A DNA stretch of 48,426 bases, filler included, from Circinaria calcarea (Eukaryota): the NCBI GenBank assembly GCA_051942165.1. It is 2 parts of 2 records of this genome, joined end to end, with 100 filler letters (N's around TTAATTAATTAA, not from the genome) between each part and the next. Parts side by side here need not be neighbours in the genome. Positions count along the whole stretch, not along the records: positions 1 to 24,166 come from JAVECS010000110.1; 1 more part is not named here. One strand, 5' to 3'. Position numbers and translations under genes: made by a program. Positions 1 through 48,426 of the stretch are shown piece after piece; the first letter of the stretch is position 1, and each line of letters opens with the position of its first letter. The notes beneath the pieces are model-generated. The model did no database searches and was not told where the DNA came from. It was given only the letters and a program-made list of their open reading frames with translations.

Positions 1-1463
1 GCAAGAGGATTGAAGGCTTCCGATGGGAAAACAATTGCTGACCCGTGCGTTGCGGTGGCCATATACCCGAGAATGCATCCAAAGCAGTGAAATAATGGTG
101 GAGGGCAGCAAACAACGTCACGCTCTGTAAGAAGCATGCGATCGCCAATGCTCTTACCGTTGTTGAGTATAGAACGATGTGTGAGACATGCTGCTTTGGG
201 CTGAGACGTGGTACCGCTCGTAAGTTGAATATTAACGACTGCGAAGACATGAGCAACTAAGATCAAAATCTATTCTCAAAATTATCTTACCATCACCAGG
301 GTTGAGATTCGTTTTTGGAATGCAACCGCCATGGATTCCGTCCTCCTGCACATCGTTGTAATGTAAGATGGATCTAAAGGGTGACAGGTCTACCCGGCCA
401 TCGGAATTATCTACAACGATAATCTCTCTGAGGGAGGGCACAGCAGCTGACTGAGGGACATGTCGATTAGGGCGAGAGGTCAATCCACTTAGGAGCAAAT
501 GATTCGATCGGGGTTCTTTCCATGGTAAATTAGTCTCGGCTCCAATGATGAGATGAGACACTTCGAGATGATTCAAGGCAGCGTGGAATTGCGTGGCGTT
601 AAATGCAGGATTCAAAGGGACCTATTAGTATTCAGCACAGGTTGCTGTGTACTATCTCAGTGCGTCTTCGGGCGGTGATCATATTTGGTATTTGGACCTG
701 GTTCAAATGCGAGTTCATGTAGCCGTGGTCGATTTCCACAGACGACAAACGTTGTAGAACACAATTGGGGATAGCCAAAGACACCATTCGATTGTTGGAC
801 AGCTGAGGAAAACCACCTACGAGGATAGCTCCCAGTTTAAAAAGTGCATACGTAGCCTGAAAACTCATTAGTCATTACTTCAAGGCTTCCCCGTTTGATA
901 TCGTACAATAGCATACTCGATATTGTTCCCCAACGAGATAGCCACTCGGTCGCCCTTCTTCACACCAATGTTGATCAATCCACGGCCTAGAGATTCGGCC
1001 TTTTGGTTCAGTTCAGAGTAGGTAAGGCGGGTAGCCTGATGTCGGGATATGACACTGCGGGATTGTCAGGTATATTGGTATCAAACGGCCACACAGTATT
1101 CCAGGCATTTCCCTCAAGGAACAGTGAGTGTTCTTGACATCCTCCAATATCTTGTTTGGATAGGTGGAAGCCCGTACAATCATTCCATTCACAGACAACG
1201 CTGTCAAATTCTTATGCCCAGTACGAGTACGCCACAAGAAAACACTTACGCCAGTTTGTCCGGAATTTGGGAGACGATGGAGGAAAAGTGCTCTCCCACG
1301 GTTTGCTCAAGTAATGGTGGCTTTCCATATCAATTCGGCATACCTGAAGCCCTCGACGGGATCATACCTGGGAGGGTCCTCCATAAAAGGACTTTGTCAA
1401 AAGGCTCCGGTACCTGACTTGGCCGTATATGCTAGTAACCGTTCGTAACCCAATTCGCCGCAT
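1..1463 (-). CDS. AMP-binding acyl-CoA synthetase (ACSF2-like), 5' part; runs off window start
   Basis: Hand-spliced: ATG at 1463 (MRRIGLRTVTSIYGQVRYRS, basic and mitochondrial-presequence-like), ...GVKKGDRVAISLGNNIEY, ...VPLNPAFN, then AMP-binding motif VNIQLTSGTTSQPKAACLTH and CCPPPLFHCFG; at least 5 GT-AG introns. Confidence 0.92.
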
Positions 1464-2120
1464 CTCGACCACATATTCGAGATTCCCAAGGATATATATA
1501 CATTACAGTAACCGGGCGTATGCAAAGTCGGTCACATAGTACAGCAGCACGTGGTTGATGTTGTGCAAGCATCGAATCCGTCGAATGTATCAGGGAGTAT
1601 CGCGTCAACCTGCGGGGGAGGCGGATTCGCTTAACAATGCACGGACCATATTACACATTCAAAGTCACTCTGTACGGGGCCTTTGCTTTTGTGGTAGAGT
1701 ATTTCTAGGTGACAACGCATTCAACTAACTACCGAGTGCATAATGATAGTGTAAAGTCTTATTAGGAAGACAGAGGTAAGTACGGTAGTAGCATGTGCTG
1801 TCAGGCTCACGTTTCTTACCTCACTCATTACCTCTACGAAATGCTGAAAATAAGGGTAGTATTCGCTCGATATAATCAATAGGGGTGAATAACTCGAACG
1901 GCTACCCATAAAATTCTCTGTTTGAAGTACATCTATTAGCCAAGTCTTCGCTACGTAAGGAACTTTTGCCTTTCCGTTGGGTGGCAAGGAATGAGTTAGG
2001 GGAAATTGAGAAGAATATACCAATCGGCCCTTACTCTATCTACTCACGCCGTACCGGAATCTTTGGGAGGGGATAATTCCTCTGAAACTACTTAGCTACA
2101 AAAAGCCTGACCGCTGAAAT

Positions 2121-3337
2121 ATGGCCAACGGAGATATTGTTGTCTTTAATGTGGCTGCCTTCATCTGCGCACTGTTTGTGTTGGAATTTGGGGCCGACAA
2201 GTTTATCGATCATACAGTTATCGTCGCTCGGAGGACGGGAGTATCACAGGCACTCATTGGTCTTCTGACCGCGGGTGCTGAATGGGAAGAGGTTAGGGAG
2301 CTGGGTGTTGATGGCTGCTACATCGGAGCTGACTGTTCCTACAGCTCGTGGTTATCATAGCCTCTATTGCGCGTAGTCGCTCATCCCTTGCGCTTGGGAA
2401 TGTTATTGGCTCCGCAATATCCAACATCCTAGGCGCGTTCTCGCTGGGACTCCTATTCTATCCGCACGAGGGCGAAATCAAGTTTGACAGAAGTTCAAAA
2501 CTCTACTCTTTACTTTTACTCTTGTTGGCAGCTTTCGTTACTGTCATTACTTTCTTCGGGAAAAAGGGCACCTGGAGTTTTCTTGGTGGGCTTCTGCTTG
2601 TCCTGTTCGTTGTTTACGTTATATCGGTAGCATGGGCAATTACCCGTGGAATTTTCACTCCGCCGGAGCTTTCCGACTCTGACGACGATGATGACACTCA
2701 AGAGAGCCATAGTGACAGCGAAGAGGGGAATAGTTTCTACGATGGGATAGGAACATCAAGACACGCATCTCAAGATGTTGAGGTTGCATCACCACTGCTC
2801 AAGACGAATAGTATTCCAGATGCTTCATCTGATCCTCAAAGGACGCATCCTCGCCTATGCCGGCTTCCACACCACAGGCTGATATATCATGTGGCCTTCC
2901 TGTCTCTTGGACTTGTATCAATCTGTCTCTCTGGCTACGTTCTCTCTCACGCTTCTACCACCATTAGTGATGAGCTTGGTATATCCGACGTTCTTTTTGG
3001 TATTGTGATACTCTCGATCGCAACCACTCTGCCGGAGAAGTTTATAGCCGTCATCAGTGGCGTTCGCGGTCATGCTGGAATTCTGGTTGCGAATACGGTA
3101 GGGAGCAACATCTTTCTGCTAGCGTTGTGTATGGGGATTGTGTTGGTGTTTACGGCAGGAGATTTCGATGCAGGCTCGGTGAATGCTGCCGAATTAGGGG
3201 TCCTGATGGGTTCCACGGTAGCTGTAACAGCTACGGTCTGGTTTGGCGGTAGCTGGAGTCGGTGGATAGGGGGTGTCATGCTTGCGGCTTACGTTGTCTT
3301 CCTCGTATTGGAATTCACCCTCATTCGAAAGGCTTGA
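2121..3337 (+). CDS. Sodium/calcium exchanger (CaCA, Na_Ca_ex) family membrane protein
   Basis: Exons 2121-2291 and 2345-3337 join in frame; two hydrophobic halves separated by an acidic loop; alpha-repeat-like LTAGAEWEEL...GNVIGSAISN and SIATTLPEK...ANTVGSNIF. Confidence 0.88.
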
Positions 3338-4663
3338 AAATACTCACGAGCGAGTCAAGTTATCTGCAACAATATCCTCACAATAATCGCGTCATGTATC
3401 GATATGCCAGAGACGGAGAATGGCTGCTAAGTACCGTGAATGCATTAGGTCCTGGAGATAGGATACAGATTATGTAAAAGAGAATAAAGCTGTAATGTAA
3501 CTGATAAACTATATATGATTCCAAACAAAGCCAAAGACTGTGTTCACTAGAGACCAAATCACCCTTACAGCGTATGTCTATCGTTTGATCATTTTCTTTT
3601 ATTTACAGAAGTACTTCGTGAAATTATCATAGCTTCAGCTTGAGGTTCTCAGAGTCTCTCAAATATGCAACGCGAGCACATGCCCCAGTTCTCTGAGCAA
3701 CATTAATTGGTTCGTTATTAATCCAGCATGCTTTAAAGATTTGCATTTCCAGCTCGGCACGCCTGAGGCAGGTCCCACTCGCGAATCTGGTGGCGACCGA
3801 TAGCGATTACTTGGGCCGAGCACGCGATCCCCTAAACGCGCATGGGATCGGTGAGGTTTTATCAACTCGGATGAATACGAGGACGGGCCACACCGGTCAA
3901 TCTTGCTTGGCACCGATAGGACGAGACGCCGTCACCGACTTTGAGAGGCGGACAGCGGGAGCCGCTTGCGGCTTTGCTATGATAGCGCAACGGATATAAT
4001 GCTTAATTTGACTGGTGATTGTCGAGACGAGCTGGTAATTGCCGGCCTAAGATGAGAATCGGGCTACAATAATAAAGCAATACTTATCAACTTTGCTGTT
4101 TGGTTCATTTCTTATAAATGCTTACTGCTCTGTGCCGATTTCGTATATATGATGACAACATTTTGGAAAGTAGACCCCCTCGGTCTCTTCTTGTACTTAT
4201 CAGTGTTATCACATTCAAACGCGCTACCATAAGTAATCAATCAAATCAGCATGCAAAGGCGACCAGTACGCTAGCTTATGGTACCGAGGTCCACAGGAAT
4301 CAAAGCCGATTATCTGCATCACCCCAGGATCCACTATCTGCGTTCCTCCGAGACTTATTCGGAGAGCACAGCTTTGGGAGTAGCCCTGATCGACCTGCGA
4401 GCCATTGAATCGTCTGAAGCTCGATCAGAATGATGGAATACCCCGTCCGGGTTAGCAGCTTCTATGGAGAGAATACGGATGCCCTCCGAAGCCATGGGGA
4501 TCATTCGTTAGCACCTGCTGCATTAAGCAGTACTGGTAAATCATGGAGGGGGGGCAAATTAGCAGCGGAGAGAAGGAGTATAATATGGAATGCATGACCC
4601 TCGCATCATGCCGACTTCTCGCGGAATAACCTTCCTCATATACTTGATAAACGCAAACTGAGA

Positions 4664-6678
4664 ATGCCGTCCAATATCGACGATGCGGCCGCCGGGGCGA
4701 AACACGATATCGCCTTGACTCAAGGTCCTGACGAGCAACATCGTGGTTCCGCAGCTGCTCACGCGACCGAGCTTCCTCCCGTCCTCGAAGGAAAGGGGAC
4801 CTTGTCTTCTCTGTATGAGACCGAAAGTGATGATTTCCCTACCACCGAAGAGCTTCATACTTTGCGCCGCGTCTCGGATAAGATCCCGTGGAGCGCCTAC
4901 ACTGTTGCCTTTGTTGAACTTATCGAGCGTTTCTCGTACTATGGAACCCAGGTCGTTTGTATGTTCTCTACCTAACTTGGGTTCTATGTGTATATATGAT
5001 CTTAAAACTGATTGTCTTATCTAGACACCAATTTCATTCAACAGCCACTCCCAGATGGATCGAGAACTGGTGCCGGCGGGCCCCACGGTCAGTCCGGAGC
5101 GCTTGGCAAGGGCCAGAGGGCATCCACCGGACTTGGCACATTCAACCAGTTCTGGGTCTACTTTATTCCTCTCCTCGGTGCCTACGTTGCAGATACCTAT
5201 CTAGGGAGATACAGAGCCATTTGCATCTCCCTAGGCATCGCCATCGTTGGACACATAATCCTCACCGTCTCCGCTGTTCCCTCCGTGCTAGCAAATAGCA
5301 GTGGAGCCCTAGCCTGTTTCATCATCGGTCTCATTGTGATGGGTGTGGGAACCGGTGGTTTCAAGCCAAACATCTCACCGCTTGTGGCAGAGCAGCTACC
5401 ACTCACCAAGATGAAGGTGGTTAACACCAAGACTGGAGAGCGCGTTCTGGTTGACCCGGCTGTCACCTCTTCCAGGGCATACCATTATTTTTACCTCTTC
5501 ATTAACATTGGTGCCTTGGTGGGCCAGATCAGCATGGTTTACTCCGAGAAGTTTGTCGGTTTCTGGCTGTCTTTCTTCCTCCCTACCGTCCTGCTACTCA
5601 TATGCCCGTTAATCATGTGGGCTTGCCGCAACAAATACGTGACGTCACCTCCCCAAGGGAGTGTCTTATCTAAAGCGTTCCGGCTGTTCCTTCGCGGAAA
5701 TTCAGGGCGATGGTCTATCAACCCTGTCCGTACCTATAAAAAATTGAATGACGGTACCTTTTGGGAAAACGTCAAGCCAAGCCACATTCCAATCAGCCAG
5801 AGACCGAAGTGGATGACTTTTGATGATCAATGGGTCGATGAGGTCCGAAGAGGATTTCATGCCTGCAGTGTTTTCCTGTGGTACCCGCTTTACTGGCTCA
5901 CCTACAACCAGTTGAATAACAACTTGACATCTCAAGCTGCCACCATGAAGCTTAACGGCCTTCCCAACGATATCTTGTCCAATCTTGATCCGTTCGCGTT
6001 GATCATCCTCATTCCTATTTGCGATCTCGTAGTCTACCCTCTACTCCGAAAATGGAAGATTAACTTCTCGCCCATCAAGAAGATTACCTGGGGATTCTAC
6101 ACCGGTAGTGCAGCGATGATCTGGGCTTGTGTCATCCAAGTTTACATGTAACTACTCTCTGCCCCCAGCCTAGTCCGTACCCTCAAACTAATAAATATAC
6201 CAGTTACCGACAGAGCGTCTGTGGAAAGTATGCTGCAGGTGAAGACCCAGCGACCGGCGATACATGCGCGCCAGTCGAGCTCAACGTCTGGGCCCAAACT
6301 GGTTCATATGTTCTCATCGCAATCTCCGAAATCCTCGCATCCATCACTTTGCTCGAATACGCGTTCTCCAAAGCGCCCAGGAACATGCGTTCCCTCGTCC
6401 TCGCTTTCGGCCTCTTCATGAATGCCATCTCCGCCGCTATTGGCGAGGCCTTCGTCTCCCTCTCCGCCGACCCTCTGCTGGAATGGAATTACGGCGTCAT
6501 GGCGGTGTTGTCATTCGTTGGAGGAACTTGCTTCTGGTTTCAGTTCAGAGGGTTGGATAAGCAGGAGGACGAACTCAATATGCTGCCTACGGGACATTTG
6601 GGCACTTCTGAGGATCTCAAGGATCCGGAGCGATCTCTTAGCCATGTCATTCATGATGCCAAGGAGTTGAAGACCTAG
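4664..6678 (+). CDS. PTR2: POT/PTR family di-/tripeptide transporter
   Basis: Exons 4664-4958, 5025-6147, 6204-6678; motifs ELIERFSYYG (ExxERFxYYG), GTGGFKPN, YFYLFINIGAL, LEYAFSKAPRNMRS. Confidence 0.95.
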
Positions 6679-7220
6679 GGTGCTATTCACTTAGGGATTT
6701 GGGTCTTGGGATGATCGAGGGTGTCTATATAGTGATTGCAAGCACTGCTAGTTCTTTGATAAGAACTTGGCATTAGCTGAAATGAAAAGGTTTTTTATGA
6801 TGATACTATCTTCTAGACCTTAGAAGTTAATGGTGTATCTGTATGGATAAACAGCGTTGCTGTTCCCCTTACCTGAAATGCTCGTTCGCTCCACTTCGGC
6901 CCGGGCCAGAAGTCTTGGCAAGAGGATCCAAAGCAATCAGCAGGGTGGAGTTAGTTGTCAGCCTCCACGACCATTCATCGTAACTGCCGCACTGCTAAAC
7001 TGAGATGCGCTCTATAACTCTCTGCTGATTTGAGCTTACCCATTGTTGTATCATGCATGGATTGCTATAGTTCAGATTAAATATACAATACATTACCGAA
7101 AAGCTGTCGAGAGCAAGGCTGAAATGATTACCTAGGCGGATTTGCGGAATCTAGGCTATTTTTCACATTCAGCTAGAGATTTGTGTCCGTATGAATCTTG
7201 GATAGGCGCCTACCATCAGA

Positions 7221-9434
7221 ATGACGACCCTCGTCGCTGCATGGCAGAAGGGGTTGGATCCCACATCTTTCTCTGATAACCGCCTTGGGCTTGCTGGAAC
7301 TCTTTTTGAAAGCTGCGTCCGACTGTTTGTTGACCTGATCAGAGGTCCGGCGAAGCAAGCTCTTGAGCCACATACGTTTCAGTACCTGCGGTTACAAGCT
7401 CAAAGGTTCAACCTATGGGGTGATGGGTTCTCAGCCAGCCAAGGTGAGCTGGATCGCATTTTGGCAGATTCTGACCATCTAAGAAAGCCTGTTCTGTCCT
7501 TCCTGAGCGCTTTGGGAAATACTCTGGTGGAATTGGCGAAAAAGTTAGACACCGATGGTGTATCAAATGATGCCAGTTCGTCGGCATTACGAGAAAGCTG
7601 CAGACAAATTGAAATCCTGAACGATCAAGTGGCAAAAGTCATAGGTGAACCCGTAGACGCCGATGGCGATGAAATCAGTTCTTCGGGGTCGGAGTTGTCC
7701 TCTTTTGACGAGTTAAACGAGCTTGTTGAGGATATCAAGACGTATGTCGACTGCTTCATGGATCTGGTCTCCACACTGGAGAATCCGGCCAAAAACTCTG
7801 GACCGGAAGAGAAACCTGGAGATATCTTAGTTGATCTTGATGTTGTTGCTACTGCTGCGCGACCTTATATCGAAAGCATTTCTTACCAATATCCTTCGGC
7901 TGACCAGGAATTTGCCAAGAGGTTAGGCGAAGCAAACTGGCAACGGAGGGAAAGGCTCAGAGAAAGGCTAGAGTTGGCGGTCCTAGCAGTCGAAGAAAAT
8001 GATGGTAATATGACAAGGGACGATAAGGAAGAAGAACTGCAAGCTAGAAGTTTCGCCCAAGCTTCGTCTGTTCCTATACAGTCGGAGACCACAATATCTA
8101 GCTTTATCGAGTCATCCATGTGGGAGGTCGATTCTAATGTAATACTGGGGCGCGCCAATGATACCAGAACGATTCCTAAACCCTCGATGTCTATCACTTC
8201 CTTTGCATCGAGCTTTATGGACGGTGATACTGCTATAACTGCACGCCGCATGCCAATACTACCAGATAGTCACGAATGGGGTTCTGCCTTTCACTGTTTC
8301 ATCTGTGGAGACTTTTTACAAGATATCATCAGTCATGCAGATTGGAAGTACGTCTCAGATATTTATTGACCTTGACGTTTAGCAGCTAATTCTAGGGGTA
8401 GGAAACACGTGTTCAGTGATTTAGAGCCTTATATATGCTCTTTCTCGGAATGTGTTAGAGGAATAAACACCTTCATGACGCGAAGAGAATGGATGGATCA
8501 TGAATTTGCTCAGCATCGAGTGAACCATCATTGGTCCTGCCCTCAGTGCTCAATCTCCTCTTATAGTCCTGAAGGCTTCAAGAAGCATCTCAATCAGGAA
8601 CATCTTAATTACTTCACGCCATCGCAGATGGATGCTATCGCAAATGCAGCAATTAGGACATGCGCGCAGCCAGTCATAGAACAGATATGTCCCTTTTGTT
8701 TAATCACCCCTGGAGATACGGCACGCAAATTTGCTGCGCATGTAGGGAGACATATGCAGGAAACTGCACTTAGCGCTCTTCCTCCATTCATAGGTTCGGA
8801 TGTCAACTGTGAATCACTCGAAGAGGAAGATCACGATGAAATAGACGAAAAGAATACACCACAAGAAGACTTAAGACCTTCGTCGACGCTCCCGCTGGAG
8901 CAAGTAGCATTTGGCAAAGGTCTTGGTCCAAAACCAGCACAAAATCAGGAATTAGATTCGAGGGTCGCAGCTACAGAGAAAATTCCGATGGAAGCTCCTA
9001 CTAAGCTTGCTATATTCATTATGGAGATGGAAAGCCTCGCGGGTACACTTCAAGGGTTAAGAGAAAAGTACTCCAATGAAGCGCACAACATCGCCCTTGT
9101 TACAGACCTTTTATGGGCAGCGAGATCAGTCCTTAGATCTATCGACGAGTGGTGGGAAAATAACGACTCATCACAGATATCTAATCAATGGGAAGTTGAT
9201 ATGGATTACTCTGTAGAAGCTTGGGCCGTCTTGGTTGCAGCTATTAAAAAGAAGTCGGAAGTAACTAGTGGTAAGGAACAACCCCATTTGGTTACATCTC
9301 AAATGTTTAAGAAACGACGCTTTCGATTATTCGATGGTGATCTTAAAAATTATATAAGAGATTTGGACGTCCAATTACATGCTCTAAAGTCCCTTTTACG
9401 CACATGTCAATTCAGATCTGTAAATGAGGAATAA
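7221..9434 (+). CDS. Hypothetical protein: N-terminal helical domain, C2H2-type Zn fingers, C-terminal helical (HeLo-like/STAND N-terminal-like) module
   Basis: Exons 7221-8347 and 8402-9434 in frame; RFNLWGDGF...LDRIL; FHCFICG...WKKHVFSDLEPYICSFSEC...WMDHEFAQH...WSCPQC...CPFC...HVGRHMQETAL. Confidence 0.8.
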
Positions 9435-9624
9435 AGATTCTTGAAAGCGAGCGGCATGAAAGTCAGCTCGAGAGATATAGTACGATGGAGCAAGGTTTAG
9501 AACCCGAGTAAGTTTCTGTTATTTTATATCCAGATATGCTTCAAGTTAATTTAGAGTATTCTTACCCAATTTTTCTCTCTCCCACTGACCATCCCGCACT
9601 CGATCAGACCAATATCGATCTACA

Positions 9625-9830
9625 TTCGCCTGATTTCCTACTGCGAGGCCCTTTTTAAGCGCCAGACAGATCTTGAACACCATACAAAGGTGGTTCACCC
9701 TATCACTGAACCACCGCATGGATAGTGTGATCGCGTAGGCGAGCATGCCTTCACAAAGAAAGATCAACTCACAGATCACCTGCGCGAGGTACATATGGAG
9801 GAAAATCCACAAGCTACGAGTTCGGAATAG
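9625..9830 (+). pseudogene. Decayed tandem C2H2 zinc-finger fragment
   Basis: Frame from 9642 reads CEALFKRQTDLEHHTKVVHPITEPPHG*CDRVGEHAFTKKDQLTDHLREVH with in-frame TAG at 9723-9725; a TGA and frameshift lie where the first Cys is expected. Confidence 0.6.
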
Positions 9831-10285
9831 AAAGGAAGAAAAGAAAGAGATACAGGAGCAGGTTGTCGAGAAGAACGAGAAGAGAGAAGAGAACAGCTCC
9901 GCCAATTGCGCAGTCAGTGCAGTACGCACTACTAGCTGCCTGGAGGGAGGGACATAACCAACTATAGAGACTAAGCTTGTACTTGGTCAATCGCCTCTGG
10001 CGAGCTTGATACACGAGCGTTTTCTATAGAACTTCCAAGCGATGTTCATGAAGGACGTTACACGGCATCAGACTATCTATAGCACAAGGCTCTGGGATAT
10101 ATTTCGAGGCTGTTTTGAGATTCTTGGAGTTTTGCATTGACGCTTACGAGCTATGAAGGCTTAAATTCCTACACCAGGCGTCTGGAAATCAGAATGTGAG
10201 AACAGAAGAGACAGAAAACTAAATCTCGGTATTCCAGACTATGAAGATACACCTCCTACTTAAACTTTCTATTTTCGTTATCATA

Positions 10286-12323
10286 TTAACATATCACCGC
10301 CGACTGAACACACAGATCCAGCTCCTTGACCACATCCTGGAAGACAGCACCTTGCAACTCTATATTCTCCAGTTTATAGTCCTCGCCTATTCCGAAGTCG
10401 CAATTCAAACACCTCTGAACGACTCTCCCGTACCTCCGCCCTAGTTTATTCGATACTGCCGCCCCAAGTCTCTTCGCGGTCCAGAACTCCGTGAGTTGGT
10501 TTACCGGTTCATCCGCAATATCCTCTAGGAGCTGCAGATCCTGCAGCGGTGCATCGAAGCCTAATTCGATAAGCATGATGCCGAGACTGTACAGAATGCT
10601 GTTTGGTGCGAGAGATCGCGTGATCGAACGAGCAATCTGAGTCTCAGAGGATGTCTGCTGAGGTACTATAGCTGCAGGGTTTGCTTTAACGAACCGGGCG
10701 TTGAGATATGGGGCACACAACGGATCTGAAGTGAGGTCTCGGATGCCGAAGAAAAAAACGTCACGACTTCGCCAGGAGTCTTGGAGCCATGGGGTAGAAT
10801 GAAACTGGAGCACACCTAGAGCCAGGAGCTTTGCGAGACGGAGCTTCTCAGGAAGGGGGATACCAAGCTGTGAAGATTTGGCGAACGTGAGAGCATCGTT
10901 CAGCGAGATGGCGGCGATACCCGAGGAAGCATTTTGATGAGAGAGGTCGCAAGGATAGATAAAGTGTTTGCACGTTGTTGTTTTTTGCAAGAAGCCTATG
11001 CACGGCAGAGGTGAGGATATAACCAAGTTTTGGAAACGCTCTTGAAGGTAGAGGCATGGGTCTTTTTGGATGGAGCAAAGATTCAAGGGCGAGCATAAAG
11101 TGTTAGAAGAGTGGTTTGGAAGCGGAGAGGTTGGTATGGCAAAGCGTACACTTTTGCCCTTGGTAAGGGTGTTTTGTAGAGTTGCGTTGAGGGTACGTAT
11201 AGGTAGTGAGACATTCGAGGGACTTGTTTCGGCAGTTGATTGTTCAGCTAGGGATTCAACGGTAAGCCACAACGGCTTCTCTGTAATGCCAATTGTCCCC
11301 TGAGCGTTTCCAATGTACGTCAATGCCATGTTAAAACGGACGTTCTCGATCTGTCGACGATCTTCGACGTGCAAACAGATACTCGCCAAGTGCTCAGCAT
11401 GCACTTTGCAAGCCCACAAGCTTGAAAAGGCATCGTAGAGTTTTTCTGAGACTTTCCGAACGGTTTCGAACTTGAGGATAGGTCCCTTGGCGGCTGGCGG
11501 TGCGGAACGAGTTGAACTCTCGTCCTTGAGACGCTTGATTTGTTTTACTAATACGCGGAGGTCGCCATTATGTTTCCGAAGATCATCGACTTTATCTTCG
11601 AGACGGGGCTTGGAGAAGCTAAGTTTAAGCTTCTGGTGGACCAGGTGAAGGCGGCTTTTGCCGGACTCTTCCTGAAGGGTAGGTTAGTTGAAAGGCATAA
11701 GCGAATTGTGGTCGTGTATATATGCCTCTTCTTGGAGTCCTAACAGATATAACAGGGGTATAACGTGCACGCATATAGATCTATGATTTGAAAGATGGAC
11801 CCTTTCATATATCATAGACTTGCTACATGTTCGATAGTTACGCCGAACCTGAAGATATAATGACGAAAGGACTAAAGTTCATAGACGACACTCTTCAAAC
11901 AGATAATGTATAGAAAAGTGATACACTGGGTACCTTCGTCTTCAACAGATCGTCAAAACCCCCCGTCTCCTTAAGAATAGCAACCAAACTCTCATTGACC
12001 AACTCCAGCGTCGAAACGCAAGTATTAAACGATTCATCCAGCCGCTCAGCTAACCTCCGATCCAACTCCTCATCCCGCCACAGCTCACTCGTCCGATCAT
12101 TGAGCATCTCATCCTCGTGAGTCGTGACCGTAGACAGTAAGAGCCGGCACTCATTCTCAAAAGCCGTTTTCTGGATCCTGAGAAGGTTTTGGAAGCGCTT
12201 GGCCTCCTTGCGATGCCGGTGAAAGGTCACAATGGGCCGGAACGTGTATTCGTAGTTTTCGATTACGGCGATTATGAGGGGAAGGATGGCGAGGGTGAGG
12301 CTGGTGGCTGTCGCCGGGTCCAT
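10286..12323 (-). CDS. Hypothetical protein: HeLo-like N-terminal helical domain plus C-terminal kinase-like-fold (DUF7580-type) domain
   Basis: Exons 12323-11934 (130 codons) and 11671-10286 (462 codons) in phase 0; hydrophobic N-terminus MDPATATSLTLAILPLIIAVIENY; C-terminal KLRLAKLLALGVLQFHSTPWL...LYSLGIMLIELGF...YGRVVQRCLNCDF. Confidence 0.82.
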
Positions 12324-12690
12324 TGTAGGCGGGCCGGAGGCATGGAGGGGTTCTTGGTGGTGTTACGGAATGATACTGGATTAGCAACGGTGAATGACTC
12401 CCAACTCTTCAAGTGGTCTATCTAGTAGGACAACATCATTATCGCAGGCGTAGTAGCGCTGGTTTAAAGTTGCCAGTCTGCTAAGAGGCTGACCGGATTC
12501 CCTCATCTTGCATCAACAGCCTCATTTGGTAGCCTTCCACTTGGGGGAGAACATGCATAACCACACACCTCCCCTCATAATAGACTATGGCCTCCAAAGA
12601 AGGCCACGAGTTTGCCAGCTTCACAGAATCGGTTGAACGACCTTACCAGTGTTCTACATCTGATCGAGAGATAGCTGACGTACCTGTACA

Positions 12691-15600
12691 ATGGCGCTGG
12701 CGTTGGCCAATGCAGCAAGGCCGAAGCCTGAAGTCTCTCTCACACAAGCTTTACATGAATACAACGCCATCCTTACCGACGAGCAGAAAAGGCTGCTACA
12801 ATCGCATCATGGACATCCGGACGCTTCTGCTGTGATCACGTTGACGGTCGACATCGACCGAAAAAACAGTGGTCGTAGGAGTCGATGCGTTGGGACTAGG
12901 TTGATCACCTTTCTCGAGTCTGTCCAGCAGTTTACGACTATCGTGGATACTTTCGCTAGCTCAAATCCTGATATTGCAGCTCTGGTATGGGGTGGAGTGA
13001 AGCTGGCTCTGCTGGTAATCTCCCTTCCCTCCCAGGCTGTCCCTATGGCTGACTTGACTTATTAGGCTGCCAATAACTTCACTTCCTTCTTTGACAAATT
13101 GTCGACACTCTTCATGAACATAGGTTCTACCTGCCCTCGATTTACCCAATTTGGGTTACTTTATCCAAGTTCTATTGGCCTTCAAAGAGCATTGTGTGAT
13201 TACTATGCCATTATTATACAACTTTGTAAAAGGTCAATAGAGTTTTCAAGAAAGCCAGGTGAGTGTAGATTGATGATAGAACACCGGAGTATCGATCTTA
13301 ACATAGTAAAGGTCTTTCTCAATTTGCTACGACCTTCTTGAGTCCTTTCGAAGCCCAATTCGGCAAGTTCATAAAGGATCTAGAGAGTTTTGGCCAAGTG
13401 GTACGAGATGAAATATCACTGGCATCAAAGCAAGTGCAGCGTGAGGAAGCAAGGCTTCAAGTCATTGAGCGGGGAGAAGCCTCCATGTTCAGGAGTCTAG
13501 GGACAAAGTTCAGAGACAGAGCATCCCAAGAGCGGAAAGAAGCCCGAGAATGGAGGCTGCAAGCAGAGCTGCGAAATAAGCGTAATTTGATATTTCCTCG
13601 TTTCGAATCGTGGAGGGTTTCCTGACTTGGTGGTGCAGGGCATAAGAAAATAAAGATACTAAATGCTTTTTCAACGTACAATCACTTGACAGCTTGGATA
13701 AAAGCTCGAAAGAAGTGCTCGGTAGGAACGTCGACCTGGATAACCGCCAGACCCGAATTCGAAACGTGGACATCTAGCCTTGGCTCATCAAGCTTGTGGT
13801 GCACTGGAACATGTAAGTCACAGCACAAGCATACAGTATGGGGATATGCACCTAAACTATCTCATTAGTGGGAGCAGGAAAGACAGTGTTATCGTAAGTA
13901 AGAATAGTTTCATGCCACATCGGACCATGGTACTCATTCGACTTAAGGGCTGAAGTTGCTGCACATCTTACGAACACAGTATCACCCATGGATTCTGTCG
14001 GATTTTTCTTTTGCAGATACGATGAGACCGATTCTATGCGCGCGAGAACTATCATGGGTAGCATTGCCAGACAGCTCTTGCACAGCCTTCCGTTGGAGTC
14101 TTTCACCAAGCTCGATCAAAATAGTTATGCGGTATCCCTTGACACGGATCAGATTGTCGATTCTCTTCAGAAAGTCCTGCCCGATAACAGGCGATATTTT
14201 GTGATAATTGATGGGTTGGACGAATGTGAAGATGCGGAAGCCAAAAAGTTGATTTTAGCAACACAAAAGTTACTAACCTCGCCAAAGATTACCTTCAAAC
14301 TCTTTTGCTCTAGCCGACCCGATGTATTTCGCTGGGTACCCTCCTTACTAAAGCCGGAATGGCACGTATCTATGGCTATAGGAGATGTCAATCCCGATAT
14401 CGAGCGTTATATCGACGCTACTCTCGCACAACGTATAGAAAGTGGAGATCTCCAACTAGGGAATCCAACTCTCATCTTGACTATTCGGGATACCCTTCTT
14501 AACGGTGCTCAAGGGATGTATGTAATTCCCCGATGGAACTGGAGCCTTCTATACCCTGCTTACTTTGATTAGGTTCCTTTGGGTTGCTTTCCAGATTGAA
14601 ACTTTATGTGCTCAAAGAAGCGATCAGGGCCTTCTTGAGACGCTCTACGCTCTTCCCAAAGACTTGCCAGAGACGTTTAACCGCATTCTCGGCAGACTTG
14701 CCAAGATGGAAGACATAGACAGAAATAATAGTCTCGAAATCTTCAAATGGGTGGCTGCTGCGAAGCGTCCGTTAACCTTGGCGGAGCTTCGTGAGGTTAT
14801 CAGTATCAAACCATGTCAACAAGTGTTCACAATGGAGTGTTTAATCAACGACATGTCAAGAGCAATGGTGTGCTGCGGAAGTCTCGTCGAAATCGACGAA
14901 GAGTATTCCACTGTCCACTTTGCTCACCATAGCGTCAAGCAATATCTGCTCTCGGTTACTACAGATTCTTTACTTGCAAGATATCATTTCAGCTTACAGG
15001 AAGCCGACAGAGGAGCAGGAGAGATATGCGTAACTTATCTCAGCTTCCCTGAGTTGACCACGCAAGTGGCGAGGGCTCCAACTTCGCGAGCGCATGTCCA
15101 AATATACCCATCCACTATTCTTAAGGAGAGTTTACCCCAGACGGACTTGACTTCCCGGCTTGCCCTAAAGCTGTTGAAAAATAAACGTAATACCGATTAT
15201 TCCTTTCATCGTCACTTAGAAGAGTCTATTGGAATTGCAGAAGTCGAGCACCCTCAACACGCCCAACGCCAGTTTGCTTTCCTAGGTTACGCTCAAACTT
15301 ATTGGCTTTCCCATACGAAAGCATTTACAGAGCATACCACAACATGGCAACTGTGGATTGATCTAGTTAGGAAAGACCTCTCAACTGCATACAGTCCGTG
15401 GACGAATTGGAAATCAGGTAGTTACGGCAAATACGGCATGGAGGAGATTGTTCGGGAGGACCACTGTGCACTCCTGCTACTGAGAATAAGTCAATCCTAT
15501 CCCTCACGGAAGTTCATTTTTAAAGATGGACATCCAGTTGGGACCCTCGAACTGACTCAGGTGGACGAAGTAAGCATGTTCTACAAGATGATCGACCAGA

Positions 15601-16334
15601 TGATTTTGGAGAAACGATATGGGCTCCTTCGCATACTGCTGTTTAACTCACATCCTCAAACAGGCCCTCTGCTCACCTCCTCACTATGCAATGATATTAA
15701 CGCGGCCCTAGCCGGCCTTGGTAACCTAGAGCTTCTTGAGGAGCAACAAGCTGGGATAGAGAAACTAGGTTTAGCTATGGTGTATCTGAACGATTTACTT
15801 GGATACAGTATAGCTCGCCTCCTTAACGAAACACTCATTCCAGAATTTCCAGGCTCAAATGGATTAAAAATCTTTGGCCCGCCGGCATATCATCGCTGGA
15901 ACGCTTTGGCCGTGGCAGCAGCTCTGGGGCATGTCCCTGTTGTAAGGTTCATATTTGCCGTGAACAGAGACAGTGGTGATTTGGGGTCCTGCACTCCGTC
16001 TTTCAATGACATTTTCGCCCAGGCAGTTATTCGCAACCAGGTTCAAGTTTTGCATGTCCTGTTAGATCAGGGTGGTCGATACTTGGAACTGGACAAGCGG
16101 GACTTGAGAGGCTTCACACCACTCATGTATATCGCTGTGCTAGGCAATGTGGATTTGGCTAGAAGACTCATCAGCATGGGAGCTGGACTAGATATAAAGA
16201 ACTTTGATGGAGAGACGGCTTTAAGCAAAGCAAGGGATGAAAACATGAAAAAGTTTCTGATTACCGCTGCGAAGATGACTACACAAAATACCATAACCTC
16301 CGAATTGAATCCACCCACTACCAAAGAGGCTTGA
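12691..16334 (+). CDS. Fungal NLR-like STAND protein: N-terminal helical (Goodbye/DUF7708-like) domain, NACHT NTPase, winged helix, C-terminal ankyrin repeats
   Basis: Multi-exon; Walker A GTLGAGKT assembled via 25-nt microexon 13869-13893; Walker B FVIIDGLDEC; GAQGMFLWVAFQI, LPKDLPETFNRIL; ankyrin-like NALAVAAALGH, GFTPLMYIAVLGN, GETALSKA. Confidence 0.92.
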
Positions 16335-17226
16335 GAGCATACCCGAACGTGAGATAGATTTGCCATCTTTTTCGAGCCGACGACCGAGCCAGTACCAGAG
16401 ATTTTAGGAATCGTATATGCGAGATATAGGGGCCGAGATTGCACGATTTTGGGTGTCAACTGGACTAGGCTAGATTGGACATTCGTGGAGGTAGACGCCG
16501 CACGCATAGGGCAAGACTACACCAAGTATAATTGCCAGTTCAGGTGTGGATATACTCGCTCATGTGTATATTCTTCCAGCTAGCAGACGAAGGAGAACGG
16601 TATCCATTTCGTCGCTCGTTCAGCCGTGGTCGAACGCTCTCATTGATTTCGAGAAAGCGGCGACGAGCGTCGTCATGTGGGCGATAACTTTTTTCTTTTT
16701 TGGCAAAAGGGATATACTCTTGTATAGGTCCATAGTGAAGCTGCTGCCGGACTCAGCTGGAACTTCTTCCGGACGTTGTTTTTTCTAACATTGGGAAGGA
16801 TCGGCTCCGTTCAGTATTCCGGGAGACCCGAGAGGCTGGGTAGTTGGGGAAGGCAGGATGGCAATCGCGGAGTAGTGTTACCTTGGCTGCCACGAACAGA
16901 TTACTTGGTCATTAATCTTAGTTGTCTTTTTCTAATATAGAGTAGCAAATTGGGTTGCCAAATCGAGCTTCTAGAAAAATGAGAACCCGTCTTCCAAATG
17001 TTTGGCATGTGTGGGACCATCGTTTAGTGAGACTATATTCAGAGAGGTATGAAGTATGATTGAATGATCAGAAAGGCAAGGAAGAGAGAGTAACGGAAAA
17101 TGATGGGATGAGTGGTTGCGGATTAAACCATCAAAACGGAGCCTTTATAGTCAGTTTTCGAGAAGAATATTTCTACAACTATATAACAAAGTAGCAAGGA
17201 TCTCAATCAAGCATATATTAACAATC

Positions 17227-18690
17227 TAATAAGGTGGTATATGGGGCGAAAGTAATAGTAACTTATGCCTTATTAACCTAGTTGCCCCCCGCCGGGCCCC
17301 CGGTGCCGTGCTACTAGCTAACAGCGATTGAGAGGTCATTTCATAGTTATATAAGCTCCGTGGTGAATACTACAAAAGCTGATAAGCCACAACACGCGTT
17401 TACGAAATCACACACACACACGGGGCACTTTCCTATGGGTACCTTATTCCCCGCCCTCCTTTTTTTCAACTCCAAACGTACGCCCTCCTCGGGGTGACCC
17501 CGGGGGAAGTAGCGGCCTACCATCCGTTTCACGGAACGAAACCCTAGGCTAGGCTAGGGGGCGGGGGCTCTCCAATACCCGGGGACCTGTTTACCCCCAA
17601 ACCCAAACCCAACCTAACGCCTTCCTCGTATCTTATTGTCATTATCATTATCAAATCCCTCTCCTCTTCTTCTCTTCTTCTCGTAGCAAGAACAGGAACA
17701 GAAAACTCCCAACCCCCCTCCCCTCCATCCCGTCAATTCCCTGATCCCTGGCTTCTCCAAAAGTATTAAAACCCCCAAAAGATTCCATTCAAAATATATG
17801 TTGAGCAATATATAGTGTCCTGTATTGCCATGCGAATTATATAACTAACTATGATATCGAAGCTAGGCATACGAAGAAAAAAACCCGTCTTTTAGAGAGG
17901 TGTGGGAGCATTGGACCACCGCATTATGGTACCCGTAGGTAACAACGTGACTCCGCAAGCCCTATGTATGGACTTTTTCACATAAAACTCCCGTCACCAA
18001 ATAGTAATTCGTGGATAGCGGTTTTTTATATTCATTCTCCTGTCCTGCTCCCTTGATTCCATTTCTACTCCATTCCCCTCCTCCACAAAAAGGAAAGAAA
18101 AAAGGGGAAATTAAACCAACTCCGCCCGTATACCATGTACCATATACCATATACCATAGCCTTGACTTCGACTTCGACTTCCGTCCGTCTATCCATCCAT
18201 CCATCCATCCGTCCATCCATCCGTCCATCCATCCATCCATTGGGAAAATAATCCCATCGGTTTCCTATTTTCTTTTATTTTCTTTTCCTTTTCTTTTTCT
18301 TTCGATTACAAGACGAGATACGAGATACGAGATTAATTGGCAAGGGTTGAAGGTCGAACGAAAGGGATGTTGGGAAAGGACAAGGGTACAAGGGCACAAG
18401 GAAGGGGGAGGGGTTGGGTTACACGGGTCACATGTGTGTGTGTTTGACGAGGTTATTATAGGATTACTAATATATACATGAAAAGGGGGTTTTTCTTTTG
18501 GCTCGTAGTGGTAGTTTAGAAGTGGAAGTTTAGATAGACATGGAAGATTATAAACATGCCACAATAATTGTAGCATGTTGCTTAACCAAAACCGAGGCTA
18601 GATGGCTATTTTTTTAAGAGAGATACGGGGTCCTTTTTGGAATTACTGCTGACATATGCAATCATACCTTCATGTTTCCACAATAAACAG
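17227..18690 (+). ncRNA. Candidate long structured non-coding RNA (telomerase-RNA-like dimensions; identity unproven)
   Basis: No credible CDS; nested long-range helices (17341-17370 with 17822-17854; 17431-17456 with 17559-17585; 17899-17908 with 17988-17998) that need G-U pairs and so favour the plus strand. Confidence 0.3.
18130..18333. repeat. Microsatellite cluster: (ATACCAT)n, (GACTTC)3, (TCCA/TCCG)n, pyrimidine tract, (CGAGATA)3
   Basis: Read directly, e.g. atccatccatccatccatccgtccatccatccgtccatcc at ~18191-18240. Confidence 0.9.
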
Positions 18691-18728
18691 TTTTTTTTTT
18701 GGAAATTCCTTTGTAGAATAGAAGATCG

Positions 18729-18781
18729 CACTACCATCTCTTATACCAAAATATTTCACTACCATCTCTTACAACCAAAAT
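18729..18781. repeat. Tandem direct repeat CACTACCATCTCTTA(T/CA)ACCAAAAT x2
   Basis: Copies at 18729-18752 and 18757-18781. Confidence 0.85.
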
Positions 18782-18850
18782 GAGATTCGTCATCGTTCCA
18801 AATGGCCGTTCAGAGTCATGAATACCGGAAAAAACCAAGAAAAACAAACA

Positions 18851-20640
18851 TCAAGACGTAAACAGCTTGAATCCGCCCGGAACGGCAATCTGAAACAGAC
18901 CAATAGGATCGTACTTCTTACTGACAGCCTGCAAACGCGCTTTGTTCTCTGGTCCATACCCACTGATCGGATCCTGCCACGGCACCGCGTAATTGAGATA
19001 CTTGAAGCGATGAAACAGCCCCGCGGCCATTGATGCTTTATCGATCTGGTCGAAAAGTTCCTTGATGGAGGCTGTCACGCGAGCGTCATCCGAGGCGAGT
19101 GACCAGACAGCCGAGACTAAGCAGAGGACGAGCGCACCGTCGGAGGGATCGAGACCGAGGGAATTGCCTCCTAAAAGCGCAGTCTTCTCAGTAATGGCCG
19201 GTAGGAGAGGTTGCCACGTAAGCGGGTAAACCAGCCCGGTCACGTTTGCGATTGACTGGGTGGCTGCGTTCCACATATTGTATACCTCACGGAGAAAGTT
19301 CACATCGTTCTTGAACGTCGTTGAGATATATAGCTGTCTTCGGATGGACGTCAGTGCGGATTCACAGAGGAGGGCAAAATTGTGGAAGAACTGGGGCGTA
19401 CCTGTTTGCGCCGGGAGAGAAAGTGTTCAGTTCGTTGGTAAAGTCGGTGAGATTCGAAATTCGCATCGTGCTGGAAATCTGGGGCTCGATGCCTGTAAGC
19501 GGTTGGAAAACCGGTGGATTTACGACTGGCTTCGTATACTCCAAATTGTTGCCAACCACATAGCCCTGGCCAGAGGCATAGGCAAAGTTTGTGATCAGGG
19601 ATGCATAAACATCATAGTTGGTCGCATTATTAAAGTCCGAGAACGCGGTGATTTGAGCTAACGCGGTTGAAATAGGGTGTTGGATAGCGCCTCCCCAAAA
19701 TTCTCCTTGCGCAAAGGCTCTCAAATCGAAGCGAGTGACGACGCCGAAATTGTTGGATCCGCCTTTGAGAGCGAGCCAGAGGTCGCGATGTTGGTCGATA
19801 TTAGCGTTTACAATGCCACCGGATGAGAGGACGATTTCGAAATTTACCACGTTATCGCAAGCAAAACCGAACCTTGGGGCGAAGAATGAGATGCCACCTA
19901 CCGCATATTAACAGGTCAGGTTTGGTCCAAGAGCAGCCTCTTCCGTCGACTGATTTCATCCCCGACTCATGAGTTGGGGAATCGATACCGACTTACCCCC
20001 AGTTGTAAGGCCTCCTACCCCAACCCCGGACACACGGCCCCCCGAAACTGAGACGTTCATTGCATCCAATTTCATATACACATCCCCCCATACTGCTCCC
20101 CCGCCCACAGAAACGACGGTCTTGTCCGCATTCACAGCAACACCATCCAACGCTCGAAGATCAAGCGTCACTCCATCTTCAATGTTGGCACTGCCGGCAT
20201 TAGAGTTATGTCCACCTCCCCGGACCGCAAAGTGGCCTTGGCTGGCATCTTTCCTGAAGATCGAGGCCAGCGTCTTGATGGCGGTAGCGACATCTTTAGT
20301 ATTGCTCGGCGTGACGATGCAGGCGGGGGTCAGCTCTTCCTCTTGCGCGGAGAAATAGGACTGTAGTGAGATGACGTAGACTGAGCTGCCGGGGAAGGTT
20401 ACCTTGTTGCCCAGAGCTTGGGCTAGCGCTCGACACTAGGGAGGCGAGATGTTATCAATATAATATACCGTCGACTGCACTATAACAGCTATCCCCAGCT
20501 TTCTTCAGTCAATAAACAAGAGGCAAAAGGAAAAAGTCCAGTCTCACAAAAGGGTCTTTCCATGAACTCGCAAGCCCACCAACAGCAAAGGTCAAAAACA
20601 AGGTCAAAACCACGCCTATGGCATGTGTAGCACTACGCAT
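18851..20640 (-). CDS. Secreted FAD-binding (berberine-bridge-enzyme-like) oxidoreductase
   Basis: Signal-peptide-like start [32 protein letters not shown] flavinylation motif, [36 protein letters not shown]...[10 protein letters not shown]; several introns. Confidence 0.93.
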
Positions 20641-21289
20641 CTTGATTGCCACCTTTCGGACTACTTTGATATATGTTTATTATCTTCTAACAATATACGG
20701 GAAAGCTACTCTGCCATTGCGGCGATTGAGGTTCACCATGAATGTTGACTATGCTTTGTCAATAGGATTCGATTATCTACCTACTTGGTTCGTGCTAGGA
20801 ACGCAGGTCCGCTCACCCTCGGATTCCCGTAAGTCGGTTATGGTAGTACTTATCTTACCCTTTCCAGACCAACGGAGAAAGAAAAGGGGCTTCCTCAGTC
20901 ACGATATGATACTCCAATCCCTCCCTTGAGTTGCAAGGCGGGTGAGGGATAGTGTAAAACTATAGAATCATTCCATACGGAGATCCGATAATAGAGATCC
21001 AAACAACACTAACGACAAAGCGATTGCATTACTACTTATGCTGATGAAGCTCCAAAGGTAGCTTAAAGCCATGATATTTACGCTATAGTGCTTGCGATAT
21101 GAAAGGCTGAGAATGACCATGGCTCTTTAAACGCAGCACTAGAGACTACGACCTTTTGAATATACTGTAAACGAGACTTGGACTCCTGATACTGCTGGTT
21201 CTCCAAGAACCATCCTGGTGAAACACGGTCCTTTGCCATTCCAGTCGCTGGTAGCACGCACTCATACCAGTTGCTTATTCATTCTTTGC

Positions 21290-23163
21290 TCACCAGCTTT
21301 CCCAAATGACATCTGGTAGCACGGTGCGCATGATCCTCCAATGGCCTACCGCACTACTTCGCTGATAGTTCTCCAATACCCCTGTTTGCCCCTTTCTCAA
21401 TACCCCTGACTTCTCGTCTCCTTTTCGTTCCTCAAAGTAGCTAGAGTCGATCTCGTGTGTCGGTAGTAGGAAACGCTTTCTGCCCTGACTACCTAGATAG
21501 TCCGCTTCAACGGGGTTTCTGAATGTGAGGGCACCTTTAGACTTTCTGCAAAACATAACCATGTTTGTGAAATCCTTGGTAGGAGTCTCAATACCTGCTG
21601 AGGAGAAGTCATCGGGAGGAGCATCTTCTCGGAACAGCCGACAGCTTGGGAAGACCGATTTTACTGTCCGGACCACTAAGCTTGCTGATGGCATTAGAAG
21701 GTCTCCGGCGTAGTTCTAGGCCAGTGTTAGCTACATATATGGAGAGCATTATATACAGATCCACTTGCAATCGCGATAACTCCATCTCGTTTTAGGAGAT
21801 CACTTAGACCTTGAATGAATTCCTGCGTGAAGAGGTCCGCCGGTTCAGCCCCGCCAGTAAAAACATCATGGATGATATAGTTATAGCTGAAACGTCTCGA
21901 GCCAGCCGCTTGAACTCTCGCTACAAACATGACGGCGTCCTCAATAATCGATGTATGATTCTTTGGAAGGTCAAAATATAAGGTAGCAAATTCATGCACT
22001 ACTGGGTCGATCTCAACCGTAGTAGTGGCAATTCCGTGAGCGATCAGGGCTGCTGGTGTAGTACCGACTCCCAGTCCTCTATGCGACGTAAACAAGCGGC
22101 TCTTCCCTCAATTATGATAGTCAGGAAAGCCATACATTACCAAGGCTGTGGGTTGGTAGTCTGGTATGATGCCGATTTTGTCCGTTGCTTCGGTCCGGAC
22201 AAGACGTACGGCTTCGAGCATGGTAAATATTGCATAAATAGGCTCATTCATTCTACCACGATAGCCCATGGGCGGTGTCGTCCATTCGCCACCGAGCAAA
22301 CTATGATCGCACCTCATGACCCTGAAGCCATGCTCAAAGTTATCCAACACTGAGATATAACCTGTCAGAGACTCCTGGCGCGCAACGAGCGAGAAATTGT
22401 GTGCTTGCAACGTAGAGTTCAGGGCAATTGATGCGTCTGAGGTTGGAATATGAATGTTGATAAAGATAGAATGGAGTATTGGAAGGACAGAAAGTAATAA
22501 GAGCTTAGATGGTAGTAGCAATGAATAGAAGCTGGCAATCACAAGTTGCAAGCCACTTCGAGTGAAAACAAAGTTAGAGCCGATGTTGCGCTGGATAACG
22601 CGCTGCGATACTTTTGCCATTGTACCGAAGATAATGTACAATACTATCCCAAATCCTGCGTCTCCGGAGTGACCACCATATCGGCCAAGATTTATGGTAT
22701 CAAAGACGGTACCAGCTAAGACCACTGAAAAGGCGATTAGGGGGAAATAGGTTAGCATCTCCGTCAGGATTGGGCCGTAAACTGGACCAAGTTGGCCACT
22801 GTACATGAAGAGGTAGTACTGAGCTGTTGGTATCGAGTAAGCTAGTAGAGGAAGATGTTTTGCAACATTTCTCCATGGCAAGGAACGTGTAGTGCCTTTC
22901 GCCGTCCATGCGAGTATGAAAGCTGCCACCGTTATGCGTGAGTGATGGACTGATGGTGGTATTGAACCATAAACGGGCGAAAGGCTTAGCAAAGAAACCG
23001 GTGAGTAGATAGCAGCCAGTAAAAGGATCCCCACGGCCTTCAGCACTGCTTGGACGCTCTCGCTAGGGATCCTAATGGCAGTGTTTGAGGTTACGCCGGG
23101 CGGATTCTCGGGGGACCGCTGTATCGAGGGGGATTTTCGACCATTTCTCTTGAGCCGAGCCAT
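21290..23163 (-). CDS. Membrane-anchored spermine/spermidine-synthase-like SAM-dependent methyltransferase
   Basis: Multi-TM N-terminus, RVMRCDHSLLGGEW, GLGVGTTP...VEIDPVVH, YIIHDVFTGG, DFTNMVMFC; three exons. Confidence 0.88.
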
Positions 23164-23494
23164 AGTTGCGTAAGATCAGCCGAATATTAAAATATTGCAT
23201 TACAGGCTCAACCGTAGATGACAGGTTGGCAGCGGCCTTAGGTTACACCTCGTTTCCGGACCTTTTGACAACCATCTCTGCAGTGTATAAATCAGGAAAC
23301 TCAACTGACGTTAGGAAGGTTTATATGCTGGACTGTATCCTGTTGAGAAAAGTTGAAGTCTGTGAGGTCTCAAGGAATAAGGGCGAAGTCACTTGTAAAG
23401 ATAGGCCGATCTCCGAGAGCGCTCGGACCAAGCTGAAAAGGTGCCGATCATACGTCATCGTCGTGGGAAATCGTGGTTCGACCTTCGTACTGTT

Positions 23495-24166
23495 ATGTCT
23501 TCTGCAACGATAGCAGTCAACATGGACAAATCGTTGACACCTATGACACTTGAGGGTGATGATCTAATTCACGCCAGCCAACCGTTTTCTCATTCGATAG
23601 AAGGTCCACGTGAAAGATCTCCGGAGGCCATGGCGCGCATCAAAGTCAAGAACAGACGAATGCGTTATCTCAATACCCATCCTGAATATTTCTCATCTCT
23701 CGAGCTCGTAGGTCAGCGTCCACTACCTTATCTCCTACACATCGGATCCACTGACTCGCCAAAGATCCTTTGGCATACGATCGTCTCGTTAGACGGTTCC
23801 AGACATCAGCAGAGCGCGAAGAAGAGGGCAGGCGCAAGGGATATTCAGGTGTCCTCGAGGCCGATCTATGGAGGTCGGAGGCGAAGATGGAAGCATTGTC
23901 GAACCCATCAAAAACCTCATTGATGACTTATAGACGAGGTCAGGATGGAGAGATCCTGGCCGAAGAGAAAGATGATGTACCTATAAATAAAGAAGATGGT
24001 CTGCGCAAGTGGCGAAAGGAGATGGAGCTAAGGTTCTTAAGGGGGGATGATGAGGATTTTGAATATCGCCAGGTAGACGAGAGTGAAGAGTTTGATGATA
24101 GGGGAGTTGAGGAAAGGGAACAGGAGGAGAAGTGGTTCGAGGAAGAGGAACCTCAGTGGGTAATAA
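23495..24166 (+). CDS. CCDC97 / DUF2052-like protein, truncated by gap
   Basis: RIKVKNRRMRYLNTHPEYF, intron, DPLAYDRLVRRFQT...WRKEMELRFLRGDDEDFEYRQVDESEEFD...EEKWFEEEEP. Confidence 0.85.
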
Positions 24167-24266
24167 NNNNNNNNNNNNNNNNNNNNNNNNNNNNNNNNNN
24201 NNNNNNNNNNTTAATTAATTAANNNNNNNNNNNNNNNNNNNNNNNNNNNNNNNNNNNNNNNNNNNN
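24167..24266. other. Artificial assembly spacer (44 N + TTAATTAATTAA + 44 N)
   Basis: Exactly 100 bp and symmetric; the core places stop codons in all six frames. Confidence 0.97.
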
Positions 24267-24286
24267 TGCCAGTCGCTGTAGACATC

Positions 24287-27271
24287 ATGAGCAGAACAAA
24301 GAGCCGCGGGCGCAAGGGAGTCAGTACGTCCATACTCTCAACAATGCCTGCCTAGTATCTGACTGATGACAGTTCGGCCGCCAAAGAGGTGGTGGTCGTC
24401 GAGGCGGTGGCCGCGGGGGTGGTCAGAGATCTCAACAGGTAGACTACCAGGAGGTTCCGAAACAAAATGAGCTTTTCGAACGCTACTACAATGAATTGGG
24501 CCTCGTCGGCGAGGAGGAGCGCGCTGACTTCTGGGCTGCCTTACGGCGCGAGTTGCCTAATAGCTTCCGCTTTACTGGATCTAAAGGGTGCGTCGTTTTC
24601 CTGTCCGGACTCAGGCCGTGCTAAATCCATTGACAGGCATGCCCTTTCGGTCCAGCAACGTCTGAAAGACCAGTACATTCCGGAAATCATCTCCATCAAG
24701 CACAATGGGGAACTTGTTGAGCCGCCGGTACCATTGCCCTGGTATCCAGATCAGCTAGCATGGCAGATGACCACGCCAAAAGCTGTCATACGAAAGTTCC
24801 CACCTTTTGCATCATTTCAAAAATTCCTCGTTTCGGAGACTAGTGTCGGCAACATAAGCAGGCAGGAGGCGGTTAGTATGATACCGCCGCTACTAATGGA
24901 CGTCAGGCCTGGCATGACCGTTCTGGACTTGTGCGCGGCTCCTGGCAGCAAGGCAGCACAGCTCATTGAAATGGTTCACGGGGGCGAGGAAGAAAGGATG
25001 AGGAAGATCGCGCAAAGAGTAAGGAAGGAGGAAGGACGTGAATCTAGTCCTGATGGCGACAAGATCGAAGGAGAGATGGAAGACGAAGAGTCTGGAGGTG
25101 ATTGGTCAGATGATGGCAGGACGACAGGCCTACTGATCGCCAACGATTCCGATTACAAACGAGCCCACATGCTTATCCATCAAATGAAGCGCCTCAACTC
25201 TCCTAATCTAATAGTCTCGAATCACGATGCTACTTTGTATCCGTCCATCAAGCTTCCGTCTGACCCTGTCCCGGAAGGTAAACAGGAGATAGGCAAGTAC
25301 TTGAAGTTTGACCGCATTCTCGCAGACGTACCATGTTCTGGAGATGGGACTACGCGGAAAAATGTCAACATATGGAAAGAGTGGACTCCAGGAAATTCCC
25401 TGGGACTCTTTACCACGCAAGGAAAAATACTAGTCCGAGCTTTGTCAATGCTGAAGGTCGGCGGTCGTGTCGTCTATTCAACTTGCAGTATGAACCCTGT
25501 CGAGAACGAGGCTGTCGTTGCTAGCGCCATAGATCGATGTGGTGGCTTATCTAAGGTTGAAGTCATCGACTGCAGCAAAGAACTACCGGAATTGAAACGT
25601 CGTCCTGGCCTGGCATCCTGGAAGGTTATGGACAAGCAAGGCAAAATATGGAAGACTTGGCAAGAAGTAGAGAATCATAAAGAGAAAGAAGGCATTGAGG
25701 GCCTAGGTAGGCTTACGGAGGGGATGTTTCCCCCTACGAATGACTCTGACTCGGAAAGAATTCCATTGGAGAGGTGCATGCGGATTTATGGACATATGCA
25801 GGATACTGGAGGATTCTTCATCACTGTATTGGAGAAGAAGTCTGAGATCAAAGCACGATCTGACGGGCAGTCTAAGAAGATCGAGCTAGAGTTGAAATCT
25901 ACTCCGCCAAAATCCACAATAGTTGCAGCAGTTGAGGCGATTGAAGCGATGCCAACGAACAGCTCCAACCCAATTGAGAAAATAGACGCTCTCGATGATA
26001 TAGCGCCACCAGAAGTAGACGACTTGATGGACAACCCATCCGCAGCAGCGAGACAAAATAAAGAAAATGCCGCTAGTGAGCTCATAAGTCCTCGCAAGCA
26101 TGAACTGGACGATATAGCCGATGCCGGCCAATCAGTTAAGCGGCCAAAGTTCCGCGAAGAAATTGACGTAGCAGCTCCGCGAGGTGCGGAGGACAGGCAA
26201 GTCCACTGGCCACCTCCACCGGGAGCTCAATTAGATATTACTCGTCCTGAAAAACAGCCCTTGCCTGAAACAGCTCTACCAGCTAGTCAACATAAGAAGA
26301 AATCCAGTCAACCGTTCGAAGAGCCCTTCAAGTACCTCGATCCCAACCATGAAGAACTACAGACCATCTATGACTTTTACCAACTTCATCCACGATTTCC
26401 TCGAGACCGCTTTATGGTACGAAACGCAACGGGTCATCCCTCCAAAACCATCTACTATTCCTCTGCCCTTGCTCGCGATATCTTGACCGAAAACGAAGGC
26501 AGGGGAATCAAGTTCGTTCATTGCGGTATAAAGATGTTTGTAAAACAAGATGTGCAGAAAGAAGGCGTTTGTAAATGGCGGATTCAAACCGATGGCCTAC
26601 CAATCCTTGAATCTTGGGTCGGAGAGGATAGAGTGGTGAGGTTGCACAGCAGAACGACACTTAGAAAGCTTTTGATTGAAATGTTCCCCAAAGTAGATGG
26701 CATGGGATGGCAAGAACTCGGGGAGATAGGAACGAGAGTTAAGGATGTCGAGATGGGATGTTGTGTTCTAAGGGTTGAGAAAGGTGAGGGAGAAGACAGC
26801 TTCAGGTAAGTCTCCCGAAATGAATTTCGGGCCCGATAAGGCTCTACTGACACAATACTTGACAGTGAACGAATGGTGCTTCCTCTCTGGCGAAGCCTAC
26901 ATTCCTTAAATCTTATGCTCCCAAAAGAAGACCGAAGTGCCATGCTCCTGCGTCTCTACAATGACAGTTCACCGCTCATGGACCACTCGAAAGATAGGTT
27001 TTTGACCAAACAAAATGGAATCAAGAAAGAGACTGAGGCTGCGGGTGAAGTGGTAAAAGACGAGGATGAAGCGATAGAAGATGAGGATGATGACAATGCT
27101 GTAAAGGACGAAGACGAGCCTCCTAAAGCTGACGACGAGGAAGAAGTCGTAGTAGCTGCCGGTCTCGGTCCCAGCGTTGGAGGGCGGGTAGGGGAAAAGG
27201 ACGATATGGACGCTGAGACAGAAGCGGAAAAGGAGGTCAACATGGAGCTTGGCATCGACGATGAAGAATAA
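24287..27271 (+). CDS. NCL1: tRNA (cytosine-C5)-methyltransferase Ncl1/Trm4 (NSUN2 family)
   Basis: ISRQEAVSMIPP, DLCAAPGSK, RILADVPCSGDG, VYSTCSMNPVENEAV, DTGGFFI; RGG-rich first exons; acidic tail. Confidence 0.95.
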
Positions 27272-28232
27272 GGGTCAGTGTGGGTCTCAAGAAAAGTCTA
27301 GGGAAAAAGGCGGGCTTGGAGATAGATCTCTGCATATGTGCTACCATGTTGATACCTAAGAATTAAAGGTAGAAGTTTATCAAGGAAGTACGCTAATTTT
27401 CTACCGTGATGTATGCATGAATTCTGCGTTCTATGCCTCCCCAAGTGAGAATGTTGCCGCATTAGACACGCTCCTCACATATTCTCGAGAAGATCCCTGA
27501 CGTCCAAATCCAAATCCACACACAGTAATCTTCTGTTCCATCTCCTTCTCATCATACTCAACGAGCCCCCAACCTCCCATATCCCAAAACTTCCATCCTA
27601 CCCTCTCCCTCATCTCGCCGTCTCCATTTAGCATGACTCAAACCCTTTCATCCTTCACCATCAACCTTTCTGTTTGTCCATCTCCGGTGTTGATCACCCG
27701 ACGCAGAAATGGAAGTGAAGCTCATGATACGGGAGTCAAACGCTGGGATGACTCCGTTCTGCCCCAATATACCTGGACTTTGACATTTGCTTCGGGGTAG
27801 CACTTTGCTAGTATATTGGCTACGAACTGGACTGGGAAAACCCCATATACGTGTTGAAATGTGTTTGATTTGAAGATAGCTACCAACATCTTAGGATCGG
27901 AGACTCTTTTTCAGAAGAGATACGCTCTACAACCTATCTCGAAGGCCGTCGTTGAAGGGATAGGTAGGGAAGGGAGGAGATAGATGAACATCAGGTACCT
28001 TGCAACCAATTTCAGCATCACAACCGCCTCACGGTAATCTCCCTGACACCCTGCATAAAGATAAAGAGGAGATTTGGCGTTATATCTACCGAGCGTCCAA
28101 CGAATACTCTCCACACCTCCTCCTCAATTACCAACTGTCAAAACCCCCCCGAACTCATCAAACCCGTCCATCCGTCGACCCCACCCGTCTCTCCCCCAAA
28201 AAGAAAGAAAAAAAGAAAAAGCCACTCCAAAT

Positions 28233-28808
28233 ATGTTCGCTTTGAAATTACTCGGCTTCCCCGTCGACCTGATCAAACAGCGAAAGGCCGAAATAATTGC
28301 CCGAGAACGACAACGCGCCATCCGACGGAGCATCGCACGTGAAGCCCGGTTGCAACACCTAAACGCCGATGCACACCCGCCACCACCCACACGGCATCGT
28401 CCGGGGACCCATCCGGGGTCGCAGCAGCCGGAAAGTATTGGTCGAGGCCATCATGGTGGCTCGTCAAGGGCTAGCAGCCGTGCGCCGCCCTCCCATCACG
28501 CCGGCTCCTCGCGCTCCGGAAGCCGCACGCCCTCTCATCGCTCCGACTACTCCTCCCACCATCCAACTTCCTCCCACCACCCCTCATCCTACCACCCTAC
28601 TTCCTCCAGCTCCTCCGGCCATGGCAGCCGCTCCTCTAGCCGCGCTCCTAGTACGCATGCATCCGAATCCGCCAGCCACTACGGCAGCGGGCGTCGTGGT
28701 GGCAGTCGGGCTCCGGGAGGGTTCGATCGCAGGGGAGGACCGCCGCCGGCGATGACGAATGGAGGGAGAAGGAATAGGCCTGGGATTCGGAGTGGAACTT
28801 TGTTTTAA
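28233..28808 (+). CDS. Orphan Ser/His/Arg/Gly-rich low-complexity protein (paralog A)
   Basis: Intronless ORF from ATG 28233 (MFALKLLGFP...); shares its C-terminal region with the neighbour at 29336. Confidence 0.65.
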   Translation: MFALKLLGFPVDLIKQRKAEIIARERQRAIRRSIAREARLQHLNADAHPPPPTRHRPGTHPGSQQPESIGRGHHGGSSRASSRAPPSHHAGSSRSGSRTPSHRSDYSSHHPTSSHHPSSYHPTSSSSSGHGSRSSSRAPSTHASESASHYGSGRRGGSRAPGGFDRRGGPPPAMTNGGRRNRPGIRSGTLF

Positions 28809-29335
28809 TGGTGGAGGCTAGCGAAAAAGGGGTGGGAGGAGAAATCCGAGATTTTCTGTACGTGCGTGCATGCTTGCGTGCTGGAACCTGAGAGGTTCAT
28901 GTTTTTTTGGCGGATTGCTGAGAGAATTCTGGAATTTTCCCGAAGGGGGAGCCTTGGAGTAGAGGGAATGATGGGCCTGGGTATCGATGACACGACCCGG
29001 AAAGATGTGAATCTCGTTGACGTGGGAGTCAAGGCTGGGGTGACTCTTGTTGCTCGACTTGAAGGAGAACCTCAATACCTGCTTCTTCGTAATACTCTGC
29101 TTGTATCTTACTGCACACTGAAAAGGAAACCCAGAGGAGATTTGCCATATCAAGCATTCACTTCACATCTACCTATCTACCTCCCAATACAGCCATAAGA
29201 ACACAGAAACATACTCTCCCAGCCCCTCCCTCCTGAAACCATCAAAATCCATCCTATCCCATCCAAGCCAAACGCCGCCCACACCACCAAATCCCTCCAA
29301 CAACACATCAAACCTGCATCTCCCACACAATCACA

Positions 29336-30001
29336 ATGGGCCTCATCAACTGGCTTGGCCTGCCCACCCGCGAGGACAGGGTCTACACCCGAGCCCTCAA
29401 ACGCTGGGAGCGAGACTGCGTCGCCGGGCGCGCTGAAGCAGCCCGCCAATACCGCCTCGCACATCCACCCGGGACAAGAAGCCAATGGGGAACCGCAGAC
29501 TCGGATTCGGAACGAGATGTCGCACCAATGGTTTTAACTCCATGTTACTGGGGGAGCAAATATCTGCGCGCAGGGTGGGCGAGGATCCCGGTAGAGTACT
29601 GGCCGCCTGAGCGGAGACTGATGGCAGGGTATCATCTCTACCCACCGCACCAGGGGGGATCGAGGGCGGCGAGTCGTGCGCCCTCCAATCATGATGGATC
29701 TGGAGTTTCTAGTCGTGCTCCGTCCTACCACTCCTCGCATCCTTCCTCGTACCACTCCCACCGCCCCGGTTCCTTCCGCTCCAGTAATCGTGCACCCTCT
29801 CAGCACCCAAGATCTTCCCGCTCTTCACGCCCCGGAAGCCGCTCCAGCAGTCAAGCCCCTACTATCCATCCCGCCGACTCAGCGAGTAACTACAGCGGTG
29901 GGCGTCGGGCTCCAGGGGATTTTAATCGTAGAGGTGGACCGCCGTTGGCGATGATGAATGAGGGAAGGCGGAATACGGGTAGGAGTGGGACTTCGTTTTG
30001 A
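29336..30001 (+). CDS. Orphan Ser/His/Arg/Gly-rich low-complexity protein (paralog B)
   Basis: Intronless 221-aa ORF with CACAATGG start context; C-terminus alignable to paralog A. Confidence 0.7.
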   Translation: MGLINWLGLPTREDRVYTRALKRWERDCVAGRAEAARQYRLAHPPGTRSQWGTADSDSERDVAPMVLTPCYWGSKYLRAGWARIPVEYWPPERRLMAGYHLYPPHQGGSRAASRAPSNHDGSGVSSRAPSYHSSHPSSYHSHRPGSFRSSNRAPSQHPRSSRSSRPGSRSSSQAPTIHPADSASNYSGGRRAPGDFNRRGGPPLAMMNEGRRNTGRSGTSF

Positions 30002-30750
30002 TTCCGAGAAGGGGGCCGGGGGGAGAAGGGGTATAGATTTGGTTGTGTATGTTTGCGTGCGTGCTTGTTGGGTCTTCTTTGGTTCCTGTGGACGTTTGGC
30101 GGATTGTGTAAAAGCACTCCCAATTACGACTTAGGAGTAAGGGTCGATGCTGAGAAATACTCTTTTTTCGGACCCGCTCAGGCTACAGATTGAGTAGAAT
30201 ATCTGAAAAGAGTCAACTGGACTTTACTCATCGTATCGTAGTAAAGGAGAGTCAAAGTAGATCATTAGGGTTGGGCAATAGGAACTTATAGAAGAGAACG
30301 TTGACTAATCAAATGACAAAAGGAAGCCCAGCTGACAATGTGTGATTGAGAAGAAGGTACGCTTCTGATGAATTAAGGTATAGGAGGGTAAAGTCATCAT
30401 TTATAGGCAATAAAGGCTGTATTAGAGAAACAGTTATAAAAGGTGAAGCGGTCTAAGGGGATAACAACGTAACTGACCGGTTAAGGACTGTTCCCGGAAT
30501 TTTTGGCGGTTCATCCGTAGAAAATCAACGAGTCAGAGCTGCATGGGTTGTGGATATTCAAATGAATGATAGGCAAGCTTGAGACTGAGATGGGTGGTTT
30601 GTGGTTCTTGTTTCCCCTGGGTCGGGGACCATATAGCGAGGAGACCGTAAACAGTCACAGTTTCGCAGCAGCTGACTAAACCACGCGGTTTTGTAACTTA
30701 AAGCTTCCATGTAACGAAAGAGAGCTTACTCCGCAGCGGAATGCATGCAT

Positions 30751-32001
30751 TCAATTCCACCAAAAGCTAACGCTGATGCTAACCGTTAGGCTGCGTACAT
30801 AGTGCCACCAACCCACCGGTATGTATAGACACTCGCCTTCATTCAATATGGTCTCCATATACTCTGCTTCTGCAAACAGCGGAAATTCGCCATCGGAATC
30901 TTCTTCCAGGTTCATCTCTATGTTCTCGGCCTCCACCCGGCTAGTGTTAGTCATATCAATGCCGTCCTCTGTAATACCCCTGGGATACAGCTTTGAGGTT
31001 TCGTGAGGACTGTAAAGACGGACGTACTTCTTCCCCACGACTTGACATAGGATATTGTGGTACGGATCTGTGTGTAGCGATGATATGGTGCCTGCAGGTC
31101 CTAGCCATATCTTTGCCAGTGGTGTTTCGAGATGTGGAATCGTTGTGTTGGCAAGAGGTGTCCCAGGGGCAGGTGGAGGTGGATGTGTGGAGCAGAATAT
31201 AGGAGTTATGATGTCGTTCCGTAAATCCGGTATTTGGGAGAAAAGATCGTGTTGGGCGAGATAGCCTAATTCCCCGCTGCTTGCCGTAATGAGGTAATTA
31301 CTTATAAAGTCTCGAAAAGGCATGATTGCTTGACCAAAGTTGTCGTCGGTATAGCTACGACCAAGTTCTATGGGAACAAGACGTCTGCCGCCGAATGTCT
31401 TGGATAGGAGGTAAGCTGGATTGCTCCACAATCGGTCTTTTAGAGCTGGCCAGAGTGATAGCACCCCGGTCAGCACGATAGGCGTATTGGTCTTTAGGTG
31501 CGTCTGAAAATCAGATAGTGCCATTGTAGCCGGGCGAACGGGGTATTCAATCTGGGGAGCTCTGTAGCTTTCGCGTGGAAAGATGTTATCGATCGGTTCG
31601 CAATCCCTAGAATGTGCGCACTCATCAACATGCCGCTGGAGCTTTGAAAAGATTTGCTCAATCAGTTCCTCACGGCGAGGAGCTCTAGTCATGATCAGGG
31701 CCATATCAAGCGTCTTTACGATATTGTTCAGCCAGTTCGCTGGGAAGTCATGCTGCGGTCTCTGTAGATGGATCCTGAACAACAGGATAGCTTTGCGGAT
31801 ACAGGCATCAGTATATAGCCGTTTCCAACATTCTTGGACATCCTTGAAGGGAAAGACATGTAACTTCTCGTGTGCATGTCGAAGGAGAATCTCAGGCGGC
31901 AGGCTTAACTGCAGACCACCTTCCGAGAAACACTCGGCGATTGAATCATCACTTTCTAGCTCTCCTAAAGCTCCCATGATCTGGTCATACCATTCTTCCA
32001 T
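30751..32001 (-). CDS. JmjC-domain 2-oxoglutarate oxygenase (JMJD5/KDM8-like)
   Basis: GRRLVPIELGRSYTDD, GYLAQHDLFSQIPDLRNDI, HxD...H triad in LHTDPYHN...GWWHYVRSL. Confidence 0.92.
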   Translation of the reverse strand: MEEWYDQIMGALGELESDDSIAECFSEGGLQLSLPPEILLRHAHEKLHVFPFKDVQECWKRLYTDACIRKAILLFRIHLQRPQHDFPANWLNNIVKTLDMALIMTRAPRREELIEQIFSKLQRHVDECAHSRDCEPIDNIFPRESYRAPQIEYPVRPATMALSDFQTHLKTNTPIVLTGVLSLWPALKDRLWSNPAYLLSKTFGGRRLVPIELGRSYTDDNFGQAIMPFRDFISNYLITASSGELGYLAQHDLFSQIPDLRNDIITPIFCSTHPPPPAPGTPLANTTIPHLETPLAKIWLGPAGTISSLHTDPYHNILCQVVGKKYVRLYSPHETSKLYPRGITEDGIDMTNTSRVEAENIEMNLEEDSDGEFPLFAEAEYMETILNEGECLYIPVGWWHYVRSLTVSISVSFWWN

Positions 32002-32839
32002 AGCTCGTAAAATGCGGGTAGGTACACAGTCAACTTGAGGAACCCATAGAGCCTAGCGATTACACCGTCTTCATGGTAGCTATCTAGAAAAACCATTATA
32101 TGAGGAAATTATTCCTAATATGAGTCTGATTCCATTCACCGCTAAGCCCGACTAGTATAGGTAAGGTTTTTCTTTATCATCATCGAACGCTGATGTATCC
32201 GCGGGGCAAACAAATCAAAGCCCACTGCTGCTCTCCTTTGCTCTCGGGAGCTGTGAGCGCTACGCCCCCCAAGCCTCCATTGCTATAGGGTCGCTAGTGT
32301 GCAATGAACGCCCGTGACATCTAATATCGGTGACTCCTGCATAAAGAAATAAATGTCACGTGCGTTTTGTTGGTTGCCTGAGTCTTCGTTTCGTTTAAGA
32401 TTGCCATGTTGGTATGTGGTGTGCCCCGAGCTGCATATCGACTTAGCCATACGTTCAGGAACTGGCTAAATTGGTGCCGCTTGAGTATCAGTTACAGGAA
32501 CTTACTGAGGCTTTCATTCACTTATTTGGATTGGATAGGCAAAAGAAGTTTGCTCCCACCCACCCTGTAAAAGGGGTTTTCTGGCAGCCTTAGGGTGATC
32601 TTGAAACCATGCAACTCGTTGACATTGTTACTAGGCGTCTATACATTGCCACAATCGCACTGAGTTCTATATCGAACCTTTCTAGCAACCTGAATTTCTC
32701 TCACCTGCTTCGAGGCTCAATCCTGAAGGACGCGTGCATTCATGCGTCGGGTTTGAATAATTAAAGCAGCTTCCTCCCGGCTGATCTTCATCCTTGCTAG
32801 TCTTTGCTCATTCAACTTTTGTTTTTGCGTCTAATCACT

Positions 32840-34686
32840 ATGGCTACCCGTCTACCGTCCGACTGTTCCTTTCCTGATTTCCCTCCGCCTGAATTGTCGT
32901 CTCTGCAGGCTAATCCGGACCTTGCTGGCATAGGAGTAAGTCATAGTCGGGATTTGGCTCGAAGGTGTCATGATACTTTCCACGCTTGCCTGCTAATCAA
33001 AGCTATGTCCGAAGGTTCTCATTGGATTTGTGGCAACTGCATATCTTACTTTGATCTTGGTTATTATCCAGTTTCTTTTGGACCGTACACCAAGTTCCTC
33101 TCTCAATCCTGTTGACCACGGGATCATTACTGTTGTACAAACCAAGCTTCGCTTCAAGACTTCAAAAGACTGGGGCCCAGTGCTCCAGCGCGGAATTCTT
33201 ATTTTTAGTGATCAACAGCTTGTGACCGGTATCGCCATACTCTCTGGAGGCTTTTCTCAACTCAAAAGTGGTATTGCTATGTACTACTGGCAAATCATTG
33301 TTGAGCTCGCATGGTTCTCATCGATAACCCACCTCACAACCCTCATCATACTTCGGCAGTACTTTCGAAAGAGTCCCGTGGTACGTTGGTGGAGGGTTGT
33401 CCTGATGCTGACTTTAGCTGTGATGCAAGTCGCAGCTCTAGTCCCAATAGGGCATAGAGACTGGTCTTTCTTATATGCCTACCAAGCTGATACTCCTGCT
33501 ATATGCCTCTTCCCAGCCTCGTCTTTGCATCGAGACTCCCTTTGGGACAGCCAACTTGCTGAGTGGGAGGAAATGCATTTTGATTTTGTTATCTCTCTTG
33601 TCTATTTAATAATAAGCTACACGACAAGGATCATAAAACTCTCTCAACGTAGCTCGACTATCACACGACGATGGCTGCGGCAATTCCCGGGAAATAAGTT
33701 GAAGGCTGTATTGGAGGTGCTTTATAATCAGTCTCAAACACGCCGTCCACAAATTTTCTGGGTACTGCTCTACAGGTCCACGTTAATAACCTTTACACTT
33801 TCCCTAGCAATGGCAGATGTGTATGAGTCAGTCCTCTGGGAGGTATGTTAATATTGTTGATGGAATGACTATAGAACCAAAGAGCTGTTTGCTTACTTTG
33901 TCGCATGAATAACAATTGCCTAGATAATTTGGCTGATCTCGGCACTCATATTGGGCACATATAAACTCATCAAAACCCGCAACCGGACTCCAATCGGGGG
34001 ACCATTTTCGGGATCAAGCGATAATAGCTGCGCATTTGGACAATGGGTACCTGTCTTGTACTTAGGATTACCACTTCTGAGTATTCTAGAAACTTTTCAA
34101 GGTAGGAGATGGGCAGGTGAGGCTTATATAGAAATGCTAACGTTTCTCAGGGGTCTGGCCAGATTTGGAGCAACAAATACAAGCTCGCCAATTCGGTAAT
34201 GATAACGATGATGGTGGGTTCCAGATGGTTGGAAGCGAGCCCCCTTTGATCGGGCACTTATCGCCACAAGACGCCCAGTATAGCCCTTATCCCCAGGACA
34301 TATATCGGTACATCTGGTTCCGTGGGCTTATCATTCTAATCCTATTGCTTAGTTTTGAGTGCATCTTCTCGGTTCTTCTGCTTTATTACGTTAATATCAC
34401 AAGTTTTGATCAACAAACTTTCATTTCCACCTTCATCATCAATCCACTATGGATGGGTACGATTCTTATCGTTTATACAACAATATTTGTTTCCACGGAG
34501 GCATTGAAGCCAGGTCTCAGAGAGCTAGCTGCCAATCGTAGACAATCGAGAAGCTTTTTCAACTGCAATTACCACTACTATATTACTCATTTCATGGTAC
34601 TTCTGGGTGTTGGTGGAATGATTCCTGGGATTCTGTTTTTCAAAGTTCATGGATATAGTCTTATAGAGCAGCTAAAGCGGAGATGA
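32840..34686 (+). CDS. Fungal multi-pass membrane protein of unknown function
   Basis: Four exons; recurring fungal family motifs ANPDLAGIGV, SDQQLVTGIAIL, YYWQIIVELAWFSSITHL, FGQWVPVL. Confidence 0.8.
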
Positions 34687-36522
34687 GACCTTCCATAAAG
34701 GGAAGTATAATATTAATGCTATAGCCTCCACTTTAAACGCGCCTCATAACCGCCAATGGTGGTATTTCATGATTTAATTCAGTCACCTTTCAACTCATTT
34801 AAGTAGCCAATCTAGAGCCGGCAGACTGCCCTCCACTACAAAGATTCGCTCCTCTGGAACATAAGGTGAGAGTCCTTCACCTGTCGCTTATTGGTACCTA
34901 TCGTAAGTAACGCCCCTGTATCCCAGATGATCTATTGAAATACGCAGCTCTCTTTCATTTGGCCCTCTGGAGTGCTCCGGCCTCCTACGCAACTCTGCCA
35001 TCTGGAGGATACTCTGGACCTCGTTGTTGCAGAAAGTCATCCGAAAAATCTCCCATAACCAATCCACAGCAGCTCTACTTCAGAACACGCCCTTTACCCT
35101 TCGTGGACTACAAAGCTCCATCTCCGTCCATGCCATTTGCGAACGAGAATGAAACTAGAATTAGCAAACATCGGTCGGGTTAATAGGTCTCATTAGCATA
35201 TACGGCGTCGGGATGTCGAGGCGAATAGGAGAGGGGAAAAACTGGGTGTTGTTGGAGTTTTGGTGTTATCGGTATGAGTTGAGAGGAGAGGGGACGGAAA
35301 AAGGGTACAGTAACGAAGGTTGCTTGGGAACAGGACAGAGGTCCTATCAAACCGTTGGAAGTCATAGGGCTTACCGAATCACGTGTTATCTACGAGTAAT
35401 GCGTGGTCCATGCTCCACAATCTCCACATACCTCATAAAGCACTTTTTCGTAGTATAGGTAGTTTAGTTACATACACATAACATTTCATACATGTGTGGA
35501 GGAATAGGTGCTCCGCTATGATCCTAAGGTATAGGCAAAGACGCTGTCGAGAATGGGTAGCGAGGGTCTGAATAGTGAAGAATCAAAGGGTATAAAACAT
35601 GGACTGAATGCTACAGTATAGTGCGTGTATAGAGAAGATATCAGGACCGGTTTCAGTATTGCATTTCTGACTGCTATGCTGCTCTTCTGCTCTGCTGTGT
35701 TTGAAAAAGTATGTATGTGTCCTCCATGCCTGCCTGCCCATTCCAAATGCGCGCCCAGTTACTAGTCGCCTTAGCTCCACCACACATGCTGTTATACATG
35801 CTCCTCAACACAAACCTGATGCAGGTTCAATTAGAACAAGTTTCTATGATGTCGGCGGGGACCAAGACCATCTCGACTCGGAAAAAAAGAGAAGAAGACG
35901 AGGGTGAAGAGGACCATATTATTGGGATCAAAAAACGAGTTCATAGATTATAAGTTTATGAGTCAAGAAAAAAGGAAAAGTGTATACGACTACAAAGTAC
36001 GTGATCTGGCCATCAGCAGTGAGATGATTCGCTTGATATAAAATTGTGGAAAATTTACCAGTACGTGAAAATAGACAAATGAGATAGGATAAGCGATTAC
36101 TTGATACCATAAGATAGCAAAGACAGACCAAGCGCCTAAAATTTGCAACTGGTAAACATACCCGTATTTCCCCGGACCTTCAGCTACTACTGCTTCAGAT
36201 CTTCCCCTTTTCGCTAGGATCTGATCTCCTGCATCGCGCAGCCTTCACACCTTTCGATCTGTGCACAAAGGGTAAACCAATGTTTGTGGAATCGGTTCCG
36301 TGTCAAGAGTGGTTTCGGGTGATGTTCAATATGCGAAAGCATTGCTAGTAGCGAGCCATATATGTCGGGCAGATAACATTGGACCGTTGATACTTAAAAG
36401 AAGTATAGAAAGCAGGGTTCTCTTTGCTTGGTAAACTGCTACGTAAGAACCTAACATTTGGTCATTTTCTACTTCCTCTCTCTAAATTCCTTCTCAATTG
36501 AAATACTTCTAATTTCCTCGCT

Positions 36523-37170
36523 ATGCGCCTAACCGTCCCCCCTTTTCTCACGCTGATCATTCTCGCTTCCTTATTTTCTTCCCCCGGCCACGCCTGGTCC
36601 ACGACAATCAAACTCGAATGGCAACATCCTCACGCACCGCCCGACCGGTCGGACTTATCCCTCACCACTGCTTACTGTACCGCCGTACCCCCGGGACACT
36701 GCTGCGCAGGTATACCCGGCATGGGAGCGACCCTAGGGACTTTCCACGCCTTGCCGGACGGCGCCATTGCCGCATTCTGGCAGTCTCCGGGCCCCGGGGT
36801 CTTTTCCTGGACGAGACGGACAGCATGCAGCGGACGCGTCTTGGATGCTCGTGTCGGTGGCCCGCTGTGGATATACCAGGCTCCACTGTCCGTCCAAATT
36901 GCGGGAGCGAGTTACATTCAGTGTCCGTCAAGAACGGTAGCGACTGCGCAGAACGCGGGCATGGGATGGTTGGGGATCTTGCTGGGGTTTTGTACCAGGG
37001 GAAGCAGGAAGAGGGGTGCCGCTCCCGGTGTTGTCATAAAGTCGACGTGGACCTATCCGGATATCATGCAAGTAAATGGGACAAATTATACCAATCATAT
37101 GGCGGGTTTGATATACAAGGATTGGCAAGGCAGGCGGCTTGACTTGGAGTCTTTGCGTCTACATATATGA
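36523..37170 (+). CDS. Small secreted Cys-rich protein, unknown function
   Basis: Signal peptide MRLTVPPFLTLIILASLFSSPGHA; CTAVPPGHCC, GASYIQC, dibasic RKR site, WTYPDIMQVNGTNY. Confidence 0.75.
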   Translation: MRLTVPPFLTLIILASLFSSPGHAWSTTIKLEWQHPHAPPDRSDLSLTTAYCTAVPPGHCCAGIPGMGATLGTFHALPDGAIAAFWQSPGPGVFSWTRRTACSGRVLDARVGGPLWIYQAPLSVQIAGASYIQCPSRTVATAQNAGMGWLGILLGFCTRGSRKRGAAPGVVIKSTWTYPDIMQVNGTNYTNHMAGLIYKDWQGRRLDLESLRLHI

Positions 37171-37640
37171 TTGGCGCGAAAAGATTGCCATTTCTTCAGT
37201 AACTCGAGGAGCGGACTGAATGGGAAACTACTGGGTGTCTGGTCTAGGATAAACAACACTGACAAAGGAGTACGAACAACATTACTCCTGGATACAATGC
37301 TGCTCCTGCAGAACATGCTGCAACTCATGGTACATTAAGCCAAAATGACTACACCAGGACATCAGCTAGGACAGTTTGTACAATTGAACCGAGGAGAATA
37401 GAGACACAGAACATATCGAAATATAAAGAAAAAGATTCTACTGAGCACGCTAATTGGAGAAATAAATAGGATAATGTAGGGATGGATGGATGAAGGTGGT
37501 GGGTGAAGGTAGGGCTAACCGCTTGATACCGTCAATGAAAACGGAGGCAGGCGGAGTAATGTTATTTGAATCCTAAATGGCGGCAATTGAAGTAAAAACC
37601 GCTTAGCTCAATAACATATATACTTTGGCTGATGTCAAGT

Positions 37641-39010
37641 CTAAAAGCCCATGGCGCCAGGCTTATACAGAGTGATATTGACGTGTGGAGGTAGAGCGTT
37701 TAGTCCTGTGATTGGAAAGTCTGCGTCAGCAAGCACACTTTGTATACCCGATTAGTTCAAGTCATACACAACTCGTTATCGCACAAGGGTGAAGCGGAAG
37801 GACTATTTAGAACCAAGAACATCGAGAGGGCTTCATACCCGTGATATCTGCAGACCTTTTCTTCTTCACCCGACTATTCATACTAGCCTGTCGTGGTGTC
37901 ACTTGAGGACTGTAGAACGCCTTGCCACCTACCCGTCGCTGTAACGGGTGCTTAAGGCAAATGTGAATAAGCGTATCCAGGGCGGTCCGAATCTGTTTCC
38001 AAGTGAGGACAATGGAAAGGCTAGAGGCAATGATAACGCCACAGATATCTGGGTAAGATTAGCTAACACAATATTGCCAAAGAGCTTACGCATTTCCTTA
38101 CTTGAAGAGAGAATCTTGGGTGCGCCTGGGGTTAGGTTGATCGAATCAGACGGAGCTCCGAGTGCAGAGTACTCCAAGTGAAAGCAGTCTGTAATGTGAG
38201 GAGTGCCTAATTTAGAATCACATTCGTATGTCATTTCATCCGCTCCTACAGAGGCTTGCCACCAGGGCATTGTGGAACCGGAGAGGATCATTTCGTCCAT
38301 TCTCTTGCTCATTGCTTGTGCTGCTCTGGCATATGCCTGCCGCATCGCCGGTAGCGTAGCTCTGGCTTCGGCCGTAAGATCAGTGCTGAAACGAAACGGG
38401 ATCATGGGATCCCTGTCGCCTGGTTGGTCTTCCCCACTGATGCTGGAAACAGTAACCGTAATGAATGAGGACGAGGACGCTACAAGCATATCGTGATCGT
38501 GGGTTAGTGGAAGTCTTGAAATCTGCAAGCGACAAGAAAATTCTTACGGAAAGGACCTAAGTAATTCGTCGGAGCTTGGAGAATATATCTTCGTAAATTC
38601 CCAAACTGCCTCGTCACAAAGCCGCCGCGACCATTTGCCGCAACGCAGCGGCTGATAAGATGGCCTACCGATCCACGTATTTCATTGGGTACAAGCGTCA
38701 TTCTCTCGACGCGAGTGGCAGGTCCGGCTTTTTCGAGTAGGATTACGCAGCTGCCTAACGGTCGAGTAATTCAGCATCCAGACTCATAGCATTTCGAGAT
38801 AGTCGAGGGTCATTTTTACTGACCATGTTGGCCTGTCCATGGCAGAGTGTACGATCCTTCAGTACCACTGACGATGTATGGAACCGGTACATCGCCGACA
38901 GGCAGTTGGCTCTGCGCATTCAAACACTCCCTTACACTAAGATTTTCTCCAAACTCTGCAGCACAGGAAGAAAAGTCTGGTGGAACAGGTGCAGATATAG
39001 ACAGAGACAT
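37641..39010 (-). CDS. Cys-rich, probably secreted two-module protein of unknown function (true 5' end uncertain)
   Basis: Hand-spliced 5 exons: CAAEFGENLSVRECLNAQSQLP...CVAANGRGGF...YECDSKLGTPHITDC...WKQIRTALDTLIHIC...GGKAF...KKKR...GLNALPPHVNITL, stop at 37641-37643; no signal peptide visible in the exons I could place. Confidence 0.7.
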
Positions 39011-39765
39011 TGTTTCATTCGATGAGCTGAGGAGGGTGGACTGCCTAGGTTATAGTGATCTGTGGTGTCAGGTAACCCGCCGGCTGCAAATTGAAACAGC
39101 ACATGAAACATGTGCATGAAATCCTTGCAAACGGGTAAGTGATGGGAGTGAGATTATAGTCGCCAAGTGTAGGACACAAGCTCTGGGAACATTGAGACGA
39201 TGCTAATCCCCGTTTGTCAGAAGACAGGTAATTTTTTCTATCAAGATAGCAAAAGAAGCTGTTACAGTAGCAGCAATGGCTCAATTAGCTATGAGGCTAA
39301 AACCAAGCAGATATAGTAGAAAGCCCGCCAGTCGCTAATATGCACCGCGTTGTACAGGAGAAAGCATGAGGTGTGTTAAAGAAGGGCAGAATCTGAGACG
39401 GAGTTTAATCTTCTGCTTGAGGAACGGTAACATGACCCTGACTGGTAGAGATATAGATAATAGAATGAATTGTCGGTTGCAGCCCCATCGTATTTCAGTG
39501 AATTAGGATAATGATTCAACACCATCACCAATTTGGTTTCCATAATTCATAAGCCTCCTCCCACCGAGTCAAGAAAAGAGAAGGGATGGGGGGGGGAAGG
39601 CCGCATGTATGGAGAGAAGGTAGCCAAGAACGTTTATAAGTTAACCGACTTGTAGACCTCCCTGATCACATGTCATTTGCTAGGGTACCTACAGCAAACA
39701 CTTGTATGCCCAACCTCCGTCGCATCGAAAAATAGGCATGAGAAGCGCATGATGAGCTCCGCAGA

Positions 39766-40954
39766 ATGCTCGAGTTCCGCACTCAAGGCTTCAATGGCTA
39801 CGCCGTCAAATACTCCCCTTTCTTCGACTCCCGCATCGCCGTCGCATCCTCCGCCAACTTTGGCCTTGTCGGTAACGGTCGACTTTACATCCTCGGCCTG
39901 ACACCGCGAGGGATCGTGGCCGAGAAATGGTCAGTAGAAAGGCGGTCCAACGTTGCCCAAATACCTAGGCGAAGCGCTCATCTGTCTGGCTCAAAGGTTT
40001 GACACCCAAGACTCCCTTTACGACCTTTCCTGGTCCGAAACCCACGAGAACCAAATTGTCGTTGCCGCGGGAGATGGCTCCATCAAGCTCTTTGATATCG
40101 CTCTCGACGAGTTTCCAGTCCAATCATGGCAGGAACATAAGCGTGAGGTCTTTGCCGTGCATTGGAACCTGGTTGCCAAAGATACCTTTTGCTCCAGCTC
40201 CTGGGACGGTTGTATCAAAATCGTACGTCTTCCTGCCAACCGCATCCATGCCCGCATATGATAACGAGTTCACATCTGCTAGTGGAACCCTCACCGCACC
40301 GAGTCCCTCGTTACCCTCCCCACACACTCTTGTACATATAGCGCCTCCTTCTCCCCGCACTCCCCCTCCGTCCTCTCCTCCGTCTCTTCAGACTCCCAGC
40401 TCCGAATCTTCGATCTCCGTACCCCTGCATCCGTCTCGAACCACCTTACCCTCTCTATCCCGCTCCACACTCCCCCCCAAATCCGCCCTGGCTTAGCGCC
40501 TTCAAGCGGTATCCCTCCCGCCGAGGCCCTCACGCACGACTGGAACAAGTATCGGGATACGATTATCGCAGCGGCTGGGGTGGATCGTTTGATCCGGACG
40601 TTTGATATCAGAGCACCACATCAAGGGCCCGCAGCTATATTGCCGGGACACGATTATGCGGTGAGAAAGGTTACCTGGAGTCCACATCTCTCCGATGTTT
40701 TGCTCAGTGCGAGTTACGACATGACGTGTCGGGTGTGGACGGACGGAACCGCAATGGGGCACGGGAAAGAAGAAAGGGCGATGGGCGATCAGTTGGCTTT
40801 TGGCGCGGGGAGAGAATTGGGGAAGATGGGAAGGCATACGGAGTTTGTGATTGGAGTCGACTGGTGTCTGTTTGGCTCCGAAGGTTGGTGTGCCAGTTGC
40901 GGGTGGGATGAACGGCTGCTCGTGTGGGATGTTAGGTCTATCATGGGCTCATGA
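39766..40954 (+). CDS. PEX7: Peroxisomal targeting signal 2 receptor (WD40)
   Basis: MLEFRTQGFNGYAVKYSPFFDSRIAVASSANFGLVGNGRL; exons 39766-39929, 39997-~40222, ~40282-40954; EALTHDWNKY, HTEFVIGVDW. Confidence 0.96.
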
Positions 40955-41270
40955 GGGGCGTACAGCGCATTCAATAAGCTCGGTTGAGGTTCTTCAAGCT
41001 ACATTTGGAGGGACATTTATCCAGACGACATAGACCATGAGAGGGGAAGAATGTAAAGCAGGAAGCGGATGAGTTTGGCTAGCTAGAGCTAGTATAGTGG
41101 TACAAGTCATAACCTAATGACTGTATGCAGACGCAATGGATAGATCCCACGCAGAAGAGCTTACGGCTACTTCTACCACCCAGAGCACCCACCGAAGCAT
41201 TCCAGCACCACCACCACATGATTGGGTATCAACGTTCATTTGCGAACATGCAACAACCTACTCATCATCT

Positions 41271-44251
41271 CTAGAGCCAAGGAGCGGAGGAGTTAGCCTC
41301 ACTCCCACTCAGGTGAATGCTCTTCAACGTATCCGCCCCGATGCTTCTCTTATTCTTCAGTGCCAACTCCTGAATCTGTCTGAGCTTCTCCTCCGAAGTC
41401 TTATTTTTGGATACTGCTATGGGAACGCCCAGAATCTTTGACTTGTTACGCATTTCACCCCAGATTCGATGTGCTTCGTCGGGGAGATCCCATTTTGAAG
41501 CATGACGGCTTACCGTTCTACCTCCCGACGGATGACGCGACATGTCTTTTGAGTTGCGCTTGGCATTATTGGAAAAGGTTCGGGGAACCTCGACGTTCTT
41601 TGGAGCCTCGTCGGTAACAGGAAACCAGTCTCGTGGTTTGAAGTTAGAAACATCAGAAAGGCTTCTCTCGGAAGGGTCAGATGGGACCGTACTGGACCGG
41701 CGGTCCGCGACTTGGGTGACCTCGTTGATAGCAAATGTTACTTTGTGAGGCTCGCCTCCTGGTAAGTCATAGCGCTCTATTACGCGCGCTTGGTATTTGA
41801 GTTCTTCATTGACCAGTTTGATAAACTCGGGACAGACAGAAAGGCTACCATCTTGGCCAAATTCCTTGCGTAACATCTTCAGGGCATACCGAGGTGCATG
41901 ATGTACGGCCAGACAATAGACGGCCTTCTTCTGTAAGTCTGGAGAGTTTCCACAAATGATGGGTGCTTTCCTACGGCTCGTACTCGAGGACATACAACCT
42001 CGATCCGGTATAAGAAGTTGCTTCTGAATCCGCGCTTCCGACTTTACGGAGCATTCGGTACCGATAGGTAGCAATGAATGCCCATACTTCAATCGTGCTC
42101 TGAGTACCGTAATGGAATTATCCTCCAACAAAACTTCCAGTTCTTTCCATAGATCGGGCGAGTACGACTTGGTTCCTGGTGCAATAGTGGTGCTAGTCAA
42201 AGGTGATAATCCTTCAATGGTGGGACCAACCTTGACCTTGACGAGAACCGTAAAATGCTCTCCTGGACGAAGAGTTTCAAATCTGCACCGACCCATGATA
42301 CCTTCGATGATACAGTTAGGACCAGGTTTGAAATCCAGTGTCAACTGTTTCAATCTACCGTATCCTGCTCCGCTTCTTGCTTGGAGAACCAACTTGGTCA
42401 AAGCTCCACTAATCTCGGTTTGGCCTGCTCTATGTATTGACTGCGGAATCACGTCACTTTTCGAAGATAATGAAGAGAGTCGTCGCCATCCGTTTGATTG
42501 GTCTTCGTGCTGGCTTGGCCAAAGTAGAACACCGGCACTTAGATAATGCAACTGCACTTTGTCGTCCATGTCGTCAGCTGCCACTTCGATTGCAGTCACA
42601 CCAGGGTTGGAGGTTAGCACAATGACATGTCCTTGAGTCAACCTTTCTCCCTTGCCGTTGCTCGTATCTAACGTGGACTGCGTGAGAAGGCTTCGAGCTT
42701 TCTCAATTGCCAGTCCTAGATGATCTGCCTCAGGCTTCCTCGACGTATTGACTATTCGATCCACAAAAGTTCGCGTTCGAAGGGGATTAATCTTTCCGAG
42801 TGGTAATGTAGGACCGATTGTGTCCAGATCCGAGGCGTGAGTGCACAATACAGCAAGACGGTCGCATGTCTCATCAAGGATAGATGTGATGAACGAGGTG
42901 GCTTCGCAACTCGCCATAAGGGTTGCCGGTGACGTGAATGTTCTATTAAGCAGCCTCAGGATCAGCTGACGATTGATGGCCCACTTACCCGAGCAACTTA
43001 CGAATTATCTACCACTACGACAACATCAAGTCGTGTCTCGGGTACCAAGGGATAGCTTTGACTTCGAGCTACCTGGTCGACACCTTCAACTTCGACCGCT
43101 ACGTATAGGTATTGACCACCATCAGCATCAAAACAACGCTTCTCTGGAGTCAGCCGTAACTCTGCGCCGATGACAGGAGAATCCCTGGGAGTGGAGAGTA
43201 TGGTAGGTGTTGGAACAGCTGGAATCATGTCCATTGAGGCAGTGGTGGTCGTTGATGTGACGTGTGATTTGGGTGGACTTGGAAAAGCGGCGAGGGCCTG
43301 ATCGAGATCACTCTCAATTGAAGACTCGGTTGCTACGCTCGTCATGGTAGTGGCTGTCGAACTCGGCCGGGGACCTCGAGAGGTCTCCTGTCCGTTGTAC
43401 AAAAGCGGTGGCCAACTTTCACGACCACTGGGAGCGTCCATGGCTGTTCGGCGTGTACTGGTTCTGGCCCCGAAGCTACTCATGACCTTGTTGAAGAAAC
43501 GATGCCTGGAAAAGAGTTGACCGTCTTGGGTATGTGCACATCGAGATCCATCTAGGGCGACAAAGTCATGATGAGGCAAATGCCTGCTGTCGAGCTCTCT
43601 TGCGCTCTGGCTTCGTCGATGGGCTTGAGTCGAGGGAAGAGTAAGCGCCGGCAACGTGAGAGACTCTGCTTCACTGACACGAGATGTTGCTTGCCGGTAG
43701 TCCCCAACGGTGCTGGACCGACCGGATGCTTGTGCGATCTGATGCGAAGGTGGATTGGAGATGAAGGGATCAGGATCCATTATCCCGACTGACTGGGAGA
43801 CAATTGACGTAACACGGGGTACGGATAGATCCGTGTGCTGGCGCCGATCCTCGGATAAGAACAACAGACCGCGAGCAGCCGCTGTGGTGTGAGGGTAACG
43901 GCTATCAGCTCTGCGCTGCTTCCGTACCATGAGCATGTTCGAATTGGCTGGTGACGGGGAGAGCCTTGGCGCTGGGGGTTCTTCGAAAGTTACCGTGCTG
44001 ATGATGCTGTCCGAGTCCACGTCCGTGTAGCCAAATCCGGATTTCGCCGTCGTCCTGCGATGTCTGATGGGGCTCCGGATGCTTGTAGGTGAAGCCACCA
44101 GCGTGGTGTCCGTGTTACTTGACGAGAACCTCGAGGTCGTCGTAGAGGACCCCGAGTTTCGCTTCAAGATGCGAAGTGGTTTGGGCGTAGGATCGTCATG
44201 CTCCGAGGCAGATGGACTCGACCTCTGCCCTGACTCGCCCATCTCATCCAT
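41271..44251 (-). CDS. Large protein with disordered Ser/Thr-rich N-terminus and vWA-like domain
   Basis: Two long exons joined near 42945-43007: LDVVVVVDNS|TFTSPATL...DRLAVLCT...HVIVLTSNP; C-terminal ALKNKRSIGADTLKS. Confidence 0.75.
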
Positions 44252-44415
44252 TGCGCTGGTCAATATAAAAGCAATAACGATTACTCAGCTGGATGACGTC
44301 GATAAAGACTGCTACAGGTAAGTGAGGTGGATCGGTACAACAGATGGCTGACGGTGTAAGGTGGAAATTAAGGTAGAAGGTGCAAGGTAAAGGCAAGGGT
44401 AAGCGACGTCCAGTC

Positions 44416-44688
44416 TTAGCGCGTCCGAGCTACGTGAGCTTTGGGGATTTGCTGGTTAGGGCAAGGATTGCCGAGTCCCTCCAAATCAAAAGATAGGGCG
44501 GTACTGTCGCTGCTATCACTCGACGACTCCACCGTCGACGACTGCCTCCAGTTTCTGCGTTGGGAGCGGCGAGAAGACCACAACGAATGCCACTCGGAAC
44601 ACTTGATCGCACCGTACGCGATGCCTATGACGAGAACAATTGGTAGAAGGAGAAGAAGACCATGGAAGTTCCGATAGTCATCATCCAT
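44416..44688 (-). CDS. Putative 90-aa single-pass membrane microprotein
   Basis: ATG, then TM segment LLLLLPIVLVIGIAYGAI, basic cluster RRSQRR (positive-inside rule) and Ser-rich tail ending PKAHVARTR. Confidence 0.45.
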   Translation of the reverse strand: MDDDYRNFHGLLLLLPIVLVIGIAYGAIKCSEWHSLWSSRRSQRRNWRQSSTVESSSDSSDSTALSFDLEGLGNPCPNQQIPKAHVARTR

Positions 44689-45458
44689 TGATAGCCAAAT
44701 CGAAGGCAGTGATAGGGGTCATCTACCACCAACGTTATCACCACCCTTTCTAGCGTGAGATTGGTGGCCGCCTGGTAGACGCTGCTCAGGTTGTCCTGGA
44801 TCTCTGCCAGGAGTTCTGGAGCGGTGGCGAGTGCCAACTCCAGGGTAGTCTGTTTCTTGTTAGCCACTGAGATTAACAGCCGCTCTTGATAGAATGGCTA
44901 CCTTAAAGTCCCTTGCTACCAAGGGTAAATAGTGGATGTCCTTTTGAAGCTTTGAAATGCAGGAGAAAATGCCATACGTAACCAACCAACAAAATGCGCC
45001 GGTAACTGCAAGGTCTACTCTGTACTTTGGGTGCCGCCTCCAGCAGTATGGAAGCAGGGTGATGAAGAGGTGGAGTTTGAACAGTAACCACTCGATAAGC
45101 CTGCATTATAGAATGTTATTAACCGTAATACAGTGCAGCAATTTCTCGGATGCCCTTTGAAAGCAACGTTGCAGCAAGCACTCGAGAAGTTAGGATCGAG
45201 AAATTGTACGTACCGCAGTAGTCTTCGCAATAGCCTTGATTGCCGAGTCTTCAATGCCGATAAGATGCCTTGCGTAATGAGGACGATGATGTACTCCAGC
45301 ACTTTCGGAATAGAACCGTAGGGAATCCTCCGCACAATGGGGTTTCCTGGTAGTTTCGTGGCTTCGGGGGGAATTTGTGTCAGGCAGACATGTATGTACA
45401 CCTCGAGCAGCAAGTCAATCTGGACTTCTGAAGGTCTCCAGCCACTGCCACTGACCAT
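44625..45458 (-). CDS. Putative three-exon 222-aa hydrophobic orphan protein
   Basis: Exons 45458-45214, 45100-44902 and 44849-44625 join in phase without stops; donors GTACGT and GTAGCC; second intron 52 nt with GCTAAC branch and CAG acceptor. Confidence 0.45.
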
Positions 45459-46137
45459 TGACTGATCGAGGCTCTCACAGGTGACGCCTTACAATAGCAC
45501 CCAAAACGTATCGACGAGGTCTATCAAGGATGTCGAAAAGCGAATAGCCGTAAATCTTGAGGGCCAAGTAGAGAACACCGAAGGATACGACAAATGCAAA
45601 GGTGGCAAGCGCTATTATCCCACTTTCCTCCATCAGCCGATAAATGATATTAGCCTTCCAAACAATTGAGTCGTCCGTGGATAGAACGGAGAAGGTTGAC
45701 TGGTTCGTACAATTGAAGGATCAGTTTGCTCACGTATCGGTATAGGAACTAGGCAGATGCTATAAGGTCGCTCATTGCCCCTATGACAGCTACTCCTAGA
45801 GTCCGGTTGTTCGCCGTTGCTGCTTTGCAATGGTAATGGGTCTCGTATCCTATGCTGACTTCTAAGGTACCTGTTCTTGTAGCTGTTGTTTATCGAATGC
45901 GATGGGTGATGGGTATAGTTGTGGAGGTCGGTGGAAGTTGTAAACTCTGACGAGATTTAAGAGTTGCTAATGTGACGGTGGAAGGGGAAACTGCTGTAAG
46001 AGGAGCGGATATCTTTGACATAATACTAGGAAGGCACCACTGGGGAGAACCCAATGTTGAGACATTTCAAACGCACAACATGTTGAAGCTGGAATGAGCA
46101 TCACTTTACGGAGCCAACGAACAGGAAGGGACTGAGC

Positions 46138-47303
46138 TCAATTATCTTTCCCCTTGAGAACATTCCTCCTAATCACTTCGGTTGTATTCTCATCTAAATC
46201 GAGGAAACGTATCTGAAGATCCTCCTTAGTGGGCATGAAGGGGTAGGATAATGAGGCGAACGTACCACTTCGTTACCATTACCACTGTTGTACAATACTG
46301 AATCTGATATGCTTGTGTTGACTGCCTTCCGAACCCGGTCAACCCATACTCCATCCCAATTCCACGTAGAAGGAGGTCGCTGGCTTGTGGCAACACTGTT
46401 CCCTACCCAACCGGCACTTGCTTCACCTGTAGGTGTTCCATCACTACGATCGTCCTGAGGAAAGCTCGTCTCGATTGAGATTCGCCGATGAGCTTGCCAA
46501 GCATGCCATGCTCCTGGATTTGCACAGTCCTGTAAATTCAGTTGATCTAGAATCTCTTCATCCTCTAGAACGGCTTTGACATATTGCAATACTCCCAGGA
46601 TGCCACTATAAGATGATCTCCTATTCGGTGGTGATCTCTGTTGAAGTGGCTTAGCCCCACGCTCAACACCAAGGTCGGAAGTTGTTGGAGACGTAGATCT
46701 TCTTCCTTCAATCAGAGAAAACTCGCTACTCAAGCTCTCAGTGCCTTGCTGCTGCCCATCCTCGCTATAGGAGGGCGGAGAGCTAGCGCTACCCTCCGAT
46801 CCTTTGAACCAACCCGGAAAGCCACGCCTCAGGCTCAGTCCGCCGGGGGAAAGTTGTTCGCTATCATTCCGCTTTGTAGAGTCCAGCTTCCTGGAGCCAC
46901 TCGGGTTGGCATATGTGGTCAAGGGTGTAACAAGCGGATGGAAAATTTCGCTTTGGAAGGTGATCAATGGTGGTGAACGGGGATAATTGGAAGGGAAAGC
47001 TATTTGAAAACGAAGGACAGCCTGGGCATATGGACCTTTGATTGGTATTAGCTATGAGAACGTCTGTTAAGTACTGTCAAAATGTGACCTTTCCGAACCA
47101 AAAAGACCCCTGACCAGCCTGCTGGATTACCTGGAATTGGACTTAAATAGATGCCCTCTGGGCCGTGGGCCTTGAGAAACGAACTGTCAAACGACGTTGA
47201 TCAGCAAGGAGGGCCAATGCGACGTTGATATTCACCCTTACAACTCTAGTGATATGTGTTGATGTATAAGGCTTGGCCAATGCTGTTTGCGGTGAAGAAG
47301 CAT
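46138..47303 (-). CDS. Catalytically inactive UBC-fold protein (AKTIP/FTS-like)
   Basis: Spliced: GPEGIYLSP...WSGVFLVRKGPYAQAVLRFQIAFPSNYPRSPPLITFQSEIFHPLV...GGLSLR (no catalytic Cys)...NPGAWHAW...IRFLDLD. Confidence 0.82.
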
Positions 47304-47464
47304 GTTCGGGGATCTTCTCGTGATGACCGCCTCAAGATACGCTATTGTTTGTTTACATTCACACTCCGTGAATCATCCGAAATGATTGTTGTTTTCTAGT
47401 ACGAGCCCATTATACCAGGGTAGACAATAACATCTAGGCATCAAGATCACCATTCTACTCCGAC

Positions 47465-48426
47465 ATGATGTCTTGCTGCCAGGGTTTGCTAATGCCTTTT
47501 TTGTATCCATATCTGGAACAGTCCCGTCCCTCACTTCAACGAGCAACGAAGATCCTCTTCAAAAATTCCATTCCCAAGCGGTTTTTGTCAACCGTCCCGA
47601 ACATATCCAAAGCGTATGAATACGACTCATCAAAATTACCTCCGTCTGACAACCACCTTAACCCACCCCCAGAAGACTACGGAAGGACAATATTTGCCGA
47701 CAAATGTACCTTGACTCTGTATGCAGGTTCCGGTGGTCATGGGTGCGTATCGTTTTTGCGCGAAAAATACGTGTCCGCCGGGCCTGCCAATGGGGGTGAT
47801 GGTGGAAGTGGAGGGAATATTTACATCCAAGCTGTGCGGGGGGAGACTAGTCTACATAAGCTGGCACGGCGAGGCCTAGTGAAGGCTGGTAGAGGGAAGA
47901 ATGGTCAGGGCAAAAGTAAAGGGGGACAAAGGGGCGAGGACGTTCTGATACAAGTCCCGGTGGGTACCGTGGTTCGAGAAGTATCGAGGTACGATCCAGT
48001 GGCCGAGGAGGATGAAAGAAATAAATTGGCAGCCGGGACAGTGGAATCACTCGAAGGCGATGCACAAGAGAACTGGAAACCAGACAAGTGGATACTACAT
48101 CCGTCTTCGATGCCATTGGCATATGCTACCGCAGAGTTTCCACCTTTACCTAGACCCAGGAAGTCCAATCTTACACTATCACAGCCAGCCGCTCCAGTTC
48201 ACATTGATCTATCAGAACCCATGGAGAAGCCTATGCTGCTTGCTGCAGGAGCCGTGGGAGGGCTGGGAAATCCTCACTTTGTGACCCAGTCTATTCCACG
48301 TCCAAAGTTTGCGACTAGAGGTGAAGGTGGCATGAGAATAACATTGGAGCTCGAGCTTAAGCTTCTGGCGGACGTCGGTTTTGTCGGCTTACCAAATGCT
48401 GGGAAGAGCACACTACTCCGTGCGCT
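47465..48426 (+). CDS. MTG2: Obg-family mitochondrial GTPase, runs off window end
   Basis: FADKCTLTLYAGSGGHGCVSFLREKY...PANGGDGGSGG; GGLGNPHF; LELKLLADVGFVGLPNAGKSTLL. Confidence 0.93.
   Translation, partial: MMSCCQGLLMPFLYPYLEQSRPSLQRATKILFKNSIPKRFLSTVPNISKAYEYDSSKLPPSDNHLNPPPEDYGRTIFADKCTLTLYAGSGGHGCVSFLREKYVSAGPANGGDGGSGGNIYIQAVRGETSLHKLARRGLVKAGRGKNGQGKSKGGQRGEDVLIQVPVGTVVREVSRYDPVAEEDERNKLAAGTVESLEGDAQENWKPDKWILHPSSMPLAYATAEFPPLPRPRKSNLTLSQPAAPVHIDLSEPMEKPMLLAAGAVGGLGNPHFVTQSIPRPKFATRGEGGMRITLELELKLLADVGFVGLPNAGKSTLLRA

What the first reader, a model, noticed from the sequence alone, without database searches (positions are those of the whole stretch)
10286..16334. Head-to-head NLR and HeLo-like/kinase-fold gene: candidate sensor-executioner pair
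Seen: a NACHT-ankyrin gene and a two-domain gene diverge from only 367 bp (12324-12690). The partner starts with a HET-S-like hydrophobic helix and ends in a kinase-C-lobe-like domain; no HRD or DFG motif is visible in it. Known: fungal NLRs often sit beside their cell-death effectors (NWD2/HET-S), and HeLo domains are related to the MLKL four-helix bundle. Inference: this could be an NLR plus MLKL-like (helical killer domain plus pseudokinase) module. Neither protein shows an obvious Q/N/G amyloid motif, so any signalling would not follow the known amyloid route.
Basis: partly seen in the sequence, partly recalled or inferred. Interest (0 to 1): 0.72.

Follow-up and report, generated by a model that had tools for sequence, protein, structure and literature searches.

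The report
MLKL-shaped fungal gene beside an NLR
A lichen-fungus gene for an MLKL-shaped protein (helical bundle plus dead kinase) sits head-to-head with an ordinary immune-receptor-like NLR gene, but in other fungi its constant neighbour is a different zinc-finger gene, which here lies on its other side.

Summary
Both genes are real, intact and diverge from a 367-bp spacer. The NLR (7 exons, 1105 aa) is a common "all-in-one" type: Goodbye-like (DUF7708) N-domain, NACHT with canonical Walker A and B, winged helix, ankyrin repeats. The partner (591 aa, 2 exons, Pfam DUF7580) models as a hydrophobic first helix, a long four-helix bundle and a kinase fold with no conserved catalytic motif. That is MLKL-like in architecture, although the bundle match is not specific.

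No NACHT was found in 80 related loci, and no nucleotide-binding domain among 192 flanking ORFs of 32 representative loci. In Trapelia, the one named species with both genes, they lie on different contigs. The two proteins share no motif.

Instead, 27 of 31 testable locus groups carry a homolog of window gene 7221-9434 head-to-head with the DUF7580 gene. This "gene X" has a weakly HeLo-like N-domain and C2H2 zinc fingers. In this window X is adjacent but convergent, and the NLR occupies X's usual place.

The best reading is a fungal MLKL-like gene whose conserved partner is X, with the NLR adjacency lineage-specific and probably incidental. No function was tested.

The parts
10286..11671 (-). 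Partner (DUF7580) gene, exon 2 with stop codon; encodes residues 131-591
   Evidence: ORF and splice acceptor. Product equals P0001. Pfam DUF7580 E 1.4e-23 over residues 199-583.
11672..11933 (-). Partner gene intron, 262 nt, GT..AG, CTAAC branch site
   Evidence: Read from the sequence. The spliced product matches the database protein P0001.
11934..12323 (-). Partner gene exon 1; encodes residues 1-130 (hydrophobic first helix and most of the helical bundle)
   Evidence: phmmer with this exon finds 705 relatives at E<=0.001. Every hit of 495 aa or more among the 150 listed, 17 in all, carries DUF7580 (16, P0003).
12261..12311 (-). Codons for residues 5-21, the most hydrophobic stretch of the protein; consensus A-G-L-x-L-A-V-L-P-L-x-I-S-A
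   Evidence: Kyte-Doolittle mean 2.25, the highest in the protein. P15 is present in 28 of 30 homologs.
11510..12287 (-). Four-helix-bundle region, residues 13-184 (helices 13-33, 38-63, 85-132, 137-184); the range includes the intron
10289..11467 (-). Kinase-fold domain without catalytic motifs (pseudokinase-like), residues 199-591
12324..12690 (.). 367-bp spacer between the two divergent start codons
12691..13581 (+). NLR exons 1-3 (12691-13014, 13066-13258, 13312-13581): Goodbye-like / DUF7708 N-terminal domain
   Evidence: DUF7708 half-hits on exon 1 (E 0.0022) and exon 2 (E 0.0032). Collinear homologs hit DUF7708 at E 1e-13, and Goodbye at up to 25.0 bits against a cut-off of 24.8.
13639..14517 (+). 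NLR exons 4-6 (13639-13812, 13869-13893, 13948-14517): NACHT-type NTPase (Pfam NPHP3_N)
   Evidence: NPHP3_N E 2.3e-16. Walker A GAGKT and Walker B D-G-L-D-E-C stand in register with homologs.
13869..13893 (+). 25-nt micro-exon carrying the Walker A motif
   Evidence: Splice sites GTAAGT / AG on both sides. Alignment to seven homologs.
14573..16334 (+). NLR exon 7: winged helix, helical region and ankyrin repeats (Pfam hits at about 16020-16262), with stop codon
   Evidence: GPIID_WHD E 4.6e-6 and Ank_2 E 5e-9. Identical to P0295.
7221..9434 (+). Gene X, 721 aa (exons 7221-8347 and 8396-9434, 48-nt intron): short N-domain with an R-F-x-L-W-G motif, a middle region, C2H2-type zinc fingers. This is the conserved neighbour of DUF7580 genes elsewhere; here it is convergent, 851 bp stop to stop
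   Evidence: Gene model. Homologs lie head-to-head with the DUF7580 homolog in 27 of 31 testable locus groups. Weak HeLo hit E 0.0027. Atlas clusters carry zf-C2H2_AcuF in 14-18% of members.

Best explanation
The window holds three adjacent genes: gene X (plus strand), the DUF7580 gene (minus strand) and an NLR (plus strand).

The DUF7580 protein has an MLKL-like build. It has a hydrophobic first helix, a four-helix bundle extended by two long helices, and a kinase-fold domain that has lost every catalytic motif.

Inferred mechanism, by analogy with MLKL and the plant MLKLs: the dead kinase domain holds the bundle inactive until a signal releases it to oligomerise and act on a membrane.

Its evolutionarily conserved partner is gene X, not the NLR. 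In most relatives X shares a divergent promoter with the DUF7580 gene, so X is the likelier regulator or co-factor.

The NLR is an ordinary all-in-one Goodbye-like/NACHT/ankyrin receptor that signals through its own N-domain. Its head-to-head position here results from a lineage-specific rearrangement and is most likely incidental.

Shown: gene models, domains, folds, loss of catalytic motifs, and the linkage pattern. Inferred: membrane or death activity, autoinhibition, and any role of X.
For: Gene models and identity to database proteins.

Domains and folds:
- DUF7580 E 1.4e-23.
- AF2 model with mean pLDDT 79.2.
- The atlas's best cluster for residues 1-190 is a HeLo cluster, score 0.95.
- Homolog P0166 hits Pfam HeLo at E 8.5e-5.
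- Columns at the HRD and DFG positions are not conserved, while the alpha-E, APE-like A-P-N and alpha-F columns are.

NLR not linked:
- A custom NACHT HMM finds only the window among 80 loci.
- 0 NACHT or NB-ARC among 192 flank ORFs.
- In Trapelia the two homologs carry locus tags 94 apart, on contigs of different length.
- hhalign of the partner family against the NLR family gives probability 0.1.
- The NLR has its own Goodbye-like domain. That domain class shares the MLKL four-helix core according to PMC9815663 (passages).

X is linked:
- 27 locus groups positive, 4 negative, 12 untestable, out of 43.
- No X homolog in any other position in the loci.
- The DUF7580 proteins of the positive groups have a median pairwise identity of 31%.

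Against: Pfam HeLo is matched by only 1 of 30 family members, and that hit is just under the cut-off. No member matches a Pfam kinase family.

The loci tested for linkage are 26-44% identical relatives from metagenomes, not close orthologs from lichen fungi. A young, lineage-specific NLR coupling therefore cannot be excluded.

The NACHT HMM was built from one NACHT subtype. ORFs under 190 aa or further than 7 kb from the match were not sent to Pfam.

In this window X and the DUF7580 gene are convergent and no longer share a promoter. If co-regulation with X matters, it is broken here, and the promoter is now shared with the NLR.

No expression, interaction or activity data exist.
Confidence: 0.55

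Rival explanations
1. One reading: the NLR senses a signal and the DUF7580 protein is its dedicated executioner. The two would be co-expressed from the shared 367-bp promoter and coupled by a non-amyloid route. One possible form is binding of the pseudokinase by the ankyrin sensor, as plant ZAR1 binds pseudokinases. Another is a contact between the two helical N-domains.
For: Both genes are intact and head-to-head, 367 bp apart. Both begin with helical N-domains of the wider MLKL/HeLo/Goodbye class. Here the NLR sits exactly where the conserved partner X sits in other fungi, so a promoter is shared.
Against: No linkage was found in relatives: 0 of 80 loci by NACHT HMM and 0 nucleotide-binding domains among 192 flank ORFs of 32 loci. 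The genes are not adjacent in Trapelia. No shared motif or profile similarity exists. The NLR has its own effector domain, so it fits the all-in-one type. The NLR evolves fast, with a best outside homolog 43% identical over the full length and 35% over exon 7. A 78% paralog lies on another contig.
Confidence: 0.12
2. The DUF7580 protein is not a death effector. It would be a scaffolding or regulatory pseudokinase with a coiled-coil-like helical N-domain, working with the zinc-finger protein X in some housekeeping or regulatory process. In that case the MLKL resemblance is only architectural.
Against: A strongly hydrophobic, conserved extreme N-terminal helix is the hallmark of HET-S/HELLP-type domains. 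The feature-based search puts a HeLo cluster first. Both domains align in the same order with MLKL and AtMLKL3. X's own N-domain also weakly resembles HeLo. One paper lists X's zinc-finger family among the most divergent families of the Neurospora pangenome, alongside HET and ankyrin (PMC13412767, one passage).
Confidence: 0.25
3. The adjacency is an assembly artefact of a metagenome-assembled genome.
For: The window's X / DUF7580 orientation is unique among 28 loci. The source is named as a MAG.
Against: The partner and the NLR C-part are both recorded on a contig of the same length, 24,166 bp, with consecutive locus tags 001146 and 001148. All three genes are intact with clean splice sites. 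The composition profile shows no break across 7-17 kb.
Confidence: 0.05

Closest known systems
MLKL (vertebrates) and plant MLKLs (AtMLKL1-3; PDB 4btf, 6ka4)
   Same: The domain order is the same: N-terminal four-helix bundle, connecting helices, then a catalytically dead kinase fold. AtMLKL3 is Foldseek rank 2 for the whole model. Mouse MLKL aligns over both domains, and AtMLKL3 over the N-domain.
   Different: No sequence-level match to Pfam HeLo or kinase families for the window protein. The N-lobe is atypical, with a disordered insert of about 45-60 residues (276-321). The family also has invariant or near-invariant Cys/His residues (C218, H224, C336, C551, C554) and two very long bundle helices. 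No upstream RIPK-like kinase was seen nearby. Activity is untested.
HET-S / NWD2 and HELLP / PNT1 (fungal NLR with an adjacent HeLo or HeLo-like effector, amyloid templating)
   Same: An NLR gene lies next to a gene whose product starts with a hydrophobic helix and a helical bundle.
   Different: Those NLRs carry a short N-terminal amyloid motif matched by the effector's C-terminus, and the gene pair is conserved. Here the NLR has a full Goodbye-like domain and the partner ends in a kinase fold. No shared motif exists and the adjacency is not conserved.
All-in-one fungal NLRs: Goodbye-like / NACHT / ankyrin (Dyrka 2014, search listing only; Wojciechowski 2022, PMC9815663, passages)
   Same: The window NLR has exactly this architecture.
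   Different: Nothing notable apart from the 25-nt Walker A micro-exon and the split public annotation.
Earlier scan note e1-7825512: fungal HeLo-pseudokinase head-to-head with a kinase-ankyrin gene
   Same: It also describes an MLKL-shaped fungal protein with a conserved head-to-head neighbour.
   Different: The neighbour here is a zinc-finger gene with a weakly HeLo-like start. No Pkinase hit appeared among the 192 flank ORFs. The sequence look-up found no look-alike stretch, so it is probably a different family.

Membership tests
Pfam DUF7580 (PF24476) | Profile match above the gathering score | tested here: met
   84.5 bits against a cut-off of 27, residues 199-583. 30 of 30 aligned homologs match.
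MLKL-like proteins (four-helix bundle + pseudokinase) | C-terminal protein-kinase fold | tested here: met
MLKL-like proteins (four-helix bundle + pseudokinase) | Catalytic motifs lost (glycine loop, VAIK lysine, HRD, DFG) | tested here: met
   The family alignment shows no conserved residue at the HRD-equivalent columns 427-429 and no DFG after the beta-7/8 strands, while the A-P-N and alpha-F columns are conserved. The mapping of columns to kinase motifs is by secondary structure and my own reading, not by a residue-level structural alignment.
MLKL-like proteins (four-helix bundle + pseudokinase) | N-terminal four-helix bundle homologous to the MLKL / HeLo executioner domain | tested here: inconclusive
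MLKL-like proteins (four-helix bundle + pseudokinase) | Membrane permeabilisation or cell death on release of the N-domain | not testable with these tools
   Needs expression and liposome assays.
Pfam HeLo (PF14479) | Profile match above the gathering score (23.2 bits) | tested here: not met
   The window protein has no hit at E<=1. 1 of 30 homologs hits, at 22.9 bits, E 8.5e-5. A feature-based look-alike search puts a HeLo cluster first at 0.95, which is only a lead.
Fungal NLR (STAND NTPase with repeat sensor) | NACHT-type nucleotide-binding domain with Walker A and B | tested here: met
   NPHP3_N E 2.3e-16. G-A-G-K-T and D-G-L-D-E-C are aligned with homologs.
Fungal NLR (STAND NTPase with repeat sensor) | C-terminal repeat domain and N-terminal effector domain | tested here: met
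   Ank_2 E 5e-9. DUF7708 half-hits on exons 1 and 2 fall below the cut-off singly. Collinear homologs hit DUF7708 at 1e-13 and Goodbye at up to 25.0 bits.
NLR / amyloid-templated effector gene pairs (NWD2/HET-S type) | Short motif shared by the NLR N-terminus and the effector C-terminus | tested here: not met
   hhalign of the two family profiles gives probability 0.1, E 0.53. The NLR starts with a folded domain of about 260 aa. The partner ends with the last helix of the kinase fold.
NLR / amyloid-templated effector gene pairs (NWD2/HET-S type) | Adjacency conserved across species | tested here: not met
   0 of 80 loci by NACHT HMM. 0 NACHT or NB-ARC among 192 flank ORFs of 32 loci. Trapelia homologs lie on different contigs. 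Close lichen orthologs could not be examined.

The most novel reading that the evidence does not exclude
DUF7580 proteins would be the Pezizomycotina counterpart of MLKL: a latent membrane-attacking helical bundle held in check by a dead kinase. Together with the head-to-head gene X (HeLo-like start plus C2H2 zinc fingers, sometimes with ankyrin or TPR sensor repeats) they would form an ancient two-gene regulated-death module.

In this lichen fungus a rearrangement has uncoupled the executioner gene from X. It now shares a promoter with an all-in-one NLR, which could be a natural rewiring of a death effector to a new sensor.
Probability: 0.22. Interest if true: 0.75.

Novelty: new variant of a known kind. 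Interest (0 to 1): 0.5.

Why it matters
A 2025 review of fungal regulated cell death notes that plants have bona fide MLKL homologs. It calls for a broader exploration of HeLo/four-helix-bundle proteins in fungi (PMC12881547, passages). Another paper states that MLKL homologs exist in fungi and names one from Basidiobolus (PMC11476962, passages).

The DUF7580 family is widespread in ascomycetes: 705 relatives of its N-domain in a library clustered at 50% identity. It has the MLKL layout but escapes both the HeLo and the kinase profiles. No paper in the library names it.

Its deeply conserved divergent pairing with gene X gives a concrete two-gene system to test. If the N-domain proves membrane-active, fungi would have a necroptosis-type executioner with a genetically linked partner. 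If not, the family is a conserved pseudokinase of unknown role.

The NLR next to it adds little by itself.

Tried and rejected
Negative or uninformative searches:
- Sequence profiles against PDB sequences gave mainly coiled-coil chance hits (coronavirus spike HR1) for A1 and A3. A3 also gave very weak IRAK4 kinase hits at E 0.17-0.6. The gene X N-domain profile gave nothing.
- HET-s HeLo did not appear among the listed rows of any fold search. This is reported only as an absence from those lists.
- hhalign of X N-domain against partner N-domain (probability 0.6, E 0.09) and against the NLR (probability 0.1) showed no relation.
- The three repeat-protein neighbours first suspected of being NLRs showed no nucleotide-binding domain at E<=0.1. 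They were L002 (ankyrin), L042 (zinc finger plus ankyrin) and L066 (TPR_10). L042 and L066 turned out to be gene X relatives.
- A paper search for HeLo with C2H2 found nothing relevant.

Tools or data not available:
- No whole genome is held for the window. Paralog neighbourhoods, including the NLR paralog Q9187_001421, could therefore not be examined.
- The search for related loci with the broad alignment A1 found no conserved stretch. It was repeated with the closer alignment A2.
- Complex prediction (ankyrin region of the NLR with the partner) was not available and nothing was folded.
- Sequencing runs: none was listed and no RNA holder was listed.
- Earlier-findings look-ups by place and by sequence returned nothing.
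Full report
**What is in the sequence**

The window is fungal, with spliced genes and short GT..AG introns.

The minus-strand gene runs from 12323 to 10286 and has one 262-nt intron (11933-11672). Its 591-aa product is identical to database protein P0001. The source names P0001 as a hypothetical protein of a Circinaria calcarea metagenome-assembled genome, Q9187_001146.

The plus-strand gene starts at 12691, 367 bp from the other start codon, and ends at 16334.
- I read seven exons with six introns of 51-57 nt. The fifth exon is a 25-nt micro-exon.
- The 1105-aa product has no internal stop. It aligns end to end with full-length NLRs of other lichen fungi, at 42.7% identity to P0082 over residues 1-1073.
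- The micro-exon supplies the Walker A motif in perfect register with seven homologs.
- The public annotation covers only residues 365-1105 (P0295, Q9187_001148).

A DFG tripeptide exists at residues 555-557, but it lies behind the last C-lobe helices and not at the kinase DFG position.

**The NLR**

Pfam gives the following:
- NPHP3_N, a NACHT-type P-loop, at E 2.3e-16.
- A GPI-inositol-deacylase-type winged helix.
- Ankyrin repeats.
- Two sub-threshold halves of DUF7708 on exons 1 and 2.

In collinear homologs DUF7708 scores E 1e-13. The same region also matches the Goodbye domain, reaching 25.0 bits against a cut-off of 24.8 in P0308.

Goodbye-like/NACHT/ankyrin is one of the standard all-in-one fungal NLR architectures. 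Goodbye-like domains are reported to share the four-helix core of MLKL and HeLo (PMC9815663, passages; PMC12881547, passages).

This NLR therefore brings its own putative effector domain. It has a 78% identical paralog on another contig of the same MAG (P0296).

**The partner: kinase-fold domain**

Residues 199-583 match Pfam DUF7580 at E 1.4e-23. Nothing in Pfam matches residues 1-195.

An AlphaFold2 model built on 30 full-length homologs has a mean pLDDT of 79.2. It shows:
- a short disordered tip;
- helices 13-33, 38-63, 85-132 and 137-184;
- a linking helix 192-215;
- a beta-rich lobe, a disordered insert (276-321), and a helical lobe.

The fold searches agree on a kinase fold.
- Foldseek against the PDB gave no hit at E<=0.001. 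Its rows are nevertheless protein kinases, with the AtMLKL3 tetramer chain at rank 2.

In the family alignment some structural positions are conserved: the alpha-E helix, an A-P-N in place of APE, and the alpha-F L-G-x-x-L-x-E-L. The columns that should hold HRD and DFG are variable, and no glycine loop is present.

"Kinase fold without catalytic motifs" is therefore well supported for a predicted model. No family member matches a Pfam kinase profile.

**The partner: N-terminal domain**

Residues 5-21 are the most hydrophobic 17-residue stretch of the protein, and the stretch is conserved.

In the wide structural search the N-domain (about 9-181) matches:

I also folded a naturally N-domain-only homolog, P0185. 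It is 193 aa, about 31% identical and collinear with residues 1-193, and its model has a pLDDT of 88.8.
- Foldseek found nothing below E 0.05.

The sequence-level hints are weak:
- The language-model look-alike search puts a HeLo cluster first, at score 0.95.
- One homolog of 30 hits Pfam HeLo, at 22.9 bits against a cut-off of 23.2.

The N-domain is faithful to one architecture. phmmer with exon 1 found 705 relatives. Every hit of 495 aa or more among the 150 listed, 17 in all, carries DUF7580 (16, P0003). None of the 150 is longer than 658 aa, so none is NLR-sized.

**Is the NLR its partner?**

I fetched 80 metagenome loci that encode relatives of the partner (26-44% identity), with up to 10 kb on each side. 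I collapsed them into 43 groups by DNA identity.
- A NACHT profile built from 45 NLR homologs was run over all six-frame ORFs of at least 60 aa. It found the three window exons and nothing in any locus.
- I then sent every ORF of at least 190 aa within 7 kb of the match to Pfam, for 32 representative loci. The other 11 groups had almost no flank. That made 192 ORFs. A further 192 ORFs of 130-189 aa were not sent. No NACHT or NB-ARC was found.
- Three repeat-protein neighbours (L002, L042, L066) showed no nucleotide-binding domain at relaxed thresholds either.
- Trapelia coarctata is the only named species with homologs in both lists. There the two genes carry locus tags 94 apart, on contigs of different length.
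- The two family profiles share nothing: hhalign probability 0.1.

Close orthologs from lichen fungi could not be inspected.

**What the partner is linked to instead**

I compared the window's other neighbour, an unannotated gene at 7221-9434 on the plus strand, with the loci. I call it gene X. It is 721 aa, with a 48-nt intron at 8348-8395.

The comparison gave an unexpected result.
- Homologs of X lie directly upstream of the DUF7580 homolog on the opposite strand in 27 of the 43 groups.
- 4 groups are negative (one of them, L077, has only 1.2 kb upstream of a partial match) and 12 have under 1 kb of upstream sequence.
- The homologs are collinear in three parts: N-domain, middle region and zinc-finger region.
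- Gaps to the DUF7580 match are mostly 100-900 bp.
- No X homolog occurs in any other position in the loci.

The DUF7580 proteins of the 27 positive groups have a median pairwise identity of 31%. Six pairs exceed 70% identity, which leaves about 22 distinct lineages. The pair is therefore old.

What X looks like:
- A short N-domain with a conserved R-F-x-L-W-G-x-G-F ... L-D motif. In the window protein it gives a weak Pfam HeLo hit at E 0.0027 and 18 bits. The other eight N-domain ORFs scanned gave none.
- C2H2-type zinc fingers.
- Look-alike clusters in which 14-18% of members carry zf-C2H2_AcuF.
- In L042 the X relative ends in ankyrin repeats. In L066 an X-type N-domain is followed by TPR_10 repeats.

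One paper lists this zinc-finger family among the most divergent families of the Neurospora crassa pangenome, next to HET and ankyrin families (PMC13412767, one passage).

**The arrangement in this window**

Here X and the DUF7580 gene are adjacent but convergent, 851 bp from stop to stop. The NLR stands where X stands elsewhere.

This order is unique among the 28 loci that hold both genes. It cannot arise by one simple inversion of the pair. A tandem duplication followed by losses, or a transposition, would produce it. I could not test this.

**How it most likely works**

Shown:
- the three gene models;
- the domain and fold assignments above;
- the loss of catalytic motifs;
- the absence of NLR linkage in relatives;
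- the conserved X linkage.

Inferred:
- By analogy with MLKL and the plant MLKLs, the kinase-fold domain keeps the bundle inactive until a signal frees the hydrophobic first helix for oligomerisation and membrane attack.
- X is the functional partner, because it is co-transcribed from a shared promoter in most fungi.
- The NLR signals through its own Goodbye-like domain.

I give this reading 0.55. I give 0.12 to a young, lineage-specific NLR coupling. I give 0.25 to the view that the family is a non-lethal scaffolding pseudokinase. I give 0.05 to an assembly artefact.

**Novelty**

The NLR is of a known kind. HeLo-type effectors, MLKL in animals and MLKLs in plants are all known. One paper states that MLKL homologs exist in fungi and names a Basidiobolus protein (PMC11476962, passages).

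I found no paper that names DUF7580, PF24476 or DUF7708. In the passages I read, I found no description of an ascomycete four-helix-bundle/pseudokinase family paired with a zinc-finger gene (searches; passages). Supplements were not read.

This scan has noted a similar idea on other DNA: a HeLo-pseudokinase next to a kinase-ankyrin gene (e1-7825512). That appears to be a different pair. No kinase neighbour was seen here, and the sequence look-up found no look-alike.

I rate the finding as a new variant of a known kind, with interest 0.5. The claim as made, an NLR-executioner pair, is not supported. The MLKL-shaped family and its real conserved partner are worth an experiment.

Noticed in passing
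window 7221-9434 (+); loci L001-L078 upstream flanks: Gene X (weakly HeLo-like N-domain plus C2H2 zinc fingers) is the conserved head-to-head neighbour of DUF7580 genes. 27 of 43 locus groups are positive, 4 negative and 12 untestable. In this window it is convergent instead.
   Followed up: yes
window 10289-11467 (-), protein residues 218, 224, 336, 551, 554: C218, H224 and C336 are invariant in 30 of 30 DUF7580 homologs, and C551 and C554 are present in 27 of 30 (C-x-x-C-D-F-G). This pattern suggests a structural metal site that ordinary kinases lack. Distances in the model could not be read.
   Followed up: no
window 13869-13893 (+): A 25-nt micro-exon encodes the NLR's Walker A motif. The public annotation misses it and starts the protein at residue 365, leaving the N-terminal part outside that record.
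   Followed up: yes
P0296 (Q9187_001421), another contig of the same MAG: An NLR paralog 78% identical over 732 residues. Whether a DUF7580 or X paralog lies beside it could not be checked.
   Followed up: no
L066:1-2503 (-) and L042:5341-9315 (-): Gene X relatives that end in TPR_10 repeats (L066) or ankyrin repeats (L042). These are NLR-style sensor repeats with no nucleotide-binding domain visible.
   Followed up: partly
alignment A3 against PDB sequences: The family profile gives very weak sequence hits (E 0.17-0.6) to the C-lobe of IRAK4, a TKL-group kinase. These agree with the fold result but are not significant alone.
   Followed up: no
window 18180-18240: A TCCA tetranucleotide array of 15 copies. 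It reads as M-D-G-W repeats in a minus-strand ORF and is probably non-coding.
   Followed up: no
window 1-7000 and 24000-48426: The surrounding genes are housekeeping-type: Na/Ca exchanger, POT peptide transporter, NSUN2-like RNA methyltransferase, JmjC/cupin, WD40, ubiquitin-conjugating enzyme and an OBG GTPase. No further NLR, HET or HeLo gene was seen among the 26 large ORFs scanned.
   Followed up: partly
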